Positions 1 through 64,000 of a stretch of DNA of 64,000 nucleotides are shown piece after piece (position 1 is the first letter of the stretch; each line of letters opens with the position of its first letter). The stretch is taken from assembly GCA_038227375.1 (NCBI GenBank), contig JBBRPY010000008.1, positions 4,178-68,177 of the forward strand. The letters are read 5' to 3'. Below the pieces are notes generated by a model. The model made no database searches. It was not told where the DNA came from and saw only the letters and a program-made list of their open reading frames with translations. This DNA comes from Dehalococcoidia bacterium (GTDB lineage Bacteria > Chloroflexota > Dehalococcoidia > DSTF01 > JACRBR01). Made by a program: the position numbers and the translations under genes.

Positions 1-538
1 CATCGGTTCGGTACAACTTCAAGGGCGGCGCCGGGGCGGCCGCGCCCGGCGACACGAGCCCGTGCACCTGCACGCGCGCATATTCACGCGCGTCGGGTGC
101 CGTGCGTAACACGACGTCGGCGCCGTACTCGCGCGTGCTGCGGACGATGATCCGCAGCGTGATCGTGCTCTGCGCGCCCGCCGCGATATCGCCGAAGTCA
201 TACGAGAGCGTGCCGCATCTGACGGGCTGGTCGACGCCGTCGCGCGCCGCGCTGAAGAAGCAGTAGCTATCGGGCGCCGGCAGCCCGGGCGACGACGGCT
301 CGAACACGATGTTCGCCGCCAGCAGCGGCGAGCTGCCCGTGTTCGTGACGGTGGCGGTGCACGAGCGCAGCGTCGGCACGTCCGTCGGGATCGACGGCAG
401 CGACCCGTCTCCGTCGCCGCAGCGATATTCGAGTTTGGCCGTGCCGGCGGCGACCTGCGCGCCCGCCTTGATCACGAACGACAGCCCTGCCGCCAGCGCC
501 ACCAGCACCATCACCGCAACCATGATCAGTGTCCGCAT
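1..538 (-). CDS. Partial CDS (3' end beyond window): secreted/membrane-anchored hypothetical protein with N-terminal signal/TM segment (MRTLIMVAVMVLVALAAGLSFV...)
   Basis: Hand translation of reverse strand from ATG at 538 is open to position 1 (179 codons, no stop). GGAGG lies 8 nt upstream and there is a hydrophobic N-terminus. The ORF is absent from the supplied track because it runs off the window edge. Confidence 0.5.
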   Translation of the reverse strand, partial: MRTLIMVAVMVLVALAAGLSFVIKAGAQVAAGTAKLEYRCGDGDGSLPSIPTDVPTLRSCTATVTNTGSSPLLAANIVFEPSSPGLPAPDSYCFFSAARDGVDQPVRCGTLSYDFGDIAAGAQSTITLRIIVRSTREYGADVVLRTAPDAREYARVQVHGLVSPGAAAPAPPLKLYRTD

Positions 539-705
539 CGCGCGCCTCCTCGACGGCCCCACGCTCAGATCATCACTCGCGCCGGGGTGCGGCGCCCGAC
601 GGCTGGCCAGCGGGCGGCCGACGCTTCGCCAGCGGGCCAGATCGCCTGTCTCGCCGCGAATCTGTAGCCTACAATGGCGCCACGTTCCGACGGAAGGGAG
701 CAGCC

Positions 706-2040
706 ATGGCCGCCGACGCGCCGCGCATCGACTGGGACGCCATCACCGAAGAGGCGACGCGGCTCCTGTCCGAGTTCATCCGGATCGACACGTCGAACCC
801 GCCGGGGCGCGAGAAAGCAGCCTGCGACTGGCTGGCGGGCCTCCTCCGACGCGAGGGCATCGACGACATCGCGTTCTACGATGCCTCTGACGCGTCGGAA
901 CACGGCGCCGACCGCATGAACATGACGGCGACGATCGCCGGGGACGGCTCGAAGGCGCCGCTAATCCTCCTCAGCCACACCGATGTCGTGCCGGTCGAGC
1001 GGCAGTACTGGGACTTCGAGCCCTTCTCCGGGGCCCTGGCCGATGGCGTCATCTACGGCCGCGGCGCCCTCGACATGAAGTCGATGGGCATCATGGAGCT
1101 GATGGCCATCTTCATCATCAAGCGACAAGGCCTGCCGCACACCCGCGACATCACCTACATGGCGCTGGCCGACGAAGAGGCGGGCGGCGCCTGGGGCATC
1201 GACTGGATGGAGCATCACCATCCCGACCTGCTCGACGCCGAGTACGTGATCAACGAGGGCGGCTGGGGGAGCGCCGAGGTGTTCGGCACCCGCCGCCCTG
1301 CGTTCAACTGCTCGATCAGCGAGAAGGGTCCGCTCTGGCTCAAGCTCGTGGCCGAAGGGCGCCCCGGGCACGGCTCGGTGCCGCACCCCGATAACGCGCT
1401 CGACCGCCTGGTGCGCGCCCTCGCGAAGGTGCAGGAGTTCGCCCGCCCGGTCACCGTCGTGCCGGAGCTACGGGAATACTTCGACCGCCTCCATCGCGCG
1501 CGCATCCTTGCGGACGCGCCGTCGCAGGAGTCACTCGAGAAGCTCGCGGGCGGCAACTTGCTCGCCCGGGCGATCCTGACGAACACGATCAGCGCGACGA
1601 CGGCGCGTGCGGGCATGAAGCACAACGTCATCCCGGCCATCGCCGAGGCGACCCTCGACTGCCGGCTGCTGCCCGGACAGGATCCCGACGCCTTCACGCA
1701 GCAGATCCGTGACGTCATCGGCGATGAGAAGGTGCGCGTCGAGACGGTCTTTGCATCGAACACGCCGGCGTCAACGTTCGATACGGAGCTCTTCGGCGTC
1801 ATCGAGGACACCGTGCGTGACCATGTCGAGGAGGCGCTGGTGCTGCCCAGTGTGTCGGCGGGCTTCACAGATTCCCGCGTCTTTCGCAAGCATGGCATCA
1901 CGTCGTACGGCTTCATCCCGTATCTTCTCGAGCAGGATGAGGCGATGACGGTACACGGACACAACGAGCGGATCACCGTCGAGAATCTGCGTCTGGGCAC
2001 GCAGATCCTCTTCGAAACGGTGCGCCGGATCTGTTCGTAG
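706..2040 (+). CDS. M20 family metallopeptidase (ArgE/DapE/CPG2-like)
   Basis: Inner ATG at 706 with RBS GGAAGGGAG. Motifs LSHTDVVPV and GRGALDMK are typical of M20 peptidases. The 529 start of the track ORF is an Arg-rich leader that looks non-coding. Confidence 0.85.
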   Translation: MAADAPRIDWDAITEEATRLLSEFIRIDTSNPPGREKAACDWLAGLLRREGIDDIAFYDASDASEHGADRMNMTATIAGDGSKAPLILLSHTDVVPVERQYWDFEPFSGALADGVIYGRGALDMKSMGIMELMAIFIIKRQGLPHTRDITYMALADEEAGGAWGIDWMEHHHPDLLDAEYVINEGGWGSAEVFGTRRPAFNCSISEKGPLWLKLVAEGRPGHGSVPHPDNALDRLVRALAKVQEFARPVTVVPELREYFDRLHRARILADAPSQESLEKLAGGNLLARAILTNTISATTARAGMKHNVIPAIAEATLDCRLLPGQDPDAFTQQIRDVIGDEKVRVETVFASNTPASTFDTELFGVIEDTVRDHVEEALVLPSVSAGFTDSRVFRKHGITSYGFIPYLLEQDEAMTVHGHNERITVENLRLGTQILFETVRRICS

Positions 2041-2098
2041 GTTGGAGGCCAGCGCTTCGGGACGCGGGCCAACGGATCGTTCACAGGAAAGGTTTGGC

Positions 2099-2848
2099 AT
2101 GGGCATCGAGGACATCAAGCTGGTCGGACTGATGGGTGGCGGCGTCATGGGCGGCGGCATCGCGCAGTCGTTCGCCGCGCATGGGTTCCAGACGATCATC
2201 CGCGACCTCAACGACGAGCTGATCGAGAAGACCCGCGAGTCGATGGTCGAGGGGCGCTTTGGGCTGAAGGGCTCGGTCGAGCGCCAGAAAATGTCACGAG
2301 AGGACTTCGAAGCGACGCTCGCGCGGTTCTCGTTCACGAAGGAGGTCGGCGACCTCAGCGGCTGCGACCTAATCGTCGAGGCGGTGCCCGAGAACCTCGA
2401 CCTCAAGAAGAGCGTCTGGTCGGACCTCGACCGGATCGTGAAGAAGGAGGCGATCTTCGCGACGAACACCTCTGGGTTCGCGATCTCGGACCTGAACAAG
2501 GCCGTCTCGCGACGCGACCGCTTCGTCGGCTTCCACTGGTTCAGCCCCGCCTACATCATGAAGCCGGTCGAGATCATCGCGGCGCCGGAGACGTCGGAAG
2601 AGACGATCGCCACGATGGAAGCGATCGGCGCGAAGCTCGAGAAGGTGACGATTCGTGTGAAGGACGCGCCGGGCAAGTACGGCTTCGTCGCCAACCGCAT
2701 CTACTTCGCGATGGTGGCGGAGGCACGCCGCGTGCTGGAAGAAGGCGTCGCCAGCGGCGAGGACATCGACACCGTGATGAAGCTCGGCTTCAACTGGCCG
2801 GTCGGTCCGCTCGGCATGACGAAGGGCGCCCGCGGCGGATGGCAGTGA
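2099..2848 (+). CDS. 3-hydroxyacyl-CoA dehydrogenase, NAD-binding (HBD-like)
   Basis: ATG at 2099 after AGGAAAGG. An N-terminal GGGVMGGGIAQ Rossmann motif and a C-terminal PVGPLG segment resemble 3-hydroxybutyryl-CoA dehydrogenase. The C-terminus looks short relative to the family. Confidence 0.8.
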   Translation: MGIEDIKLVGLMGGGVMGGGIAQSFAAHGFQTIIRDLNDELIEKTRESMVEGRFGLKGSVERQKMSREDFEATLARFSFTKEVGDLSGCDLIVEAVPENLDLKKSVWSDLDRIVKKEAIFATNTSGFAISDLNKAVSRRDRFVGFHWFSPAYIMKPVEIIAAPETSEETIATMEAIGAKLEKVTIRVKDAPGKYGFVANRIYFAMVAEARRVLEEGVASGEDIDTVMKLGFNWPVGPLGMTKGARGGWQ

Positions 2849-2866
2849 TGTTGCGGCCTGCTCGCG

Positions 2867-3520
2867 GTGGAGGATAGCGTCCGCGCGACGGCTGTGTCCG
2901 ATGCCAGCAACCGGTCAACCAGCAGCGTGGGCATCCTGATTGACCTGCACTGCCACACGAAGGTCCTCTCGCCGTGCAGCGCGCTGACGCCGGATGCGCT
3001 CGTGCGGGCGGCCCGCGCGCGCGGCCTCGACGGCGTCTGCATCACCGAGCACGATGCCATCTGGGCGGCGGAGGACATCGCGGCGCTCGCGACCGCGATA
3101 CAGTTCACGGTGCTGCGCGGGATGGAGGTGACGACGGAAGTGGGGCACGTGCTCGTCTTCGGCGTGCCCTACCACGATCCGGCGATGGCAGTGCTCGCGG
3201 ACCTGCATCGGATCGTTCGCGCGGAGGGTGGGCTGATGTACCTGGCGCATCCGAGCCGGCGCTACGGCTCGCTGCCTCCCGCGGATCTCGCTTCGGTGTT
3301 CGACTCGGTCGAGGTGCAGAACGGCACCGAAGGGATGCTGGAGAACGACAACGCCAGCCGGCTGGCGATCTCGCTCGCCCTGCCCGGGATCGGCGGCAGC
3401 GACGCGCACTCCGTGCGGGAAGTCGGCGTCTGCGCCACGCGGTTCGCGTCGCCGGTGCTGGATCAGGCGTCGTTCCTCGCGGCGCTGCGTGCCGGCGCCT
3501 ACGCCGCCTGCCGCGTCTGA
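2867..3520 (+). CDS. PHP-domain metal-dependent phosphoesterase
   Basis: IDLHCHT...SPCS start motif and ITEHD histidine cluster typical of PHP domain; exact start uncertain. Confidence 0.6.
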   Translation: MEDSVRATAVSDASNRSTSSVGILIDLHCHTKVLSPCSALTPDALVRAARARGLDGVCITEHDAIWAAEDIAALATAIQFTVLRGMEVTTEVGHVLVFGVPYHDPAMAVLADLHRIVRAEGGLMYLAHPSRRYGSLPPADLASVFDSVEVQNGTEGMLENDNASRLAISLALPGIGGSDAHSVREVGVCATRFASPVLDQASFLAALRAGAYAACRV

Positions 3521-3645
3521 CGGACGGCCCGGGGGTCCGCAATCTGTAATCAATTCGAGTGGGGAGCCGGTAGGAAGACGGGCGCTCGTCTGTTAGCCTA
3601 AGCCTTCGGGTTGATGCAAGGTGGTACGGGCAAGGAGGTCCGCAG

Positions 3646-4767
3646 GTGGGAAGCGGCGGTGGCATCCTCGATCGGATCATGGACAGGCGCCAGTTCATCG
3701 GCGCCGTCGGCGTCACCGCTGGCGCGGCGGCGCTCACGCTCGCGAACACCCAGTGCGACTCCGCGCTCGTCCGCAAGATCCAGCAGCAGAAGACCGCCAC
3801 CCCGCCGCGCCACCGCGCGTGGGTCTGGCAGTTCTCGGCCGACGGCCGCCCGGAGCAGATCGCCGCATCCCTCGCCGCCGATTCGTGCGGCGTGATGATG
3901 AAGACGCACGATGGCCTCGAGTGGATGTCGACCTACGACCATACGCCTGACGCAATCACCGGGCCGCAGCAGGTCCAAACCGTCGCGTCGATCTTCGAAC
4001 GGAACGGCGTGCCGTTTCACGCCTGGTCGGTGATCAAGGGCATCGATCCGGTGCGCGAGGCGCAGATGGCGGCCGATGTGCTCGCCGCCGGCGCCCGCAG
4101 CCTGACGCTCGATCTCGAGGGCTCGTCGGGCTTCTGGGTTGCAGGAGCAGGCGAAGCGCAGCGCTTTGGCGACGAGCTTCGCCGGCTGACGCCGTTCGGC
4201 CGCGTCGACATCTCGATCGACCCGCGTCCGTGGCGGATCAACCTGGTGCCGATGAACGAGTTCGTCGTTTTCACGGACGCGATCCTGCCGCAGCTCTACT
4301 GGGACACGTTCGACAGCGGGCCGAACATCGACGGCTATCGGCGGAGCGGCTACCCGCCGCCGAATGGCATGTCGCCGGAGTTCCTCCTCGATGCAACGGC
4401 GTCCGTGCTGGCGCAGTACAACCGCCCGATCCTGCCGGTGGGGCAAGGGGCGGCGGCCGACCCGGCCACGTGGCCGCGGTTCGCGCATCGCGCCTGGGCG
4501 CTGCAGATGGAGTCGATCTCGGTCTGGCGGTACGGCGTCACGCCGACGCAGACGCTGCGCTACCTCGGCCTGAACCCGCCCGGCCAGGAGCCACAGGCAC
4601 CGCCAGCAACACCGACGCCGCAGCCCAGCGCGACGGCGCGTCCGAATGCGACAGCGACGCAGGCCCAGACCAGCACGCCAAGCCCCAGCCGCACCGCGCG
4701 CCCGACACGGACGCCGACGGCGACGGACACGCCGCTCGCGGTCAGCACGCCTCCGCCAACACCGTAA
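3646..4767 (+). CDS. Tat-signal secreted hypothetical protein with Pro/Thr-rich C-terminal tail
   Basis: GTG start 6 nt after AAGGAGG. A twin-arginine motif (RRQFIGAVGV) is followed by a hydrophobic stretch. The C-terminal ~70 aa are a low-complexity P/T/A linker. Confidence 0.6.
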   Translation: MGSGGGILDRIMDRRQFIGAVGVTAGAAALTLANTQCDSALVRKIQQQKTATPPRHRAWVWQFSADGRPEQIAASLAADSCGVMMKTHDGLEWMSTYDHTPDAITGPQQVQTVASIFERNGVPFHAWSVIKGIDPVREAQMAADVLAAGARSLTLDLEGSSGFWVAGAGEAQRFGDELRRLTPFGRVDISIDPRPWRINLVPMNEFVVFTDAILPQLYWDTFDSGPNIDGYRRSGYPPPNGMSPEFLLDATASVLAQYNRPILPVGQGAAADPATWPRFAHRAWALQMESISVWRYGVTPTQTLRYLGLNPPGQEPQAPPATPTPQPSATARPNATATQAQTSTPSPSRTARPTRTPTATDTPLAVSTPPPTP

Positions 4768-4921
4768 CCTCGGCGGCCTTGAGGTTGCGACTCGTGCGCG
4801 CGGCACGGCGGCCGCGCACCGCTGTCAATATCCGCATGCGCATCGCCCGATGGCGTGATGAACCTAAGCTGCGGGCTGCGTAGAATGATGCGCCCGGTGG
4901 CTTCTCGCCGGGCTCGGGGGG

Positions 4922-6589
4922 ATGATGACGTCTGAGGCTCCGTCGGCAAGTGTACTGGTGGGTGCGCGCAGGCTCGTTGAGGAAGCCGAGGCGGGTGCGG
5001 CGGCGGCGGTCGCGCGAGCGGCGGAACGCACGCGCGGCGGCGCCGACATCGACGCCCACCAGGTGCTCTGCGAGCGGCTCGCGATGCTGGCGACGGAGGC
5101 CCGCGCCGCGCGGTCGCTCCTCGGCTACGCCGAGCGGCTGGCCGCGTCTGGCCGCAGTGACGGCGTCGGCGACGACGAAGCGTTCGCCTACGCGGCCGAG
5201 GTCGCGCACAAGATCCGGGGGCTTCGCGAGGCACATCCGGACGATTTCGCCGCACTGCCGCCGCCGGACGACGGCGTCCGGGAGCTCATCCGCGCCGGGC
5301 TCGACGACGCGCGGCTGCGCGGCATCGGCGAGCGGGTGATCGCCTCGCGTGCGGTGAATGCGGTCGAGCTGGAGAACGACGACGCCGCGCAGACGCGCTC
5401 GTTCGCGCGCCAGTTCGCCCGCCAGGAAGTGCTGCGCGAAGAGGACGGGATGGCGCTCGCCGACCGCATCCATCGCGAAGACCTGCTGATACCGGAGTCG
5501 CTGATCAAGCAGTTTGCCGAGCTCGGCTTCTTCGGCAGCTCTGTCCCTGATACCTATGGTGGCACCGAGATGGGCTACCTGACGATGATCGTGCTGACCG
5601 AGGAGCTGTCGCAGGCGTCGCTGATCGCCGGCAGCCTGCTGACGCGCTCGGAGATCCTGGCGCGGGCACTGCTCGAAGGCGGCACGCAGCGGCAGAAGGA
5701 GACGTGGCTGCCGCGGATCGCGACGGGCGAGGTGCTCGTCGGCATCTCCGTGACCGAGCCGGACGTCGGGTCGGACGTCGCCTCCGTGCAGTGCAAGGCG
5801 ACACCTGGCGAGGTTGCCGGGAACAAGGGCTGGCTGCTCAACGGCGCCAAGGCGTGGGCAACCTTCGCCGGCCGCGCGAACGTGCTCGCGCTGCTGGCGC
5901 GGACCGATCCCGACGTGAGCAAGGGCTACGCCGGGCTGTCGCTGTTCATCGTCCCGAAGGACGCCTTCGAAGGCCACAAGTTCGAGTTCCGCCAACCGGC
6001 GGGCGGCGTGCTGACGGGCGAGGCGATTCCGACGCCGGGCTATCGCGGCATGCACTCGTACATCCTGAATCTGGAAGACTTCTTCGTGCCCGCCGAGAAC
6101 CTTGTCGGCGAAGACGGCGGCGTCGGGCGCGGATTCTATCTCACCCTCGGCGGCTTCGCTATCGGCCGGCTCCAGACGGGGGGCCGGGCGCTCGGCGTCG
6201 CGCAGGCGGCGATCGAGAAAGCGTGCGCGTACACGACGCAGCGGGTGCAGTTCGGCAAGCCGATCTCGGAATACCAGCTCACCCAGTACAAGGTCGGCCT
6301 GATGGCGACACGCATCGCGGCCGCGCGCCAGCTGACGTACGACGTCGCCCGGACGACCGACCCGCGCGCGCGTGCGCCGCTTGGGCCGGCGATGGCGAAG
6401 CTCTTCGCATCCGACGTCGCCGTCTGGGCGACGCAGGAGGCGCAGCTCCTGCACGGCGGCTGGGGCTACGCTGAGGAGGACCGGATCAGCCGATACGTCG
6501 CCGACGCGCAAGTGCTGCCGATCTTCGAGGGCGTAAAGGCGACGCTGGAGCTGAAGGTAATCGCACGCGCGCTCGTGGCTGCGCCATGA
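4922..6589 (+). CDS. acyl-CoA dehydrogenase family protein with N-terminal extension
   Basis: ACAD core motifs are present (GSxVPxxYGG, TEPDVGSD, YAEEDRISRY..IFEG). A GGGGGG tract lies upstream of the tandem ATG ATG start. Confidence 0.85.
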   Translation: MMTSEAPSASVLVGARRLVEEAEAGAAAAVARAAERTRGGADIDAHQVLCERLAMLATEARAARSLLGYAERLAASGRSDGVGDDEAFAYAAEVAHKIRGLREAHPDDFAALPPPDDGVRELIRAGLDDARLRGIGERVIASRAVNAVELENDDAAQTRSFARQFARQEVLREEDGMALADRIHREDLLIPESLIKQFAELGFFGSSVPDTYGGTEMGYLTMIVLTEELSQASLIAGSLLTRSEILARALLEGGTQRQKETWLPRIATGEVLVGISVTEPDVGSDVASVQCKATPGEVAGNKGWLLNGAKAWATFAGRANVLALLARTDPDVSKGYAGLSLFIVPKDAFEGHKFEFRQPAGGVLTGEAIPTPGYRGMHSYILNLEDFFVPAENLVGEDGGVGRGFYLTLGGFAIGRLQTGGRALGVAQAAIEKACAYTTQRVQFGKPISEYQLTQYKVGLMATRIAAARQLTYDVARTTDPRARAPLGPAMAKLFASDVAVWATQEAQLLHGGWGYAEEDRISRYVADAQVLPIFEGVKATLELKVIARALVAAP

Positions 6590-6721
6590 GAGTCGCCTAG
6601 CCGGAGTCGATGAAGTGGGAGATGAGAACTGAGGCAGGTAGGTTTGACGTGTCCTCGACGACCGATGACCGACGACCATCCGCCCCAGCCGCAAGCGACC
6701 AATAACCAGGAGACTAACGAG

Positions 6722-7750
6722 ATGTATATCATGCAGAAGCAGGGCCGGATCGTCATCCCGCGGACGGAGCTGACGTATCCGTGCCACACGCTGAAGATGA
6801 ACGAGAAGGCGGCGGCGGCGCCTGTCGACCACGTGATGCCGGACTTCGAAGACGCGTGCCCGTACGAGTTCAAGGGTGACGCATCGCGCAAGGTGCTGGT
6901 CGAGGCGCTGAACACGATCGACTACGGCACGAAGGTGATCGCGATCCGCCCGAACAACATCCGGTCGAAGTACTTCCTCGGCGACGTGACGGCGATCATG
7001 CTCGGCGCCCCCGACCGCTTCCACGGCATCATCCTGCCGAAGACCGAGAGCGGGGAGGACATCGTGCACCTGTCGCGGCTGCTCGACGCGCTGGAGGAAC
7101 AGGGCGGCTGGACGACGCACGTGCAGATCGAGGCGCTGATCGAGACGCCCTTGGCGGTGGTGAACGCGTACCAGATCGCGAAGGCATCCTCGCGAATGGC
7201 CGGCCTGATCTTCGGCATCGCCGACTTCAGCTCCACCATGGGCGTGCGGGAGATGATCGACAACCAGAACCGGAACTTTCACTACGCCAAGCAGGCGACG
7301 GCGGTCGCGGCGAAGGCGGCGGCGCTGCACGTCATCGATAACGCCTACCTGCGGCTGATCCGCCCGGACACCGCGCCAGACGAGGCGGAGGCGATCAAGG
7401 CCGGTCTGCGGGAGAAGAACATCGGCTCGCGCGACCTCGGGATGGACGGCACCTGGGTGATCCATCCGAACCAGGCGGAGATTGCGAACGAGGTGTTCAC
7501 GCCGGACGACGAGCAGATCGCGAAGACCAAGCGATCGCTCGAGGTGTACCACCGGCTCGGAGGGGGTTCGATCGCGGACCCGGAGACAGGCGAGTTCTAC
7601 GACGAGGCCACGACCAAAGGGATGCTGATGGACCTCGCCAAGGCGGTGCAGGCGGGCAAGGTCTCGGCCGAATACCTGGCGGAGCTTTCGGACAAGTCGA
7701 AGGCGGTCTCCGGTTACGACATCCTGGAGGTCATGGGGCGAGTGGCGTGA
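6722..7750 (+). CDS. HpcH/HpaI aldolase / citrate-lyase beta (CitE)-like CoA-ester lyase
   Basis: ATG at 6722 lies 9 nt after AGGAG. The pattern of similarity (ILPKTES.., IEALIET..AV.N, GIADFS) matches CitE and malyl-CoA-lyase family proteins. Confidence 0.75.
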   Translation: MYIMQKQGRIVIPRTELTYPCHTLKMNEKAAAAPVDHVMPDFEDACPYEFKGDASRKVLVEALNTIDYGTKVIAIRPNNIRSKYFLGDVTAIMLGAPDRFHGIILPKTESGEDIVHLSRLLDALEEQGGWTTHVQIEALIETPLAVVNAYQIAKASSRMAGLIFGIADFSSTMGVREMIDNQNRNFHYAKQATAVAAKAAALHVIDNAYLRLIRPDTAPDEAEAIKAGLREKNIGSRDLGMDGTWVIHPNQAEIANEVFTPDDEQIAKTKRSLEVYHRLGGGSIADPETGEFYDEATTKGMLMDLAKAVQAGKVSAEYLAELSDKSKAVSGYDILEVMGRVA

Positions 7751-8954
7751 GCTCGCGCACGGCGTTGCGCGCCCCGGCCAGCTTCGCCGGCAGGTCGCGA
7801 AGGCCCTCCGGGACCGCGTCTCCGTGATCCTTCGCCAGCGTTTCGGGCAGGTCGCGCATACCCGCGACCGAGGCGTCACGCATGTCGCTCAGCTTGTCTC
7901 GCGCGTCGCGGCCCGCTGAGAGGGTGGCGCCACCCACTTCCACCAACTTCTCGGGCAAGCTGCGAAGCGCGGCCGGGACGGCTGCATTTCGTACCTCTGA
8001 CAGCTTGTCCGGCAAGCCTCGAATGCCGGCCTTCACCGCCTCGCGTCGGCTGCGGCGACGGCGCAGCAGCATGATCGCGACCACGACGCCGGCAATGCCC
8101 GCGGCGATCGGCACGAAGCGCAGGACAGATCCACCCTGAGCGTCGTCGTACATCCCGGGTGACGGATCCCAAACGGCGTCGCGCTGCGCATCCTGCATGT
8201 CTACACTCATCGCGTCGCGCGGCATCGGAGGGACGGATTCCGGTTTGCTCGTCATATTCGGGTTCTGCATCGGCGTGCCCGGCGCGATGTCCGGACGGCT
8301 CGTGCCGTTCGACGCCGCGACATCGGAGAGCTTTTCGGCGCCGGTGACTTCGCGCCTGCCGTTGGCGTCGCCGGCCGGCTGGCCGGTCGCCGCGCGCGAT
8401 TCGGCTGCGCGCATGCGCGCCTGGTCAGGATCCTCCGGCGTAATCGACTGCCGCGGGACGACCGCGCCCGTCGAGGAGCTGACGCTACTCGCGGTCTCGC
8501 CGAGCTCATCTTCCAACCGTTCAAGTTCGACTTCGACGGGCTCGCCAACCGTGCCGTCGTCGCCGCCGGACTGGTGGATGGGCAGCTCTTTGCGCTGCTC
8601 CGCCAGCTCCCGCTCCATGCGGGCGCGCTGCTCGAGCAGCTCGCTGTCGCTCAGGATGACGGAATCGCGGGCGATGTCACGCATCGGGTCTTCGGTCGCT
8701 TCCAGGCCGGGCTCGTTGAGTTTGTGGGCATCGAGGTCGACCTTCGCGAATGACAGGGAGACGTTTTCTTGGCTGGACTGGACGATGAAGTCGCTGCCGA
8801 GCCAGTAGTCCCGCCGCATTGGCGCATCCACCTTGAAGTAGCTGCCCTCGACCTCCGCCACCTTGCCGAGCTCTTCCCCGTCGAGCGTTACGACGCGGGC
8901 GCCGGGATTCGGCGCGGTGGCGGACTCTGCTTCGGACTTTCGCTGCAAAAACAT
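7731..8954 (-). CDS. DUF2171-domain membrane protein with acidic linker, one TM helix and C-terminal LPxKL repeats
   Basis: ATG at 8954 has GGAGG 7 nt upstream. The N-terminal VVTLDGEELGKV..YFKVD matches the DUF2171 PRC-barrel-like domain. It is followed by a TM segment FVPIAAGIAGVVVAIMLL and four copies of a [RG]xLPxKL motif. The track ORF extends to 9869 antisense to thiolase, and that extension is rejected. Confidence 0.65.
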   Translation of the reverse strand: MFLQRKSEAESATAPNPGARVVTLDGEELGKVAEVEGSYFKVDAPMRRDYWLGSDFIVQSSQENVSLSFAKVDLDAHKLNEPGLEATEDPMRDIARDSVILSDSELLEQRARMERELAEQRKELPIHQSGGDDGTVGEPVEVELERLEDELGETASSVSSSTGAVVPRQSITPEDPDQARMRAAESRAATGQPAGDANGRREVTGAEKLSDVAASNGTSRPDIAPGTPMQNPNMTSKPESVPPMPRDAMSVDMQDAQRDAVWDPSPGMYDDAQGGSVLRFVPIAAGIAGVVVAIMLLRRRRSRREAVKAGIRGLPDKLSEVRNAAVPAALRSLPEKLVEVGGATLSAGRDARDKLSDMRDASVAGMRDLPETLAKDHGDAVPEGLRDLPAKLAGARNAVRELTPLAP

Positions 8955-9211
8955 GGCGCACCTCCATTTGATCGAGATGGGGGCGCACGTTGCCGCGCGC
9001 CCCCGCTCAACGGCCGGACAGTCAGGGGGAGCATCTGCCGTCAAGCCGGACGGAACTAGCGTAGACCGTCGGGCGTTCGAATCAGGAAACGGGTTGTGAC
9101 GCGGGCGTTGCGTTCGCATCGCAAGAGGGCGCGCCGAATGCGGGCGGGAATCCTGTGTTCGGCGGACGCCAGCCTGTACCCTGTAGCGCGCGCCGGTGGC
9201 TGGCCCACGGT

Positions 9212-9229
9212 TGCGCATTGCAATACGCA
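9212..9229. promoter_or_regulatory. Imperfect palindrome TGCGCATTGCAATACGCA (core ATTGCAAT) upstream of thiolase start; candidate repressor operator
   Basis: 16 of 18 positions are self-complementary. It lies 18 nt upstream of the thiolase GTG and overlaps the expected promoter/RBS region. Confidence 0.3.
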
Positions 9230-9246
9230 CCTGAGGAGGTATCGAC

Positions 9247-10551
9247 GTGGAATTGAGGAACGTGGTCCTGGTCGACGGCGTGCGCTCGGCGTTCGGACGC
9301 GGCGGCAGAGGCAGCCTGGTGGCGACGCGGCTGGATAACGCGGGCGCGACCGTCTTGCGCGCGCTGATGGAACGCAATCCGAAGGTCGATCCGTGGCTCG
9401 TCGAGGACATTGGCCTGGGCAACGTGATGGGCGCTGGCGAACTGATCCTGATCGGCGCGAACAACGTGGCGCACCTGGCGGGGCTTCCCGCCGAGGTCTG
9501 CTCCTTCGATACGAACCGGCAGTGCGGTTCCAGCATGGAGACGCTGCACCGCGTCGCGCAGTCGATCATGGTCGGCGCGACCGATTGCGGCATCGCGCTC
9601 GGCATCGAGCGGATGGGGCGATCGCTGGCGGGCGGCCCGAGCGGCCCGAAGACGCGCGTCACCGAGTTCAACAAGCAGCTGCCGCAGATGAACGAGATGC
9701 AGCGCAACATGGCCCCGGACCACAACACGATCTTCTCCGTCCCATTCCCGGACGCGATCCTCGACGCTTCGCCGATCACTTCGATGACGCAGACGGCGCA
9801 AAACGTCGCCGAGGTGTACGGCCTCTCGCGTGAGGAGATGGACCAGTTCTCGGTCGAGAGCCACCGCAAGACGGCTGCCGCCTACGACAAGGGCATCTAC
9901 AAGGACGAGGTGATCCCTCTCGAAGTGGAGACCCCGGTCTTCGACGACAAGGGAAACTGGCTGCCGGAGGAACACGGCAAGCAGATCGTCTTCGACCGCG
10001 ATGAGTGCGTGCGGCCGGGCACCAACATGGAGACGCTCGGCCAACTCAAGCCGGTCGGCGGCATCCAGAGCTTCAGCGGCGAAGAGCTGCGGATCACCGC
10101 CGGCAACTCGTGCCCGACGAACGACGGCATCTCCGCCGCGCTGCTGATGAGCGAAGACAAGGCGCGCGAGCTCGGCCTGAAGCCGCTGGCGCGGATCATC
10201 GGCATGGGCGTCGCTGGCGTGAAGCCGCAGGTCATGGGCCTCGGCCCGATCCCCGCGACGAAGAAGGCGCTGCGTCACGCGGGCATCGACGCGGGCGAGA
10301 TCGACCGTGTCGAATTCAACGAAGCGTTCGCCGCACAGGTGATCCCGTCGTGCCGCGAGCTGGGCATCTCGATGGACCGGGTGAACGTCAACGGCGGTTC
10401 GATCGCGATCGGCCACCCGCTGGGCGCAACCGGCGCGCGGCTGGTATCGACGGTTGCACACGAACTGCGGCGCTCCGGGAAGCGCTACGGCCTCGCGACG
10501 CAGTGCATCGGCGTCGGCATGGGCATCTCGACGATCATCGAGGCCGTGTAG
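9247..10551 (+). CDS. acetyl-CoA C-acyltransferase (thiolase)
   Basis: GTG start after GAGGAGG. Thiolase motifs are present (NRQCGSS active-site Cys region and the C-terminal GGSIAIGHPLGATG and CIGVGMG). Confidence 0.9.
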   Translation: MELRNVVLVDGVRSAFGRGGRGSLVATRLDNAGATVLRALMERNPKVDPWLVEDIGLGNVMGAGELILIGANNVAHLAGLPAEVCSFDTNRQCGSSMETLHRVAQSIMVGATDCGIALGIERMGRSLAGGPSGPKTRVTEFNKQLPQMNEMQRNMAPDHNTIFSVPFPDAILDASPITSMTQTAQNVAEVYGLSREEMDQFSVESHRKTAAAYDKGIYKDEVIPLEVETPVFDDKGNWLPEEHGKQIVFDRDECVRPGTNMETLGQLKPVGGIQSFSGEELRITAGNSCPTNDGISAALLMSEDKARELGLKPLARIIGMGVAGVKPQVMGLGPIPATKKALRHAGIDAGEIDRVEFNEAFAAQVIPSCRELGISMDRVNVNGGSIAIGHPLGATGARLVSTVAHELRRSGKRYGLATQCIGVGMGISTIIEAV

Positions 10552-10585
10552 CCGGCCGAGGCGGGCCGGAGGGAGGGACTGCCCG

Positions 10586-11707
10586 ATGACGATAGAGCAT
10601 GACACGTCGACTGCTGCGCCCGTGCCGACGGGCGTGGCGCTGACCGCGCTCGATCCGGAGTTCCAGCGCGAGCCAGACGCGCGTCTCGACGTGCTGCGCG
10701 AGCGCGAGCCGGTGCATCACGATCAGGTGCTGCAGCGCTGGCTGATCGCCCGCCACGACGACGTCGACGCATTGCTGCGCGACCGCTCGCTGTCGGCGGA
10801 CCCGCGCAACGGCCGGCCGGGTACGTTCATGGCGGCATTCGTGGCTCCCGATGGGCGCGAGCCGAGCATCCTGTTTCTCGATGCGCCCGAGCACGACCGC
10901 CTGCGCGGTCTGGTGTCGAAGGCGTTCACGCCGCGGGCAATCGAACAGATGGCACCGCGAATTCAGGAGATTGTCGACGACCTGCTCGACCGCGTCGCGC
11001 CGGCGGATGGCTTCGATCTCATCGAGGACTTCGCGGGCCCGCTCCCGACGATCGTCATCGCCGAGATGCTCGGCGTCGACCCCGCCGACCGGCGCGATTT
11101 CAAGCGCTGGTCCGACGATGGTGTGATGGCGTTCGACCCGTTGCTGAGCGATGAGATGAAGGAGCGCGTGGTCGCATCGAGTGCCGAGCTCGACGCGTAC
11201 TTCCGGCGGGCGATCGCCGAGCGCCGCTCCCATCCACGCGACGACCTGATCTCGTCGCTGATCGCCGTCGAAGAGGGCGGCGTGCGGCTGACCGACGAAG
11301 AGATCGTGACGATGTGCGGGTTGCTGCTCGCGGCGGGCAACGTGACGACGACGGACCTCATCGGCAACGGCGTGCGCGCGTTGCTCGAACATCGCGATCA
11401 GTTCGAGCTGCTACGTGCCGATCCGTCGCTGATAAAGAACGCGGTCGAGGAGATGCTGCGCTACGACAGCCCCGTCACCGAGACCGGCCGCATCCCGTTG
11501 AGCGACGTGGCGATCCGTGGGTGCCCGATGGCAAGCGGCGATTCGCTGGTGCCGATCCTGGGCGCCGCGAATCATGACCCCGACGTGTATCCGGAGCCGC
11601 ATCGGTTCGACATTGCGCGGGCGGACACCCATCACCACTCGTTCGGTGGAGGCATCCACTTCTGCCTGGGGGCGCCGCTGGCGCGGCTGGAGGCGCAGCT
11701 GCCGTAA
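10586..11707 (+). CDS. cytochrome P450, N-terminal 373 aa including the heme-binding loop; reading frame breaks at ~11701
   Basis: ATG at 10586 follows GGAGGGAGGGA. The heme ligand motif FGGGIHFCLG is present. A stop follows only 12 codons after the Cys ligand, where the family normally continues ~50 aa. Confidence 0.75.
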   Translation: MTIEHDTSTAAPVPTGVALTALDPEFQREPDARLDVLREREPVHHDQVLQRWLIARHDDVDALLRDRSLSADPRNGRPGTFMAAFVAPDGREPSILFLDAPEHDRLRGLVSKAFTPRAIEQMAPRIQEIVDDLLDRVAPADGFDLIEDFAGPLPTIVIAEMLGVDPADRRDFKRWSDDGVMAFDPLLSDEMKERVVASSAELDAYFRRAIAERRSHPRDDLISSLIAVEEGGVRLTDEEIVTMCGLLLAAGNVTTTDLIGNGVRALLEHRDQFELLRADPSLIKNAVEEMLRYDSPVTETGRIPLSDVAIRGCPMASGDSLVPILGAANHDPDVYPEPHRFDIARADTHHHSFGGGIHFCLGAPLARLEAQLP

Positions 11708-11955
11708 ACACGCTCGTGCGGCGCTTTCCAGACCTGAGGTTGGGCGAGGAACCGTTGGAGTTTCGCCGCATCCCTGGCTTCCGCGGCCTGGTGCGGCTGG
11801 ACGTGCTGACCTGGCGAAGCATGCGCCTGAGAGGCGGCCGCGGGCAGGCTGGGAAACCGGCTGAGGGCTACGCGCTTAGTTTGCGCGTGATCAGGCGCGT
11901 GATCAGCTCGGGCCGCATCTTCTTCGCCGACCCCGAAGCGCCATCGTTGAGGTAG
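11704..11955 (+). pseudogene. P450 C-terminal remainder in the +1 frame (VNTLVRRFPDLRLGEEPLEFRRIPGFRGLVRLDVLTW...); true stop uncertain
   Basis: The +1 frame encodes the canonical P450 C-terminal meander/beta region directly after the premature stop. The junction is consistent with a missing single G in CTG(G)CCGTAAAC. The frame then runs on into the convergent desaturase gene, so a second error or a spurious extension is likely. Confidence 0.45.
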
Positions 11956-12866
11956 TTGCCCTCGGTGAAGACGCGCATCGCGTTCTCCCGGCCGACGACT
12001 CGCGTCATCTTCGCGAACATCGCGGCGAAGGCACCCTTCTTCTCCGCCAGCGTGGGGTACGCGGCCTCTTCCATGGCCGCGCGCCGCGCATCGTATTCGT
12101 CGAGCAGGTAGGCGCCCGGCATGCCGAACTCCTTCAGCGCCTCGATCACCGCCGGCATCAGACCTGGGTCAGCGTCGAGGCAATCCTTGGTCTTCTGCTC
12201 GTAGAACATCTCGTGACGCTTCTCGTCCTTCGCAAGCAACGACTCGATCTTTGCCAGCACCGGTTCCTTCGTGTGCTGGGCGTGGTGCCGGTAGAACTCC
12301 GCCGTTATGAACTCTTGCAGTGTCGTGGAGGCCACCACCTGCGCGGGGAGGTAGTGCGCCGGGATCCCCCAGTTCTCCGCGCTCGCGTCGCGGACGTCGG
12401 TGACCTTTTCCGCGAGCGCGCGATGCACCGACGCCTCGATCTCAATCAGATGCGCGGCGCCGGCCTCGGCCGACTTGCGCGCTTCGACGGCGACCTGAAC
12501 CTTGGTCAGATACTCGCGGAGCGCGTAGTAGTGCTTCCATTCCTCAATCGCCCACATCATGACGAAGTCGCAGACGTCCTGATCGGCCTTGAAGTACTCG
12601 ATGAGATTGGCGACGTAGTCGGGATTGTTGCTCTCGACAAGCATCACCGTCTCGACGACGTCGATGTCGGTCTGGGTGAGGGCGTCAAGGTCGATGTCGC
12701 GCCAGTCGAGGTCGAGCACTTCCGTCAGGTTCCAGCTCAGCCGCTCGTGCCCGCGGTAGAAGGCGATGACGTCTTCTTTGCTGGGCACGGTCGTGCGGTC
12801 AGGGGCCGAGAGGGGCGGCTGATTCTCGGTGAACGGATAGCTTACGCTCTTTGCTAGCTTCGACAC
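11868..12866 (-). CDS. soluble diiron acyl-ACP desaturase-like protein (DesA1/DesA2 family, ferritin-like)
   Basis: Two ExxH diiron motifs (EEWKHY, DEKRHE) and a size of ~330 aa match the soluble acyl-ACP desaturase family. Confidence 0.75.
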   Translation of the reverse strand: MSKLAKSVSYPFTENQPPLSAPDRTTVPSKEDVIAFYRGHERLSWNLTEVLDLDWRDIDLDALTQTDIDVVETVMLVESNNPDYVANLIEYFKADQDVCDFVMMWAIEEWKHYYALREYLTKVQVAVEARKSAEAGAAHLIEIEASVHRALAEKVTDVRDASAENWGIPAHYLPAQVVASTTLQEFITAEFYRHHAQHTKEPVLAKIESLLAKDEKRHEMFYEQKTKDCLDADPGLMPAVIEALKEFGMPGAYLLDEYDARRAAMEEAAYPTLAEKKGAFAAMFAKMTRVVGRENAMRVFTEGNYLNDGASGSAKKMRPELITRLITRKLSA

Positions 12867-13155
12867 GGCGTCTTCTCCTGACCAGCCTGTGAAAGGCTGC
12901 TGCTGCTCAGTGTAAGTGGCGATGTTGAATCGGCAATACGCCGGAAAGGGGTGCGAGAGGAGCGGCGAAGTTTCAGCGGGGTCTCACTCGTCCAACAGCG
13001 GTCTTTCAAATTCCAGGCAGCCCTGGCGTGAACCGCTTACCGCCTTCGATCCACCCTTTCAGTATACGCGCTGGTCAATACGCGTGATGCTCGCCCTTAG
13101 ATTCGATGTTCGGGAAGGGGCTCTCGCAGATGTATTCATGACAGCATTGTATTGA

Positions 13156-13830
13156 TTACAACGGCCCGGTCAGCGATGCCCGCTGCGAGATCTCGATCCA
13201 GTTGCCGTCCGGGTCGCGGACGAAGGAGATGCGGGCGGTCGCGCCAAGAGTGACCGGCGGGCGTCCCTCGCCGCCGCCGCCCGCGAGAATCTGCGCGTGT
13301 TCGGCATCGACGTCGCGCACCTGCACCGTCAGGTACCGGATTCCGGGCGCCTGCATGGCACCCACGGCGCCTGCGGACGCGTCCGCCGAGATGAGAAGCA
13401 GCGAGTCGCCGCAACGATAGCGGTTTTGCGCCAATCGCTCGAAACCGAGCGCGGCGCCGAGGTAGCGCTCCATCGCCGCCCCGTCGCGCACTTCCATCCG
13501 GATTGCGATGCCTGCGACGCCGTGGTGGCCGCGCGGTACGAGCGTGACGCGATTTCCATCCGGATCGATGAGCGGTCGCGGCGCGTCGATGCCGTCGCGG
13601 GCGATCAGCAGCTCGCGGTAGCCGCTCGGCGCCGCGGCGGGCATCGGCTCGCGCACGGAGTTGAGCTTGAGCACGGAGCCGTTCATCGCGTGCCGATGCT
13701 GACGGACGCCGCCGCCGAGCGGCAGCATCTCTTCGAACGGCAGGCCTGCGTTGTTCTGCCAGAACGCCAGCATGGCTTCGATGTTGTTGGTGAAGATGCC
13801 GACATCGATGTGTTGCTTCGCGAGCTGCAT
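13156..13830 (-). CDS. VOC/glyoxalase-bleomycin-resistance-dioxygenase family protein (two-module)
   Basis: The inner ATG at 13830 lies 5 nt downstream of the upstream gene's stop. Repeated IDPDGNRVTLV / VRDPDGNWIEI modules are typical of the VOC fold. Confidence 0.7.
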   Translation of the reverse strand: MQLAKQHIDVGIFTNNIEAMLAFWQNNAGLPFEEMLPLGGGVRQHRHAMNGSVLKLNSVREPMPAAAPSGYRELLIARDGIDAPRPLIDPDGNRVTLVPRGHHGVAGIAIRMEVRDGAAMERYLGAALGFERLAQNRYRCGDSLLLISADASAGAVGAMQAPGIRYLTVQVRDVDAEHAQILAGGGGEGRPPVTLGATARISFVRDPDGNWIEISQRASLTGPL

Positions 13831-13835
13831 ATCGG

Positions 13836-14222
13836 CTACGTCAGCAGCGGCGTGATCTGCGCCGAATCCAGATACTCGTCCACACGGCTGATGCATCCAT
13901 CGACCACCGTGCAGACGATGCACGCCGCGATCGCTAGCTCCGTGCCGTTCGGCGCGCGGCCGCGCGTCACGTGCTGCTCGACGAAGCCGGTGGCGGTCGC
14001 CTGGCAGCGGACGTCCTCATACCGGAAGTCCGCGATGTGCGTGGCCACCCACCCCAGCACGGCGAGATTCTGCTCGACGCTCTGGCCCACGCCGTCGTTG
14101 TTGTGCCAGATCACGGCGTCCGGTGCGTACATAGCGCGCACGCCGTCGATGTCGCCCGCGGTGATCGCGGCGAAGAAGCGGCGTGCGAGGTCGAGCATCG
14201 CTTCGGCATCCGTCGTCGACAT
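13836..14222 (-). CDS. SnoaL-like / NTF2-like (ketosteroid-isomerase-like) protein
   Basis: ~128 aa, FFAAITAGDIDGVRAMYAPDAVIWHN pattern typical of SnoaL-like polyketide cyclase/NTF2 fold. Confidence 0.7.
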   Translation of the reverse strand: MSTTDAEAMLDLARRFFAAITAGDIDGVRAMYAPDAVIWHNNDGVGQSVEQNLAVLGWVATHIADFRYEDVRCQATATGFVEQHVTRGRAPNGTELAIAACIVCTVVDGCISRVDEYLDSAQITPLLT

Positions 14223-14259
14223 GGCATCTCCTGAATCAGCCGGATCGTGGCGCCGCGCG

Positions 14260-15837
14260 CTAGCCGACGCGCCGTTCGATGCCCTTCCAGTACTGTTCTC
14301 GGATGACGAACTTCTGCAGCTTGCCGGTCACCGTCCGTGGCAGCGACTCGACGAAGTCCACCGACGTCGGGCACTTGAAGTGCGCGAGGTGTCCGCGGCT
14401 AAACTCGATGATCTCTGCCTCCGTTGCTGTCGCACCGTCCCGCAGGACGATGAGCGCCTTCGGCGTCTCGCCCCACTGTTCGCTCGGCACGCCGACGACG
14501 GCGCACTCGAGCACGCACGGGTGCCGGTACAGGGCGTCCTCGATCTCCGGCGAGGAGATGTTTTCGCCGCCCGAGATGATGACGTCCTTCTTCCGGTCGA
14601 CGATGTGGATGTTGGCGTGCTCGTCCCAGACCGCGAGGTCGCCGGTGTGGAAGTAGCCGCCGTGCATCACCCGCTCCGTCTCTTCCGGCTGCAGCCAGTA
14701 CCCCTTGAGGACGACGTTCGAGCGCGCGCAGACCTCGCCGATCGTGACGCCGTCTTTGGGGACGGGGTCGCCGTCGTCGTCGAGCACCTGGATGTCGGTA
14801 CCGATCGCCTCGACGCCGGCGCGTGCGCGGCGGGCGTAGTCGCCCTTCGCGGCATAGGCGTCGGGCGTCGATACGGTGATGATCGGCGAGGTCTCGGTCA
14901 GTCCGTAGATCTGGATGAACTCCCAGCCCAGCTCTTCTTCCAGCCGCTGGATGAACGCGGCGGGCGGCGGCGCTCCGGCGACGACGAAGCGCGGCCGCGT
15001 CGTGATCGTGTGCTTTGCCTTGGCCGGATAGTTCAGGATGGCGCTCAGCACGGCCGGGGCCATGCAGGCGAAGGTCACGCCGTGCTTCTCGATCAGCCGG
15101 TAGACGTCGGCGGCGACGACGGCGCGGAGGACGATGTGGGTGCCACCCATGGCCGTGATAGCGAAGGGGCCGCCCCAGCCGCTCGCGTGGAACATCGGGA
15201 GCGTCCACAGCTCGACGTCGTCGTGCTGCACGCGCAGATGCGCGATGAAGTTGTACGCGTTGATGTAGCAGTTGCGGTGCGTCAGCATCACGCCCTTGGG
15301 CCGCGCCGTCGTGCCTGAGGTGTAATTGATCGAGAGGACGTCGTTCTCGTCTTGGATCACCGGAGGCGGCGCTGTCACCGGTTGCGCGGCGATCAGTTCA
15401 TCCCAATCCTGCCAGCCGGTCCGCGTGTCGCCTGAGTCCTTCGCGACAATCCAGTGCTTCACGCTGGTGAGAATCGGGCGGATCTCGTCGATGATGCGCG
15501 TGTATTCGTGGTCGACGAGGACGGCGCTGACGCCGGCGTGGTTGATGATGTACTCGTGGTCCGCAGCCGCAAGCCGGTAGTTCAGCGGCACGATGATCGC
15601 GCCGATCTGCGCGACGGCGTAGTAGCTCTCGAGGAAGAAGTGCGAGTTCGGGCTGAGGATGCAGACGCGGTCGCCGGGCGCGATGCCGAGCGCGAGCAGC
15701 GCGTGGGAGAGCTGATGGGCGCGGTCCTGGAACTGCCGGTAGGTGAACGTCCGGTCGCCGTCGACGATCGCGGTCTTATCTGGATACAGCTTCGCCGCGC
15801 GGCGGAGAAAGTCCTGGACCAGCAGCGGCACTTCCAT
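14260..15837 (-). CDS. AMP-dependent acyl-CoA synthetase/ligase
   Basis: ATG at 15837 has GAGGG 6 nt upstream. The AMP-binding motif YTSGTTARPKGV and the C-terminal ISGGENI..GK motifs are present. The longer track ORF start is rejected. Confidence 0.85.
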   Translation of the reverse strand: MEVPLLVQDFLRRAAKLYPDKTAIVDGDRTFTYRQFQDRAHQLSHALLALGIAPGDRVCILSPNSHFFLESYYAVAQIGAIIVPLNYRLAAADHEYIINHAGVSAVLVDHEYTRIIDEIRPILTSVKHWIVAKDSGDTRTGWQDWDELIAAQPVTAPPPVIQDENDVLSINYTSGTTARPKGVMLTHRNCYINAYNFIAHLRVQHDDVELWTLPMFHASGWGGPFAITAMGGTHIVLRAVVAADVYRLIEKHGVTFACMAPAVLSAILNYPAKAKHTITTRPRFVVAGAPPPAAFIQRLEEELGWEFIQIYGLTETSPIITVSTPDAYAAKGDYARRARAGVEAIGTDIQVLDDDGDPVPKDGVTIGEVCARSNVVLKGYWLQPEETERVMHGGYFHTGDLAVWDEHANIHIVDRKKDVIISGGENISSPEIEDALYRHPCVLECAVVGVPSEQWGETPKALIVLRDGATATEAEIIEFSRGHLAHFKCPTSVDFVESLPRTVTGKLQKFVIREQYWKGIERRVG

Positions 15838-16058
15838 GCGAACCCTCGGATTTCTGTTTCGTTGTGTGGCCGATTCTACCGAAGTTTCGGTGTGCGCGTC
15901 GCACCCGTGCGTGGCGGATCGGCGTTTGCAGCAATGCCTGATGCCGGTTGAGATGTCGTACGGGCCGCACCCGATGCGTTCGCGCCGTTGACGGCTGCCG
16001 GCCGGGTTCGAGATACTCACACCAGCGAGAGAAGCCAGCGGCGAACGAGGTCAATTCT

Positions 16059-16337
16059 ATGATCGAGGATGCTCACGACGAGCGCGAGATCCGGCGGCGC
16101 ATTCGCAGGCGTCTGCAACTGACGCGCGAGATCGGCACCTACGTGCTCGTCGTCGGATTGCTGACGCTGATCGACTGGGCGACGGGCGGCGGCTGGTGGG
16201 TGCAGTGGGTGGCGCTGATCTGGGGCGCCTTCCTGGCATTCCGCCTGCTCGGCGAGATCGGGGCCTCGCTCTGGGGCCGCGAGGCCGAAGACCGGATGGT
16301 GCAGCGAGAACTGGACCGAATTCGCCGCGAACGGTAG
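16059..16337 (+). CDS. 2TM-domain small membrane protein
   Basis: ATG at 16059 lies 8 nt after GAGG. An Arg-rich N-terminus is followed by two TM helices (VLVVGLLTLIDW.., WVQWVALIWGAFLAF). Confidence 0.55.
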   Translation: MIEDAHDEREIRRRIRRRLQLTREIGTYVLVVGLLTLIDWATGGGWWVQWVALIWGAFLAFRLLGEIGASLWGREAEDRMVQRELDRIRRER

Positions 16338-16353
16338 CCGTCTATCGCGCGCC

Positions 16354-17058
16354 TCAGACGAAGTGCGTGCGCTCCCGGCCGAACACGTTCGTGACCTGCA
16401 GCCAACAGCTTGCAGGCGTGTTCGGATCGCTCGCGAACGGGCGAGTCAATCCTACGCGCACGACGGCGCTGCCGGCACCCGCAAAATCCTGGCGGATGTT
16501 GTTCATGTATTCGCTCTCGCAAGCTCCGCACTCGTCGGGATGGAGCTTCGCCTGGAGATCCTGAAGCGGTATCGCGTGCCAGTGGTTGCCGCCTCCGTCG
16601 ACGAGATCGACTCGCGGCTTGAGCGACGCGTCCTGGTCGATCCGGATGTACGTGACCAAGACTGACGCCAGCGATCGCTCGCCCTGCGCCGGACGCCACG
16701 CATGATTCCCGCGGCCGCCCCTCAGCGCGGGTGCGCCGAAGGCGTCCTCGATCGACGTGAACGCTCGCTCCTCCAGCAGCGCCCGCACGTCCGCGTAGGC
16801 CATCATGCCGGTCTTGCGCGCGGTCAGGCGGTTCCAGCGTGCATCCTCGACATGCGGCTTGATCCGCTTCCGCTCGAAATCGTAGTCGATGCTCAGCACA
16901 TCCCCCGGCCTCATGCCGCCGAGCGATCGGACCGTCGTCCGGGTCGGACTCGGCGTCGACAGGCGCACCTGCTCACGCGATTTGAGGTCGATGCCGGCGA
17001 TGCAGACGTTCTGGCCGCTCATCTCCGTCAGGTCGACGATCAGCAGATCGCGCTTCAC
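16354..17058 (-). CDS. hypothetical protein (H..H..CGAC motif), third gene of mfd-linked DUF488 operon
   Basis: The GTG start overlaps the upstream stop (GTGA). It is 234 aa with no family recognised by eye. It is a possible metal-binding protein (NHWHAIPL...CGACESEY). Confidence 0.5.
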   Translation of the reverse strand: MKRDLLIVDLTEMSGQNVCIAGIDLKSREQVRLSTPSPTRTTVRSLGGMRPGDVLSIDYDFERKRIKPHVEDARWNRLTARKTGMMAYADVRALLEERAFTSIEDAFGAPALRGGRGNHAWRPAQGERSLASVLVTYIRIDQDASLKPRVDLVDGGGNHWHAIPLQDLQAKLHPDECGACESEYMNNIRQDFAGAGSAVVRVGLTRPFASDPNTPASCWLQVTNVFGRERTHFV

Positions 17059-17555
17059 CAGAGCACTTCCTGCAGGCCAATCTCGCTCGGCGCCGTCTTC
17101 GCAACGGAGAGATGCACAATCTCCGTGTCTGGCACGAGTTCCGCTGCATCAAGCGCGACCGCCTTGCGATGGCATTCATTCGGATCGCCTTCACTGCACA
17201 ACAAACAGACGGCTGTGCTGCCTCCCGCGCGCATCAGCCGAACGACCTCGGCGAGTCCGTCCGTCCATTCGTCCGTGGACCGCAGGTGACCGACGATGAT
17301 CGGATCGAGCCGCCCTTGCTTCCACCGGCGCGCCACTTCCGGATCCTGGGGCACGCCGCCAAGACGATCGCCGAGGAAGCGATACCGCATGCCGGCCTGC
17401 TCAATCGCCGTCTGCAGCGGGTTCTGATCGAACTGCAGCAGCCGGCTTCGTGGCTTGCTCCGTACGTCCACGACCACCTCGATGGCGCTGGCCATCAGCT
17501 TGTCGATGAGTGCCGGCAGTTCCACCACGCTGTGGCCGATCGTGTACAGCTTCAC
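17055..17555 (-). CDS. DUF488 domain protein
   Basis: The GTG start at 17555 overlaps the stop of the upstream DUF488 gene (GTGA). DUF488 signatures LYTIGHS, VVDVRSKPRSR and LLCSEGDPNECHR are present. The longer ATG-initiated ORF in the track (17609) would overlap the upstream gene by 58 nt. Confidence 0.65.
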   Translation of the reverse strand: MKLYTIGHSVVELPALIDKLMASAIEVVVDVRSKPRSRLLQFDQNPLQTAIEQAGMRYRFLGDRLGGVPQDPEVARRWKQGRLDPIIVGHLRSTDEWTDGLAEVVRLMRAGGSTAVCLLCSEGDPNECHRKAVALDAAELVPDTEIVHLSVAKTAPSEIGLQEVLW

Positions 17556-17917
17556 GCTTGCACCGCCATCTCCGCCTCGACGAGCTCCCGCAGCAGACGG
17601 CGATGGCACTCCGCTTCATCCTTGCACGCGCAGAGCAGGGTCACCGTCTCGGCGCGGGACTGGCGGGCCAGCGCTGCGATCTCCTCGCGTTGGTCCGCGC
17701 CGCGCATCTCTTGCAGGAAACGCACTTCGTACTCCGACCAGGCGATCACGCCATCCTTGAATGCGCGCAGCAACGGCCGCGACGGCGCGAGCACACGCTT
17801 GTACAGCCCCGCGCGCTCGCGGGAGACGCCTCGCGGCCAGTAGTTCGTCACCAGCATGCGGACGCCGTCGTCGGGTGATGCTTCTTCGTAGATGCTCTTG
17901 CTCCGGATACTCATCAC
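17552..17917 (-). CDS. DUF488 domain protein, YeaO-like
   Basis: MLVTNYWPRGVSRE...LLCACKDEAECHRRLL matches the YeaO/DUF488 pattern. It lies 52 nt downstream of the mfd stop on the same strand. Confidence 0.7.
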   Translation of the reverse strand: MMSIRSKSIYEEASPDDGVRMLVTNYWPRGVSRERAGLYKRVLAPSRPLLRAFKDGVIAWSEYEVRFLQEMRGADQREEIAALARQSRAETVTLLCACKDEAECHRRLLRELVEAEMAVQA

Positions 17918-17969
17918 GTGGCCACCGTACCACGACTAGAACAAGGATTCTAGTCTACGCCGGGTGTTG

Positions 17970-20900
17970 TCATCGAGCCGTGACCGCGGTCTTCGCTCCC
18001 GCTGCGACTAGCAGAACGCGCTCCAGCACCGCCCGCCATTCGCCTCGCGCCGCCTCCAGGTCGATCCGCAGCTGGGCGTGGCCGACGGTGACGCCGCCCC
18101 CGCGCTCGAGAACCACGCGTTCCGACGCCGGCATCTCTGTCTGGAAGTCGATGCCATCGACCGCCCGCAGCAACAGCATCGGCTGGCCGCCAGGCGCCTC
18201 TTCGCGCGCGATTGAAGCGACGTGCGCGCGCTTCGCCAGCGCCCGCAGTTTCACGATGTACAGCAGGTTTCGTACCGGCGTCGGCGGTGCGCCGAAGCGG
18301 TCGCCCAGCTCGCGCTCGAGATCAGCAGCTACATCCGGGGCGTCGGCGTCTTGCGGCGCCGCGCCGTCGCCCGGCGATCTGCCGCGGAGCGCCGCGCCGT
18401 CGCCGGCCGCGGCCATGCGCTGGTAGAGCGAGAGCCGCAGGTTCAGGTCGCCGATGTAGCTCTCCGGGATGAACGCGGCGAGTGGCACGTCGATGACGAC
18501 CGGTGGCTGGATGAATGACGGCGGCGGTGGCTCCCCTTTTGCCAGCGCCTTCAGCCCCTCGACGGCGTCGGCGAGCAGTTTCACATACAGGTCGAACCCG
18601 ACGGTGACGATCTGCCCGCTCTGCTCCGCGCCCAGCAGGTTGCCGGCGCCGCGAATCTCCAGATCCCGGAGCGCGATCTGGAATCCGGCCCCCAGTTCGG
18701 TCGCCTCGAAGATGGTCTGTAGCCGCTTCTGCGCGACTTCGCTCAGCGCGTGGTGCTTCTCGTACAGCAGATACGCCGACGCGCGCGCAGCGCCGCGGCC
18801 GACGCGGCCGCGTAGCTGGTAGAGCTGGGCGAGCCCGAACTTGTCGGCGTTATTGATAATGATCGTGTTCACGTTAGGGATGTCCAGCCCTGATTCGATG
18901 ATCGTCGTGCAGACGAGCACGTCAGCCTTCGCCTCCGTGAAGTCGAGCATCACCTTCTCGAGCTGATCCTCCGGCATCTGTCCGTGTCCGATGAGGACGT
19001 CGGCGTCCGGCACAATATCGCGCAGCTTGCGCGCGACCAGCCCGATGTTGTGGACACGGTTGTGCACGAAGTACGCCTGCCCGCCGCGCTCCAGCTCGCG
19101 CGTGATCGCTTCGCGTACGAGATGGTCATCGAATTCGCTGACGTACGTCTTGATCGGCAGGCGCTCCTCCGGCGGCGTCTCGATCGTCGACATGTCTCGG
19201 ATGCCGGTGAGCGCCATGTTGAGCGTCCGCGGAATCGGCGTCGCCGTCAGCGTCAGCACGTCGACCTGCGCGCGCATGCGCTTGAGCCGCTCCTTGTGGG
19301 CGACGCCGAACCGCTGCTCTTCATCGATGATGATCAGGCCGAGGTTCTTGAAGGCGACATCCTTCTGCAGGAGGCGGTGGGTGCCGATCACGATGTCGAC
19401 GTTGCCGGTGATCGCATCGGCAGCGACGCGGCGCTGTTCGCGGTCGCTGCGAAAGCGCGAGAGCATCTCCACTTTCACCGGGAAGCCGCCAAGGCGTTGC
19501 TTGAAGGTGTTGAAGTGCTGTTGGGCGAGCACGGTAGTCGGCACGAGGATCGCCACCTGCATGCCCTCCATCACGGCCTTGAACGCCGCGCGCACCGCCA
19601 CCTCGGTCTTCCCATAGCCGACGTCACCGCACACCAGGCGGTCCATCGGCCGCGCCTCTTCCATGTCGTGTTTGACGTCGCTGATCGCGCGCGCCTGGTC
19701 GGGCGTCTCGACATACGGGAACGAGGCCTCAAGCTCGGCCTGCCAGGCGCTGTCCGGCGGAAATGCATGCCCCTCCGCCACCTCGCGCGAGGCGTAGAGC
19801 TGCAGCAGCTCCTGCGCCAGCTCTTGCACGGCACGGCGCACCCGCGCCTTCGCCCGCGGCCATTCCTGCGATCCGAGCCTGGTCAGCGACGGCCGGTGCT
19901 CGCTCGGGCCGACGTAGCGGCTGACGCGGTCCACTTGCTCGCTGGGCACGAAGAGGCGGTCGCCGTCGGCGTAGTGCAGCTCCAGATACTCGCGCTCCTG
20001 CCCATCGACGCCTTTCCGCGCGAGTCCGGCGAACTTCGCGATGCCGTGCTCGATGTGGACGACGTACTCACCCGGCGCCAGGTCGGCGAGAAAGCTCTCC
20101 CGCGCGGCGCCACGCCGGGGCGGCGCGCGGCGTTGCTTGCTGAAGCCGAACACCTCGGCGTCCGTGAGCAGCGTCAGCCCTGCGCCGTCCTCACCGAGGC
20201 TCCAGCCGTGCGGCAGCGAGCCGTGCAGGATGGTCAGCGCGCCCCGGCCGAGCTCGGGCTCCGTCACCCTGTCGGCAGTGCGCGCGAAGATGTCGTGCTC
20301 TTCGAGAAGCTCCGTCAGCCGCTGCGACTGCGTCGAGACGACCATCACCTGCTGCCCGCGCCGGAGCATCGGCGTCAGCTCTTCCGCGAGCGCGCGCAGG
20401 CGTCCGCCGTACGCCGCGACGGGGCCGAAGGGAAGCCGCACGACGGCGCCGCCGGCCGCATCCTCTGGCGACGGCGATTCCATGTCGCCCGTCGCCCAGC
20501 GCGAGAGGCTCAGGCGCTGTCCGTGCGCGTCGAGCGCGCGCCGAAGCTCCGGCTCCAGGAGATGGGGCTCCGGCATGCCGTGCGGCAGCTCGCCGCGCGA
20601 TTCCAGCTCGCGCCGGGCGTCGCGCGCCTGCTCGTCGTGCTCGCGCTGCACCGCCGTCACATCAGCCGGCTCGTCGACGATGATCAGCGCGTCCTCAGGC
20701 AAATGTTCAAGGAGCAGTCCGGAGGCCAGAAACGGCGTGTAGAGCTCCCAGATGAGATCGCCTGCTTCGTCGCGCACGGACTCGCCGTCCGCAAGCGCGC
20801 CGGCGTCGCGCTCGAAGCGCTCTCGCTGCTCCCCGCGCAGGCCGCCCATCTGCATCTGCTCCGCGAGATGGCGCATGCGGGCGGCGTCGGCGATCAGCTC

Positions 20901-21623
20901 GCGCGCCGGGCCGATGCGCACGCGATCGAGCAGCTCGCGCGATCGTTGTGTCGCCGGATCGAACGAACGGATGCTCTCGATGTCGTCGCCGAACCACTCG
21001 ATGCGCAGCGGCGCGTCTTCGGCAGGCGGCCAGACGTCGACGATGCCGCCTCTACGGCTCGCTTCGCCCGGCACGGAGACCTGCGGCCCGATGCGAAAGG
21101 CGCCGTTGTCGAGCGCGCGCAGCAGCTCCTGCTGCGGCATCTTCCCGCCGACGGCGAGCGCGATGCTCGCGCGCGCGAGTTCGTCGGGCGACAGCGTGCG
21201 CTGTGTGATCGCGGCCGCGCAGGCGACGATGATCGGCGGCGGACTCCCGTCGGGCGCCACCGCATGCTGGGCGAGCGCATCGAGCGCCTGGAGCCGCGCG
21301 GCGACATCGTCGGCGTCCGCGCAGAGTAGCTCATAGGGGAGAGCGTCGCGTTCCGGGAAGAGCAGCACCCGATGGCGATGCTCGTCGCCGAGCCAAGCCG
21401 CCAGCTCGTCGGCGAGCGCGTCGGCGTGCTGGGGCCGGGGGACGATGACGAGAATGGGCGCCGTGGCCTCGACCGCCAGCGCGGCAAGGACGGCCGCTTT
21501 CGCGCCGTCGCTGACGCCGAGCATCAGTGGCGGCGCGCCCGCGGCTCGGTCGGACATGCGGCGGCGGAGGCGATCGACGCCGACCGTCTCGTCCACGACA
21601 GGCAGCAGGGCCGAAAGATCCAT
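17970..21623 (-). CDS. mfd: transcription-repair coupling factor Mfd
   Basis: 1217 aa protein with CarD-like/RNAP-interaction, UvrB-homology, DEAD/DEAH superfamily-2 helicase motifs (GDVGYGKTEVA, DEEQRFG) and TRCF C-terminal domain. Confidence 0.95.
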   Translation of the reverse strand: MDLSALLPVVDETVGVDRLRRRMSDRAAGAPPLMLGVSDGAKAAVLAALAVEATAPILVIVPRPQHADALADELAAWLGDEHRHRVLLFPERDALPYELLCADADDVAARLQALDALAQHAVAPDGSPPPIIVACAAAITQRTLSPDELARASIALAVGGKMPQQELLRALDNGAFRIGPQVSVPGEASRRGGIVDVWPPAEDAPLRIEWFGDDIESIRSFDPATQRSRELLDRVRIGPARELIADAARMRHLAEQMQMGGLRGEQRERFERDAGALADGESVRDEAGDLIWELYTPFLASGLLLEHLPEDALIIVDEPADVTAVQREHDEQARDARRELESRGELPHGMPEPHLLEPELRRALDAHGQRLSLSRWATGDMESPSPEDAAGGAVVRLPFGPVAAYGGRLRALAEELTPMLRRGQQVMVVSTQSQRLTELLEEHDIFARTADRVTEPELGRGALTILHGSLPHGWSLGEDGAGLTLLTDAEVFGFSKQRRAPPRRGAARESFLADLAPGEYVVHIEHGIAKFAGLARKGVDGQEREYLELHYADGDRLFVPSEQVDRVSRYVGPSEHRPSLTRLGSQEWPRAKARVRRAVQELAQELLQLYASREVAEGHAFPPDSAWQAELEASFPYVETPDQARAISDVKHDMEEARPMDRLVCGDVGYGKTEVAVRAAFKAVMEGMQVAILVPTTVLAQQHFNTFKQRLGGFPVKVEMLSRFRSDREQRRVAADAITGNVDIVIGTHRLLQKDVAFKNLGLIIIDEEQRFGVAHKERLKRMRAQVDVLTLTATPIPRTLNMALTGIRDMSTIETPPEERLPIKTYVSEFDDHLVREAITRELERGGQAYFVHNRVHNIGLVARKLRDIVPDADVLIGHGQMPEDQLEKVMLDFTEAKADVLVCTTIIESGLDIPNVNTIIINNADKFGLAQLYQLRGRVGRGAARASAYLLYEKHHALSEVAQKRLQTIFEATELGAGFQIALRDLEIRGAGNLLGAEQSGQIVTVGFDLYVKLLADAVEGLKALAKGEPPPPSFIQPPVVIDVPLAAFIPESYIGDLNLRLSLYQRMAAAGDGAALRGRSPGDGAAPQDADAPDVAADLERELGDRFGAPPTPVRNLLYIVKLRALAKRAHVASIAREEAPGGQPMLLLRAVDGIDFQTEMPASERVVLERGGGVTVGHAQLRIDLEAARGEWRAVLERVLLVAAGAKTAVTAR

Positions 21624-21681
21624 CTCCCTCCCGAGATGCGCGGATCGATCGGAAGCACACGGCCGGGGACCATGTGCGGCG

Positions 21682-21975
21682 TCAGTCTATCAAGGCGGCG
21701 GTTGGGGGCTGGAGGTTGGAGGGTAGGACGCTCGAATGGAGGGCGCCGAACTCCTGCGCGATCGTGCGCAGCAGGCTGTACGGGACCGCGACGTAGCTCA
21801 CGCCGTTGAGCGTAAAGCGTAAGACGCTGGCATCGAGCTCGTCTTGAATGAGAAGTCTGTTTCGCGCCGACTCGTAAGCGTCCAGCGCATTGCGGGCATC
21901 AGAGTATCGGCGAGCCGTGAACCAGCCCGACGGCTCCTTCGGGCGCTCCTTGGACATTTGTAGATAGCCGGCCAA
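21682..21975 (-). CDS. small hypothetical protein (possible)
   Basis: An open frame of 97 aa between mfd and the low-GC island. No RBS is visible and there is no recognisable domain, so it may be non-coding. Confidence 0.25.
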   Translation of the reverse strand: MAGYLQMSKERPKEPSGWFTARRYSDARNALDAYESARNRLLIQDELDASVLRFTLNGVSYVAVPYSLLRTIAQEFGALHSSVLPSNLQPPTAALID

Positions 21976-22085
21976 AAGGTCGGCTAGAGCGAATTATACC
22001 ACTGTCATGATCCTCAGCGGCATCTCGAGACAACAGTCCGTCCACGGCATTGCGCTTGTTGGCCCCGGAGGTTCGACCCGAACAA

Positions 22086-23042
22086 CTATTCAGACGTGCA
22101 TTTTTTAGAAAGAGCGTAAGCACCGCCTACTGCGCCAGCTGCAGCAACAGTAGCAGCACCATAAATCCAAGGGTCTTTACTGGCATCCTTTTTAGTTTCG
22201 GTAATAGCCGGAAGCTTGGAAATATCAATTGGCTCTTCAATTCCTCCGACAGAAGTAGGTGCAAAAGATACATTATCAATAAATTCAGTTGCAAGAATCA
22301 TGTCCGAAGAACAGGATTGGTTAGTTGATCCTTGGTTTATGATTTCAATTTTAATTTTTTCCGTGCCTACAGGCCAAGCTTCTTGACCACCTGGGCCAAA
22401 AGTTCTTGTAAAGCTTTGCCATTGATTTTCTCCAACAGTAAAAGCGTAATTACTAAAATCCGATGATCCTGTTTGTGTTGTGCCTGCGGCATCATAAAAT
22501 TCAACAATTCCTAGAGGTGCAATAGTAGTGCCGGAAGCACTAAGTGTGTATTTTGCCGAAAAAGCTTCAGAATATTTCTGATTAGTGTCAACATCAACAA
22601 AGTCTGTTCTCCAACCATTTGCAAAAGGCCCGCTACCTGTTTCACAGAAATATTTGCTATCTATGGAATGAGTTCCGCTCTGTGCAACATCGTTACGGTA
22701 CTGAGCAGTCTGAAAAGAAAGTGGAGGATTAGGTTCAACATATTGCTTACTCCAGTTAGCAGGCGCTGCCGGAATTACTGTTGGCGTTTTCGCTATTTCA
22801 AATCCCCCATTTGCCGGTTGGGGTGTTTGCGCCTCTGCAACTTCTGCATCCGGAATTTTGTCGACTAAAACATCGTACGCGCTGTGTGGGAAATCTATTA
22901 CTAAGTGGCTTGCAGAATCTGCAGATTGGACAATCGGGTCGAATGCACCCGTTTGTTCTATTGCAACAGCACCCGCTGCAGTTAGTGCAACTGCCGCTGT
23001 TATCCTTGCTGCCCTATTTGGCTTTGCTCCTTCTTTGCCCAT
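22086..23042 (-). CDS. horizontally acquired surface protein: Sec signal peptide, CBM4_9/galactose-binding-like beta-sandwich (NGGFE...), C-terminal sorting-signal-like TM helix plus KK tail
   Basis: The DNA is ~40% GC, whereas the flanks are ~68%. Proposed start is ATG 23042, with alternatives at 23090 and 23105. The NGGFE motif and aromatic-rich beta-sandwich region resemble carbohydrate-binding modules. The C-terminus is DPWIYGAATVAAAGAVGGAYALSKKCTSE. Confidence 0.7.
   Translation of the reverse strand: MGKEGAKPNRAARITAAVALTAAGAVAIEQTGAFDPIVQSADSASHLVIDFPHSAYDVLVDKIPDAEVAEAQTPQPANGGFEIAKTPTVIPAAPANWSKQYVEPNPPLSFQTAQYRNDVAQSGTHSIDSKYFCETGSGPFANGWRTDFVDVDTNQKYSEAFSAKYTLSASGTTIAPLGIVEFYDAAGTTQTGSSDFSNYAFTVGENQWQSFTRTFGPGGQEAWPVGTEKIKIEIINQGSTNQSCSSDMILATEFIDNVSFAPTSVGGIEEPIDISKLPAITETKKDASKDPWIYGAATVAAAGAVGGAYALSKKCTSE
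22098..22115. repeat. Left copy of imperfect direct repeat GCATTTTT(TA)GAAAGAGC flanking the low-GC island
   Basis: It matches 23087..23103 (GCATTTTTGGAAAGAGC) at 16 positions with one 2/1-nt indel. The two copies bracket the ~1 kb low-GC segment. Confidence 0.4.
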
Positions 23043-23086
23043 GCGCGAAGGGACTGGCCTGAAGAGGGGCTGTCCTTTCGCGCCGC

Positions 23087-23103
23087 GCATTTTTGGAAAG
23101 AGC
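23087..23103. repeat. Right copy of imperfect direct repeat flanking the low-GC island
   Basis: See left copy 22098..22115. Confidence 0.4.
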
Positions 23104-23522
23104 ATCGTGTACGTGGCCCTTGTGAATCGAGCTCTGCAACATAAGCACCCATGATGGGGCTTGATGCTGACGGACCTCGCGTGCTCACCCCAGATACCCT
23201 GGGTCGCCATCGCGTGACTACCGCAAGGTGGACGATAACACGCTCGGTGGTGAGCTGTCCAGGGAGCGTGTGGCAAGAACCTTCTCGGCCAGTCTCTTGG
23301 CCCCGACGCGGGTTCCGGTGTGTCGGCCGATAGGGCTGCCTATAGGCGGGGCCAACCCGTAGCGGGCGACCGGTGGACGGTCTCGCGATGGCGCTCCTTG
23401 CAGCGAGCTTCACGAGCGCGGTCGTGTTCGTTGCGGCGGCGTCCCGGCTGAGACGCCGGCGGAGTTAGGTCGCTACTTCCGGCGAGCCCACGCACTTGCG
23501 GGTTGGCCGTGCCGCCGCTCTA

Positions 23523-23557
23523 TCCAACATCCAACATCCAACATCTAACATCCAACA
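23523..23557. repeat. Tandem heptanucleotide repeat (ATCCAAC)x5, with one ATCTAAC variant
   Basis: It is read directly from the sequence, 40 nt downstream of the efp stop. It is adjacent to a GC-rich inverted repeat (CCGCCC...GGGCGG, 23563..23588) that may act as the efp terminator. Confidence 0.8.
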
Positions 23558-23597
23558 TCGCCCGCCCCTACGGCACGGCCGCGGGCGGCACCCGCCC

Positions 23598-24155
23598 TCA
23601 GGCGCGCTCGATGTACTCGCCGGTGCTGGTGTTGACTTTGATCTGGTCGTTCTCGTTGACGAAGAGGGGCACGTTGACGACAAGCCCCGTTTCGAGCGTC
23701 GCCGGCTTCGTCGCGCCGGTGGCGGTGTCGCCCTTCACGCCCGGATCGCAGTGGGTGATCGTCAGCGTCACCGAGGCCGGCAGCTCGATGCCGATCGGCT
23801 CGTCGCCGAGAAAGAGCACCTCGCACGTGCCGTTCTCCGCCAGGAACTCCTTCGCTTCACCCACCTGGTCGGCGGTCAGCGGCACCTGGTCGAAGGTCTC
23901 GGTGTTCATGAAGTACATGATCGCGTCTTCGCTGTAGCTGAGCTGCATCGACACCCGTTCGACGCGGACGCGCGGCCACTTTTCGCCGGCCTGGAACGAC
24001 CGCTCGATGAGGTCGCCGCGCCGGACGTCGCGCAGCTTCATCCGCATCTGCGCCGAGCCGCGGCCCATCTTGATGTGATGGAACTCCATCACCTGGTACA
24101 CGCGCCCATCCAGCTCGATGGTCGCGCCGCGCTTCATATCACCCGTCGAGATCAT
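23598..24155 (-). CDS. efp: elongation factor P
   Basis: 185 aa with the conserved EF-P N-terminal KOW-like domain (GRGSAQMRMKLRDV) and OB domains; classic location downstream of pepP. Confidence 0.95.
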   Translation of the reverse strand: MISTGDMKRGATIELDGRVYQVMEFHHIKMGRGSAQMRMKLRDVRRGDLIERSFQAGEKWPRVRVERVSMQLSYSEDAIMYFMNTETFDQVPLTADQVGEAKEFLAENGTCEVLFLGDEPIGIELPASVTLTITHCDPGVKGDTATGATKPATLETGLVVNVPLFVNENDQIKVNTSTGEYIERA

Positions 24156-24229
24156 GGGAGATCGATCCTCCTGATGTGCTTGCTGCCCACCCGCAGGCTA
24201 GCGGACTCGGTTGATGCGCTCCAATGCGG

Positions 24230-25315
24230 CTAGCTGGTGAACTGGAGCTTCGGCGCCTGGCTCATCGCGCGCGCCTTGCCGTTTTGCATGACCACCATGT
24301 CTTCGATGCGCACGCCACCCCAGCCGGTGATGTAGATGCCCGGCTCGATCGTGAAGACCATGTTGTCCTTCAGCTCGTCCGTCGAGGTGCGCGCAACGCG
24401 CGGCGCCTCGTGCACTTCGAGGCCGATGCCGTGGCCGAGGCCGTGGCCGAAGGTCTCGCCGTAGCCGGCGGCGTCGATGACGTTGTGGGCGATCATGTGG
24501 CACTCGTCCCCGGTCATGCCCGGCTTCACCATCTCTTCCGCTGTCAGCTGCGCGGTGAGGACGATGTCGTAGATCTTGCGGAACTGATCGTCGGGCTGGC
24601 CGAGGAAAATGGTGCGCGTGAGGTCGGACATATACCCGTCGATCTCGCACCCCATGTCGATGACCACGCCCTCGCCGGCTTCGAGCTTGCGGTCGCGGGG
24701 GTACGCGTGCGGCATCGCGCCCCACGGCCCGCCGGCGACGATGGTGTCGAACGACAGGGCGTCGCCGCCGTGCTCGCGGATGTACTTCTCGATCTCCCAC
24801 GCCACCTGCTTCTCCGTCCAGCCCGGCTCGACCCGCTCGCTCACGGACGTGCAGGCGGCGTCGCCGAGGTCGACTGCGCGCTGTAGCGCCTCGATCTCCT
24901 CGGGCTCCTTGAAGAGCCGCAGCGACTCGACGAGATTCGGCGTCGGCACGAGCGCCGGCCGGTCCGATTCGGGGAGCGTGGCGATCGACTTCTTGAACTG
25001 CTGGTGTGTCGCGAAGGTGAGGTCATTCGCCTCGAACGCGATCTTCTTTCCCGCGAGGCCGGCGAACAACGGCGGTACCCAGGCGTCGAAGCCACCGATG
25101 GTCTTGTGCAGCCGGAACTCAGGCGCTTGTGTGCCGCTCTGCTCGTAGTAGCGGAAGTCCGTCGCGATGACGGCGTCGTCCGGCGTGATCAGCAAGTAGC
25201 CCGCTGAGCCGGTGAATCCGCTGAGGTACCGGCGGTTCTGTGCGTTGGAGATAAGCGCGCCGTCCAGCTCATGTTTCTCCAGTGCGCGGCGCAGCCGTTC
25301 GACACGGTTGGTCAT
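24230..25315 (-). CDS. pepP: Xaa-Pro aminopeptidase (M24B)
   Basis: ATG at 25315 lies 9 nt after AGGA. M24 metal ligands and motifs are present (HGLGHGIGLEVHE, GMTGDECH, the D..D pair). The arrangement aroQ-pepP-efp is conserved in many bacteria. Confidence 0.9.
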   Translation of the reverse strand: MTNRVERLRRALEKHELDGALISNAQNRRYLSGFTGSAGYLLITPDDAVIATDFRYYEQSGTQAPEFRLHKTIGGFDAWVPPLFAGLAGKKIAFEANDLTFATHQQFKKSIATLPESDRPALVPTPNLVESLRLFKEPEEIEALQRAVDLGDAACTSVSERVEPGWTEKQVAWEIEKYIREHGGDALSFDTIVAGGPWGAMPHAYPRDRKLEAGEGVVIDMGCEIDGYMSDLTRTIFLGQPDDQFRKIYDIVLTAQLTAEEMVKPGMTGDECHMIAHNVIDAAGYGETFGHGLGHGIGLEVHEAPRVARTSTDELKDNMVFTIEPGIYITGWGGVRIEDMVVMQNGKARAMSQAPKLQFTS

Positions 25316-25328
25316 CGGATCATCCTTG

Positions 25329-25685
25329 CTAACAGCAGTCGCGTGTCGCGGCACCGCCGGAGAAGAGCCCCAGAATCAGGTCCCGCGCTTCGGTCCGCCC
25401 GGTGACGCGCAGGAGTACGGCACCGTCGCGCTGCTCGGCGGCGAGGCTGAGGAACGGGCAGCACTGCGACTCAAGCTCGACGTACCGGCGGACCGCCTCC
25501 CAGGCTTCCGGCCGGAAGGTCACTTCCACGCCGTCCGGCAGCTCTCGCAGCGGCGGCACGATGCCGTGGGCGAGTTCTTCGCGGAAGCCGGAGCGCGCCA
25601 TCTCGCTCGCGATCGTGAAGTCGCACGCCAGGTCGGCGCCGGGATCAGAGGCGGGGCGATCGATCAGGGGTCGGGCATCAGTCAT
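25329..25685 (-). CDS. small Cys-containing hypothetical protein (CCPF...C-terminal CC) inserted between aroQ and pepP
   Basis: Its ATG overlaps the aroQ stop (ATGA), indicating translational coupling. It is 118 aa with no recognised family. The long track ORF 25329..26927 is trimmed to this gene. Confidence 0.5.
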   Translation of the reverse strand: MTDARPLIDRPASDPGADLACDFTIASEMARSGFREELAHGIVPPLRELPDGVEVTFRPEAWEAVRRYVELESQCCPFLSLAAEQRDGAVLLRVTGRTEARDLILGLFSGGAATRDCC

Positions 25686-26137
25686 GGGTGTCGCTCCTTT
25701 GCAATCAGCGTCGTCAGGGCCTCTACCGCAAGCAGGTACCCGTGCGTCCCCAGACCGACGATGGCGCCGGTGACGACGGGCGAGAGCAGCGACTCGTGCC
25801 GGAACTCCTCGCGCCTCCATACCTTCGAGATATGCACTTCCACGACGAGCAGGCCGCAGGCTGCGACGGCGTCGCGGAGGGCGATCGCGTAGTGGGTGAG
25901 CGCCCCGGCGTTGATGATCAGCCCATCGGCCTGGGATTGCTCCTGCTGGAGCCAGTCGATGATATCGCCCTCGCTGTTGGCCTGAAACGCGAGCACCTCG
26001 GCCCCTGCCGAGGCGGCGCGCTCGACAACGGCGGCTTCGATCTCGCCGAGCGTCATCGTGCCGTAGATGTCGGGCTCCCGGACGCCCAGCGTGTTCAGGT
26101 TCGGGCCGTTGACGAGCAGGATGCGCATGCGGGCCAT
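25682..26137 (-). CDS. aroQ: type II 3-dehydroquinate dehydratase
   Basis: RILLVNGPNLN..GVREP..YG and HISKVWRREEFRH motifs are diagnostic of AroQ. Length is ~150 aa. Confidence 0.9.
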   Translation of the reverse strand: MARMRILLVNGPNLNTLGVREPDIYGTMTLGEIEAAVVERAASAGAEVLAFQANSEGDIIDWLQQEQSQADGLIINAGALTHYAIALRDAVAACGLLVVEVHISKVWRREEFRHESLLSPVVTGAIVGLGTHGYLLAVEALTTLIAKERHP

Positions 26138-26264
26138 TGTAGCAGCGGTATGGCTGATGGGGGATCGCCACAAAGAAGGGTGCTCCCTTAGGTGCGCTTC
26201 CCAGGTGTTCCTGCCGAACACTACATGAGGGGTGTACGCCCCCTGGCCAGCGTGAGGACGGGTG

Positions 26265-27548
26265 ATGGGCGACGGCATCGAGGAAGACGCGATCGAGGCG
26301 ACGATCCGGCGAGTCGCGGCCGCCAAGGCTGCCCGTTCGGCCCCGGACTCGGAGTCGGCGGCAGAGGTCGCCGAGGCGACCCAGGGGGCCCACGGGGCCG
26401 CGACCGAGGCGCCCGACGCCGAAGCCATCCGCGCGGCCGAGGTCAACCGCGTCGAGACGATGATCCGCCGCGTCGCGAGCGCCAAGGCGGCCCGTGATAC
26501 CGAAGAGCCTGCGGTGCCCCCCGGCGAGCCAGGTGCGACGGCGGCGCCAGCGCTGACCCCCGCCGAGGAGCTCATCGAAGCGACAATCCGCCGCGTGGCT
26601 GACGCCAAAGCAGCTCAACGCCACGATCCCGGGGGCGACGACAACCCCGTGCCCGGGCCTGCGACGCCGGCTGAGGCGACGGCTTCCGGCATCCCGCCAG
26701 ATGGCGAGCCGCGCGCGGCACGGCCCGGCGCGACCGGCCGCGGCTGGCGTCCGGCCGAGCGGACCGCCATCCGGGAATCTGATACTGCAGAAGGCCGGAC
26801 CGGCGCGGCCGAACCCACCGAACCTAGGCGTCCGGCGGAGCCGAGCAGCCCGGCTGAGCGGAGACAACCGGCCGAAGCGAGCGCCTCGGTGACGCCCCCT
26901 ACCGATAGCGGGGCTGGATTCACCCACGAGGACTCGGGCCTAGCGGAGGTGGTTGCAGACTTGCGCCGCGAGCTGGACGCAACTCGAAGGTCGCTCGAAG
27001 CGCTGGTCGCGCGCGTGGACGCGATGACAGCTCCGCCCGGCGCAAGCGCGACGCTCGCCGCGCCGCCGTCGACGCCCGCGGACGAGGACTGGGATGACAC
27101 GCCGACGATCCCTCGCGTCCCGCTCGGTCAGCCGCTGCGGCCCGCGATCTTCCGCGACCCCTCGCCGCGCACGGCGACGGCGGACCAGATCGTCCTGGAG
27201 GACGACGAGGTGGTGATCGACACGCGGCCGATCCCGAAGCCGCTGCCGCCCTTGCGTGCGGAAGCGCGGCGCGGGCTGGACCTGCTGCCGCGCACCTACC
27301 GGGTGACGGTCGAAGACAAGCGTCGCGGGGTCGACCTGGTGCCATTGCACCGGGCGCTGCTGGGGATGGACGGCGTGCGCGATATGTCGCTGCTGAGCTA
27401 CAGCAACGGCGTCGCGATCGTCTCGCTCGATACCCTCGACGAACTGAGTCCCGACGCGCTCTGCGCCGCGATCGCGCGGGCGATGTCCCGAAAAGCGACG
27501 GTCGAAGCCCACAACGAGGCGATGGTCGTCAAGCTGGCAGAGGAGTAG
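26265..27548 (+). CDS. hypothetical protein with three N-terminal tandem repeats of (I/V)E(A/T)(T/M)IRRVAxAKAA(R/Q), acidic/Pro-rich middle, conserved C-terminal domain
   Basis: The repeats are conserved at the amino-acid level while differing at synonymous DNA positions (26287, 26452, 26578), which argues for real coding. GAGGA lies 5 nt before the ATG. Its stop is 11 nt before the start of the GGDEF gene. Confidence 0.55.
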   Translation: MGDGIEEDAIEATIRRVAAAKAARSAPDSESAAEVAEATQGAHGAATEAPDAEAIRAAEVNRVETMIRRVASAKAARDTEEPAVPPGEPGATAAPALTPAEELIEATIRRVADAKAAQRHDPGGDDNPVPGPATPAEATASGIPPDGEPRAARPGATGRGWRPAERTAIRESDTAEGRTGAAEPTEPRRPAEPSSPAERRQPAEASASVTPPTDSGAGFTHEDSGLAEVVADLRRELDATRRSLEALVARVDAMTAPPGASATLAAPPSTPADEDWDDTPTIPRVPLGQPLRPAIFRDPSPRTATADQIVLEDDEVVIDTRPIPKPLPPLRAEARRGLDLLPRTYRVTVEDKRRGVDLVPLHRALLGMDGVRDMSLLSYSNGVAIVSLDTLDELSPDALCAAIARAMSRKATVEAHNEAMVVKLAEE

Positions 27549-27559
27549 CCCAACCAACC

Positions 27560-28753
27560 ATGCGCTGGCTGCCGCTCAACAAGAACAATGGGAAGGGCCT
27601 CGAAGAGAGCCCGGAGCCACTCGTCGCGATCGCGTCGCTGGATGGCGCGCGGCCCGCCGGACGTGAGGGACGTCTCTTCGACCTCGTCATCCTCTCGCTT
27701 TTTCTGCACAGCGCCGGCAGCACGCACGAGATGGTGGGCGCTTTCCTCGAGCAGGCGCCCGCCGTCACGGAGGCGATCTTCGTCTTCCCGATGATCCTCG
27801 ACAAGAAGCGCGACATGCTCTCGGCTGCCGCGCTCGAAGGCGTCGTCGAGCCGCACCTGGAACGCGCCATGGACGCGTACCAGGAGGACCTGACGGCGAT
27901 GCAGCTGAACCTCCCCGCGAGCCACTTCCGGCGGCTGATCCTCGAGGGCGGGGAGGTGGTCGTCCGCGACAGCCTCGCCGACTTCTGGGGCGAGACGATC
28001 CCGGAAGAGGTGGTGACGGCGGCCGAGACGACCCTGGGCATCCGCAAGGTTGCGCTGGTGCCGATGCTCGTCGAGGGCGAGCCGTACGGCGTCGTCGTCT
28101 TCGGATTCGACCGCGAGGATATTGACGCCGAGATCGTCGAGCTGCTGGTGGGGCACTTCACACTCGCCATGCGCGACATCGCGACGCAGGAGGACGCGGC
28201 GCGATTCAATGACATCGACCCGGTGACGTGGGTGTACAACAAGCGCTACATCAGCGAGTCGATGGAAGCGGAGCTGGTGCGTTGCGGGCGTTACGGCAAA
28301 GCGCTGTCGGTCGTCGTCGTCGATCTCGATGACTTTGGCGCGTTCAATGCGCACTACGGCCAGTCGATGGGCGACCGCCTGCTGCGCAGCGCGGCGGTGA
28401 GCCTTGCCGAGGCGATTTCGCCGCCGGAGATTGTCGCGCGGCTGAACGACGACGAATTCGCGGTGCTGCTGCCCGAGACCAACCGGGCGGCCGCCGTCTC
28501 TGTGACGACGCGCCTGCTGGCGAGCCTGTCGCAGGTCTCCGTCTTCGGAGAGGACGGCTCGCCAGAGCCGATGAAGGCGTCGGTGGCGATCGTCTGCTTT
28601 CCAGAAGATGGCACCTCCGCCAAGGACCTGCTCGAGAGCGCGGATGCCGACCTGCAGCAGGCGAAGCGCGAGCGCGAGGAGGCGGCGCGGGCGGGGCCCT
28701 CGCGCGGCGTCAACCCGCTGGCCCGGGCTTCCAGCGACCGGTTGCGCGGCTAG
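27560..28753 (+). CDS. GGDEF-domain protein with degenerate active site (NDDEF instead of GG[DE]EF) and N-terminal sensor-like domain
   Basis: GGDEF-family sequence from VTWVYNKRYI..ALSVVVVDLDDFGAFN..RLNDDEFAVLLPET; GG pair replaced by ND. Confidence 0.75.
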   Translation: MRWLPLNKNNGKGLEESPEPLVAIASLDGARPAGREGRLFDLVILSLFLHSAGSTHEMVGAFLEQAPAVTEAIFVFPMILDKKRDMLSAAALEGVVEPHLERAMDAYQEDLTAMQLNLPASHFRRLILEGGEVVVRDSLADFWGETIPEEVVTAAETTLGIRKVALVPMLVEGEPYGVVVFGFDREDIDAEIVELLVGHFTLAMRDIATQEDAARFNDIDPVTWVYNKRYISESMEAELVRCGRYGKALSVVVVDLDDFGAFNAHYGQSMGDRLLRSAAVSLAEAISPPEIVARLNDDEFAVLLPETNRAAAVSVTTRLLASLSQVSVFGEDGSPEPMKASVAIVCFPEDGTSAKDLLESADADLQQAKREREEAARAGPSRGVNPLARASSDRLRG

Positions 28754-29532
28754 CGTTCGGCCGCCGCTTCGAGCTGGCGGATCACGGCCGGCAGTTCGCG
28801 CAGATGATCGATGACCGCGTCCGGTTGCGGCGTGACTTCCTCGTAGGGCCGGGCCACGTATTGCCGCGTCAGCACGGCGTACATGCCGGCAGCCTTGGCG
28901 CCGGCGATGTCGTGCACCGGGCTGTCGCCGACGAAGACGCCCTGAGATGGCAAGACACGTAGCTCGCTCATCGCCTTCTCGAACAGCGACGCGTGCGGCT
29001 TGCGGAATCCTTCGTCGGCCGACACGACAACGCTGCTCATCAGGTCCTCGATGCCATGCTTGCGCAGCATGACGCGGATCGCCGGTGATCCCGCGAGCGT
29101 GTTCGTGATGCAGCCGAGCCGGTAGCCGGCCTGCGCGAGCGAGTTCAGCGCTTCCGCCGTGCCTTCGGCGCAGATCAGGCTTTCGATCTCCGTCGCGAAG
29201 AGCGGCGGGGTGATCTGGTCGAGCACCTCTTGGTCCAGTTGGAGGCCGAGCGCGCGGCAACCGCGGTCGATCCAGAGCGTCGATGGCGGCTGGTCAAGAT
29301 GCGACCCCTCCGTGAGAGATGCGCCGTCGTTGCTGAAGTAGGTCTCCGATGCTGCGACCAGCACATCGCGCACGGCCGCCTGGAACGCAGCCGCGGCGGG
29401 CAGATCATCACGGCCGAGGCGTTCTGCGAGCACCAACCGCATATCCACGTATGCGGCCCCGAGCGCGGCGGGGTGCGATCCGATATCCCAGAGGGTGTGG
29501 CCGAGGTCGAAGATCACCGCGCGGATCGTCAC
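28750..29532 (-). CDS. HAD-superfamily hydrolase
   Basis: The GTG start overlaps the upstream stop (GTGA). HAD motif I (VIFDLGHTL), motif II (CITNT) and motif IV (VGDSPVHD) are present. Confidence 0.7.
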   Translation of the reverse strand: MTIRAVIFDLGHTLWDIGSHPAALGAAYVDMRLVLAERLGRDDLPAAAAFQAAVRDVLVAASETYFSNDGASLTEGSHLDQPPSTLWIDRGCRALGLQLDQEVLDQITPPLFATEIESLICAEGTAEALNSLAQAGYRLGCITNTLAGSPAIRVMLRKHGIEDLMSSVVVSADEGFRKPHASLFEKAMSELRVLPSQGVFVGDSPVHDIAGAKAAGMYAVLTRQYVARPYEEVTPQPDAVIDHLRELPAVIRQLEAAAER

Positions 29533-30491
29533 TTGCGCGACGGCGCCTCCGCCTCGAACGCCTCGCGCACGATATCGGCCGCGCTCGCGGCGCCGTTCTC
29601 CGAGATCACCGGCGGCGCGGGCTCCGGATCGGGCGAGCGCAAGAGCTGCTGACGGTCGAGGAGATGCAGTAGCCCGCGCATGTAGGTCGCCGCTCGCGGC
29701 ACGGCGGTCTCCGGATCTTCCGCACCCTCGTAGTCCAGGTGCAGGAAGCCCCTGTAGTGGCCGATCTGGAGCATCTGGAGCAATTCTGGCCAGTGGATGC
29801 TCGCGTCGCTGCCGTCGTCGCCGACATCGCGCAGACGCGCGTGCACCTGCACGACCGCCGGCAGCGACGCTTCGATGCCGGTGCGGTCGGCGAGGTCTAC
29901 GGGGTCGAGGCAGATCCGTAGCCACGGCGAACCAACATCCCGCACGCACTGGGCGAGCTGGGACGGCGTGCCCGCGAGCCCGTCCGAGCGGTTGTTCTGC
30001 AGCGCGAGCACAACGCCACGCTCGGCGGCGTAGTCTGCGCACTGCCGCAACGACCACGTGACGTCGGACCAGATGCGGCGGGCGTTCGGCGGCGGTTGTC
30101 CGAATACTTTGCGGAACGTCCCGACAATCCAGCCCGGATCAGGGGCCGCTCGCTTCAATGGCAGCCAGCCCGCGAACACCCGCACGACCGGTGCGCCCAT
30201 GTACGCGGCGATGTCGCACCACTGCTTCACCTTCTCGGTCTCTCGCATGCGGCGGTCGTCGGGTCCGAAGTCGTTGCTGACGGCGATGCCGCTGATCGTG
30301 AGCTGCCGGTCGGTGCAAAGCTTCTTGAGGTCGCGCAGGTACGCCGGGTCCGTCGTCGCGAAATGCAGGTCGACGAATTCGACACCGTCGACCTCGAGGT
30401 CTTCGGCGCAGATGCGCAGCCACTCGATGAGGTCGATGCGTCCTTCGCGGAACGCTGCGTGGTACGACCAGGAACTGCATCCGAGCTTCAT
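29529..30491 (-). CDS. sugar phosphate isomerase/epimerase (xylose-isomerase-like TIM barrel)
   Basis: ATG at 30491 lies 8 nt after GGAGGA. The N-terminus KLGCSSWSY and the overall length are typical of AP-endonuclease-2 / xylose-isomerase-like TIM barrel proteins. Confidence 0.7.
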   Translation of the reverse strand: MKLGCSSWSYHAAFREGRIDLIEWLRICAEDLEVDGVEFVDLHFATTDPAYLRDLKKLCTDRQLTISGIAVSNDFGPDDRRMRETEKVKQWCDIAAYMGAPVVRVFAGWLPLKRAAPDPGWIVGTFRKVFGQPPPNARRIWSDVTWSLRQCADYAAERGVVLALQNNRSDGLAGTPSQLAQCVRDVGSPWLRICLDPVDLADRTGIEASLPAVVQVHARLRDVGDDGSDASIHWPELLQMLQIGHYRGFLHLDYEGAEDPETAVPRAATYMRGLLHLLDRQQLLRSPDPEPAPPVISENGAASAADIVREAFEAEAPSRK

Positions 30492-31306
30492 CAGACGTCC
30501 TCCGGCAGCGCTTGATCCTTCGCCAGCGCCTCGATGCCGCCGTAGCGCGTGCGGCGGAACGCCTCCGCATAGGTGCACGGCAGGCCGGACCGCTGCGCGA
30601 CCGCGCACGCGGCGGTCTTCATTCTTCGCGCGATGGTCTCGTGGAAGTCGTGCGGGTCGAGCTGCGCGAGCCAGGGCAGGTTGAGTCCGGAGGCGCGGAG
30701 GCTCTGTTGCATGTCGCTGATCGTCAGCACCATCTGCGCCTCGTGCTGATAGAGCGCCTGGATCTTCCGGTCGATGTAGCCGTCAATGTCGACGTACTTG
30801 TTCTGGCCGCGCGGCGCTTTGGCGAAGTACCACTGCTCGCTCACATAGTGCGGCGCCAGCCCTTCATCGATCTGCTCCGGGTAATAGAGGGGGAAGTGCG
30901 CGAACGTTGCCGCTTCACTCGCGGCGACGGCAACAGCACGATGGTCGGCGTGGTTCTCGTTGGTGGTGAAGGGATCCCACGTGAAGACGATGTCCGGCTT
31001 GATCTCGCGGATGATCCGCATGCACTGCCCGCGCAGCGCATCCGGCGTCGCCTGGTGCGTGAGGTCGCCGTCGGAGTATCCGAGCGGGATAACGCGGCCG
31101 ATGCCCAGCACGGCGGCGGCGCCGTTGATCTCTTTGTCGCGGACAGCCCGGAGTTCAGCTGCGGAGAGCTCGAACGAGCCCTTGTCGTTGTCCGTGGCGA
31201 CGACGAGCGACACCTCGTGGCCGAGGGCGCAGAACTTCGCGATCGTGCCGCCGGCGAAAAACTCCATGTCGTCGCCATGCGCTTCGAAGACCAGCACCCG
31301 TTTCAT
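30491..31306 (-). CDS. PIG-L/LmbE family N-acetylglucosaminyl deacetylase
   Basis: N-terminal VLVFEAHGDDMEF (the AHPDDE-type zinc motif) and a conserved HxDH are present. The stop overlaps the downstream ATG (ATGA). Confidence 0.8.
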   Translation of the reverse strand: MKRVLVFEAHGDDMEFFAGGTIAKFCALGHEVSLVVATDNDKGSFELSAAELRAVRDKEINGAAAVLGIGRVIPLGYSDGDLTHQATPDALRGQCMRIIREIKPDIVFTWDPFTTNENHADHRAVAVAASEAATFAHFPLYYPEQIDEGLAPHYVSEQWYFAKAPRGQNKYVDIDGYIDRKIQALYQHEAQMVLTISDMQQSLRASGLNLPWLAQLDPHDFHETIARRMKTAACAVAQRSGLPCTYAEAFRRTRYGGIEALAKDQALPEDV

Positions 31307-31341
31307 GCGGCCATTCTACGCGCAGAACCCGCCGTAGGTCA

Positions 31342-31899
31342 TCAGTCCTCGCTTGTCGCGGTGAGCGCCTCGTGCCCCTGGCTGCGCTCGCCCGCTGCCG
31401 CCTCGCGACCGAGCGCCCACAGCGCCTGCGGGTCGGCGATGTCGACGCGCCGCAGGTTGCCGGCCCCGAGCCGGCCAGCGAGCGCCGCATACTGCTCGGC
31501 GAAGCGCGATCCCCACGCCTGCAGGTAGACGACCTCCCGCACGTTCGCCTGAAGGACCTCCTTCAGACAGCCGAAGCACGGCTGCAGCGTCGTGTAGAGG
31601 CTGCAGCCTTCGACCGCGACGCCGAAACGCGCGGCCGCCAGAAGCGCGTTCTGCTCGGCGTGGACGCAGATGCAAAGGTCGTACCCCTCACCCGGCGGGT
31701 ACTCCCGCGGGTGCGCGCAGCGATGACAGCCGCCGTCCTCGCAGTTGCGCACTTTCGAGGGAGTGCCGTTGTAGCCGGTGCTGAGGATCCGGAAGTCCCG
31801 CACGATGATCGCGCCGACGCGCCGTCCTGTGCAGTTCGCCCGCGCCCGGACGGCGAGGGCGATGCCCATGAAGTAGGCATCGGGATCAGGGCGGGGCAC
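31342..31899 (-). CDS. dCMP deaminase / cytidine-deoxycytidylate deaminase family (ComEB-like)
   Basis: Zinc motifs CVHAEQNAL and PCxxC (LQPCFGCL) of the CDA fold. Confidence 0.85.
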   Translation of the reverse strand: MPRPDPDAYFMGIALAVRARANCTGRRVGAIIVRDFRILSTGYNGTPSKVRNCEDGGCHRCAHPREYPPGEGYDLCICVHAEQNALLAAARFGVAVEGCSLYTTLQPCFGCLKEVLQANVREVVYLQAWGSRFAEQYAALAGRLGAGNLRRVDIADPQALWALGREAAAGERSQGHEALTATSED

Positions 31900-32326
31900 T
31901 GAGGTCCGTGACCGAGAGGTTGCTGACGCCGGGCAGCACGATCGTGCCCGCGGTCGGATTCTCGAGCTGGAGGTTTCCGCCGCCGTAGGTGACGACGACC
32001 GGCTGGCCCAGAAAGCGGTCGGCGATCGACTGGGTGATCATGTGCGAACAGTCCATCGAGCCGATCAGCGCTTCCAGATTCGTGCGAAGGGTCACCTCAC
32101 CCTCCCGGCAGCTCAGCGCAAGCAGCGACCGCACGTTGGTGACGACGGCGGTGCCGCCGGCGGAGCGCTCGATCTTGCCGATGGTCGCGCCGTCGGCGAG
32201 CGGATGTGTGGCGGTGCTGCTCTTCTTTGCGGACGAGTTCGAGCCGCACGCCACCAACGCGCCCACCGATAGCGCCAGGGCCACCGTCGCGAGAAGCAGC
32301 AACGGTCTGCGAGCGGCATCGCTCAT
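31886..32326 (-). CDS. lipoprotein, hypothetical
   Basis: ATG at 32326 lies 7 nt after GAGG. A signal peptide with the lipobox LVAC|GS is present. The rest is a small secreted domain. Confidence 0.55.
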   Translation of the reverse strand: MSDAARRPLLLLATVALALSVGALVACGSNSSAKKSSTATHPLADGATIGKIERSAGGTAVVTNVRSLLALSCREGEVTLRTNLEALIGSMDCSHMITQSIADRFLGQPVVVTYGGGNLQLENPTAGTIVLPGVSNLSVTDLSAPP

Positions 32327-32334
32327 CGATCGCC

Positions 32335-33249
32335 TCACGCCGCCGCCACGCGCCAGTCGAGCGCCAGCTTCACCGCCCCGATGACCTGCGCGTCTTCTCC
32401 GAGCGCGGAGAGGATGATCTTCGGCTTGCCCGGCATGCACCGTAGGGCCATCTCCCTAATTGGCGCCAGGAAGGACTCACCCTGGGCCGCCGCCATGCCG
32501 CCGCCGAAGATGATCGCCTGCGGGTCCAGCAGCGATGCCACGGACGCCACCGCCATCGCGAGGTAGTCCTGAGTCTCGGCGAGCCATGCGGCAGCGGCTG
32601 CTTCGCCCGCGCGGGCGGCGTCGAAGAGGTCCGCGGTGGTGGCCCGCTCGCCGACGAGCTCGACTGCCGTGCGCGCAGCCGCCCTGCCGCCGACGTGTCC
32701 TTCGAGGCAGTGCGCCCAATCGCCTGCGTGCAACTGTTCGCGCGTCACCGGAAAGAAGGCTAGCTCGCCCGCCAGGAAATGGGCGCCCCGGTGCAGCCGC
32801 CCGTCGAGCACGACGCCGCTGCCGATGCCGGTGCCGAGCGCGATGAAGACGTAGTCGCTCAGGCCCTTCGCCGCGCCCAGCCACCCTTCCCCAACCGCCG
32901 CGGCATTCGCGTCGTTCTCGAGGGCGACAGGCACGCCGCGCGGGGTGCCGAGGAGCCGGCCGAGGGCAACATTGTCCCAGCCCGGCATGTTCGCGATCGA
33001 GTCGGCGGTGCCGGCGTCCGGGTCGATGGCGCCCGGCAGCGCGACGCCGATCGCCGCCACGCGGGCGCCCACCCAGACGCCGCGCACCAGCTCGTCGATC
33101 GTCCGGCCGATCTTCTCGATCACGTCCTCCGGCGGGCCCGGGGGGAGCGGACCCGCGCGCCGGGCCTCGACCTCACCCTCCTCGTTGGCGATGACGACGC
33201 GCACGTTGGAGGCGCCGAGATCGACGCCGGCGACGAATCCTTGTGGCAT
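32335..33249 (-). CDS. ROK-family sugar kinase (glucokinase-like)
   Basis: The N-terminal ATPase motif VAGVDLGASNVRV and ALENDANAAA..GIGSGV are typical of ROK kinases. The zinc motif is partly degenerate (HCLEGH). Confidence 0.8.
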   Translation of the reverse strand: MPQGFVAGVDLGASNVRVVIANEEGEVEARRAGPLPPGPPEDVIEKIGRTIDELVRGVWVGARVAAIGVALPGAIDPDAGTADSIANMPGWDNVALGRLLGTPRGVPVALENDANAAAVGEGWLGAAKGLSDYVFIALGTGIGSGVVLDGRLHRGAHFLAGELAFFPVTREQLHAGDWAHCLEGHVGGRAAARTAVELVGERATTADLFDAARAGEAAAAAWLAETQDYLAMAVASVASLLDPQAIIFGGGMAAAQGESFLAPIREMALRCMPGKPKIILSALGEDAQVIGAVKLALDWRVAAA

Positions 33250-33381
33250 GCCGGTAGGGTACCGGCGTCGCAAGGGCGGAGACAGCTAGACGTGCCGATT
33301 CGCGTGTGGCGTCTGTGATGCGGGGGCGGGGTGGCGTGCGTTCCATATGATAGATTTGAGTCAACAGTTCTTGCGGGGCCT

Positions 33382-34494
33382 ATGCTCGACATCTACCTGC
33401 TCACGCTCGCCCTGTCGATCGTCATCGGTACGGTGTCAACGATCGGGTTGCTCGCGCTCTCGCGGACCGAGCGATTCGTCACCCTCTTTCACGTACGTGG
33501 CATCACTGAACGCCCGCGTTGGGGCGGGCTCGTCTTCCTGATCACATTCGCGCTCACGCCTTTCCTCGCCTCTGCGCTGTCGAGCCACGCGAACGAATTC
33601 TTCGCGCCCAAGTCGGGCAGCTTCCTCGGCTTGCTGGCGGCGACGGCGCTGGTGTTTCTCGTCGGGTTTTTCGATGACATCCGCCTGGCCAGTCCGACGT
33701 TGCGCTCGATCGTGTTCGTTACCGGCGGCGTCGCGGCGTACGCGGCGGGTTACCGCATGGATGATATCGGGCTGCCGGTGGGCGGGAATATCCACCTCGG
33801 CTTCGCGGGCCCGTTCGTCACTGTCGCCTGGATATATGTGGTGACGAACGCGGTCAATTTCATCGATGGCCGCGATGGCGTCGCGCTCGGGGTCGCAATC
33901 TTCGCCTGCGTGACGATGGCGCAGATCGGGGCGCACTCATCGCACCCAACGGTCGCACTGCTGCTCGTCGCGCTGGGCGGTGCCGGCCTCGGCTTCCTGC
34001 CCTTCAACCTGCCGCCGGCCTCGTCGTACGTGGGCGATTCTGGCGCGTACGTGCTCGGCTTCGTCCTCGGCACGCTTTCGATCCGCGCATCGACGGGGCC
34101 GACAAACCAGATCTTCATCGCCGTACCGCTCGTCGCGCTCGGATACCCGATTCTCGACGCGGTTCTGGCGGCGGTGCGCCGCGTCCTCCAGCACAAGCAT
34201 CCGATGATCGGGGATGAAGACCACATGCACCACCGGCTCGAACGCCTGGGGGCGGGTCCGCGCGGCATGCTGGTGATCATCTATGGCCTGACGCTGATCT
34301 TCTCTACGGTGGCCATTCTGGTGCACTACATCGCCGACACAGCGGTCCAGGGAGCGCTGTTCATGGCGATGATTGTGACCGTGTCCGTTCTGCTGCTCCG
34401 GCTCGGATACATCGTCACACTCTGGAACAGCCGCAGCATCGTCTGGCTTCGCCAGCACGTCGTCGCCACCAATGGCGGCGATCGTCACGACTGA
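33382..34494 (+). CDS. polyprenyl-phosphate N-acetylhexosamine-1-phosphate transferase (WecA/TagO/MraY family, GT4 initiating transferase)
   Basis: 10-11 TM helices; DDxxD-type loop and NAVNFIDGRDG motif diagnostic of MraY/WecA family. Confidence 0.85.
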   Translation: MLDIYLLTLALSIVIGTVSTIGLLALSRTERFVTLFHVRGITERPRWGGLVFLITFALTPFLASALSSHANEFFAPKSGSFLGLLAATALVFLVGFFDDIRLASPTLRSIVFVTGGVAAYAAGYRMDDIGLPVGGNIHLGFAGPFVTVAWIYVVTNAVNFIDGRDGVALGVAIFACVTMAQIGAHSSHPTVALLLVALGGAGLGFLPFNLPPASSYVGDSGAYVLGFVLGTLSIRASTGPTNQIFIAVPLVALGYPILDAVLAAVRRVLQHKHPMIGDEDHMHHRLERLGAGPRGMLVIIYGLTLIFSTVAILVHYIADTAVQGALFMAMIVTVSVLLLRLGYIVTLWNSRSIVWLRQHVVATNGGDRHD

Positions 34495-35375
34495 CGGCGC
34501 GTCTTCCGGCTACCCACGCGGTCACGAACGCCATTCGCACCGAGGATCCCCAGGCAGCGAACGACGATGCCCGCCGCCGTGGCGATGTCGCGCACGGCGC
34601 CACCTCGCAGATGCTTCCGGTAGTAGCGCCAGATGCTCCGGTGGCGCGCGATGACCATCCGCGGCGACGTGCTCTTGCTGACGCCGATTTTGTGGAACAA
34701 CTGGGCGTCTGGTTTGTACACGACGCGATAACCACGGTCGTGCAGCCGGCGGCATAGGTCGACGTCCTCGTTGAACATGAAGAAGCCACTGTCCCAGCCG
34801 CCCAGCTCGTCGAAGACGGCCCGGCGGAGCATGAGGGCCGCACCCGAAACCCAATCGACGTCGCGCGTCGTCGTGTGGTCGAAGTCCGACATCAGGTAGC
34901 GAGCCGAGGCGCGGTTGCGGGGGAAGAGCCTGGTCACGATCGAATAGCGGTTGAACAGCACGGTGGCGTAGCCCGGAAACGAGCGGCAACTGAGCTGCAG
35001 CGTGCCGTCTTCGTTCAGCAGTTTCGGCGCCACGATCCCGGCATCGGGATGCTCCTGGAGATACGCCGCGAGTGGTGCGAGCACATCAGACTCGATCCTG
35101 ATATCGGGGTTCAGCACGGCGATGCAGTCGCCCGTGCTCATCCGGACGCCGTCGTTGATCGCAGCGGATAGCCCGGAGTTCGATCGTCGCCGCAGCAGGC
35201 GCACCCACGGATACCGCTGCGCGACGAGCTCCGGCGTGCCATCGGTGGATGCGTTGTCCGCCACGATGACCTCGTACGCGATGCCGGCCGTGTGCGCGCG
35301 GAGCGAAGCGAGGCAGGCGGGCAGGTCGCGGCTCGAGTTGTAGGTGACGAGGACGACGGACACGCGCGGCATCAT
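34485..35375 (-). CDS. family-2 glycosyltransferase
   Basis: GT-A fold signatures SVVLVTYNS, DNASTDGT and the DxD region are present. It is the last gene of the minus-strand polysaccharide operon. Confidence 0.8.
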   Translation of the reverse strand: MMPRVSVVLVTYNSSRDLPACLASLRAHTAGIAYEVIVADNASTDGTPELVAQRYPWVRLLRRRSNSGLSAAINDGVRMSTGDCIAVLNPDIRIESDVLAPLAAYLQEHPDAGIVAPKLLNEDGTLQLSCRSFPGYATVLFNRYSIVTRLFPRNRASARYLMSDFDHTTTRDVDWVSGAALMLRRAVFDELGGWDSGFFMFNEDVDLCRRLHDRGYRVVYKPDAQLFHKIGVSKSTSPRMVIARHRSIWRYYRKHLRGGAVRDIATAAGIVVRCLGILGANGVRDRVGSRKTRRQS

Positions 35376-36508
35376 CGCGAAGGGCTCTCGCCGGCGACGG
35401 TGGCGGCGTACACGGCGTGCGTCTCATCGGCCGCGCGGCGCCAGCTGAACTGGGATGCACGCACGAGCCCGCGACGCGAGAGATCTGCGCGCAGGGCCGG
35501 ATCGGTGAGCAATCGGCGGAGGCCATCAGCGATATCGGCGACTAATGCCGGGTCGACGAGCACGGCGGCATCGCCCGCCACCTCCGCTGTCGCCGAGATG
35601 CTCGAGGTCAGCACCGGCGTCCCGCACGCCATCGCTTCGACGACGCCAAGCCCGAACCCCTCGTAGAGCGACGGAAAGGCGAACGCGATTGCGCCGCTGT
35701 AGAGCGCCGGCATGTGCTCTTGCTTCACGTAGCCGAGAAACATCACGCGGTCCCGCATGCCCAGCGCATCGACGAGCGCGAAGTCGCTGTCGTACTTCCA
35801 CGCCTGCTGGCCAACGATCACCAGCCGGTAATCGATGCCGGCGTCACGCAGCCGGCGGAGCGCCTCGATCAGGCGTGCGCGATTCTTGCCGGGCTCGAGG
35901 CTGCCGACGCTCAGCACATACGCTCCCTCAATGCCGTGCTCGCGGGCGATGGCCGCGGCGTCTTCGCGGGCGATCGGGCGGTATTGCAGGGCCGCCGCCT
36001 CGTACACCACGGCGATCTTCGATGACGGGATCCGCAGCACGCGCGTCACGTCGTCTCGGACTGCCTTGGATGGAACGATGATCGCTTCCGCGACGCTCGC
36101 CGAGAGCCGCGTTAGCGTCTGCATGTAGAGCCGGCGGGCGGGCGGATAGCGGTCGGGTATCCGGAAGAACGTGAGGTCGTGCACCGTCACCACGCGCCTC
36201 GCTCGCACCTTCGTCAACGGCAGCGTGTGGTGCGTCGAGTGCAGCACATCGATCCCGAGCGCCTGTAGTGAGCGTGGCAGGCAGGTCTGCTCCCAGAGCA
36301 GCCGCGCGGCCGGAGACCCCGCGCTCACGCGCTCGCACCGCCAGTTGCTGCGGCGGGCGACGATCGGCTCGGCCCAGCCGTCCCGTGCGTAGAGCGCGTA
36401 TCCGTCGCGGCGGTCGCGATCCACCATCGCTCGCGCGAGCTCGATGGCGTAGACGCCCGCACCCGCCGGACGTGCCGGCACCGATGTGGCGTCGATCGCG
36501 ATTCTCAC
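35372..36508 (-). CDS. family-4 (GT-B, GT1/GT4-type) glycosyltransferase
   Basis: The GTG start at 36508 overlaps the upstream stop (GTGA). The C-terminal EGFGLGVVEAMACGTPV motif is typical of GT4. Confidence 0.8.
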   Translation of the reverse strand: MRIAIDATSVPARPAGAGVYAIELARAMVDRDRRDGYALYARDGWAEPIVARRSNWRCERVSAGSPAARLLWEQTCLPRSLQALGIDVLHSTHHTLPLTKVRARRVVTVHDLTFFRIPDRYPPARRLYMQTLTRLSASVAEAIIVPSKAVRDDVTRVLRIPSSKIAVVYEAAALQYRPIAREDAAAIAREHGIEGAYVLSVGSLEPGKNRARLIEALRRLRDAGIDYRLVIVGQQAWKYDSDFALVDALGMRDRVMFLGYVKQEHMPALYSGAIAFAFPSLYEGFGLGVVEAMACGTPVLTSSISATAEVAGDAAVLVDPALVADIADGLRRLLTDPALRADLSRRGLVRASQFSWRRAADETHAVYAATVAGESPSR

Positions 36509-37428
36509 AGGTCGCGCACCTGCACGGTCCGCCCCATGCGGCCGCGATAGTAGTCGAGCGTGCCGAGCGCCATCGCGCGGAGCAGGCGCCACTGCCGGTG
36601 GGCGATCATGCGCGCGGCGGCGCCGGCGCGGGTGAGCCAGAAGTACGCCGTGAAGTAGGCATAGTCGAGCCGTGACCGGGCGTGCTTTCGGACGAGATAG
36701 ATCCGGTTGCGCGTGGCGTAGTACTGCTTGAACGGCGTCATCCAGCCGCCCCCGCTCGACCCGCTCTCACGGTGATAGATCACCGACGATGGTTCGTAGC
36801 GGACGCGATACCCGAGCGCCTGGGCGCGGCGGATAAAGTCGGTTTCCTCGTAGTACATGAAGAACCGCTCGTCGAGCGGCCCGGCGTCGCGGAATGCCTG
36901 CGCCGGCACCAGCGCGCAGCAGAAGCTCGCGGTCGCCAGGTCCTCGCGCGGGGCATCGGCGACGGCTGTCGCCGCCTGGCCGCCGTAGGTGTCGCGGAAG
37001 AGCCCGAGCCGCCAGTCGAATCCGCCGGCGTGCGTGCTGATCAGCGAGTGGTCGTAGTAGTAGAGGATCTTCGGGACGACGATAGAGTGCGGGTCCGCCA
37101 CAGCGACGAGCCGCGCGAGGAACTCTGGCGTCACAGCGACGTCGTTGTTGAGGAAGAGCGCGAATTCATATCCGCGCTCGATGCACTGCTGGACGCCGAT
37201 GTTTGCGCCCGCGGCGAACCCGACGTTTTCCGCGCATCGGATGATCGTGGCTTGCGGGAATGCCAGCTCGATCGTCGCCATCGAATCGTCGGTGGAGGCG
37301 GAGTCCACCACGATGAGACGCCAGGCCGCGTAGTCGAGCACGGCGAGCGAGGCGCAGAACTCGTCGATGAAGCTCGCGCTGTTGTAGTTGACGACGATGA
37401 TACCCACCGATGGCACGGCGTCAGCCAT
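36505..37428 (-). CDS. family-2 glycosyltransferase
   Basis: ATG at 37428 overlaps the rmlD stop by 8 nt. VGIIVVNYNS, DSASTDDS and DxD-like motifs are present. Confidence 0.8.
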   Translation of the reverse strand: MADAVPSVGIIVVNYNSASFIDEFCASLAVLDYAAWRLIVVDSASTDDSMATIELAFPQATIIRCAENVGFAAGANIGVQQCIERGYEFALFLNNDVAVTPEFLARLVAVADPHSIVVPKILYYYDHSLISTHAGGFDWRLGLFRDTYGGQAATAVADAPREDLATASFCCALVPAQAFRDAGPLDERFFMYYEETDFIRRAQALGYRVRYEPSSVIYHRESGSSGGGWMTPFKQYYATRNRIYLVRKHARSRLDYAYFTAYFWLTRAGAAARMIAHRQWRLLRAMALGTLDYYRGRMGRTVQVRDL

Positions 37429-38287
37429 CCGCGAGGACCTTCGCGCCCGCGAAGCGTGCCGCCAGCGCGTCGCGCCATGGGCGGAGCACGATGCCCTGCG
37501 CGCGTGCGCGGGTGTTCGCGAGCACGGAGTGGGCGGGTTTGCGCGGGCCGTCGTAACCGCTCGCCCGCAGCTCCGCCGTCGTGATCGGCTCGACCTGCAC
37601 ATGGATCATGCCGGCGAGCCGGAGGATCTCCGCCGCCCATTCATACCGCGATGCGAGTCCCTCGTTCGTGAGATGATAGATTCCGGCCGGAGCGTCGGTC
37701 TCGATCATGGAGCCGATGGCGCTCGCAAGGTCCGCGGCTGACGTTGGCGTGGCGACCTCGTCCGTTACGAGCCTGAGTACTCGCCCGGCGCGCGCGCCCG
37801 CCAGCGTCTTTTGGATGAAGTTCGATTCGCCTTCGCCGTACACCCAGGCCGTGCGGACGATGCGCACGTCGCCATTCGCCGTCATAGCGAGGCGCTCGCC
37901 CGCATGCTTCGATGCCGCATAGGCGTTGAGCGGCCGCGGTTCATCGGACTCACGGTAGGGATCAGGCTTGACGCCGTCGAACACCTCATTCGTGCTGACG
38001 GCGACGCAGAATGCACCCATTGCAGCGGCCTCGCGCGCGACGTTCTCGGCGCCCCGCGCGTTCACCGCATGGGCGAGTTCCGGCTCGTGCTCGCAGCGCC
38101 CGGTGTCGGTGAGCGCCGCCGCGTGCACCACCGCGTCCGGGTGATGCGCCACGAAGGCGGCGTGCACCGCTTCGGCGTCGCTCACGTCGAGCGCGCGATG
38201 GGCCAGCGCGACAACTGCGTGCTTCCGGAGCGGGACCGCCAATGCGCGGCCGAGCTGTCCGTTGCCGCCGGTGATCAGGATGTTCAT
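37421..38287 (-). CDS. rfbD: dTDP-4-dehydrorhamnose reductase
   Basis: MNILITGGNGQLG Rossmann start, YAASK catalytic motif; RmlD-length (288 aa). Confidence 0.9.
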   Translation of the reverse strand: MNILITGGNGQLGRALAVPLRKHAVVALAHRALDVSDAEAVHAAFVAHHPDAVVHAAALTDTGRCEHEPELAHAVNARGAENVAREAAAMGAFCVAVSTNEVFDGVKPDPYRESDEPRPLNAYAASKHAGERLAMTANGDVRIVRTAWVYGEGESNFIQKTLAGARAGRVLRLVTDEVATPTSAADLASAIGSMIETDAPAGIYHLTNEGLASRYEWAAEILRLAGMIHVQVEPITTAELRASGYDGPRKPAHSVLANTRARAQGIVLRPWRDALAARFAGAKVLADG

Positions 38288-38309
38288 TCTGGCCGCAGTG
38301 TAACGCGCG

Positions 38310-39341
38310 TCAGGCGCCGCGTGGCCGCGCGTCGGCGAGCCGCTGGCCGTACTGCTTCGCGTAGTAGGCGCGGAAGTCGCCGGACTTGATCGGCTCCCAC
38401 CACCAGCGGTTGTCGACGTACCAGCGCACGGTGCGCTCGATAGCGGCGCTGAAATCGAATGCCGGTTGCCAGCCCAGCGCGCGCAGCTTCGACCAGTCCA
38501 TGTAATAGGATGCGTCGTGGCCGGCGCGGTCCTCCACGTGCTGAATGAGGTCGTACGGCTTGTCCAGCAGGTCGAGCACGGCGCGCGCGACCTCGATGTT
38601 CGGGCGGTGGTTGTCCGCCTGGAGGTTGTACGCCTCGCCCGGCTCGCCCCGCTCCAGCAGCAGGAGCAGCGCGCGCACGCTATCTTCGACGTAGAGACGG
38701 TCGCGCTCCTGCAGCCCGTCGCCGTACAGCGGTAACGGCTGGTTATCGAGCGCGTTCGTCACGAACAACGGGATGGCCTTCTCCGGATACTGATACGGGC
38801 CGACGTTGTTCGCAGGCCGCGCCACCACCACCTGCATACCGTAGGTCTCGCCGAAGGCGCGGCACATCAGGTCGCCCGCAGCCTTGCTCACGGCGTACGG
38901 GCTGCGCGGGCGGAAGGCATCGACTTCGTGGCAGGGCGCGTCCTTCGTCGCCGGACCGTACACCTCGTCGGTCGAGATGTGCAGCACGCGCGCGGCCCCC
39001 GCGTCGCGCGCGGCGGCGAGCACGTTGTAGGCGCCGCGCACGTTGGTTTCGATGAAGTCGGAGGCGTCGTCGATCGAGCGGTCGACGTGCGTTTCCGCCG
39101 CAAAGTTCGCGACGGCGTCGCAACCCGCCATCGCGGCCGCGAGCGCGGCGCTATCCGAAACGCTGCCGTGGACGAAGCGGTATCCCGGATCGTCGGCGTT
39201 GTCGTGCAGGTTGTTGAGATTGCCGGCGTAGGTCAGCGCATCGAAATTGACGATGCTGATGCCGGCCCGCTCGCGGAGCACGTGGCGAATGAAGTTGCTG
39301 CCGATGAACCCGGCGCCGCCCGCGACGAAGAGCTTGCGCAT
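38310..39341 (-). CDS. rfbB: dTDP-glucose 4,6-dehydratase
   Basis: ATG at 39341 overlaps the rmlA stop (ATGA). GGAGFIGSNF, STDEVYG and YAVSKAA motifs are present. The track ORF upstream extension is rejected. Confidence 0.9.
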   Translation of the reverse strand: MRKLFVAGGAGFIGSNFIRHVLRERAGISIVNFDALTYAGNLNNLHDNADDPGYRFVHGSVSDSAALAAAMAGCDAVANFAAETHVDRSIDDASDFIETNVRGAYNVLAAARDAGAARVLHISTDEVYGPATKDAPCHEVDAFRPRSPYAVSKAAGDLMCRAFGETYGMQVVVARPANNVGPYQYPEKAIPLFVTNALDNQPLPLYGDGLQERDRLYVEDSVRALLLLLERGEPGEAYNLQADNHRPNIEVARAVLDLLDKPYDLIQHVEDRAGHDASYYMDWSKLRALGWQPAFDFSAAIERTVRWYVDNRWWWEPIKSGDFRAYYAKQYGQRLADARPRGA

Positions 39342-40423
39342 CACGGCACCCGCATCTTGCTGAAGTCGCCGAGCACGACCTGATAGCCGCGCGGCTCGCG
39401 GTCGCCGCCATGCAGCTCGACGCTGCGGCCGATCAGGCTGCTCTCGATGCGGAACCCGCGCCCTTCGATGCGCGACCCCTCGAGGACGACGCTGCCCGAG
39501 ATCTCGCTGCCGATGACGCAGCAGTCGTGGTCGATCGACGTGTACGGCCCGATCGTCGCGTCCTCGATGCGCGTGCGCTCCCCGATGATCGCTGGACCGG
39601 TGATGATGCTGTTGACGACGACGGCGCCTGCTTCGAGGACGACGCAGCCGTGCAGCTCCGAAGACGCGTCGACGCTGCCGCCGCTCGGGTCGTGAGCGAG
39701 CGTGGCAAGCACCAGCCGGTTGGCGGCGAGCAAGTCGTCGTGCTTGCCGGTGTCGATCCACTCTCCGCGGATGATGTCCGCGGCGACGCCACAACCCTGG
39801 TCGATCAGCCATTGCAGCGTGTCAGTGATCTCCAGCTCGCCGCGCGCGGACGGCTCGATCGCGGCGATCGCTTCGAACACGCGGCTCGTGAACATGTAGA
39901 TGCCGATGACGGCGAGGTTGCTCGACGGTCCCTGCGGCTTCTCGATCAGCCGCGCGAGCCGTTCGCCGTCGAACTCGGCGACGCCCAGCTCTCGCACGTC
40001 GGGCACCTGCTTGAGCAAGATCGCGGCATCGTCCGCGGACTGCGAGAACGCGCGCACGTGATCGACGATGCCGTCGGTGACGAAATTATCGCCGAGAAAT
40101 GTGACGAAGGGCGCGTCACCCACCGCCTCGTGCGCGAGGCCGATTGCCTGCGCGATCCCGCCCGGCTGCTCCTGTCGCACGTACGCAATCTTTGCGCCGA
40201 AGCGGTCGCCGTCGCCGGTCGCCAGCTCCACCTGATCGCCGGTCTCGGTCGATACGACGATGGTGATGTCGCGGATGCCGGCTTCCACCAGCTCTTCGAT
40301 CGCGTAGAACAGGATGGGTTTGTTGGCGATCGGGACGAGCTGCTTCGCGCCGGTGTACGTCAGCGGGCGCAAGCGGTTGCCCTTGCCGCCGCTGAGGACA
40401 ACGCCCTTGAGTGGCCCCTTCAT
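39341..40423 (-). CDS. rfbA: glucose-1-phosphate thymidylyltransferase, long form with C-terminal left-handed beta-helix
   Basis: A GVVLSGGKGNRLRPLT nucleotidyltransferase motif is followed by hexapeptide repeats. ATG at 40423. Confidence 0.85.
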   Translation of the reverse strand: MKGPLKGVVLSGGKGNRLRPLTYTGAKQLVPIANKPILFYAIEELVEAGIRDITIVVSTETGDQVELATGDGDRFGAKIAYVRQEQPGGIAQAIGLAHEAVGDAPFVTFLGDNFVTDGIVDHVRAFSQSADDAAILLKQVPDVRELGVAEFDGERLARLIEKPQGPSSNLAVIGIYMFTSRVFEAIAAIEPSARGELEITDTLQWLIDQGCGVAADIIRGEWIDTGKHDDLLAANRLVLATLAHDPSGGSVDASSELHGCVVLEAGAVVVNSIITGPAIIGERTRIEDATIGPYTSIDHDCCVIGSEISGSVVLEGSRIEGRGFRIESSLIGRSVELHGGDREPRGYQVVLGDFSKMRVP

Positions 40424-40539
40424 GTCGGCGAGTGTAACACGACGCCTCGGCCGCTCCCGGGTGGGCATCACGTCCGCGACCGCTGGCCCGGAATGGGCCG
40501 GGCTGGCAAGATGCCCACGACCAGGGAGGCCTAAACATC

Positions 40540-41307
40540 ATGGACATCCGCGGCAAGACGGCGATTGTGACCGGCTCGGCAGTCGGCGTTGGCAGAGCGA
40601 CCGCGCTCGACCTCGCCCGCAGGGGCGCGAACGTCGTCATCAACTACGCACGTTCCGAGGACGAGGCGCGCGAGGCGGTGCGGCTGGTGGAGGCGGAGGG
40701 CGCCCGCGCGCTGCTCGTGCGGGCCGATGTGTCGAAGGACGCGGAGGTGCAGGCGATGGTGCAGCAGACCGCGGCGGCGTTCGGCGGGCTGCACATCCTC
40801 GTCAACAACGCCGCGACCACACACTTCGTCGCCTTCCCGGATCTGGATGGGATGAAAGAGGAGTACTGGGACGACATCTTCGCCGTGAACGTGAAGGGCG
40901 CCTTCTTCGCCGCCCGCGCGGCCGCGAAGGTGATGCGGGCAAGCGGCGGTGGCGCGATCGTGAACATCGCCTCCGTTGCGGGCCAGCGCGCGATCGGCAG
41001 CTCGATCGCCTACGCCGCCTCGAAGGCCGCGCTGATCAACATGACGGTCGCGCTCGCGCGGGTGCTGGGGACGGAGATCCGTGTGAACTGTGTGGCGCCG
41101 GGCTTCATTGAGACACGTTGGCTGAAGACGGGGCTGGGCGACCAGATCTATGAGGCGGCCAAGGCCGATCAGTCGAAGCGCGCGCCGCTGAAGGCCGTAT
41201 GCAAACCGGACGATGTCTCGCAGCTCGTGCTCAGCCTGATCGAGGGCGCCGATATGGTCACCGGTCAGACCGTCACGATCGATGGCGGCGTCGGGATCGC
41301 GGGCTGA
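40540..41307 (+). CDS. SDR-family oxidoreductase (3-oxoacyl-ACP reductase FabG-like)
   Basis: TGSAVGVGRA glycine motif, NNAA, YAASKAAL catalytic tetrad region. Confidence 0.85.
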   Translation: MDIRGKTAIVTGSAVGVGRATALDLARRGANVVINYARSEDEAREAVRLVEAEGARALLVRADVSKDAEVQAMVQQTAAAFGGLHILVNNAATTHFVAFPDLDGMKEEYWDDIFAVNVKGAFFAARAAAKVMRASGGGAIVNIASVAGQRAIGSSIAYAASKAALINMTVALARVLGTEIRVNCVAPGFIETRWLKTGLGDQIYEAAKADQSKRAPLKAVCKPDDVSQLVLSLIEGADMVTGQTVTIDGGVGIAG

Positions 41308-41319
41308 AGCCGTGGCGCC

Positions 41320-41340
41320 GCCCCGCGCGCCGAGCGGGGC
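41320..41340 (+). terminator. GC-rich hairpin (GCCCCGC-N7-GCGGGGC) 13 nt after SDR stop; possible intrinsic terminator without U-tract
   Basis: Perfect 7-bp inverted repeat read from sequence; no T-run follows. Confidence 0.3.
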
Positions 41341-41460
41341 CTGCGGGAATCGCAGCGGTCGGCGGTCGCGAGCCGCGCTCCGGGTATGCCAGACTGAATG
41401 TGGCCCTGTCGCCGAAGGCTCGGATGCGGTCCCCGTTCAGCGCCACTGTAAGGAGTGGTC

Positions 41461-41703
41461 ATGGACCGATACGAGTACAAGGTCGTGTACGTGGATTTTC
41501 GAGGCAGGATTTCGTCAGAAGGGGCAGAGTACATCCGCCAGGGCGGTGAACACCGCACCGGGTTCGTCCGCGGCTACCTCGACAAGCTCGGCGAGGAAGG
41601 CTGGGAGCTGACCGGCATACTCCCCCTGATGAGGCCGGAGAGCAGCTACTTCATGTTGAAGCGCGGTCGCCGCGGCGACGCGCCGGACAGCACTGAGGGT
41701 TAG
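41461..41703 (+). CDS. DUF4177-domain protein
   Basis: ATG at 41461 lies 5 nt after AAGGAG. The N-terminal MDRYEYKVV is the signature of DUF4177. Confidence 0.6.
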   Translation: MDRYEYKVVYVDFRGRISSEGAEYIRQGGEHRTGFVRGYLDKLGEEGWELTGILPLMRPESSYFMLKRGRRGDAPDSTEG

Positions 41704-41826
41704 CAAAGGACCGGCGCTGAGGGAATCGTAGCCGCCGCCTTCGCGCGGCAGGGCCGCTTTGCTGGACGTTGGAGGCTGGAGGCTGGGTTCTCACCGGCTC
41801 CCGTGCCACGTTGGTAAGATAGCGCG

Positions 41827-42141
41827 ATGGAGACAGACAATACGCCTGCCGTCTTGATCGGCGAGGACGACGAAGAGGAGTTCGATGACGAGCTTGAGGG
41901 CGCGGAGGTGCCCCAGGTGTCTTCGTACATCGCCGTCATCCGGATCGTCGCGGTCCTCGGGATGGGACTGTGCCTGTCGTTCGGCCTCTTCATCATGCTC
42001 GTCGGACTGAAGGGCGTGCTTCTCGGCATCCCGATCATGCTGCTGGCGATCCCCTGCTACTACGGCATGCAGGTCGCCGAGCGCCTCGCTTCGCGGGAGG
42101 AGCGCGCACGTGCGGCGGCCGATGCCTCTACGCGCGCGTAG
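41827..42141 (+). CDS. small acidic N-terminus two-TM membrane protein (hypothetical)
   Basis: Two clear hydrophobic helices; weak RBS. Confidence 0.4.
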   Translation: METDNTPAVLIGEDDEEEFDDELEGAEVPQVSSYIAVIRIVAVLGMGLCLSFGLFIMLVGLKGVLLGIPIMLLAIPCYYGMQVAERLASREERARAAADASTRA

Positions 42142-42210
42142 CTCCCTGGTGCCCCTCGGCTCCATTCTCAGAAAAGCCCCATATCACCTTCGATCCGCGC
42201 AGGGTTCAGG

Positions 42211-43437
42211 TTGAGTGCAGCGCTCGACGGCGTGCGCGTGCTGGATATCTCGGCGGGTGTCGCGGGCGGCTACTGTACGCGCCTCCTGGCGGACCTCGGC
42301 GCCGACATCGTCAAGGCCGAGACGCCGGGTCGCGGCGACCGGCTGCGGCACGCCGGGCCGTTCGGCGGAGGTCTCCCGCATCGCGAGACCTCGATCCCGC
42401 ACCTGCATCTGAACGCGGGGAAGCGCGGCATCACGCTCGATGCGGGGACGGCGTCGGGTGCTGATTTGGTGACGCAGCTGCTCGGCCGCTCGGACGTGCT
42501 GGTGATCGGCGACACGACGCGCCTGCCCCGCGCGCTCCCGCTGTCAGCGTTCGAGCGGCGATATCCGGAACTGGTGGTCGCGACACTCACGTCGTCCGGC
42601 CTTCCACCGGGTGCGGCCGGCACCGGCCGCGTAGCCGAACGGCCCTCGGCCGACATCGTAGAGCTAGCACTGAGCGGCTATCTGCTGATGACAGGCGACC
42701 GCGACCGTGAGCCGGTCAAACCATACGGTGAGCAGGCGCGCTTTCAGGCCGGAGTGCACGCGGCTCTCGGGATTCTCGCCGCGCTCGCGGCGCGCGACCG
42801 GCTGGATGCCGGCGGCCAGCGCGTCGACGTCGCGGCCGTCGAAGCGGCGGCATTTCTCGTGGGCGGCGCCATACAGCGCCAGTACGTGTTCGGCCGAGAC
42901 GCGATACGCGACGGCTCGCGCACGATCGGCATGGCGCAGAACTTCCTCTATCCGTCAACGATCCGGCCGTGCGAAGGCGGATACGTCCACGCTCATGTGC
43001 ACAATCGCTTCCCGGAACTGCTCGCCACGCTCATGCGCGAACCCCGCCTGACCGATCCTGATCTGCTCGCTTCGGCGCGCGGCCGTGCCGACGAGATCGA
43101 TGGCCTGATGCATGGATGGCTTCGCGCGCGCGATAAGTGGACCGCCGTACGGGAGGCGCAAGAGCTGCGCGTGCCGTTCACAGAAGTGCTCGACCCGTCG
43201 GAGGTCGTCGACGACCGCTTTGGGCAGCACGCTGCCCGCGGATTCTTCCGCGCAGTCGCGCATCCGGTCGCCGGCGAAGTCGTGCAGTTGGGTCCGGCGA
43301 TCCGGATGGGGAGCGATCGGACCGGTCCGCCGCCACGCGCTCCGCTGCTCGGCGAGCACAACGTCGAGGTGTACGCTGATGAGCTGGGGCTCAGTCTACG
43401 CGACCTCGGACGGTTGTCCGCCGCGGGTGCGATATGA
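42211..43437 (+). CDS. CoA-transferase family III (CaiB/BaiF) protein
   Basis: N-terminal LDGVRVLDISAGVAGGYCTRLLADLGADIVKAE is the family-III CoA-transferase signature. A TTG start is assumed. Confidence 0.85.
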   Translation: MSAALDGVRVLDISAGVAGGYCTRLLADLGADIVKAETPGRGDRLRHAGPFGGGLPHRETSIPHLHLNAGKRGITLDAGTASGADLVTQLLGRSDVLVIGDTTRLPRALPLSAFERRYPELVVATLTSSGLPPGAAGTGRVAERPSADIVELALSGYLLMTGDRDREPVKPYGEQARFQAGVHAALGILAALAARDRLDAGGQRVDVAAVEAAAFLVGGAIQRQYVFGRDAIRDGSRTIGMAQNFLYPSTIRPCEGGYVHAHVHNRFPELLATLMREPRLTDPDLLASARGRADEIDGLMHGWLRARDKWTAVREAQELRVPFTEVLDPSEVVDDRFGQHAARGFFRAVAHPVAGEVVQLGPAIRMGSDRTGPPPRAPLLGEHNVEVYADELGLSLRDLGRLSAAGAI

Positions 43438-44666
43438 GGCCGCTGGACGGCGTCCGCATCATCGATCTCACGGTTGCGGTTGCCGGCCCGGTTTCCACCG
43501 CGCTGCTCGGCGATCTGGGCGCCGAGGTGATCCGCGTCGAGCCGCCGTGGCCTAGGTCGGTCCGCCACCTCGAGGTGGCACCGGCGATCGCTGGCGCGGC
43601 CGACCACCCGTACAACCGGATCATCTCCTACAACGACCTCCACCGCAGCAAGCGCGCGATCTCGCTCGATCTGGCCAGCGCCGCTGGCCGCGACGTGCTG
43701 CTTCGGCTCGTCGGGCAGAGCGATGCCGTGATCGAGAACATGTCGCCGCGTGTGCTTCCGGCCCTCGGTCTCGCCTACGAGGCCCTTGTCGTCGCGAAGC
43801 CGGATATCGTGCTGGTGCGGATGCCCGCGTTCGGCGAAGGACCGCTTCGTGATCGCGTCTCCTACGGTCCCGGCATCGACGCAATGAGTGGGTTGTCGCA
43901 CCTGACGGGATACGCCGACCGCGGGCCGATGAACCCCGCCAACTACTACGCCGACTACAACACGGCGCTCCTCGCCGCCCTCGCGACGCTCGCGGCGCTC
44001 CGTCATCGCGACCGCACGGGTGAGGGCCAATCTGTCGAGGTGGCGATGCTCGAAGGGGAGATGCAGGTGGTGGCCGATGCCCTGCTCGACTACGCCGTCA
44101 ATGGGCGCATCCAGAAGCGTGGTGGGAATACGCACCCATCGATGGCGCCGCACGGCGTCTATCGCTGCGCGGGAGACGACCGCTGGCTCGCCATCGCCTG
44201 CGAAAACGATGAGCAGTGGGTGGCGCTGTGCCGCGCCATCGGACGTGCGGAACTGGCGTCGGACGCACAGTACGCCGATGTTGTGTCGCGCATCCACAAT
44301 CGCGCCGAAATCGACGCGGTGATCTCCGACTGGACGTGCACACAGGATGCGGTCGCCGCGATGGCGTCCCTTGAGGCCGCCGGCGTGCCAGCCGGGCTCG
44401 CGCGCACCGTCGCTGAGCTCGCGGAGCAGGTCATGGGTGGCGTCCGCGGCTTTCTGCAGCTCGTCGAACACCCGGCGGGGGGCACCCTGCCGCACGCGCG
44501 CGCCGCCTTCACGCTGTCGAAGACGCCGGCGCGCATCGCGCACGCGCCGCTCTACGCGCAGGATGCGGACTACGTGTTCCGCGGCTTGCTGAGGATGAGC
44601 GCCGAGGAAGTGGCGCGACTGGCAGAGGCCGGCGTCACGGCGCTCTCCCATCCGACGCCGCGGTGA
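43434..44666 (+). CDS. CoA-transferase family III (CaiB/BaiF) protein, second paralogue
   Basis: The ATG overlaps the previous stop (ATGA). The N-terminal LDGVRIIDLTVAVAGPVSTALLGDLGAEVIRVE signature is present. Confidence 0.85.
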   Translation: MRPLDGVRIIDLTVAVAGPVSTALLGDLGAEVIRVEPPWPRSVRHLEVAPAIAGAADHPYNRIISYNDLHRSKRAISLDLASAAGRDVLLRLVGQSDAVIENMSPRVLPALGLAYEALVVAKPDIVLVRMPAFGEGPLRDRVSYGPGIDAMSGLSHLTGYADRGPMNPANYYADYNTALLAALATLAALRHRDRTGEGQSVEVAMLEGEMQVVADALLDYAVNGRIQKRGGNTHPSMAPHGVYRCAGDDRWLAIACENDEQWVALCRAIGRAELASDAQYADVVSRIHNRAEIDAVISDWTCTQDAVAAMASLEAAGVPAGLARTVAELAEQVMGGVRGFLQLVEHPAGGTLPHARAAFTLSKTPARIAHAPLYAQDADYVFRGLLRMSAEEVARLAEAGVTALSHPTPR

Positions 44667-44710
44667 CCAGAACCCGTTTGCGCCGTCCGCACCCACGATC
44701 GTTTGACGCT

Positions 44711-44741
44711 GAGACCTTGTCTCGTTAGCATTGAGACTAAC
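44711..44741. promoter_or_regulatory. Two adjacent inverted repeats (GAGACCTTGTCTC and GTTAGCATTGAGACTAAC) in promoter of zur-znuCB; candidate Fur-family operator
   Basis: Read from sequence 35-65 nt upstream of the Fur-family gene start; AT-richer than surroundings. Confidence 0.4.
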
Positions 44742-44777
44742 TATCAGTAGAACGTCCGTTACGTGGGAGGCGGAAGT

Positions 44778-45215
44778 TTGTCCGATATTCAGCTGATCGT
44801 CGAGCGGCTCGAGATGCGCGGCCACCGCATCACCCGCAGCCGGCGGCGCGTACTCAATGCTGTGCAGGAGCAGCCGGCTCACTTCACGGTCGATGACGTG
44901 ATCCACAGCACGCCGGGCGTCGGCCGGGCGACGGTGTTCCGGACGATCAGGATCCTGCTCGACCTGAACCTGGTGTGCCGCATCCTGCTCGATGACGGCG
45001 CCCTCCACTATCGGATGAGTACGCGCGGCCATCATCACCACCTGGTGTGCGTCGACTGCGGGCAGGTCGAAGACTTCACGAAGTGCGATGTCGAGCCGCT
45101 CGTGCGTGAGCTGGCGAAAGCGACAGAGTACGAGATCGAGGCGCACTGGCTCGAGGTCTACGGCCGTTGCCGTGTCTGCCGCCTGCTGAAGAAGGAGCAG
45201 GTGGCGGTTGGCTGA
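44778..45215 (+). CDS. zur: Fur-family transcriptional regulator (Zur-like)
   Basis: TTG start 7 nt after GGAGG. It has the DNA-binding HTH region and the HHHHLVCVDCG...C..C metal-site pattern. It sits upstream of a metal ABC transporter. Confidence 0.75.
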   Translation: MSDIQLIVERLEMRGHRITRSRRRVLNAVQEQPAHFTVDDVIHSTPGVGRATVFRTIRILLDLNLVCRILLDDGALHYRMSTRGHHHHLVCVDCGQVEDFTKCDVEPLVRELAKATEYEIEAHWLEVYGRCRVCRLLKKEQVAVG

Positions 45216-45969
45216 CGCTGCCGCCCCGACGCTTCGGCCGGGCGATGAAGCCCCCGCGGCGCTGCACGCGCGCTGCCTCGTGCTGCAGGACGTCACCATC
45301 GCCTACGGACGCCACGTCGTGCTGGCGCATGTGGATGCGGACATCCCGCGCAGCCAGATCGTCAGCATCATTGGGCCGAACGGCGCCGGCAAGAGCACGT
45401 TGCTGAAGGCGATCGCCGGCCTGATACCGCTCGTCGGTGGCGACATCCGGCTCTTTGATGAGCCGATCGGTCGCGTGCGGCGTCGCGTGGCGTATGTGCC
45501 GCAACGCGAAGATGTTGATTGGGCGTTCCCGGTGTCGGTCGGTGACGTCGTGATGATGGGACGCTACCCGCGGCGAGGCTGGCTTCGCGGTTCGACCGCA
45601 GAGGATCGGCAGATCGTCGGCGACGCCCTGGACCATCTCGGCATCGGCGACCTCGCGGGGCGTCAGATCAGCCGTCTCTCCGGCGGGCAGCAGAGGCGCG
45701 CGTTCATCGCCCGGGCGCTGGCGCAGCAGCCGGACGTTATCTTGCTCGATGAGCCGATGGCCGGCATCGACGCCGAAACGCACGATCGCATTCTCGAATT
45801 GTTCGACGAGTGGCGTGAGGCAGGCAAAGTCGTGCTGCAAGCGACCCACACGCACATTCACGGCGGTTCGATGATCGTGCTGCGGCGCACGGCGGAGCCG
45901 GTTTCCGCCGCGGACTTCGAACATCACGCGGCGGAGGCGGGCGAGCACCATGCTTCACGCGGTCACTGA
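45208..45969 (+). CDS. znuC: metal (Zn/Mn) ABC transporter ATP-binding protein
   Basis: Walker A GPNGAGKST, signature LSGGQQRR, Walker B ILLDEP. Confidence 0.85.
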   Translation: MADAAAPTLRPGDEAPAALHARCLVLQDVTIAYGRHVVLAHVDADIPRSQIVSIIGPNGAGKSTLLKAIAGLIPLVGGDIRLFDEPIGRVRRRVAYVPQREDVDWAFPVSVGDVVMMGRYPRRGWLRGSTAEDRQIVGDALDHLGIGDLAGRQISRLSGGQQRRAFIARALAQQPDVILLDEPMAGIDAETHDRILELFDEWREAGKVVLQATHTHIHGGSMIVLRRTAEPVSAADFEHHAAEAGEHHASRGH

Positions 45970-46876
45970 TCCGTGGTCTGACCCGGCGTTCGTGCGGGCG
46001 TTCGCCGACATCGTCGCCGTCGCGATCGTCGCTGGCGCCATCGGCACGCTGATCGTGCTCCGCGGGATCGGCTTCCTCGGCGACGCGGTCGCGCACTCGA
46101 TCTTTCCGGGTGTCGTGACGGCGTTCCTCATCGACGTAAACCTGCTAATCGGTGCGCTCGTCGCGGGCGTCGCGACGGCGGCGATCATGGGGCTGCTGAC
46201 GGCGAACGCCCGCGTCCGCGACAACACGGCGATCGGTGTCGTCTTCACGGCGGCGTTCGCGCTGGGCGTGGTGATTCTGTCGAATCAACCGGTGAACGTG
46301 GACCAGCTGGAGGGCATCCTCTTCGGCGACCCATTGAGCGCTCAGCCATCCGACCTCATCATGACCATGGCAATCGGCGGCGGCGTACTGCTGACGGTCG
46401 TCTTGCTGCGCCGTCTCTTCGTCATGGCCGCATTCGACCCCAGCGGGGCGAGGGCGATGGGGCTGCCGGTCGTCGCGCTCGACATCTTGCTGCTGCTGGT
46501 GACGGCGCTCACCGTCGTCGTCGCGTTCAAGGCGGTCGGCAACATTCTCGTCATCTCATTGATGATCACGCCCGCCGCGACGGCCCGCTTCTTCACGGAT
46601 CGGCTGCTGCCGATGGCCACCATGGCGGCGCTGATTGGCGTCGTCGCGGGCGTGATCGGCATCTACACCGGATACCAGACCGATACCTCGGTGGGTGGCG
46701 TGATCGTGCTGGCGACGACGCTCGCCTTCTTCGCCGCCTGGCTGTTCGCGCCCGAGCACGGCGTCGTGTCGTTGCGCATGGCGCAGCGGCACGGAGCGCT
46801 GCTACGATCAGAGCCGGAGGCCGTCGCGGAGATCATCCTGGCATCGCCGGAGATCCGCGCGCCGCACGAAGGCTAG
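45950..46876 (+). CDS. znuB: metal ABC transporter permease (ZnuB/MntB family)
   Basis: 8 TM helices, family-typical DAVAHSIFPGV and GAR motifs. Confidence 0.85.
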   Translation: MLHAVTDPWSDPAFVRAFADIVAVAIVAGAIGTLIVLRGIGFLGDAVAHSIFPGVVTAFLIDVNLLIGALVAGVATAAIMGLLTANARVRDNTAIGVVFTAAFALGVVILSNQPVNVDQLEGILFGDPLSAQPSDLIMTMAIGGGVLLTVVLLRRLFVMAAFDPSGARAMGLPVVALDILLLLVTALTVVVAFKAVGNILVISLMITPAATARFFTDRLLPMATMAALIGVVAGVIGIYTGYQTDTSVGGVIVLATTLAFFAAWLFAPEHGVVSLRMAQRHGALLRSEPEAVAEIILASPEIRAPHEG

Positions 46877-46879
46877 TCC

Positions 46880-47632
46880 ATGCGCGCAGTCGCCCTGGTC
46901 CTGACCGCCGCCGCGCTGGCGCTGTTCGCCGCATCGTGCGGCGGCGGCGCGGGCGCAGGGCCGCAGGTGACGATCGAGCCGCTGGCCTCGGTGACTCCGC
47001 CCGGGGCCACGGCCTTCGGGGGCAAACCGGCCGCGCCACCGGCAGCCGCGGCAACCGATCCCGCGCGGCAAGAATCAGCGGCGGAGACGGCGACAGCGGC
47101 GCCGGCGCGCCAGGAACCGCCCTCGGCAGCGTCGACGGAAGCCCCAGCATCCGGCGCGCCGGCGTCGTCGACTGCGGAAACCCCCGCATCCCACGCGCCG
47201 GTCTCGTCTACGGCGGAAGCCTCGCCTACGCCCGCACTCCCGCCCAGCAGCGGCCGCTGGATCGATGTTGATGTCGCTCGCTTCGAGGTGCGGCTGATGG
47301 ATGGCGCGACCGTCCTGCAGAAGATCACGCCGGTCGCCGTCGGCGTACAGATCGACACAGGCGAGTACGCGTCAACGCAGACGGGCCTGTTTCACGTGTA
47401 CAACAAGATCGCGGACCTGGCCTACGACCCGCCGTACGGCACCTACATCAGCGATTGGGTGGGTTTCGATCCGGCCAAGGCGAATGGATTCCACTCGTTC
47501 CTGAAAGACCAAACCGGCAAGGTCGTGGATGCCGCCACCGGCCGCGTCTCCAACGGATGCATCCGCACCGGCGCCGAGCGCGCCATCTACGCCTTCGCGG
47601 AGATCGGGATGCCTGTATTTGTGCATGCGTGA
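46880..47632 (+). CDS. lipoprotein with L,D-transpeptidase (YkuD) catalytic domain and Ala/Pro-rich linker
   Basis: Lipobox LFAAS|C. The C-terminal domain carries the H..(S/N)xGCIR catalytic motif (HSF...SNGCIRTG). Confidence 0.75.
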   Translation: MRAVALVLTAAALALFAASCGGGAGAGPQVTIEPLASVTPPGATAFGGKPAAPPAAAATDPARQESAAETATAAPARQEPPSAASTEAPASGAPASSTAETPASHAPVSSTAEASPTPALPPSSGRWIDVDVARFEVRLMDGATVLQKITPVAVGVQIDTGEYASTQTGLFHVYNKIADLAYDPPYGTYISDWVGFDPAKANGFHSFLKDQTGKVVDAATGRVSNGCIRTGAERAIYAFAEIGMPVFVHA

Positions 47633-47733
47633 GTGATCGGCGGTCTTCAGCGAAGATGGACGATGGAACGTGGAGGATGGAGGGACCGCGCGTCCATCCT
47701 CTATCGTCACATCAAGACGAACCCGCGGCGCCC

Positions 47734-48372
47734 CTACAGCACCGACTCGTGCGGGTCGAAGTGGGGGTAGGGCGGGAAGAGCGACTCGAGTTCGCGGCGG
47801 ATCGGGTCTTCGGGCGGCAGGAAGCGGCTGAAGTCGCCGTCCGGTTCGGGGCGCCTGCGCTGGCCGGTGACCTTGCCATCCATGATCTTGTTTTGGAGCA
47901 TGATCAGTCCGGTCAGCAGTGACTCCGGCCGGGGCGGGCAGCCCGGCACGTAGACATCGACGGGGACGATGAGGTTCACGCCGGGCAACACGCTATAGGC
48001 GTAGGCGAACGGCCCACCCATGATCGCGCAGCCGCCCATCGAGATCGCCCACTTCGGTTCAGGCATCTGCAGCCAGATGCGGCGGATCGCCGGCGCCATC
48101 TTCCACGTACACGTGCCCGATACGATCATCAGGTCCGCCTGCCGCGGCGAGGCGCGGAAGATCTCCGCGCCGAAGCGGGCGATGTCGTAGCGGGGTGTCG
48201 CGGTGGCGATCATCTCCATCGCGCAGCAGGCCAGCCCGAACATCGTCGGCCAGAGCGACGAGCTGCGCGCCCAGTTCATCACGGTGTCGACGCCGGTCAG
48301 CAGGATGTTCTGCTCGACGTCGGCATCGACGTCGGGATCCTGACCGAGCAGCGGGATCGTTTCCTGGGTCAT
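47734..48372 (-). CDS. nuoB: NADH-quinone oxidoreductase subunit B (20 kDa, N2 cluster) with ~50 aa C-terminal extension
   Basis: The four Cys of the N2 cluster are in family context ([26 protein letters not shown]). No other nuo genes are adjacent. Confidence 0.9.
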
Positions 48373-48465
48373 AGCTGCATTCTGCCGGATAGCCGCCCAT
48401 TTGGGCAATATTTCACAATCCAACGGACATGAATCGCAGGCGAGACTCGCCGCCGACCGCCGCTG

Positions 48466-49011
48466 CTAGCGATTCGTCCGTTCGCGGAGCGGCCCGGGCT
48501 GCGGCATGCCGTCGATCATCTCCCGCGGCTCGAGCTTCCGCTCGCAGTACTTGTCCAGCGTGTCGCGGTCGTGCAGATACTCCATGCGCGGGACGGCGTA
48601 TCCGCATGACGTCTGCAGCTTCTCTACGTCGATGAAGAACGCCTGCCGAACGTAGGGGTGCAGGTCGTCGACGAAGGCGGTGCGGTACGCCGCGAGATCC
48701 GCGTCATCGAGGTCGACGCGCCGTCCGCGGCCGTAGATGCGGACGATGCCGGCGGCGCCGTCGAAGCTGCACAGCATCAGCGTCACGCGGCCGTTCTCGC
48801 TTGTATGCCGGGCGGTCTCGTTGCCGCTGCCCGGGTAGTCGATGTATCCGACGAGCTTCGGTCCAAGTACGCGGAGGCCGCTGCGGCCCTTCGGCGACAG
48901 GTTGGGATAGCCCTCCGCCGCATCGCTCGGCGCGGTGGCGACGAAGAACATGTGCTGCCGCTCGACAAACGCCCTGCGTTCGTCGTCGATGTGATCGAAC
49001 CAATCCGCCAT
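48466..49011 (-). CDS. pyridoxamine 5'-phosphate oxidase-related FMN/F420-binding split-barrel protein
   Basis: ATG at 49011 lies 8 nt after GGAGGGA. The fold pattern is ~180 aa. The track ORF upstream extension is rejected. Confidence 0.7.
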   Translation of the reverse strand: MADWFDHIDDERRAFVERQHMFFVATAPSDAAEGYPNLSPKGRSGLRVLGPKLVGYIDYPGSGNETARHTSENGRVTLMLCSFDGAAGIVRIYGRGRRVDLDDADLAAYRTAFVDDLHPYVRQAFFIDVEKLQTSCGYAVPRMEYLHDRDTLDKYCERKLEPREMIDGMPQPGPLRERTNR

Positions 49012-49200
49012 CGTCCATCCCTCCGTACGTGCATCGTACAACCAATCGCAGCCCGGTGGCCGCGGCGCCGACGCCCGTCCCGCAGCTGGCGTTCCTGAAC
49101 TTGGCACACATCCGACAGCGGCGGCGGCGTCTCGCGATGCGGTGGCAACGGCGGCGGGCGCATCATCAATGCGCACATCGAATTCACATGGGAGGCGCGC

Positions 49201-49848
49201 ATGGATACGTGGGTCTGGATCGTGATTGTCGCCGTCGTGGCTATCGTCGCCATCGCACTGGCGGCCGCAGCATCGATGGCGCAGCGGCGCCGCACGCAGG
49301 GACTTCAGGACGATTTCGGTCCGGAGTACGACCGGGCGGTTGACGAGAAGGGCGATCGGGGAGCTGCCGAACGGGCGCTCCGCGACCGCAAGGAACGCGT
49401 CGCCAAGTTCCAGGTCCGGCCGCTCTCCGCGGACGAACGGCGGAGACTGAGCGACGACTGGACGACGGCGCAGACGCGGTTTGTAGACGACCCGAACTCC
49501 GCGATCCGCGACGCTGACGGGCTGATCCAGCAGGCGATGCGCGCGCGCGGGTTCCCGGTCGGCGAGTTCGAGCAGAACGCCGCCGACATCTCGGTCGAGC
49601 ATCCGTACGTCGTCGAGCACTATCGCGCGGCGCACGAGATTGCCGTCGCCAACGTTGATGGGCGCGCGGATACGGAGGCGCTTCGCCAAGCGATGGTGCA
49701 CTACCGCTCGCTCTTCGAAGAGATGGTGAACGCGACCGGCCCCGAAGATGTGCCGCAACGAGCGGCGCCTGAGGGCCAGCGCGAGCCCGAGCCCGAAGGC
49801 ACGCACCGTGCGGCAGGCAGGCTCGGCCAGATCCAGCGCCGTCGGTAG
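49201..49848 (+). CDS. hypothetical membrane-anchored protein
   Basis: ATG 8 nt after GGGAGG; N-terminal TM helix then charged soluble domain. Confidence 0.5.
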   Translation: MDTWVWIVIVAVVAIVAIALAAAASMAQRRRTQGLQDDFGPEYDRAVDEKGDRGAAERALRDRKERVAKFQVRPLSADERRRLSDDWTTAQTRFVDDPNSAIRDADGLIQQAMRARGFPVGEFEQNAADISVEHPYVVEHYRAAHEIAVANVDGRADTEALRQAMVHYRSLFEEMVNATGPEDVPQRAAPEGQREPEPEGTHRAAGRLGQIQRRR

Positions 49849-49886
49849 GTCGATCGCCGGCATCGCGGCGCACCAGGGATAAGCGC

Positions 49887-50894
49887 CTACGCGAGCAGCG
49901 TCTCGAGGATTGTCCCCATCTCCGCCGCGTCGCGGCCCGGCATGGCGATCAGCGGGAGGTCGACGCCGAGCGTGCGACGCGCATCGAGTTCCTCCTTGCA
50001 CCGCCCCAACGGGCCGACGACCGCCGTCTGGTCGAGCATGCGGTCGGAGACGCCGGCGGCGGCCGCCTTGGGATCACGCGCCGCCCAACCTTCCTTGATC
50101 TTTGCGACCTCCTCCGCGAAGCCGTGGCGTTCGAGCATCTCGTAGTAGTAGGTGCCCATGCGCCCGACATAGAAGGCGATCGGACCGCGCGCCTGCATGC
50201 GGATCTGCTCCTCGCTGCCGGCGTCGGTGATCTGCATCACCAGCGCGGGCGCGACGGTGATGTCGGCGCGCGTCTTCCCCGCCTTTTTCGCGCCCTCCAT
50301 GATCGTGCTTACGCCTTCGGCGATCTTGTCCTTCGGCCAGTAGATGGGGATCCAGCCGTCGGCGATCTCTCCCGTCTGCACCATGCTCTTCGGCGTGATC
50401 GAGGCAATGTACGTGGGGATATGGTCGCGCTGTGTCGGGAACTGCATCGTGAAGCCCCGCGCCAGTTGGAACACCTTGCCGTCGTAGTTCAGCTTCTGGC
50501 GCCGCATGATCATGTTGATGATCTCGATGTATTCGCGCAGCCGTGTCGCCGGTCGCGCGAACGGCACGCCGTGCCAGTGCTCCACCACGTTCGTGCCGGA
50601 GCTGCCGAGACCGATGATCGCGCGCCCCTGCGAAAGCTCGTCCAGCGTGCCGAACGTCATCGCGAGCACCGCGGGCGTCCGGCTGAATACGTTGACGATC
50701 GCGGTGCCCAGTTGAATCTTCGTGGTCGCCAGCGCGAGCTGGGTGAGCATGCTGAACGCATCGCGCCCCCACGCCTCCGCCACCCAGGCAGACTCGACGC
50801 CGAGGTCTTCCGCGATCTGGACGCGCCGCACGAGTTCCAGCCGCTCCTCGCGGCCGCCACCGAAGCCGATCTGGATGCCGAGTCTCTTGGTCAC
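49887..50894 (-). CDS. LLM-class (luciferase-like) F420-dependent oxidoreductase
   Basis: GTG at 50894 lies 9 nt after AAGGAG. The luciferase-like TIM barrel pattern is present (RLELVRRVQIAEDLGVESAWVAE, GLGSSGTNVVEHWHGVPF). Confidence 0.8.
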   Translation of the reverse strand: MTKRLGIQIGFGGGREERLELVRRVQIAEDLGVESAWVAEAWGRDAFSMLTQLALATTKIQLGTAIVNVFSRTPAVLAMTFGTLDELSQGRAIIGLGSSGTNVVEHWHGVPFARPATRLREYIEIINMIMRRQKLNYDGKVFQLARGFTMQFPTQRDHIPTYIASITPKSMVQTGEIADGWIPIYWPKDKIAEGVSTIMEGAKKAGKTRADITVAPALVMQITDAGSEEQIRMQARGPIAFYVGRMGTYYYEMLERHGFAEEVAKIKEGWAARDPKAAAAGVSDRMLDQTAVVGPLGRCKEELDARRTLGVDLPLIAMPGRDAAEMGTILETLLA

Positions 50895-51017
50895 GGTTGC
50901 CTGCTCCTTCTGATCGCACGTGCACGCCGCGCCTTCGCGCCAATCCGGGCGCTGCACTGTGCAGCGATCATCCCTGTCGCTCGCGCTACGGTCAATGTGC
51001 TGCGATGCTGCCGTTCG

Positions 51018-51752
51018 ATGAGTGTGAAGGTGGTAATCCTGCCGGATGCCCGTGCGTTAGCGGTGGCGGCCGCCGATGCCGTCTGCGCCGTTGTCCGGAG
51101 GAAGCCGGATGCCCGCCTCGGACTGCCGACGGGCGGCACGCCGATCCCGACATATGAGGAACTGCGGCAGCGTGAATCGAGCGGCGATGTCGATTTCTCG
51201 CGCGGCGTCATCTACGCGATCGACGAGTTCGCCGGTCCATCGTCTAACACGCCCGGCACGAACACCGCGTTCTACGAGGAGCACCTGCGCATTCACCCCG
51301 CCGCGCTGCACTGCCCGCGTTCCGACGCACCCGATCCCGACGCCGAAGTGCAGGCGTATGCCACCGCCATGCGCCGGGACGGCGGACTGGACCTGTGCCT
51401 GCTCGGCATCGGCTTGAACGGACACGTGGCCTTCAACGAGCCCGGGTCGTCGAGCGCGAGCAGGGCCGCCGTCGTGCCGCTCGCGGAATCATCACGCGCG
51501 GCGTACGCCGATGCCTTCGGGTCGCTCGACCGCGTGCCCCGGCTCGGGATGACGCTGGGGATCGCGGACGTGCTCGAATCGCGCGTGCTCGTCGTCCTTG
51601 CGCAGGGTGCCGAGAAGGCGGTGATCGTCCGAGCCGCGATCGAGGGTCCGGCGACGGACGCCGCGCCGGCCTCGTGGCTGCGGCTGCACGCCGACGTCAC
51701 GTGGCTGGTCGACGCTGCCGCGGCATCGCTACTTTCGCCGCGCGCGTCGTGA
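51018..51752 (+). CDS. nagB: glucosamine-6-phosphate deaminase / 6-phosphogluconolactonase family protein
   Basis: The LLGIGLNGHVAFNEPGSS motif matches the NagB active-site region. The start is chosen as the inner ATG 51018. Confidence 0.7.
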   Translation: MSVKVVILPDARALAVAAADAVCAVVRRKPDARLGLPTGGTPIPTYEELRQRESSGDVDFSRGVIYAIDEFAGPSSNTPGTNTAFYEEHLRIHPAALHCPRSDAPDPDAEVQAYATAMRRDGGLDLCLLGIGLNGHVAFNEPGSSSASRAAVVPLAESSRAAYADAFGSLDRVPRLGMTLGIADVLESRVLVVLAQGAEKAVIVRAAIEGPATDAAPASWLRLHADVTWLVDAAAASLLSPRAS

Positions 51753-52381
51753 AGACATCCTGGCCGCGCCCGATCGGCGGCTTGTACGTGATCATCGACC
51801 CGGACGCGTGCCTGGGGCGCGCTCCAGCGGAGGTGGCGCGGCTGGCGCTGGAGGGCGGCGCCGCGATGCTGCAGTGGCGCGACAAGCGCCGTAATATGGC
51901 CGATCAGCTCGCGTCGGCGCTGGCGATCGCCGCGCTCTGCGAGGAGCACGGGGCCATCTTCATCGTCAACGACCACCCTGACCTTGCCGTGGCTTCGAGC
52001 GCACACGGCGTGCACCTTGGCCAGGGAGATCTGCCGATCGGAGCCGTACGGCCGATCGTGGGGGCGGACGCGACCATCGGCGTCTCCACCAACAATGCGG
52101 AGGAAGCGCGCGCGGCTGAGCGAGCGGGCGCGGGCTACGTCGCAGTAGGGGCGATCTTCCGCACGGCGTCGAAAGCGGTCACGCGGGAAGCGAACCTCCA
52201 GCGGCTGGCGGAAGTGAAGGCGGCGGTCGCCGTGCCGGTGATCGCGATCGGCGGCATCGGCGCGTCGAATATCGCGAGCGTCATCGCTGCTGGCGCCGAT
52301 GGTGTCGCCGTGATCAGCGCCGTCTGTGGCGCCGCTGACCCGCGCGCCGCTGCGGCGGAGCTGGAGCGGGCGTTTCGCTAA
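51749..52381 (+). CDS. thiE: thiamine-phosphate synthase
   Basis: The GTG start overlaps the nagB stop (GTGA). ThiE motifs are present (YVIIDPD, LQWRDK, GVHLGQGDLP, AVGAIF, AIGGI). Confidence 0.85.
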   Translation: MKTSWPRPIGGLYVIIDPDACLGRAPAEVARLALEGGAAMLQWRDKRRNMADQLASALAIAALCEEHGAIFIVNDHPDLAVASSAHGVHLGQGDLPIGAVRPIVGADATIGVSTNNAEEARAAERAGAGYVAVGAIFRTASKAVTREANLQRLAEVKAAVAVPVIAIGGIGASNIASVIAAGADGVAVISAVCGAADPRAAAAELERAFR

Positions 52382-52384
52382 CCA

Positions 52385-53410
52385 ATGGCGCACCGAAGCG
52401 CCTCATCTTCTCGCTCATCTCCGCACGGGATAGACTGGCGCCGTCAGGAGGCGATCATTCTTCGGATATTCAAGCGCACGCAGGAAGCCGACGAGAAGAC
52501 CGAGCAGGCGCTGGAACGCACCCGCACGGGATGGTTCAAGAACATCTCCGGTCTCTTCGACCGTAGCAAGATCGATGACGAGATCTGGGAAGAACTGGAA
52601 GAGCTGCTGATTGGCGCCGACACTGGCGTCACCACGACGCAGAAAATCCTGCGTGACGTGCAGTTGCAGGTCGACAAAGAGCGGATCAAAGACGCAGCCG
52701 ACGTGCGCCCGATTCTGCAGCAGTGCCTTGTCGGCATCCTGCAGAGCGGCCGGGAGAAGGGCCGCATCTGGGGCGAGGAGGATCCGCCACCGGCTACCCG
52801 GCCAGTGGTCATCCTGATCATCGGGGTGAACGGCACCGGGAAGACGACAAGCGTCGCCAAGCTGGCGCAGGCGTACCGCGAGGACGGTGCAAAGGTCGTA
52901 GTTGCCGCCGCCGACACCTTCCGCGCTGCCGCCATCGAGCAGCTCAAGAGCTGGGGTGAGATCGTGGGGGCCGATGTCGTCGCACACAAGCAAGGCGCCG
53001 ACCCCGGGGCCGTCGTCTTCGATGCGCTGACCGCTGCCGAGAGCCGGGGCGCCGAGGTCGTGCTCATCGACACGGCGGGCAGGCTACACACGAAGTTCAA
53101 CCTGATGGAAGAGCTGGGCAAGATCCGGCGCGTCATCGAGCGCAAGGTGCCTGAAGGGCCGGATGAAGTGATGCTTGTGCTGGATGCCACGACGGGGCAG
53201 AACGCCCTCGTCCAGGCGACGGCGTTCGCCGAGGTCGTCCCGATCACGGCGCTCTGCCTGACCAAGCTCGACGGCACATCCAAGGGCGGCATCGTCTTCG
53301 CCGTGTCGGACCAACTGCAGATTCCGGTGCGGTTCATCGGCACCGGCGAGAAGCCGGAGGACCTGACGCCGTTTGATGCGGAGGAGTTCGTCGCCGCCCT
53401 CTTTCACTAG
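52385..53410 (+). CDS. ftsY: signal recognition particle receptor FtsY
   Basis: The NG domain has GVNGTGKTTS, DTAGR and TKLDG motifs. The true start may be downstream of the internal GGAGG at 52447, possibly at a non-ATG codon. Confidence 0.9.
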   Translation: MAHRSASSSRSSPHGIDWRRQEAIILRIFKRTQEADEKTEQALERTRTGWFKNISGLFDRSKIDDEIWEELEELLIGADTGVTTTQKILRDVQLQVDKERIKDAADVRPILQQCLVGILQSGREKGRIWGEEDPPPATRPVVILIIGVNGTGKTTSVAKLAQAYREDGAKVVVAAADTFRAAAIEQLKSWGEIVGADVVAHKQGADPGAVVFDALTAAESRGAEVVLIDTAGRLHTKFNLMEELGKIRRVIERKVPEGPDEVMLVLDATTGQNALVQATAFAEVVPITALCLTKLDGTSKGGIVFAVSDQLQIPVRFIGTGEKPEDLTPFDAEEFVAALFH

Positions 53411-53521
53411 CCGCCGCGGCGGTCGCCGGCCTTACGATTGCCTTACGAAGCGCCGTTGGACGCTCTCGGCGGGCGATCACGGTGAGCTCTGCCACGGGCT
53501 TGCGCTAAGCTACATACCTGC

Positions 53522-56356
53522 ATGAGCGAAGCAATTCGGTGGTGGCTCGTACTCCAGCTCGTAGCGGTTGCGCTGCTACCGCTGTGCCTCACGCTGTTCC
53601 GACGCCTTCCGGACCGTGGCTACGCCCTCTCGAAGCCGTTTGGGCTGCTGTTCACCGGCTATCTCTTCTGGCTTCTCAATAGCCTGCACATCCTGCCAAA
53701 TTCGAATGGTGGCGTGCTCGGCGCGCTCTTCCTGCTCGCGCTAATCTCGGGCGTGGTCGCCTATCGCGAGCGTGACGGGCTGATCGACTGGGGCCGGACG
53801 CATTGGCAGTACATCGTCGGCGTCGAGCTGCTGTTCCTGCTGGTGTTCGGCGTGGCCGTCTGGCTGCGGTCGCTGGTGGGGCAGATCAACGGCACCGAGC
53901 AGCCGATGGACCTGATGTTCATCAATGCGGCCACAGTCGCCGACCACTTCCCGCCGAAGGATCCGTGGCTCTCGGGCCACACCGTCGCCTACTACTACTT
54001 CGGCTACCTCCTCGTAGCGATGACCGGGCGTCTCGCCGGCGTCGCCACCGACGTCTCCTACAACATCGGCCTGGCAATGATCGCGACGATGGCGCTCGTC
54101 GGCGCCGCAGGCGTCGTCTACAACCTCGTGCAGATGCGGGAGAGCGCCGTGGCCGAACCCGCCGGCGATCCCGGCGGCGAGCGCGAGCGGAAGCCGGCGC
54201 GGGTGAAGCGGCCGCGGGGGGCGCCCGCTGGCGCGAGCGCGTCGTACTACGCCGTGCTCGGCGTCGGCGCGCGGACCGCCGACGCCGAAATCGAGCGCGC
54301 CTATCAGCGCCTAGCCGGCCGCCTGCGCCCGGCGGCGAGCGCGGGCGACGAGCGGGCGGCGCTACGCCTGAACGATGTCCAAGCGGCGCACGCGGTGCTC
54401 TCCGACCCGGAACGCCGCCGCATGTACGATGCCGGAGCTCCCGTCAACGGCGCGGGTAGCGCGGCATCGAGCGCGGCGCCGACGGCCGCCGAAGTAGTGC
54501 GAGAGCCCACCCCTGATGCTCCGGCCGCGCCTGTGACGATGTCGGTGCCCGCGGCGCTGCGGAACTGGCGGCCGCCGCTCTTCGGCCTCGCTGGTGGCCT
54601 GATGCTGGTGGTCATGGGGAATCTGGTCTGGGTGCTCACGTTCGCCTCTTCGTACGGCATTGGTGGCAAGACTTTTTACGATTGGGTAGATGTTTCGAAC
54701 CTCCGCCCTGACGAGCCGCGCGACAGTTGGTATCCATCGCGATTCTTCCTCTTCTTCAACGCCTCCCGCGTCTATCCGCTCGATAACAAAGATTTTCGTG
54801 TGATCACCGAGTTCCCCATGTTCAGCTTCCTGCTCGGCGATCTGCACCCGCACGTGATGGCGTTGCCGTTCGTCCTGCTCGTCGTCGGGGCAGCCCTCGC
54901 CCTCTACCGTAGCGACGAGCCGCTCGACATCACCTACTGGATCCAGCGGCCACTCGGCCTGATCGCTGGAGGGGTGCTGATCGGCGGGCTCGCGTTCCTC
55001 AACACATGGGACATCGCTACGCTTGCGTTCCTTGTGGTGGCGGCCGCATTCGTCAGCAACTTCGCGCGCTTGCGCGCGATCACGGTCGACCTCTTCGTCC
55101 AGATCATCTCCTTCTCGTTGCCGCTGTTGATCCTCGCGATCCTGCTCTATCTGCCCTTCTACACGAGCTTCGCATCGCAGGCGAATGGCATCGGCGCGGT
55201 CGTGTCGAACCAGGCGATCAAAGTGCCGGCGACGCGGCCGTTCCACGCGCTTCTCTTCTGGGGGCCGATGTTCACCATCGTGACGCCGTTCGTCGCCGCT
55301 CGCCTGATCGTGGTGCGCGACCGCATCACGCCTCTCCTCGCCGCGCTCGCGGCGGCGCTACCGCTGGCGGTCGTCGCCGGGTGGGCGCTCTTGTTCCTCT
55401 ACGAGAAGGCGAAGGGCAGCGACAAGCTCGGCGCTGGTTCCGGCAGCCTTGCGACCCAGATCGCCGACCGCGGCTCGGCCTGGCTGACAGCGCTGGCGAT
55501 CGGCCTCATCCTTGCCGGAGCACTGCTCGCGCTCTGGCTGGACCTGACGGCGCGCGACGAGCGTAGCGAGCGGGAGAGCCCGATCTTCGCCCTGCTGCTC
55601 ACGGCGACGGCGACGTTGCTGATCTTCGGCACCGAGTTCTTCTACGTCGGCGACGTCTTCAACTCCCGCATGAACACCGTCTTCAAGCTCTACTACCAGG
55701 CGTGGATGATGCTGGCGATTGCCTGCGCATTCGCACTCTATTACCTCACAACGAACTGGCGCCCCGTGTTTCCCCACTGTGCGGGCTACAGGGCAGTGTG
55801 GGGCGTCGCGGCGGCGGTTGTGCTGGTTGGGGCCGCGCTCTACCCGCTCGGTGGCGGCTTCAATCGCACGCACGACGAGAAGGGGAAGCTGGCCGAATCC
55901 AATGGCTCGCTGCATGGCATCCATTTCTACGCGCAGGACGAGCGGAACGCCATCGGCTGGCTGAAGGACCGCGCGCAGGGGCAGGATATGGTGATCGCTG
56001 AGGCTGTCGGGAACGATTACACACCGGCGGGCCGCATCTCGGAGTCGACGGGCGTGCCGGCGATCCTCGGCTGGCAGGGGCACGAAGACCAGTGGCGAGG
56101 CGGGAAGTGCGGGCCGTGCAACGGGCGCTTCGAGGATGTCAACAAGCTCTACACCGCCACTGATGCGGCGGCGATCGCGCCGATCGTGCAGAAATACAAC
56201 CTGACCTTCATTTACGTAGGAGATTTGGAGCGCCGGACATACGGCGACGCAGGGATGGCGAAGTTCAAGGCGATGCAAGTAGCGTTCCAATCGGGAACCG
56301 TTACGATATACCGGGCAAAAGGTGCAGCAGTAAGCGAGGTTGAGGCGGCCCAATGA
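53522..56356 (+). CDS. DUF2298 ('Chlor_Arch_YYY', TIGR03662-like) polytopic membrane protein with an inserted HPD-less J-like domain
   Basis: The VAYYYFGYLL 'YYY' motif is present, with many TM helices. Residues ~240-305 (SYYAVLGVGARTADAEIERAYQRLA...VLSDPERRRMYDAG) resemble a DnaJ J-domain but carry RPA in place of HPD. Confidence 0.8.
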   Translation: MSEAIRWWLVLQLVAVALLPLCLTLFRRLPDRGYALSKPFGLLFTGYLFWLLNSLHILPNSNGGVLGALFLLALISGVVAYRERDGLIDWGRTHWQYIVGVELLFLLVFGVAVWLRSLVGQINGTEQPMDLMFINAATVADHFPPKDPWLSGHTVAYYYFGYLLVAMTGRLAGVATDVSYNIGLAMIATMALVGAAGVVYNLVQMRESAVAEPAGDPGGERERKPARVKRPRGAPAGASASYYAVLGVGARTADAEIERAYQRLAGRLRPAASAGDERAALRLNDVQAAHAVLSDPERRRMYDAGAPVNGAGSAASSAAPTAAEVVREPTPDAPAAPVTMSVPAALRNWRPPLFGLAGGLMLVVMGNLVWVLTFASSYGIGGKTFYDWVDVSNLRPDEPRDSWYPSRFFLFFNASRVYPLDNKDFRVITEFPMFSFLLGDLHPHVMALPFVLLVVGAALALYRSDEPLDITYWIQRPLGLIAGGVLIGGLAFLNTWDIATLAFLVVAAAFVSNFARLRAITVDLFVQIISFSLPLLILAILLYLPFYTSFASQANGIGAVVSNQAIKVPATRPFHALLFWGPMFTIVTPFVAARLIVVRDRITPLLAALAAALPLAVVAGWALLFLYEKAKGSDKLGAGSGSLATQIADRGSAWLTALAIGLILAGALLALWLDLTARDERSERESPIFALLLTATATLLIFGTEFFYVGDVFNSRMNTVFKLYYQAWMMLAIACAFALYYLTTNWRPVFPHCAGYRAVWGVAAAVVLVGAALYPLGGGFNRTHDEKGKLAESNGSLHGIHFYAQDERNAIGWLKDRAQGQDMVIAEAVGNDYTPAGRISESTGVPAILGWQGHEDQWRGGKCGPCNGRFEDVNKLYTATDAAAIAPIVQKYNLTFIYVGDLERRTYGDAGMAKFKAMQVAFQSGTVTIYRAKGAAVSEVEAAQ

Positions 56357-59300
56357 GCGTCCAGGAACCCAATATCCCGTACGGCGGCGGCACGACCGCC
56401 GACCGTCTCAAGACCATGACGATGAACGCCGAGACGCGCGAGCGGATCAGCGTGCTCGCGTCACGGTACTGGGAGCCGGCGTCGTACGCGGTGCTCGTCA
56501 TCTTCGCCGCGGTCCTGCGCTTCTACAATCTCGGCGCGCGCGCCATGCACCATGACGAGAGCTTGCACGGATTCTTCAGCTACGGCTTCACGAAGGGCGT
56601 CACCGACCTCTTCACCTTCAACGGACCGTCCGACACCTACAAGCACGTGCCGTTCATGCACGGGCCGTTCCAGTTCATCGGCAACGGCTTTATGATGGCC
56701 ATCTTTGGCGATGGTGAATACCAGGTCCGGATGATGGCGGCGACACTGGGCACGGCGATGGTCTTCATGCCGTTTCTTCTCCGGAAGCAGCTGGGGACGG
56801 TCGGAGCGCTCGCCACCGCCGTCTTCATCGCCGTTTCCCCCACGCTGCTCTACTACAGCCGGTTCACGCGCGAGGACATCTACGCTGCGTTCTGGACCTT
56901 CGGCCTCGTCATCTTCATGTGGCGGTACATCGCCACAAAGCAGGACCGCTACCTCATCCTCACGGCGGGGTTCCTCGCGGGCTCCTTCCTCACGAAAGAG
57001 ACGACGTTCATGACCGCGGCGGCGTTCATCGGCTTCATGGACTTCCTGTTCGCGCTGCACATCGCCGACAAGATCCGCGCCAAGTCGACGACGATCACGC
57101 CGCTGAAGTACACGCTGCTGGTCCTGGCGCTGCTGCCGGGGGCGCTCGCGATCGCTATCGGCTGGCCGTTCATCGAGAATTGGCGAAAGAAATACGACCT
57201 CGACGAGATGCCGCCCGCGGCGAACCTGGTCATCGTGCTGGGCACCCTCTCGCTGCCGCAGTACGCGGCCGGTATTCAGTTGCTGCCTGGGTTCGGCAAG
57301 GAGTGGCGGAACCGGGCAGGCGACACCGGCAACTATCACATCGCCGATGCCGAGTTCCGCGTCGCGATGGTCTCGATCTTCGCGCTGATCGGCGTCTCGA
57401 CGGCGATCGGTGTCCTCTGGCGGCCGAAGACGTGGCTGATCGCCGCAGCCGCGTTCTGGATCCCTTTCATCCTGCTCTACACAACGTTCTTCTCGAACCC
57501 TGCCGGCTTCTTCTCCGGCATCTGGGGTTCGATGGACTATTGGATTAGCCAGCAGGATGTGCGTCGGGGCAATCAGCCGGACTATTACTACTTCATCACG
57601 ATCCCGATCTACGAATTCCTGCCGCTCGTGCTCGCGCTCGCCGCCGGCGCCTACTACGCCGTGCGCGGCAAAGCGCGCAATGCGATCTTCGTCGGCGCCG
57701 GCCTGCTCGCGATCATCCTGCTGCTGCTCCTGCCGCCCGGACCGGACGTGCAAAAGGTGTCGTTGCTGCACATCGTGCTGCCGTTCAGCATCGTCCTGCT
57801 CGGCATCTTTTCGTTCCAGATGGATGTGTTGAACCGGTTCTTGCTGTTCTGGACGGTGATTACCGCGTTTGCGCTCACCGTCGCAGGCGAGAAGATGCCG
57901 TGGCTGAACGTGCACATCGCTCTGCCGCTGGCGGTGGTTGCCGGCCGCTTCGTCGGGGAGATGGTCGAGAACACGGATCTCCGTTCGGACCTGCCGAAGC
58001 TGGAACGGCTGGCGCCGTTCGTCTACGCGGCGATCGCTTCCGCCATCGCGATTCTGGTGTTCCTCGTCGTCGGCCCGCTGTCGTTTGCGTCGATCGGCGG
58101 ATGGTTGCTGGTCGTCGTAGCTGCGTTCGCCGTGTACTGGGCGTACAGCGGCTACAGCCGGCACACCGCCGCGCAGGTCGCACTTGTCGGCCTCGTCGCC
58201 GCGCTCTCGATGTTTACGCTGCGCGTGGGCATTTTTTCATCGTGGGGGCACCCGAACCCGAACCCGCTGCTCAAGGGCGGCGTGCTGGCGACGCGCGACT
58301 ATGGCGAAGTGCCGGACGAACTGCTGGTCTACACGCAGACCTCCGGCGACATCCCCGTGCTGCGCGACCGGATCGACCAGTACGCCAAGGAAAGCGGCCT
58401 CGGCGACAAGACGCCGATCGTCGTCGATTCGAGCGATGGCTACACCTGGCCGTGGGCGTGGTACCTGCGCAACTATACAGCCGTGCAGTATCCCCAGATC
58501 GGCTCGAACTTCCAGCCGCCGCCGAATTCGATCGTGCTGGCAAACAAGAACAACGCGAACAACGTGCAGACGGGCGGGCAGTACGCCGAGCCGGTCACCT
58601 ACCATCACCGGCGCTGGTTCCCCGAGGAGTACCGCGGCGCCGATGGCAAGTACTCGTCGCGTGATTTCTTCCGCGGCCTCTTTTCGCTGAGCCAGTTGAA
58701 CAGCTGGCGCAAGTACTTCGTGGAGCGCATACCGCCGGGCGAGCTCGGCACCGTCGACGGCGTCGCCTTCTTTCCGAAGGGGTTCTCGAACGTGCCCACT
58801 GTGCCAGTCGGGCCAACGGTGCGCACGGAGGGCACCCAACTCGTCATCGGCTCATCGGGCTCGGCGCCGGGGCAGCTCAACGGCCCCTCGGATGTTGCAT
58901 TCGACTCCGCCGGCAACATCTACGTCGCGGATACCAACAACAACCGCATCGAGGAGTATTCGCCTACCGGCGAGTTCAAGGCAGTCGCAGGCGGATTCAG
59001 TTCGCCGGACGTGGTCCTGAATCAGCCGTGGTCGATGACGGTCACCTCCGATGGCACGGTGTTCGTCGCCGATACTTGGGACCACAAGATCGTCAAGCTC
59101 GACAAGAACCTCAAGAAGGTGAAGGAGTGGGGTGGCGGCGGCCAGGTCGAAGCAAACGGCGACCCGTTCAAGCTCTTCGGCCCGCGCGAGATTGCCCTGA
59201 CGGCGGACGGCCATCTGCTCGTCGCCGACACCGGCAACGGGCGGATCATCGAGTACACGCAGGACGGCGACCTCGTTCGCCAGTTCGGCGCGAAGGGCAA

Positions 59301-59742
59301 ATCCGGCGACCCGCTGCAGTTCGACGAGCCGGTCGGCGTTGTCGCCGGGCCAACGGGCGACATCTACGTGGCCGACTTCTGGAACCAGCGCATCGTCCAC
59401 CTCGACAAGGATCTGCGTTCCAAGGGCGAGATCAAGATCCCGACATGGGGCAGCACAAGCGTCACCGACCGCCCGTACATGGCGCTGCTCATCGATGGCC
59501 GCTTGCTGGTCACCGATCCCAATCCCTGCACGTCGGCGCCAACCTGTCCGACGGCGCAGGACGGCAAGGTGCTCGTGTTCGATGCGGCGGGCAGTCCGGC
59601 CGGGAGCTTCGATCTGCCGAAGGAGCCCGGCAGCGCCGTCGTGCGCCCCGTAGGCATCGCTTCGGACGGCACGTCGGTGCTCGTGGCGGACTCGTCCGGT
59701 CAGGTGGTCCGAAAGATCCCGCTGAGTGAGATTGCGAAGTAG
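56353..59742 (+). CDS. GT-C-fold glycosyltransferase-like membrane protein (TIGR03663/PMT-ArnT-like, HHDESLH loop motif) with C-terminal NHL-repeat beta-propeller
   Basis: The ATG overlaps the previous stop (ATGA). The first periplasmic loop motif NLGARAMHHDESLHGFFSY is present, with ~13 TM helices. The C-terminal ~330 aa carry repeated GxxxxPxGVAxDxxGNIYVAD NHL repeats. Confidence 0.8.
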   Translation: MSVQEPNIPYGGGTTADRLKTMTMNAETRERISVLASRYWEPASYAVLVIFAAVLRFYNLGARAMHHDESLHGFFSYGFTKGVTDLFTFNGPSDTYKHVPFMHGPFQFIGNGFMMAIFGDGEYQVRMMAATLGTAMVFMPFLLRKQLGTVGALATAVFIAVSPTLLYYSRFTREDIYAAFWTFGLVIFMWRYIATKQDRYLILTAGFLAGSFLTKETTFMTAAAFIGFMDFLFALHIADKIRAKSTTITPLKYTLLVLALLPGALAIAIGWPFIENWRKKYDLDEMPPAANLVIVLGTLSLPQYAAGIQLLPGFGKEWRNRAGDTGNYHIADAEFRVAMVSIFALIGVSTAIGVLWRPKTWLIAAAAFWIPFILLYTTFFSNPAGFFSGIWGSMDYWISQQDVRRGNQPDYYYFITIPIYEFLPLVLALAAGAYYAVRGKARNAIFVGAGLLAIILLLLLPPGPDVQKVSLLHIVLPFSIVLLGIFSFQMDVLNRFLLFWTVITAFALTVAGEKMPWLNVHIALPLAVVAGRFVGEMVENTDLRSDLPKLERLAPFVYAAIASAIAILVFLVVGPLSFASIGGWLLVVVAAFAVYWAYSGYSRHTAAQVALVGLVAALSMFTLRVGIFSSWGHPNPNPLLKGGVLATRDYGEVPDELLVYTQTSGDIPVLRDRIDQYAKESGLGDKTPIVVDSSDGYTWPWAWYLRNYTAVQYPQIGSNFQPPPNSIVLANKNNANNVQTGGQYAEPVTYHHRRWFPEEYRGADGKYSSRDFFRGLFSLSQLNSWRKYFVERIPPGELGTVDGVAFFPKGFSNVPTVPVGPTVRTEGTQLVIGSSGSAPGQLNGPSDVAFDSAGNIYVADTNNNRIEEYSPTGEFKAVAGGFSSPDVVLNQPWSMTVTSDGTVFVADTWDHKIVKLDKNLKKVKEWGGGGQVEANGDPFKLFGPREIALTADGHLLVADTGNGRIIEYTQDGDLVRQFGAKGKSGDPLQFDEPVGVVAGPTGDIYVADFWNQRIVHLDKDLRSKGEIKIPTWGSTSVTDRPYMALLIDGRLLVTDPNPCTSAPTCPTAQDGKVLVFDAAGSPAGSFDLPKEPGSAVVRPVGIASDGTSVLVADSSGQVVRKIPLSEIAK

Positions 59743-59865
59743 AGGACGGTGCGCGCACCTGATTGTTGATTGACCGGCCCTGGGGGCAGACCTATACTTT
59801 CGAAGTTTCCGAGCCGAACATAAGATAGCCGCACGTTCGGCAGGGGTCACCCCAGGGAGTTCCGC

Positions 59866-60972
59866 TTGCTCAAGAGCCGGGGATTTTGGATCGGCATCGC
59901 CGTTAGTGCCGTGTTCATCGGGCTGTTCGTCCGCAGCACGGACTTTGGCGAGGTCAAGCGCGCCTTCGAGGAAACGAACTACCCGCTCGCCCTGCTGTCG
60001 CTTCCCGTGTATTTCCTCGGCCTCTGGGTCCGCACGATCCGCTGGCAGTACCTGCTGCGTCCGGTAAAAAAGGTCTCGGCTAGGCGTCTCTACCCGGTGG
60101 TGATCATCGGCCTGATGGCAAACAATCTCATCCCGGCGCGCGCGGGCGAGCTCGCGCGCGCGTACGTGCTGGGCGAGCGCGAAGGCATCAGCAAGACGAC
60201 TCTGCTCGGGACGATCGCGGTCGACCGGCTGTTCGACGGCGTGACACTCGTGCCGATGATGCTGATCGTCGCCGCCTTCGCCGGCGGCGATACGAATTTC
60301 CCCGTCGGATTCGGGCAGAGCCTAAACTTCGCCGGCCTCGGCATCGTCATGGCCGTGCTGTTCGGGATAGCGCTCAGCGTGCTGTTCTATCTTGCGCTGT
60401 CCGAAGGCGGCCGCCAGTTGCTGCACCGGCTCATCCACAGATTCGCGCCGGCCAAGCTGAAGCCCAAAGTCGAAGGGCTGCTCGAGTCCTTCTTTGTGGG
60501 GCTCCAGGCGCTCCGCAGCCCGATCGACCTCGCTGCCGCCTGGCTCATGTCGCTGATCTCGTGGACGCTGGAAGCGACGATGTACTACATCGTCGCGCGC
60601 GCGTTTGGCATTCACGAAAGCTTCCACATCTTCCTGCTGCTCACGGCGGCAGCGAATCTGGCGATCGCCATCGTCGCCTCGCAGGGTGGGATCGGCCCGT
60701 TCGAGCTGGTCGTGTCGCGGACGATCGTCGCGTTCGGCGCTGCGGGCGCCAGCTCGGATGGTCTCAAGAAGCTGGCTGACGCCTACGCGATCGGCCTCCA
60801 CGCGCTGCTGCTCGGTCCAATCGTCGTGATTGGCCTGTATCTGATGTGGTCGATGCAGTTCAGCTTTGGCGACATGCTGAAGAGCCGGCGTCCCGATCCC
60901 GTGCCGGACGCCGACGGACCGCCGCGCGTGATCGCGGGCAAGCCTGCCGTCGAAGGGACTGCCCGGAAGTGA
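59866..60972 (+). CDS. flippase-like / lysylphosphatidylglycerol-synthase-TM-region family membrane protein (UPF0104)
   Basis: TTG start 8 nt after GGGAG. The protein has 8 TM helices. The conserved NNLIPARAGEL motif is typical of the UPF0104/TIGR00374 family, which is often paired with GT genes. Confidence 0.7.
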   Translation: MLKSRGFWIGIAVSAVFIGLFVRSTDFGEVKRAFEETNYPLALLSLPVYFLGLWVRTIRWQYLLRPVKKVSARRLYPVVIIGLMANNLIPARAGELARAYVLGEREGISKTTLLGTIAVDRLFDGVTLVPMMLIVAAFAGGDTNFPVGFGQSLNFAGLGIVMAVLFGIALSVLFYLALSEGGRQLLHRLIHRFAPAKLKPKVEGLLESFFVGLQALRSPIDLAAAWLMSLISWTLEATMYYIVARAFGIHESFHIFLLLTAAANLAIAIVASQGGIGPFELVVSRTIVAFGAAGASSDGLKKLADAYAIGLHALLLGPIVVIGLYLMWSMQFSFGDMLKSRRPDPVPDADGPPRVIAGKPAVEGTARK

Positions 60973-62297
60973 AGGCGATCATCGTCGGCGGCGGTGTCGC
61001 CGGCATGAGCACCGCCTACCGCCTGATGCAGGACGGCCACGAGGTCGTGCTGTACGAGGCGAGCCCGTACCTCGGCGGCCTTGTCCGCACCTTCGAGGTC
61101 GGCGGCTCGAAGCTCGAAGCCTACTACCACCACATCTTCAGCACCGACACGACGATCATCGCGCTGATCAACGAGCTCGGCCTCGGCGACAAGTTGCGCT
61201 GGGTCGAGTCTAAGGTGGGTTGGTTCGACAACGGCAAGATCTATCCGTTCGTGACCGCGCTCGACTTGTTGCGCTTTGGTCCGCTGCCGCCGATCGATCG
61301 GGTGAAGCTCGGCCTGATGGCTGTGCGGCTGCGCGGCCGCGACGACTGGACCGAGTTCGAGCAGATCACCTGCAAGGACTGGATCGAGAAGAACGTCTCC
61401 AAGGCAGTATTCCAGAAGATGTGGGGGCCGCTATTGCAGGGGAAGTACGGCGACGCCTACGACCAGGTCGCCATGGCCTGGCTCTGGAGCAAGATTCACC
61501 TGCGGTTCGCGTCGCGCGAGGGCGGCAAGGAGAAGCTCGGCTATCTCATCGGCAGCTTCGCCATGTACATCGAAGAACTCGAGCGTCGCCTGCGCGACGG
61601 CGGCGTGCAGATCCACACCGGCGCCGGCGTCCGGCAGATCACCGCCGAGCAGAACCGCGCGACCGGCGTCGTGCTCGAAAACGGAGAGCAGGTTGCGGGC
61701 GATGCCGTCGTGGCAGCGGTCCCGTCGACGCTGTTCCAGAAGATGGCGCCGCCCTTGACCGACGACTACACCCGGCGGCTTGACCACGTGAAGTGGCAGG
61801 GCGCCGTGTGCATGGTCGTGACGATGAAGCGCTCGCTATCGCCGATCTACTGGATGAACATCGGCGACCGCACGATGCCGTTTCTCGCGCTCGTCGAGCA
61901 CACGAACTTCATTGGTCCGGAGAACTACGGCGGGAACCACATCCTCTACATCTCGAACTACCTGCACCAGCAGCATGAGTATTTCGGGATGGACGATGAC
62001 CAGCTCTGGTCGATCTTCGAGCCGGCGCTTAAGCGCATCAACCCGGAGTTTTCGTCCGACTGGGTGAACCAGAAGTGGCTCTTCAAGGCCCCGTACGCGC
62101 AGCCGATCATCCGCATGGACTACAGCGCCCACAAGCCGGACCATCGGACGCCGGTCGACGGCCTCTACCTCGAGACGATGACGCAGATCTACCCGGAGGA
62201 CCGCGGCCAGAACTACAGCATCCTCATGGGCGAGCAGGTGGCGAAGATGGTGGTCGAAGACCACGCCCGCCGCTCGGCAACGCCGACGGCAGTCTGA
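60969..62297 (+). CDS. FAD/NAD(P)-binding oxidoreductase (amine-oxidase/desaturase-like fold)
   Basis: The GTG overlaps the previous stop (GTGA). The dinucleotide-binding motif AIIVGGGVAGMSTAY...VLYEAS..LGG is present. Confidence 0.75.
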   Translation: MKAIIVGGGVAGMSTAYRLMQDGHEVVLYEASPYLGGLVRTFEVGGSKLEAYYHHIFSTDTTIIALINELGLGDKLRWVESKVGWFDNGKIYPFVTALDLLRFGPLPPIDRVKLGLMAVRLRGRDDWTEFEQITCKDWIEKNVSKAVFQKMWGPLLQGKYGDAYDQVAMAWLWSKIHLRFASREGGKEKLGYLIGSFAMYIEELERRLRDGGVQIHTGAGVRQITAEQNRATGVVLENGEQVAGDAVVAAVPSTLFQKMAPPLTDDYTRRLDHVKWQGAVCMVVTMKRSLSPIYWMNIGDRTMPFLALVEHTNFIGPENYGGNHILYISNYLHQQHEYFGMDDDQLWSIFEPALKRINPEFSSDWVNQKWLFKAPYAQPIIRMDYSAHKPDHRTPVDGLYLETMTQIYPEDRGQNYSILMGEQVAKMVVEDHARRSATPTAV

Positions 62298-62316
62298 CCT
62301 GGCGGGCTGGCGGAGC

Positions 62317-62334
62317 GATAACTATATAGTTATC
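62317..62334. promoter_or_regulatory. Perfect 18-bp palindrome GATAACTATATAGTTATC immediately upstream of higB; candidate HigA operator/promoter
   Basis: The sequence equals its own reverse complement and ends 7 nt before the higB ATG. Confidence 0.6.
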
Positions 62335-62341
62335 ATCGTCC

Positions 62342-62692
62342 ATGCCATGGCGCATCGAGTTCTTCGAAACCACCAGCGGCACGAGTCCGCCGCAGGAGTT
62401 TGTGGCGCGCCTTCCGCTGAAGGCACGCGCCAAGCTGACGCGAGCGCTGGAGCTTCTCGAGGAACGCGGCCCTGCCGTGGGCCAGCCATACGTGAAGTCA
62501 ATCGTCGGACGGCCGAGCATGTTTGAACTCCGGACCTCGCTCGCGTCAGATGCATTCCGCCTCTTCTTCTTTTTGGCGGGTCCACAACACATTGTTGTAG
62601 TGCAGGGTATTCGGAAGAAGACCCAGCGCACACCAGTTCGCGGCCTTGATACAGCAGATCGGCGGCGCGCCGCATACGAAAGGAGGACGTGA
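62342..62692 (+). CDS. higB: type II toxin, HigB/Gp49-like (RelE/ParE superfamily)
   Basis: N-terminal WRIEFFETTSG..EF matches the phage Gp49/HigB family. It is followed by an overlapping HTH antitoxin gene. Confidence 0.8.
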   Translation: MPWRIEFFETTSGTSPPQEFVARLPLKARAKLTRALELLEERGPAVGQPYVKSIVGRPSMFELRTSLASDAFRLFFFLAGPQHIVVVQGIRKKTQRTPVRGLDTADRRRAAYERRT

Positions 62693-63105
62693 TGGAATGG
62701 ACCCAAATAAAGCGCGAGATGCTAAAGGATCCTGCGTTCAAGCGCGAGTACGATGCGCTTGAGGCGGAGTTCCAGCTCGCGAGTTCCATCATCGAGCGGC
62801 GACTCGCGAAGGGCTGGTCGCAGCGTCAGCTTGCGAACCGCATCGGTACGAAGCAGCCCGTCATCTCGCGCCTCGAGAGCGGCTCGTCCAAGCCTTCACT
62901 CTCGCTGCTTCAGCGCGTAGCAAAGGCGCTCGACGCGACCGTGATCGTCACACTTAAGCCAGAGAGCGCATCGCCGCGGCCGCGCGCCAAATCGGCAGCG
63001 CGCGCGGCACCCCAGCCGAAGCCTGCTAGGCGACCGGCATCCGCCGCGGTGTCTGGGTCGAGGGCACCGAGGGCGGCGACCAGAAAACAACCCATTCACA
63101 ACTGA
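62689..63105 (+). CDS. higA: HTH XRE-family antitoxin (HigA-like) with basic low-complexity C-terminal tail
   Basis: The ATG overlaps the higB stop (ATGA). The HTH is WSQRQLANRIGTKQPVISRLESG. Confidence 0.8.
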   Translation: MMEWTQIKREMLKDPAFKREYDALEAEFQLASSIIERRLAKGWSQRQLANRIGTKQPVISRLESGSSKPSLSLLQRVAKALDATVIVTLKPESASPRPRAKSAARAAPQPKPARRPASAAVSGSRAPRAATRKQPIHN

Positions 63106-63138
63106 CGACCGATCTCGGCCATATGCCATACTTGCGTT

Positions 63139-63450
63139 ATGGAGCGGATCCATCCGAGCCTCGGCGTCTCGCGCGAGACCAGCGCGGCGTTCTGCAAGAA
63201 ACGGCAGATTGTAGAATTCGCGCTCGTTGGCTCGGCGGCGCGCGGCGAGCTGCGGCCGGACAGCGACAGCGACGTCATGGTGGAGTTCGCACCCGCAGCC
63301 CGGCATAGCCTCTACGAGCTTGTGGACATCAAGGCTGAGCTGCAGGCGATGTTCGGGCGTGAGGTTGATGTGCTGACCACAAAGAACATCCGCAACCCCT
63401 TCCGGCGCAAGGCGATCATGCGCGATCTGACGGTGCTATACGCGGCCTGA
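63139..63450 (+). CDS. minimal nucleotidyltransferase (MNT) antitoxin of HepT/MNT type VII TA pair
   Basis: Pol-beta superfamily motif GSAARGELRPDSDSDVMVEF (GSxxRGxxxxxSDxD). Confidence 0.8.
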   Translation: MERIHPSLGVSRETSAAFCKKRQIVEFALVGSAARGELRPDSDSDVMVEFAPAARHSLYELVDIKAELQAMFGREVDVLTTKNIRNPFRRKAIMRDLTVLYAA

Positions 63451-63713
63451 TGAGCGCGATGCGGCGCATGCTCGGTGGCGCTGATCTGACGCGCTATCGA
63501 GCGGACGAGCAACTCCGTTTCGCCGTGGAGCCCGCCGTGGAGATCATAGGGAAGCTGCGCGCCGCGTATCGCCCACCTTCCAGGCGGCATCCCGAGATCG
63601 CCTGGGCACGTATCATCGCCCAACGCAACGTGCTGGCCCACGAGTACGACGCGATCAACGACGCGCTGTTCTGGACGACGTTACGGAGCACGTGCCGGCG
63701 TTGCTTGTGCTGA
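63450..63713 (+). CDS. HepT-like (DUF86) RNase toxin
   Basis: Rx4HxY motif (RNVLAHEY) is present. The ATG overlaps the MNT stop (TGATG). It is shorter than typical HepT, so the N-terminus is possibly trimmed. Confidence 0.65.
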   Translation: MSAMRRMLGGADLTRYRADEQLRFAVEPAVEIIGKLRAAYRPPSRRHPEIAWARIIAQRNVLAHEYDAINDALFWTTLRSTCRRCLC

Positions 63714-63824
63714 TCGCCCCGTTGGTGCCGCCGACGCAGTGAGCCGGAGGCGCTGCTTGTTCGCGCGCGTGCTGCTGCCTATAGTGAAACGACGCACAAT
63801 GCGAGCGCCTGGAGCCGACGCTGC

Positions 63825-64000
63825 ATGCTTGACAACGAAGCGACGCTGGAGATTCAGCACCTGATCCGCGATTTCAAGCCTGCGGATGGGGACCTGCTGG
63901 GGGCGCTGCATGCGGTGCAGCATCGCTACGGCTACGTCCCGAAGATGGCGATCCGGGTCGTCGGCCGCCAGCTGCGGCTGAGCGAGGCGAAGGTGTACGG
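63825..64000 (+). CDS. nuoE: NADH-quinone oxidoreductase subunit E (24 kDa), 5' partial
   Basis: N-terminus LGALHAVQHRYGYVPKMAIRVVGRQLRLSEAKVYG matches the NuoE consensus. The ORF runs off the window end. GGAG lies 10 nt upstream. Confidence 0.8.
   Translation, partial: MLDNEATLEIQHLIRDFKPADGDLLGALHAVQHRYGYVPKMAIRVVGRQLRLSEAKVY

Follow-up and report, generated by a model that had tools for sequence, protein, structure and literature searches.

The Locus between efp and mfd

The features found at the locus are collected in table 1. Downstream of pepP and efp, the junction region is composed of a 555-nt GC-rich spacer (23043–23597), a foreign coding sequence, a 110-nt spacer, and a short orphan reading frame, orf97, which the earlier note on this DNA had not mentioned. 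Searches of Pfam, NCBIfam, PADLOC, and PHROGs gave no match to orf97, and more than 80 related loci contained no homologue of it. The gene mfd is followed by two DUF488 genes, DuOB, an AMP-binding enzyme, a glyoxalase, and a desaturase, a gene order shared with relatives. The block had been placed between mfd/DUF488 and efp; mfd and efp are its flanking genes, and the DUF488 genes (17061–17917) lie beyond mfd. According to Pfam, ten flanking host genes, as well as mfd, efp, and pepP, belong to ordinary housekeeping or metabolic families.

Table 1. Features of the efp–mfd region; positions are those of the window, the whole 64-kb stretch of DNA analysed
Feature	Position	Strand	Remarks
mfd	17970..21623	-	host flank
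Junction region	21624..23597		efp stop to mfd start, 1.97 kb; without homology to related Chloroflexota loci
orf97	21682..21975	-	orphan ORF, 97 aa; GC 0.62, GC3 0.78
Foreign CDS	22086..23042	-	318 aa and a stop codon; GC 0.437, GC3 0.27; belongs to a modular surface-protein family
C-module, residues 263–318	22089..22256	-	SVGGIEEPID (264–273), linker, DPW (290–292), helix (293–311), SKKCTSE
Direct repeat, left copy GCATTTTTTAGAAAGAGC	22098..22115		inside the CDS; codes for ALSKKC of the tail
Cargo domain, residues ~76–262	22257..22817	-	CBM4/CBM16/CBM22 (galactose-binding-like) beta-sandwich fold, from AF2 and Foldseek
N-module, residues 1–73	22824..23042	-	basic n-region, hydrophobic segment (14–28), then conserved region DSASHLVI...AYDVLVDKIPDAEVAEAQ
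Hairpin	23043..23083		17-bp arms, GC-rich; abuts the start codon; sequence unique in the window
Direct repeat, right copy GCATTTTTGGAAAGAGC	23087..23103		host-like, GC-rich surroundings; 45 nt before the ATG
efp	23598..24155	-	host flank, pepP before it

Recomputed GC and codon usage profiles confirmed that a block of about 1 kb with low GC content lies in this high-GC chromosome and that it holds one gene only, a single minus-strand ORF whose stop codon is at 22086–22088 and whose ATG is at 23042. In 300-nt windows, the GC content was 0.39–0.47 across 22050–22950 and 0.62–0.75 on either side. The kilobase 22001–23000 had a GC content of 0.448, while every other kilobase of the window fell between 0.62 and 0.72; over 1-kb windows the mean was 0.670 (sd 0.024), with a minimum of 0.601 outside the island. 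The GC3 of 47 host ORFs from the whole window ranged from 0.79 to 0.92 (0.87–0.92 for mfd, efp, and pepP). The log-likelihood per codon of the island gene was −2.17 with host codon usage and −1.05 with low-GC usage, the latter table being taken from one family-bearing low-GC contig. None of about 80 related Chloroflexota loci contained a comparable low-GC island. Maximum-likelihood segmentation gave broad intervals for the GC change-points (left, 21943–22088; right, 22968–23177), so the exact extent of the foreign DNA is not fixed by them, and the notion that it matches the ORF to within a few nucleotides was dropped.

A Modular Protein with a CBM-Like Cargo

The family relatives of the island protein are hardly visible to rapid searches. 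A word-indexed search of 5.8 billion proteins with the island protein returned two matches, and such searches reach 2–6 relatives; the family became visible only by exhaustive HMMER search, which gave 51 matches among 1.84 billion representatives, sharing the N-module, the C-module, or the cargo. Searches of the island protein against Pfam, NCBIfam, PADLOC, PHROGs, and PDB sequences yielded nothing usable. Judging from the aligned sequences, the relatives form a small, uncurated, modular family in which fixed N- and C-terminal modules flank a swappable cargo. The best homologue of the island protein (P0003) is only 40% identical to it, and the exact source lineage is therefore unsampled, no close donor being at hand. 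No relative was found in viral-contig scans with the island protein and the N-module profile, so carriage by a phage is without support.

The N-terminal module follows the pattern M-[ED]-[KR]-E, a hydrophobic segment, and DSA[NS]HLVL...AY[ED]QL[IV]DKLP..E.AEA. It shares 45–60% identity with the N-terminal parts of about 29 family members whose cargos are unrelated; residues 9–77 of the island protein match 29 members at 40–60% identity, and members recognized by this module alone had phmmer E-values down to 8e-14. The N-module profile scans were made with a tight alignment (A4), the broad alignment (A3) lacking a sufficiently conserved stretch. Alignment indicates that the 318-aa reading from the ATG at 23042 has the correct start, as family N-termini begin with M-[ED]-[KR]-E there; the in-frame extension upstream of this ATG (23043–23276) has a GC content of 0.60, lacks codon periodicity, and resembles host DNA. 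A Sec signal peptide had been proposed, and the N-terminal hydrophobic segment that was found at residues 14–28 is likely such a signal, with an AVA/AxA cleavage site.

The cargo had been described as a CBM-like beta-sandwich initiated by NGGFE. The fold was borne out by the structural model, beginning just after NGGFE (residues 78–82). The core of the AF2 model had a pLDDT of 80–96, and Foldseek matched the cargo to 2zex (CBM16; E 2.7e-7, TM 0.69), 1gui and 1k42 (CBM4), and 4xup (CBM22). Compared with CBM4, CBM9, CBM16, and CBM22 modules, the cargo shows Foldseek probabilities of 1.0, E-values of 2.7e-7 to 1e-4, and target TM scores of up to 0.71, and it opens with the N-x-x-F-E strand typical of such modules, but sequence identity is only 10–18%. 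Stig cyclases, MAM domains, and tail-spike domains of phages have this fold, too. Pfam CBM_4_9 (PF02018) did not match the island protein, for which a spurious CsgH was the sole match at E ≤ 1, and it matched one of 41 family members (E 0.0033); a PDB sequence search gave no match to the island protein. Thus, the expectation of CBM4_9 relatives in Firmicutes or Bacteroidetes was not borne out by BLAST or Pfam, and the relatives belong instead to the uncurated family in low-GC contigs. Within the cargo subfamily, residues F81, P94, W97, W208, G216, P224, C244, and D256 are invariant. Across the family, the cargo can be a CBM-like lectin, a metalloprotease-like domain with HExxH, a Cys-rich domain, or, possibly, a serine protease. 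Because the cargo is modeled as a CBM4/16/22-like beta-sandwich, the displayed domain is probably a glycan-binding adhesin.

The C-Terminal Module and Known Sorting Signals

The C-terminus had been likened to an exosortase- or archaeosortase-type signal consisting of DPW, a hydrophobic stretch, and a basic tail. Its layout was upheld, with a motif, a transmembrane (TM) helix of 19 hydrophobic residues (293–311), and the positively charged SKKCTSE at the extreme C-terminus; the match to that type of signal was not, and neither was DPW as the motif, the proline alone being conserved. Family alignment places the conserved motif, SVGGI(A/E)ExP(D), about 25 residues before the TM helix; the proline at the helix entrance is conserved as well. 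In the family this module reads [SG]VGG[IV]AExP[DN], 19–29 residues, P-x-A-A-G/TM helix, and a basic tail. The island protein fits this description: V265, G266, and G267 of its SVGGIEEPID are invariant in the family alignment and its motif-to-helix distance is 27 residues, while its tail has only KK where the family pattern is RRxR.

Three groups of known signals were compared with the module. PEP-CTERM/exosortase, PGF-CTERM/archaeosortase, and GlyGly-CTERM/rhombosortase signals share its logic of motif, TM helix, and basic tail, and Gly-Gly occurs in the family motif; however, the family motif is far from the helix. None of the NCBIfam models for exosortase, archaeosortase, rhombosortase, or sortase sorting domains matched the island protein, and the PEP-CTERM, PGF-CTERM, and GlyGly-CTERM models matched neither the island protein at E ≤ 10 nor 41 family members at E ≤ 0.1. 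MYXO-CTERM was matched at chance level by one member, P0045 (11.5 bits; cut-off 20).

Family members gave sub-threshold matches, confined to the TM helix and tail, to sortase-type anchors and to GVDTG_CTERM. The module resembles sortase signals (LPXTG and LAXTG/LAETG/LAVTG; TIGR01167, NF041528, NF058582) in its tripartite C-terminus, helix of about 19 residues, and basic tail. It differs from them in that the family lacks an LPXTG- or LAXTG-like pentapeptide and that its motif, S-V-G-G-I-A-E-x-P-D, stands 19–29 residues before the helix rather than directly before it. All family matches to the sortase models were below curated cut-offs and excluded the motif positions (best score, 14.3 bits against a cut-off of 15.9, at profile positions 9–33 only), and the island protein had none.

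GVDTG_CTERM (NF058571) was the best curated model, matching 16 of 41 family members (best E 2e-4), and the motif of some members contains GGVD(T/E/Q), for example SLGGVDTDPN in P0050 and SLGGVDEQPD in P0045. Nevertheless, family scores were 7–22 bits (maximum 21.6) against a cut-off of 29, and the matches covered mostly profile positions 17–44, at most 11–44, never the motif end. The model did not match the island protein, and a literature search on the GVDTG motif or model returned nothing.

No exosortase, archaeosortase, or rhombosortase was present among the ten flanking ORFs (Pfam), nor was one noticed in passing at any locus. One family member, P0002, has a sortase gene 1 kb away. A tblastn search with the sortase of contig L002 found the enzyme in one of nine low-GC family contigs (L002 itself; L098 was left out) and none in the 64-kb window. 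Sortase is reported to be near-ubiquitous in Microgenomates and also present in Chloroflexi (PMC6744442). The C-module could simply anchor the protein in the membrane or be acted on by a sorting enzyme, with sortase the leading candidate. SVGGIAExPD ... P-x-A-A-G, TM, RRxR stands outside all curated sorting-signal models, and the module may represent a novel sorting signal or else an unrecognized form of the sortase-type signal.

Genomes Carrying the Family

Ten family-bearing contigs were read, of which nine had GC contents of 37–46% and one of 66%. Three of the nine low-GC contigs could be typed, and all three belonged to Candidatus Curtissbacteria (CPR/Patescibacteria). The TypA of contig L091 has identical counterparts in Ca. 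Curtissbacteria RIFCSPLOWO2_01_FULL_41_28 and Microgenomates GW2011_GWC1_40_35, the LytB of L083 groups with Ca. Curtissbacteria KKR50169.1 in clustering at 90% or more, and a UvrC-like protein of L092 is identical to Ca. Curtissbacteria OGE10861.1. Unlike these low-GC Curtissbacteria/Microgenomatia genomes, the host contig of the island copy is a 67% GC Chloroflexota. The strict motif [VL]GG[IV][ASD][EQ]xP[DNEQ] was found neither in about 80 related Chloroflexota loci nor anywhere in the window, although this pattern does not cover the island's own SVGGIEEPID. The 66% GC contig, L097, carries two tandem family members whose GC3 is 0.67–0.71, compared with 0.84–0.88 for its own genes; none of its cluster members is named, and a comparison with the window showed no informative similarity.

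These distributions bear on whether the island gene might be a native Chloroflexota gene of aberrant composition, for example, an old family shared with the CPR sister lineage and kept AT-rich by selection. For this reading, a sister-group position of CPR to Chloroflexota and Dormibacterota has been stated (PMC12102498), and the 66% GC genome has family members too. Against it, the GC3 of the island gene equals that of the CPR homologues (0.27–0.41) and is 0.5–0.65 under every host gene, no homologue exists in about 80 related loci, the gene is the sole sequence from a 67% GC context in the searches of 5.8 billion proteins and 1.84 billion representatives, and even the L097 copies are compositionally atypical for their own contig. 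We regard a native origin as extremely improbable.

Direct Repeat and Signs of Mobility

The block had been said to be bracketed by an imperfect direct repeat. The repeat is present, but it does not lie at the compositional junctions. A gapped local score of 12.5, that of the repeat, was attained in 0.05% of shuffles and in 1.05% of real pairs of 101-nt windows 1 kb apart; the test zones were picked after the finding had been seen, and it is under that choice that the repeat is rarer than chance. No further occurrence was found in the window. This rarity is what would be expected if the 17- to 18-nt repeat marked the insertion of a mobile element or a site-specific event, either as a target-site duplication or as a Campbell-type, att-like integration. 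However, the left copy is part of the AT-rich coding tail of the foreign gene and not a duplicated host target, and hence the repeat is not a target-site duplication. The right copy is parted from the AT-rich block by about 44 nt at about 70% GC that contain the 41-nt, host-like, GC-rich hairpin; the DNA between the repeats is therefore not all donor-like, which speaks against the Campbell model. An inverted-repeat end is also lacking. The absence of a neighboring tRNA or integrase, as noted earlier, was confirmed: a tRNA scan of the whole 64-kb window found none, an Rfam search of 21000–24500 returned nothing, and no integrase, transposase, or recombinase occurred among the flanking genes scanned. 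Given also the post hoc choice of the test zones, a repeat-marked insertion is very unlikely. The earlier proposal of a recent insertion from a low-GC donor thus holds for the foreign, low-GC single gene and fails for the repeat-mediated reading.

Synteny, Assembly, and the Origin of the Gene

Considering the gene order of relatives, the gene sits exactly at a synteny break. The pair pepP–efp was found in 16 of 17 close relatives, the remaining locus not being judgeable, and xseA follows efp in 11 of the 17 (ten directly downstream; L011 further off and inverted). The order pth–mfd was found in all three relatives that were looked up. In no relative was efp next to mfd, whether the comparison was anchored on efp or on mfd, and since the two are never neighbors, there is no comparable empty site. 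Comparison of the mfd–efp interval in relatives, which had been proposed as a check, thus showed the gene to be absent from about 80 loci; it offered no clean empty site, the interval itself being missing.

Composition, family membership, and donor-like genomes together make a very recent cross-phylum transfer of a complete gene from a Curtissbacteria-like bacterium into a Chloroflexota chromosome likely, in our judgment. The donor would have been a Curtissbacteria-like bacterium (Microgenomatia, CPR/Patescibacteria) of about 40% GC, and the recipient a 67% GC soil or groundwater Chloroflexota (“Dehalococcoidia” in GTDB naming). The gene may have entered by illegitimate recombination, at a chromosomal rearrangement junction that would have joined efp to mfd. 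Several observations stand against transfer: the insert coincides with a synteny break, which would also be expected of a mis-join, the contig is metagenome-derived, a close donor is lacking, the GC change-points are broad, and no mobility gene, tRNA, or convincing junction signature accounts for the insertion. A precedent is provided by the 66% GC contig with its two tandem members of intermediate GC3.

The main rival is an assembly artefact, in which a Curtissbacteria-like fragment was mis-joined between two Chloroflexota contig ends (pepP–efp and orf97–mfd) to give a chimeric contig. The source record is indeed a metagenome-assembled genome (MAG) contig, gene order departs from that of all relatives precisely at the foreign block, the entire 1.97-kb junction region has no homologue in relatives, and CPR and Chloroflexota MAGs share groundwater and soil sample types, according to record titles and names. 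On the other hand, a chimera needs two independent false joins, each within about 100 nt or less of the ends of a complete ORF, which would also have to keep the orientation of the flanking genes, and a De Bruijn chimera would require, at each of the joins, k-mers that genomes of 40% and 67% GC have in common. A Logan contig (SRR19962015_1088505, 3516 bp) corresponds to 20037–23552 of the window with one synonymous difference (Ser275, TCC/TCT); because it covers both junctions, both were assembled independently, and the linkage is seen in two assemblies. Literature searches with the accessions of the source run and metagenome returned nothing relevant. Moreover, 6 of 17 close relatives likewise lack xseA after efp, so the boundary is naturally unstable, and the members in the second high-GC contig, L097, are partly ameliorated, from which it follows that such transfers do occur. 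Taken together, we consider a chimeric contig unlikely.

The transferred gene, as we read it, resembles known horizontally acquired islands in its sharp GC and codon anomaly, its absence from relatives, and its surface-protein cargo. It differs from them in comprising only one gene, about 1 kb long and with hardly any donor sequence around it, in lacking an integrase, a tRNA, and a target-site duplication and standing at a rearrangement junction, and in joining a CPR donor lineage with a Chloroflexota recipient.

Expression and Biological Implications

In the native lineage, a Sec-type signal and a region of about 45 residues ending in AEAQ would carry the protein across the membrane, the variable cargo, here the CBM4/16/22-like beta-sandwich, would be displayed, and the C-module (SVGGIAExPD, about 25 residues, P-x-A-A-G, TM, basic tail) would retain the protein on the cell. 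Expression of the gene in the Chloroflexota recipient is probably poor or absent, because its codon usage is extremely mismatched, it lacks a Shine–Dalgarno sequence, and its start codon lies within a stable hairpin. The hairpin in the predicted mRNA leader has a folding energy of −44 kcal/mol (z = −5.0), and the nucleotides paired in the predicted leader include the ATG and codons 2–6, with the only Shine–Dalgarno-like sequence, GAAGGAG, among them.

A bolder reading is that the gene is a footprint of physical episymbiosis of a Curtissbacteria-like CPR bacterium on this Chloroflexota lineage, in which DNA of the attached epibiont would have been captured at a repaired break in the host chromosome; the gene would encode one of the epibiont's polymorphic surface adhesins. 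The family of N-leader, cargo, and VGGIAExPD anchor would then be a host-contact toolkit of the epibiont, with a so far undescribed sorting signal. To our knowledge, Curtissbacteria have no known host, and a literature search on Curtissbacteria hosts or Curtissbacteria–Chloroflexi associations found none. We consider this reading improbable; if it is true, CPR genes that persist unameliorated in non-CPR chromosomes could serve to link uncultured CPR lineages to their hosts.

Horizontal transfer is ordinary in itself, whereas an unameliorated CPR gene in the chromosome of a free-living-type Chloroflexota is not. If the linkage is an artefact, the locus is a warning that chimerism in MAG contigs can be as small as one gene. 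A real linkage brings to light a small, uncurated, modular family of surface proteins, would show directly that DNA has recently passed into another phylum from a bacterium that is ultra-small and presumably epibiotic, and would give a lead towards the hosts of Microgenomatia.

Composition and Extent of the Island

We found that a single kilobase of the 64-kb window was anomalous at 1-kb resolution, with a GC content of 0.448 against 0.62-0.72 in all others; outside the island the mean was 0.670 (sd 0.024) and the lowest 1-kb value 0.601. In 300-nt windows, GC was 0.39-0.47 across 22050-22950 and 0.62-0.75 on both flanks. The block held one minus-strand ORF, ending at 22086, whose GC3 was 0.27 (0.25-0.33 in each third of the CDS), while that of mfd, efp and pepP was 0.87-0.92 and that of all 47 host ORFs 0.79-0.92. 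The low-GC, single-gene block described in the earlier note was thus confirmed. Its placement between mfd/DUF488 and efp needed correction: the DUF488 genes lie beyond mfd, on its far side, and the note did not include orf97, an orphan ORF of 97 aa placed between the island and mfd.

The support intervals of the maximum-likelihood GC segmentation were wide (table below); the island edges agree with the ORF ends, and nucleotide-level boundaries lie beyond its resolution. The ATG at 23042 is the right start, giving 318 aa, because family proteins begin M-[ED]-[KR]-E at exactly that position, all three thirds of the CDS share the low GC3, and the in-frame upstream extension included in the database call is host-like and without codon periodicity.

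Coordinates of the island, of its protein and of related features
Feature	Location	Position	Remarks
Island gene	window	22086-23042 (-)	318 aa
Foreign segment (GC segmentation)	window	21950-23036	left edge 21943-22088, right edge 22968-23177
In-frame upstream extension	window	23043-23276	GC 0.60; part of the 374-aa database call P0001
Left repeat copy	window	22098-22115	within coding tail of island gene (ALSKKC)
Right repeat copy	window	23087-23103	45 nt upstream of ATG, on far side of hairpin
Hairpin	window	23043-23083	GC-rich, 17-nt arms; immediately adjoins start codon
Folded leader	window	23010-23115 (-)
Weak promoter-like match	window	23261-23232
orf97	window	21682-21975 (-)	GC3 0.78, slightly under host genes
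Ala/Pro/Glu-rich candidate ORF	window	26262-27548 (+)	428 aa; three IEATIRRVAxAKAA-like motif copies
N-module	island protein	residues 1-73
Cargo, NGGFE-initiated	island protein	residues ~76-262
SVGGIEEPID	island protein	residues 264-273	V265, G266, G267 invariant in family alignment
DPW	island protein	residues 290-292
C-terminal helix	island protein	residues 293-311	followed by tail SKKCTSE
Low-GC family-bearing contigs	L002, L083-L092, L096, L098		37-46% GC
P0029 and P0045	L097 (JGI 3300048083, contig Ga0496027_0000113)	9101-10849	tandem genes
Split family gene	L092 (Curtissbacteria contig Ga0209541_10000046)	10001-10796	two ORFs
Surface-protein gene pair	L002	15-635 and 712-1878	adjacent
Conserved host protein	L003	14407-16431	674 aa

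A Modular Family of Putative Surface Proteins

A word-indexed search of 5.8 billion proteins returned only the island protein itself and one partial relative, and an exhaustive HMMER search found 51 proteins among 1.84 billion cluster representatives. The family consists of an N-module, a variable cargo and a C-module. The N-module spans ~80 residues (consensus MEREGRGENFVNKKRLNIVARSVAAISIAAAGAAAVEK-G-FDPL---VDSANHLVL--LH-SYEQLIDKLPEVEKAEA), with a basic n-region, a hydrophobic segment with an AxA-like site at its end and a conserved region closing in AEA(Q). The C-module (~55 residues) begins with [SG]VGG[IV]AExP[DN], continues through 19-29 residues, often LPQNxxSEKxxDxT, and P-I-A-A-G into a hydrophobic helix, and ends in a basic tail, RRxRS. 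Among the 54 family sequences the N-module was recognisable in 29, the C-module in 39, and both together in 21. All three parts are intact in the island protein.

The island protein had no usable match in Pfam, NCBIfam, PADLOC, PHROGs or PDB sequences. AlphaFold2, run on a 13-sequence subfamily alignment, gave a confident beta-sandwich for the cargo core (pLDDT 80-96 at residues ~125-262), and the best Foldseek matches in PDB were CBM16 (2zex, E 2.7e-7, target TM 0.69-0.71), CBM4 and CBM22; other users of the same fold matched more weakly. Therefore, the CBM-like beta-sandwich proposed in the earlier note was right at the level of fold, although its sequence does not place the protein in Pfam CBM_4_9. 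The N-terminal hydrophobic signal and the C-terminal helix with its basic tail are present as well, but of the DPW motif read as part of a tripartite tail only P is conserved, aligning with a conserved Pro of the family.

Beta-sandwich cargos like that of the island occur in P0003 (40% identical), P0004, P0005, P0009, P0013 and other members. Further cargos are HExxH metalloprotease-like domains (P0007, P0012), a different beta-rich domain (P0002, P0011, P0014), small Cys-rich domains, and a possible serine-protease domain in P0046, suggested by its own sequence and by weak matches within the family, not attributed to any particular member, to serine-protease models. Such varied cargos on constant modules suggest a polymorphic cell-surface toolkit.

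The C-module does not correspond to a known sorting signal. It lacks an LPXTG-like pentapeptide, and 19-29 residues separate its invariant motif from the helix downstream. The family helix and tail matched the LPXTG, LAETG, LAVTG and GVDTG anchor models weakly, all below cut-off and without covering the motif positions; none of these models was matched by the island protein. A sortase gene with a TLxTC-type motif (LVLQTC) lies 1 kb from P0002, and sortase is reported to be near-ubiquitous in Microgenomates and also present in Chloroflexi (PMC6744442). Together with the weak anchor matches, this makes sortase the best candidate for the sorting enzyme.

Distribution of the Family and Its Likely Donor

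Ten family-bearing contigs were read, and nine of them had low GC contents (37-46%). The GC3 of family genes on low-GC contigs was 0.27-0.41, the same signature as in the island gene. Three contigs were typed by exact-sequence look-ups. The TypA of L091 was identical to proteins of Ca. Curtissbacteria RIFCSPLOWO2_01_FULL_41_28 and Microgenomates GW2011_GWC1_40_35, the LytB of L083 shared a 90% cluster with Ca. Curtissbacteria KKR50169.1, and a UvrC-like protein of L092 was identical to Ca. Curtissbacteria OGE10861.1. By these matches the three contigs are tied to Candidatus Curtissbacteria (Microgenomates/Microgenomatia, CPR/Patescibacteria). The island CDS is of foreign origin, and its family lives mainly in low-GC contigs. 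The strict C-module pattern, which misses the island's own SVGGIEEPID by one position, was absent from all ~80 Chloroflexota loci and from the entire window. Those loci contained no comparable low-GC island, and no relatives were found in the viral contigs searched.

The tenth contig, the GC-rich L097 (66%), carries two beta-sandwich and C-module genes, of intermediate GC3 (0.67-0.71, neighbours 0.84-0.88) and with plain signal peptides in place of the N-module. These look like genes that another GC-rich bacterium acquired earlier and has partly ameliorated.

Two low-GC contigs showed further arrangements. On L092 a family gene is split into a 142-aa N-module ORF and a separate 87-aa C-module ORF (GVGGIAKLAD...RRNRSAK), probably a frameshifted or decaying paralogue. 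In the L002 pair, the upstream gene shares the cargo-domain end of P0002 (LDANVDAFTIGLSG.DTTFDFEPD), but in place of the C-module it has four Cys-containing repeats (C..NGW..F.NP.F.NQG.C); the neighbourhood within 4 kb also encodes a sortase and a PEGA-domain protein.

The Insertion Site

The window EF-P was 83-94% identical to that of 17 soil and groundwater MAGs labelled Chloroflexota or Dehalococcoidia, and Mfd 72-81% identical to Chloroflexota/Dehalococcoidia MAG proteins, so both flanks come from the same high-GC clade. The pair pepP-efp was kept in 16 of the 17 relatives. In 11, efp was followed by xseA, ten times directly downstream (usually with xseB and a formyltransferase-like gene next) and in L011 further off and inverted; the other six had something else there, which makes this boundary naturally unstable. 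Three relatives reached via mfd had the order pth-(small variable ORFs)-mfd-DUF488-DUF488. The window retains mfd-DUF488-DUF488-DuOB-acyl-CoA ligase-glyoxalase-desaturase, with efp in the expected position of pth, and pth, xseA and xseB were absent from all 64 kb. Comparing the mfd-efp interval among relatives, as the earlier note proposed, thus offered no efp-mfd pairing to compare.

Efp is joined directly to the mfd region (window 17970-25354 against relatives L093-L095 and L003-L018). This join and the missing genes imply a large-scale rearrangement or deletion with its breakpoint at the island. Nucleotide and translated homology to relatives ends at 21631, 8 nt upstream of the mfd start, and restarts at ~23580-23600, at the efp stop. 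The foreign gene therefore sits midway within a junction region of 1.97 kb, unique to this genome and made up of a 555-nt GC-rich spacer, the CPR gene, a 110-nt spacer and orf97.

Orf97 matched nothing in Pfam, NCBIfam, PADLOC or PHROGs, and none of the related loci contained a homologue; at its place upstream of mfd, relatives have other small ORFs (67-92 aa, one UPF0175). The conserved 674-aa host protein of L003 combines two NG(S/N)FE-type CBM-like domains and a lamin-tail-like region with a C-terminal TM helix and basic tail of its own, so the host clade owns GC-rich CBM-like surface proteins, sequence-unrelated to the island gene. Its counterparts, in 9 relatives (as listed, L006-L009, L011, L013-L015), accompany the efp-xseA-xseB cluster in 8 of the 10 loci having the protein; the window has none. 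Elsewhere in the window, the 428-aa candidate ORF lies in a stretch of GC 0.72-0.76 with AT skew up to +0.36 (26250-27000) and overlaps opposite-strand ORFs (aroQ-like, 25682-26608).

Probable Transfer, Possible Artefact and Proposed Mechanism of Insertion

A chimeric assembly was the main rival explanation, since the contig is from a MAG and its synteny with relatives breaks where the insert lies. Nevertheless, a 3516-bp Logan contig from run SRR19962015 matches window 20037-23552 at every position but one, a synonymous transition within the island (Ser275, TCC/TCT). The gene is thus physically linked to Chloroflexota DNA in two assemblies: the independent one reproduces both junctions, and the island shows population-type variation. 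An artefact would also need two false joins, each within ~100 nt of the end of a complete ORF and leaving it co-oriented with its neighbours, with k-mers shared by genomes 27 GC points apart. Moreover, L097 shows such genes becoming established in GC-rich genomes, and the efp boundary is unstable without any assembly error. We consider an artefact unlikely.

The event, most likely horizontal acquisition of a single-gene island, is of a known kind. A bracketing direct repeat reported in the earlier note exists (gapped local score 12.5; 0.05% of shuffles and 1.05% of real window pairs at 1-kb spacing score at least as high). It does not account for the insertion, since its left copy is foreign coding sequence and its right copy lies beyond the hairpin. 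A target-site duplication is excluded on these grounds, and Campbell-type integration does not fit because GC-rich, host-like hairpin DNA separates the right copy from the gene. On the plus strand CGCGCATTTTTGG comes after the hairpin, which therefore looks like the terminator of a plus-strand transcript no longer existing. The reported lack of an adjacent integrase or tRNA held: the entire window had no tRNA, 21000-24500 matched no Rfam family, and a Pfam scan of ten neighbouring host genes gave ordinary metabolic genes throughout (P450, desaturase, glyoxalase, acyl-CoA ligase, DuOB, two DUF488, GGDEF, a TIM-barrel protein and PIG-L). Illegitimate (end-joining-like) repair that captured foreign DNA fits the position at a rearrangement junction and the lack of a mobility signature.

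State of the Gene and Biological Meaning

The ORF is intact. Its per-codon log-likelihood under host usage was -2.17 (host genes, -0.6 to -0.8), no Shine-Dalgarno sequence preceded the ATG, and only a weak promoter-like match lay upstream. In the predicted leader fold an extended hairpin pairs the right repeat copy with codons 2-6 (-44 kcal/mol, z = -5.0, 0/200 shuffles equally stable), leaving the ATG and these codons paired. Because of these features, weak or no expression is expected in the recipient. The complete lack of amelioration points to a very recent arrival.

In the native lineage, the protein would be exported by Sec, might be cut behind its signal peptide or at the conserved AEA|Q, and would display a glycan-binding beta-sandwich, the C-module keeping it on the cell either as a plain type-I membrane anchor or once a sorting enzyme has processed it. 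What is unusual is the donor-recipient pair, CPR to Chloroflexota, and the near-exact single-gene extent at a rearrangement junction without mobility signatures. The family itself is also unusual: neither Pfam nor NCBIfam includes it, and no curated sorting-signal model catches its C-terminal module. It is improbable, in our estimate, that the island records a physical association of this Chloroflexota with a Curtissbacteria-like epibiont, with the family as the epibiont's host-contact toolkit bearing a new sorting signal. An epibiotic lifestyle has been proposed for CPR bacteria, and the surface toolkit may plausibly serve in cell-to-cell contact, as would suit that lifestyle.

Follow-up and report, generated by a model that had tools for sequence, protein, structure and literature searches.

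A J-like domain without HPD, retained in a probably cytoplasmic loop of a DUF2298 (Chlor_Arch_YYY) membrane protein

A polytopic membrane protein of the DUF2298/Chlor_Arch_YYY family, encoded in DNA from a Dehalococcoidia bacterium, carries a J-like domain between two of its transmembrane helices. The domain has the sequence and predicted fold of a DnaJ J domain, and the HPD tripeptide is replaced by RPA. The insert is restricted to particular lineages and is maintained by purifying selection. We read it, with a probability of about 0.6, as an Hsp70-inert pseudo-J (type IV) domain, retained on a GT-C-like enzyme as a cytoplasmic module for docking or regulation. In itself the insert is a domain-architecture variant, for which a function is proposed here. 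We found no paper describing a J-like domain within a DUF2298 protein; the architecture is visible in database domain annotations.

Results

The host protein and its neighbours

The window, meaning the whole stretch of 64,000 nucleotides that was analysed, contains the following features around the host gene.

52385-53410, + strand: upstream gene ftsY, SRP receptor (open reading frame)
53522-56356, + strand: host gene, 944-aa DUF2298/Chlor_Arch_YYY polytopic membrane protein (open reading frame, profiles, AF2 model, Foldseek)
55871-56353, + strand: C-terminal globular domain of the host, aa 784-944, used as the outside marker for topology (Foldseek, charge)
56353-59742, + strand: downstream gene, TIGR03663 (Agl23-like, PMT_2) membrane protein with C-terminal NHL repeats (NCBIfam)

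The DUF2298/YYY family is large, occurs in Chloroflexota and Archaea and consists of GT-C-like membrane proteins; to our knowledge, the DUF2298/TIGR03662 family has no experimentally defined function. The host scored 327.8 bits against PF10060 (DUF2298; Pfam-A, cut-off 27.8), in two stretches with the insert between them, and 457.5 bits against TIGR03662 (Chlor_Arch_YYY; NCBIfam, cut-off 300.25). The YYYxG motif is present as AYYYFGY (aa 156-162), with Y157, Y158, G161 and Y162 invariant across 71 homologues. By its scores, this motif and the adjoining TIGR03663 gene the host is a full member of the family, but it differs from most homologues examined in carrying the J-like insert.

An AF2 model of the full host (pLDDT 89.5, pTM 0.86) was matched by Foldseek to the GT-C enzymes AglB, DPY19, AftA and PglB. 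The modelled fold thus resembles that of AglB-type enzymes and is best called GT-C-like, as the first-pass annotation of this DNA had called it when assigning the protein to the DUF2298 'YYY' group. Residues E126, D130 and D147 are invariant and lie in a K/R-poor loop (119-155); we infer for them a possible catalytic role. The C-terminal domain matched the C-terminal globular domain of Archaeoglobus fulgidus AglB (3vu0) with probability 0.98-1.00 and a target-normalised TM score of 0.52-0.54. This domain is net acidic, with a K+R density of 0.10.

The stop codon of the host gene overlaps the start codon of the Agl23-like gene (ATGA), whose open reading frame (56353-59742) scored 242.5 bits against TIGR03663 (cut-off 126.25). 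Location of a TIGR03663 gene next to a YYY gene is an association given in the TIGRFAM description, and the two genes were found paired both in loci that have the J-like insert and in loci that lack it. An SRP54-family gene is equally placed in L001 (P0002), in the P0024 contig and in the insert-free locus L002. The adjacency of ftsY was rejected as a functional clue because an insert-free orthologue shows identical synteny. No carrier-specific genes were found in the 64-kb window or the conserved neighbourhood, and no further J domains were found within the window.

The inserted segment has the sequence and predicted fold of a J domain

54242-54436, + strand: J-like domain, aa 241-305, helices I-IV of the J fold (Pfam, phmmer against PDB, AF2, Foldseek, dN/dS)
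54326-54334, + strand: RPA tripeptide, aa 269-271, at the HPD position (alignments to Thermus DnaJ2 and E. coli DnaJ)

The 65-residue peptide quoted in the first-pass annotation was found exactly, at aa 241-305 of the host open reading frame. The nucleotide interval given there (54241-54435) was one base off and in the wrong frame, and is corrected above. PF00226 (DnaJ) matched aa 241-303 with profile positions 1-63/63 at 49.9 bits (E 3.4e-13; gathering cut-off 27.8), and the isolated segment scored 56.5 bits against the same profile. Searches of PDB sequences with phmmer returned J domains only, with Thermus DnaJ2 at the top (E 1.8e-10). Given these Pfam and PDB sequence scores, the DnaJ match is far above chance and the replacement of HPD by RPA is real; both had been proposed from the letters of the sequence and both are borne out.

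In the AF2 model the segment forms four helices (242-246, 254-273, 277-293 and 296-303; pLDDT about 93), including the hairpin of helix II and helix III, and helix II continues through the RPA tripeptide. Foldseek superposed the segment on the solved J domains 5nro_B, 2och and 6rzy_A with an rmsd of 1.6-2.0 Å over 61-67 residues; 5nro_B is the J domain of DnaJ bound to DnaK. The GC content at third codon positions (GC3) is 0.86 for both the segment and the whole gene, so a recent horizontal insertion is unsupported.

The Hsp70-activating surface is lost

Neither HPD nor its histidine was present in any of the 14 DUF2298-embedded copies found (0/14), whose HPD positions read RPA, QPA, VAA, RPD, APD, DPR, AAA, RAR or a gap. 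The host lineage (RPA) also lacks the HPD aspartate. Among 199 background J stretches, taken from the 150 best library matches, HPD was present in 77% and the histidine in 84%. The net charge of helix II is 0 in the query and in 10 of the 14 copies, compared with +3 in E. coli and Thermus DnaJ, and at the level of sequence this loss of charge argues against canonical docking on Hsp70. Within HPD, replacement of H by Q or of D by N already abolishes ATPase stimulation (reviewed in PMC13254874); the aspartate pairs with DnaK R167 and, together with the charge of helix II, drives binding and activation (PMC7289447). Pro-Asp is kept in two lineages (RPD in P0019 and APD in P0024) and a positive helix II in two (P0033, +6; P0100, +3), so that a residual contact with DnaK is conceivable. 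A recognisable J domain in which HPD is non-conservatively replaced is what defines a type IV J-domain protein (JDP), or J-like (pseudo-JDP) protein, in PMC13254874, and the segment falls within that definition.

The domain lies between disordered linkers, probably on the cytoplasmic side

54047-54133, + strand: transmembrane helix preceding the loop, aa 176-204, ending at the conserved YNLVxMRE boundary (model, hydropathy)
54134-54241, + strand: N-terminal linker, aa 205-240, Ala/Arg/Pro/Gly-rich, disordered (pLDDT, identity, dN/dS, composition)
54437-54571, + strand: C-terminal linker, aa 306-350, Ala/Pro-rich, disordered, ending at the conserved NWRP boundary (pLDDT, identity, dN/dS)
54572-54640, + strand: transmembrane helix after the loop, aa 351-373 (hydropathy; model helix H346-363)

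The helix that leads into the loop (H176-211 in the model) runs to a YNLVxMRE boundary conserved in 109 homologues. Both linkers contain stretches with pLDDT below 50 (219-238 in the N-terminal linker and 312-343 in the C-terminal one), in between which the J fold is confidently predicted. Among close orthologues the N-terminal linker is 14-40% identical, with indels; the C-terminal linker is 12-23% identical among close (clade-1) orthologues and 11-30% identical over the nine carriers compared.

The K+R density of the host alternates loop by loop, with the J loop on the K/R-rich side, and 11 transmembrane helices lie between the J loop and the AglB-like C-terminal domain. On the strength of this positive-inside pattern and of helix parity, which put the loop opposite the C-terminal domain, the J-like domain is probably cytoplasmic, in agreement with the earlier placement of the loop.

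The insert is lineage-specific

The loop varies from 22 to 176 aa in length over 109 homologues. No J-like insert was present in 96 of the 109 full-length homologues or in 78 of 80 GTDB species-representative loci. Syntenic orthologues lack the domain, and in one of them, from a locus of identical synteny, the loop is 23 aa long. Scores of the J HMM over 120 proteins were bimodal: 13 proteins reached 83 bits or more, and none of the others exceeded 1 bit. At least 14 carriers were found, a census that is a minimum; they occupy at least four positions in the tree. The same in-frame architecture was seen in 14 independent assemblies (NCBI, JGI, ENA and Logan) at 57-100% identity. The J-like insert is lineage-specific and is not a conserved DUF2298 loop, which is how the question raised with the first-pass annotation is answered.

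Monophyly of the carriers was rejected: it was recovered in 0/100 replicates of a bootstrapped neighbour-joining (NJ) tree, in which P0024 joined insert-free proteins at 94%, although NJ on 768 columns is crude and the claim is limited to a patchy distribution. Leu or Ile occupies the position of F47 in all 14 carriers, compared with 16% of background J stretches. Shared derived states (no His; Leu/Ile at F47) suggest either descent of the inserts from one ancestor or convergence, the chance of each shared character being roughly 1e-4 by our own arithmetic, with host lineages taken as independent.

When the 70-aa J-like segment was used as homologue query, 13 candidates were returned and none was significant, the word index being unsuited to the composition of the segment; a query with aa 176-380 gave two weak matches only. 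Exhaustive phmmer with the segment gave 14,271 J-domain matches, among which DUF2298 carriers were absent as 50%-identity representatives. On these comparisons no donor family could be named, since the nearest matches were ordinary HPD J domains at 45-56% identity. J-like domains of other DUF2298 proteins are 37-46% identical to the query segment and no closer to it than generic J domains, and similarity therefore fails to settle between a single and multiple origins.

Recurrent 'MLIAQRTRRMAP' loops in the insert-free proteins P0031/43/44/55 were considered as decayed J remnants and rejected (HMM at most -4.8 bits; BLASTP E 1.1). Neither the HMM scores of the 120 proteins nor BLASTP of these loops revealed half-decayed intermediate copies of the insert.

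The segment is under purifying selection

Values of dN/dS were 0.12-0.21 for the J-like segment and 0.07-0.16 for the core, compared with 0.66-1.03 and 0.40-0.75 for the N- and C-terminal linkers respectively; with dS at 0.9-1.4, near saturation, these figures are approximate. Close orthologues are 71-77% identical in the J-like segment and only 12-40% identical in the linkers. Positions kept in at least 12 of the 14 carriers include, in E. coli numbering, Y7, L10, G11, V12, I21, A24, Y25, A53, V56, L57, R63, Y66 and D67, which we take to be mostly residues of the J fold core. Purifying selection holds the segment as tightly as it holds the enzyme core. Such selection may only keep an inserted domain folded and harmless, without acting on an interaction.

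Discussion

A docking or regulatory module and its alternatives

We propose that a complete J fold was inserted into an ancestrally very short cytoplasmic loop of a DUF2298/YYY protein, where it would be suspended from two disordered linkers of 30-45 residues each. Because the HPD histidine and, in the query lineage, the positive face of helix II have been lost, the domain would most likely not trigger ATP hydrolysis by DnaK. Most likely it would serve the enzyme as a cytoplasmic module for protein–protein docking or for regulation. The Pam16–Pam18 and CJD1–ARC6 pairs suggest, by analogy, a further J or J-like domain as a possible partner.

The first-pass annotation had left two options: the domain might recruit chaperones or mimic their interactions, or it might be a degenerate structural insert. 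The latter, in which the segment would be a functionless passenger or decaying relic that has merely not yet been deleted from a permissive, hypervariable loop, we consider unlikely. Such a loop does accept 22-176 residues, mostly of low complexity, the scatter of carriers over the tree is consistent with frequent loss, and the segment has lost the defining motif of J-domain function. Simple decay is nevertheless disfavoured: by dN/dS the segment is constrained to the same degree as the core, whereas the linkers on either side are close to neutral and have diverged far more in identity. Fold-core residues also persist in at least 12 of the 14 carriers though the lineages are only 37-46% identical in the segment, and half-decayed intermediates were not found. 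As for the chaperone option, canonical Hsp70 activation is disfavoured because the histidine is absent from 14/14 carriers and the charge of helix II is lost in 10/14. A working, non-canonical J domain might still recruit DnaK to the cytoplasmic face and stimulate or hold it there, for example in substrate handling or in assembly of the host. The predicted fold is intact and superposes closely on the DnaK-bound J domain of DnaJ, RPD and APD occur in P0019 and P0024, and helix II is basic in P0033 and P0100; moreover, a designed J analogue without HPD stimulated Hsc70, and HSV ICP22, which has no HPD, pulls down Hsc70 (PMC13254874). [quoted passage not shown]

A further alternative keeps the partner within the enzyme: as an autoregulatory plug, the tethered domain would dock on its own transmembrane domain or on the Agl23-like partner, and so gate access or flipping of a lipid-linked donor. 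Two linkers of 30-45 residues would hold a folded domain near the cytoplasmic face, the host gene is translationally coupled to the Agl23-like gene, and members of the Agl23 family have been connected with the flipping of lipid-linked sugars. That most orthologues in the same operon function without the domain makes such gating hard to favour, and we regard it as rather unlikely. Chimeric assembly or a frame error that mimics a fusion might be suspected, as the source sequences are metagenome-assembled genomes and the carrier locus L016 is full of frameshifts, but such an artefact is already refuted by the recurrence of the in-frame architecture in 14 independent assemblies, at 57-100% identity; the segment also shares the GC3 of its gene (0.86), and DUF2298 sequence flanks it on both sides inside one open reading frame.

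A more specific but unlikely possibility is a bacterial counterpart of Pam16. In this model the Hsp70-inert J-like fold would tether either a true J protein, and with it DnaK, or another J-like protein to an extracytoplasmic glycosylation machine (the DUF2298 protein plus an Agl23-like flippase) at its cytoplasmic face. If this were true, cytosolic proteostasis or protein export would be coupled to envelope glycosylation, and the histidine would be missing from every independent host lineage because activation of Hsp70 is selected against at this site, the loss of HPD being adaptive, not accidental.

The small tandem proteins P0142, P0198 and P0185 have an HPD J domain followed by a J-like domain of the RPA/QPA type, a hint that pairing of this kind between J and J-like domains occurs in prokaryotes.

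HPD-less J-like domains are a recognised and poorly understood class. The domain described here is well suited to a study of the role that a J fold plays after Hsp70 activation has been lost, because it is under purifying selection while the histidine is missing from every copy found; a natural comparison is provided by orthologous enzymes of the same operon, some of which have the domain and some of which do not. It would also be a cytoplasmic handle on DUF2298/YYY proteins, and a partner could give the first functional lead for the family.

Comparison with known J and J-like proteins

Two proteins with intact HPD motifs resemble the host in how a J fold is held at a membrane. Sec63 carries its J domain in a loop between transmembrane helices on the ER-lumen side, where it activates BiP, and so shares with the host a J fold tethered to a membrane machine through an inter-helix loop; it differs in that its HPD is intact and lumenal, whereas the host insert is HPD-less and its predicted location is the cytoplasm. 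DjlA of E. coli is a membrane-anchored J protein of the cytoplasmic face that is linked to envelope polysaccharide (colanic acid/Rcs) signalling. It has a single N-terminal anchor and a C-terminal J domain with HPD, and is DnaK-dependent. Like the host it is bacterial and membrane-anchored, and its J domain is on the cytoplasmic face, where that of the host is predicted to be, but it has no enzyme-like membrane domain and retains HPD.

Type IV JDPs such as Pam16/Tim16 are closer in the state of the motif: they have a recognisable J fold, a non-conservative replacement of HPD and a presumed failure to stimulate Hsp70. In Pam16 the J fold serves, at a membrane machine, to bind the Pam18 J domain (PMC13254874; PMC3196505). 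No Pam16/Tim16 chains were among the 48 PDB sequence hits obtained with phmmer at E up to 1, and kinship with Pam16 is one of functional analogy only. Pam16 is a separate small subunit, whereas the J-like domain described here is bacterial and internal to a polytopic, enzyme-like protein.

CJD1 and ARC6/Ftn2 provide the best functional precedent for the host J-like domain. Both are integral membrane proteins whose J-like domain lacks HPD and faces the stroma or the cytoplasm, and the J-like domain of CJD1 binds that of ARC6 (PMC3196505). In CJD1 the J-like domain is N-terminal to three transmembrane helices, whereas here it is inserted between helices of a roughly 16-helix enzyme. CJD1 and ARC6 also differ in belonging to lineages of photosynthetic organisms, and their host proteins are unrelated to DUF2298.

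Identity of the embedded J-like domain

The first-pass annotation had described a J-like domain lacking HPD, the His-Pro-Asp triplet needed by working J domains to activate Hsp70 (DnaK), within a DUF2298 membrane protein. The peptide was found exactly in the translated open reading frame, as residues 241–305, but the coordinates assigned to it (54241–54435) were shifted by one base and lay in the wrong reading frame. The features are as follows:

53522–56356, + strand, DUF2298 host gene, open reading frame of 944 amino acids
54242–54436, + strand, J-like segment (SYYAVLGV...RRRMYDAG), residues 241–305

Searches of Pfam-A gave 327.8 bits for PF10060 (DUF2298), over two stretches of the host protein, and 49.9 bits (E = 3.4e-13; Pfam cut-off 27.8 bits) for PF00226 (DnaJ), with residues 241–303 covering profile positions 1–63 of 63. 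In NCBIfam, the host protein scored 457.5 bits against TIGR03662 (Chlor_Arch_YYY; cut-off 300.25), and many DnaJ models matched partially, all confined to the same 65 residues. A phmmer search of all PDB sequences returned J domains only, the top match being Thermus thermophilus DnaJ2 (E = 1.8e-10), and the triplet RPA (residues 269–271) aligned opposite the HPD of this protein, as the annotation had proposed. By these Pfam, NCBIfam and PDB matches the observation is real, the likeness to J domains lying far above what chance would give. The DUF2298–DnaJ architecture is already visible in precomputed Pfam annotations of database proteins, and NCBI holds a protein 100% identical to the host. 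We found no published description of the architecture, and in the literature searched 'DUF2298' is mentioned in just two papers, both unrelated; what is new here is the host and the position of the J-like domain.

Predicted structure and membrane side of the loop

The AlphaFold2 model of the host protein, with an input alignment of 71 homologues, had a mean pLDDT of 89.5 and a pTM of 0.86. Residues 241–305 formed four helices (242–246, 254–273, 277–293 and 296–303; pLDDT about 93) between Ala/Pro/Arg-rich flanks (219–238 and 312–343) with pLDDT below 50; the J-like domain is thus modelled as a folded bead on two disordered strings. In Foldseek searches of the PDB the bead matched many solved J domains at an rmsd of 1.6–2.0 Å (e.g. 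2och, 6rzy_A and 5nro_B, the J domain of E. coli DnaJ bound to DnaK). For the membrane part, which had been annotated as GT-C-like, the best match was the archaeal oligosaccharyltransferase AglB (5gmy, E = 9.3e-4; 7e9s), followed by the C-mannosyltransferase DPY19, AftA, ALG12 and PglB. A further AglB match, to its C-terminal globular domain (3vu0, probability 0.98–1.00), came from the last 160 residues of the host.

The side of the J loop (residues 205–350, the segment with its two linkers, 205–240 and 306–350) was judged by two independent arguments, the positive-inside pattern and helix parity. In the 71-sequence alignment, Lys + Arg density alternated from loop to loop, with values from the J loop onward of 0.15, 0.06, 0.18, 0.00, 0.13, 0.05, 0.32, 0.09, 0.18, 0.11 and 0.21, and 0.10 for the C-terminal domain; the J loop fell on the K/R-rich side. 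Its equivalent in insert-free orthologues is a short Arg/Lys-rich turn, e.g. MRESAEPAKAARRFNWRP. Eleven hydrophobic helices separate the J loop from the C-terminal domain, and the AglB domain that it resembles is extracytoplasmic, an external location established for oligosaccharyltransferases. Because the K/R-rich side and the eleven-helix parity to an AglB-like external domain agree, the J loop is very probably cytoplasmic, as first annotated. Loops with invariant residues (119–155, 364–435, NTWD at 494–497 and GDVFNSRMN at 707–716) all lie on the K/R-poor side, the one on which GT-C enzymes have their active sites. For the first five or six helices, the Lys + Arg pattern suggests an outside N terminus and no membrane crossing by the short helix 160–172. 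We take helix 95–118, loop 119–172 and helix 176–204 as the probable counterparts of TM1, EL1 and TM2 in the GT-C core, a reading that places the insert in the first cytoplasmic loop of that core.

The C-terminal globular domain also holds a CxxC pair at residues 858–861 (about nt 56093–56104, in GKCGPCNG), present in the host clade and its nearest insert-free relatives (e.g. TCKPCAG in P0010) and replaced by AKARAG in more distant orthologues (e.g. P0009). This pair fits a domain that is extracytoplasmic and possibly disulfide-bonded.

Distribution and genomic setting

The stretch between the conserved YNLVxMRE and NWRP motifs ranged from 22 to 176 residues among 109 near-full-length homologues. 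Scores of 120 proteins against an HMM made from the J-like segments were bimodal: 13 proteins reached 83 bits or more, and none of the others exceeded 1 bit; no decayed intermediates were found among the homologues so scored. Among the 80 best GTDB species-representative loci, all of them Chloroflexota MAGs, only L003 and L016 had the segment. The insert is not a general DUF2298 feature. The 14th carrier, at 4000–6900 of L016 (MAG MFD02199.bin.2.91, CAVTNG010000010.1), has RAR at the HPD position and a DUF2298 gene broken into pieces across all three frames, reflecting either a long-read assembly error or a pseudogene.

The gene neighbourhood runs smc, ftsY, DUF2298, PMT_2/NHL (TIGR03663, Agl23-like), LPG_synthase_TM, amine oxidase, nuoE, nuoF, an order found both in carrier locus L001 (P0002), with six additional genes between smc and ftsY, and in insert-free locus L002 (P0010); their DUF2298 proteins are orthologues differing by the insert. 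Since this order is kept without the insert, adjacency to ftsY was rejected as a clue to it. In the window, thiE (TMP-TENI family) and ftsY lie upstream of the DUF2298 gene (51395–53410), and related Chloroflexota contigs keep smc and the ftsY-to-nuoF order with or without the insert. At 56353–56356 (ATGA) the DUF2298 stop codon and the start codon of the downstream gene overlap:

56353–59742, TIGR03663 (Agl23-like, PMT_2) membrane protein of 1129 amino acids with C-terminal NHL repeats

This gene pair is conserved in related loci and looks translationally coupled. Haloarcula Agl23 is reported to be a flippase for lipid-linked sugars (PMC11182771).

In the loop equivalent to residues 205–350, many insert-free orthologues (P0009, P0021, P0030, P0032, P0039, P0041, P0068, P0082 and others) share a recurrent short motif, AV(A/S/P)xGE(Q/R/H)GA after a run rich in Arg, and a separate group (P0031, P0043, P0044 and P0055) has (M/S)L(I/V)(A/R/Q)QR(T/S)RRMA(P/Q). 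Short motifs for cytoplasmic interactions may be a general feature of this loop; a relation of those seen here to the J-like domain could not be shown.

Conservation and history of the insert

In an alignment with the DnaJ proteins of E. coli and Thermus, the HPD position read RPA in four of the 14 embedded copies and QPA in three, with VAA, RPD, APD, DPR, AAA, RAR and a deletion in one each; none had the histidine. Net charge of helix II was 0 in 10 of the 14, compared with +3 in both reference proteins, and the host has E, Q, G, A, N and Q, respectively, where E. coli DnaJ has R22, K26, M30, R36, K48 and K51. A background of 199 J stretches, from the 150 best matches in a library of 1.84 billion representatives, had HPD in 77% and His in 84%, against which the embedded copies are, by sequence, a strongly deviant set. 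The top-ranked library match, P0123 (679 amino acids), holds that rank only because repeat scores add up: it has six tandem near-identical J domains, all with HPD, joined by repeated linkers.

In a bootstrapped neighbour-joining tree of the hosts, with the loop removed and L016 and the partial P0100 left out, carriers were monophyletic in 0 of 100 replicates. P0001–P0007 grouped with 100% support, joined weakly by P0008 (45%), and P0019 with P0066 at 81%; P0024 fell within a group of insert-free proteins (94%), and P0033 was placed elsewhere. Two derived states are nevertheless common to all copies, absence of His and Leu/Ile instead of Phe47, the latter found in 16% of the background stretches. 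These shared rare states point to one of two histories. In one, a domain already or soon to be without HPD would have been inserted once, long ago, and then deleted many times, the loop being prone to deletion; in the other, the same state would have been selected for repeatedly. Recent transfer was set aside, as the segment and the gene have the same GC3 and the architecture is recurrent; its recurrence in 14 independent assemblies also excludes an assembly artefact.

A putative cytoplasmic interaction module

The best-supported reading is that the segment would be a type IV pseudo-J domain without Hsp70 activation, serving as a flexibly tethered cytoplasmic protein-interaction module on a GT-C-like enzyme. 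HPD is described as essential, stimulation being abolished when Q replaces H or N replaces D (PMC13254874), and helix II charge together with the aspartate contact with DnaK R167 mediates recognition and activation (PMC7289447). By both criteria the J-like domain should not activate DnaK, and residual recruitment of DnaK is ranked lower. So is a neutral passenger. Among the closest orthologues (72–76% identical overall), identity was 71–77% in the segment and 75–88% in the enzyme core, and only 12–40%, with indels, in the two linkers. Approximate dN/dS values (Nei–Gojobori, three gene pairs, dS about 1) were 0.12–0.21 for the segment and 0.07–0.16 for the core, compared with 0.40–1.03 for the linkers. 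Residues Y7, L10, G11, V12, I21, A24, Y25, A43, A53, V56, L57, D59, R63, Y66 and D67 (E. coli numbering), which we take to be mostly fold-core residues of J domains, were conserved in at least 12 of the 14 copies. The segment is thus maintained rather than decaying, contrary to the degenerate insert first offered as an option, with selection preserving the J fold while Hsp70-facing residues were released or changed. An autoregulatory plug also ranks below the interaction module. Carriers and insert-free orthologues offer a natural with/without comparison for the question of what HPD-less J domains do.

Four small library proteins, P0142 (141 amino acids), P0198 (160), P0185 (127) and P0155 (148), are each made up of a canonical J domain with HPD and a second, J-like domain, joined by a Pro-rich linker; in the second domain HPD is replaced by RPA or QPA or falls in a gap. 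For three of the four, it is this second domain that best matches the J-like segment of the host. By sequence they look like a single-chain J + J-like pair.

In the membrane protein CJD1, the J-like domain lacks HPD, does not bind Hsp70 and fails to complement dnaJ cbpA, but it binds the J-like domain of ARC6 (PMC3196505); in the mitochondrial import motor, the J-like domain of Pam16 binds the J domain of Pam18 (PMC13254874). We consider CJD1 and Pam16 the closest experimental precedents. Like Sec63, whose J domain lies in an inter-helix loop, the host has a J fold between membrane helices; unlike Sec63, in which HPD is intact, it is without HPD.
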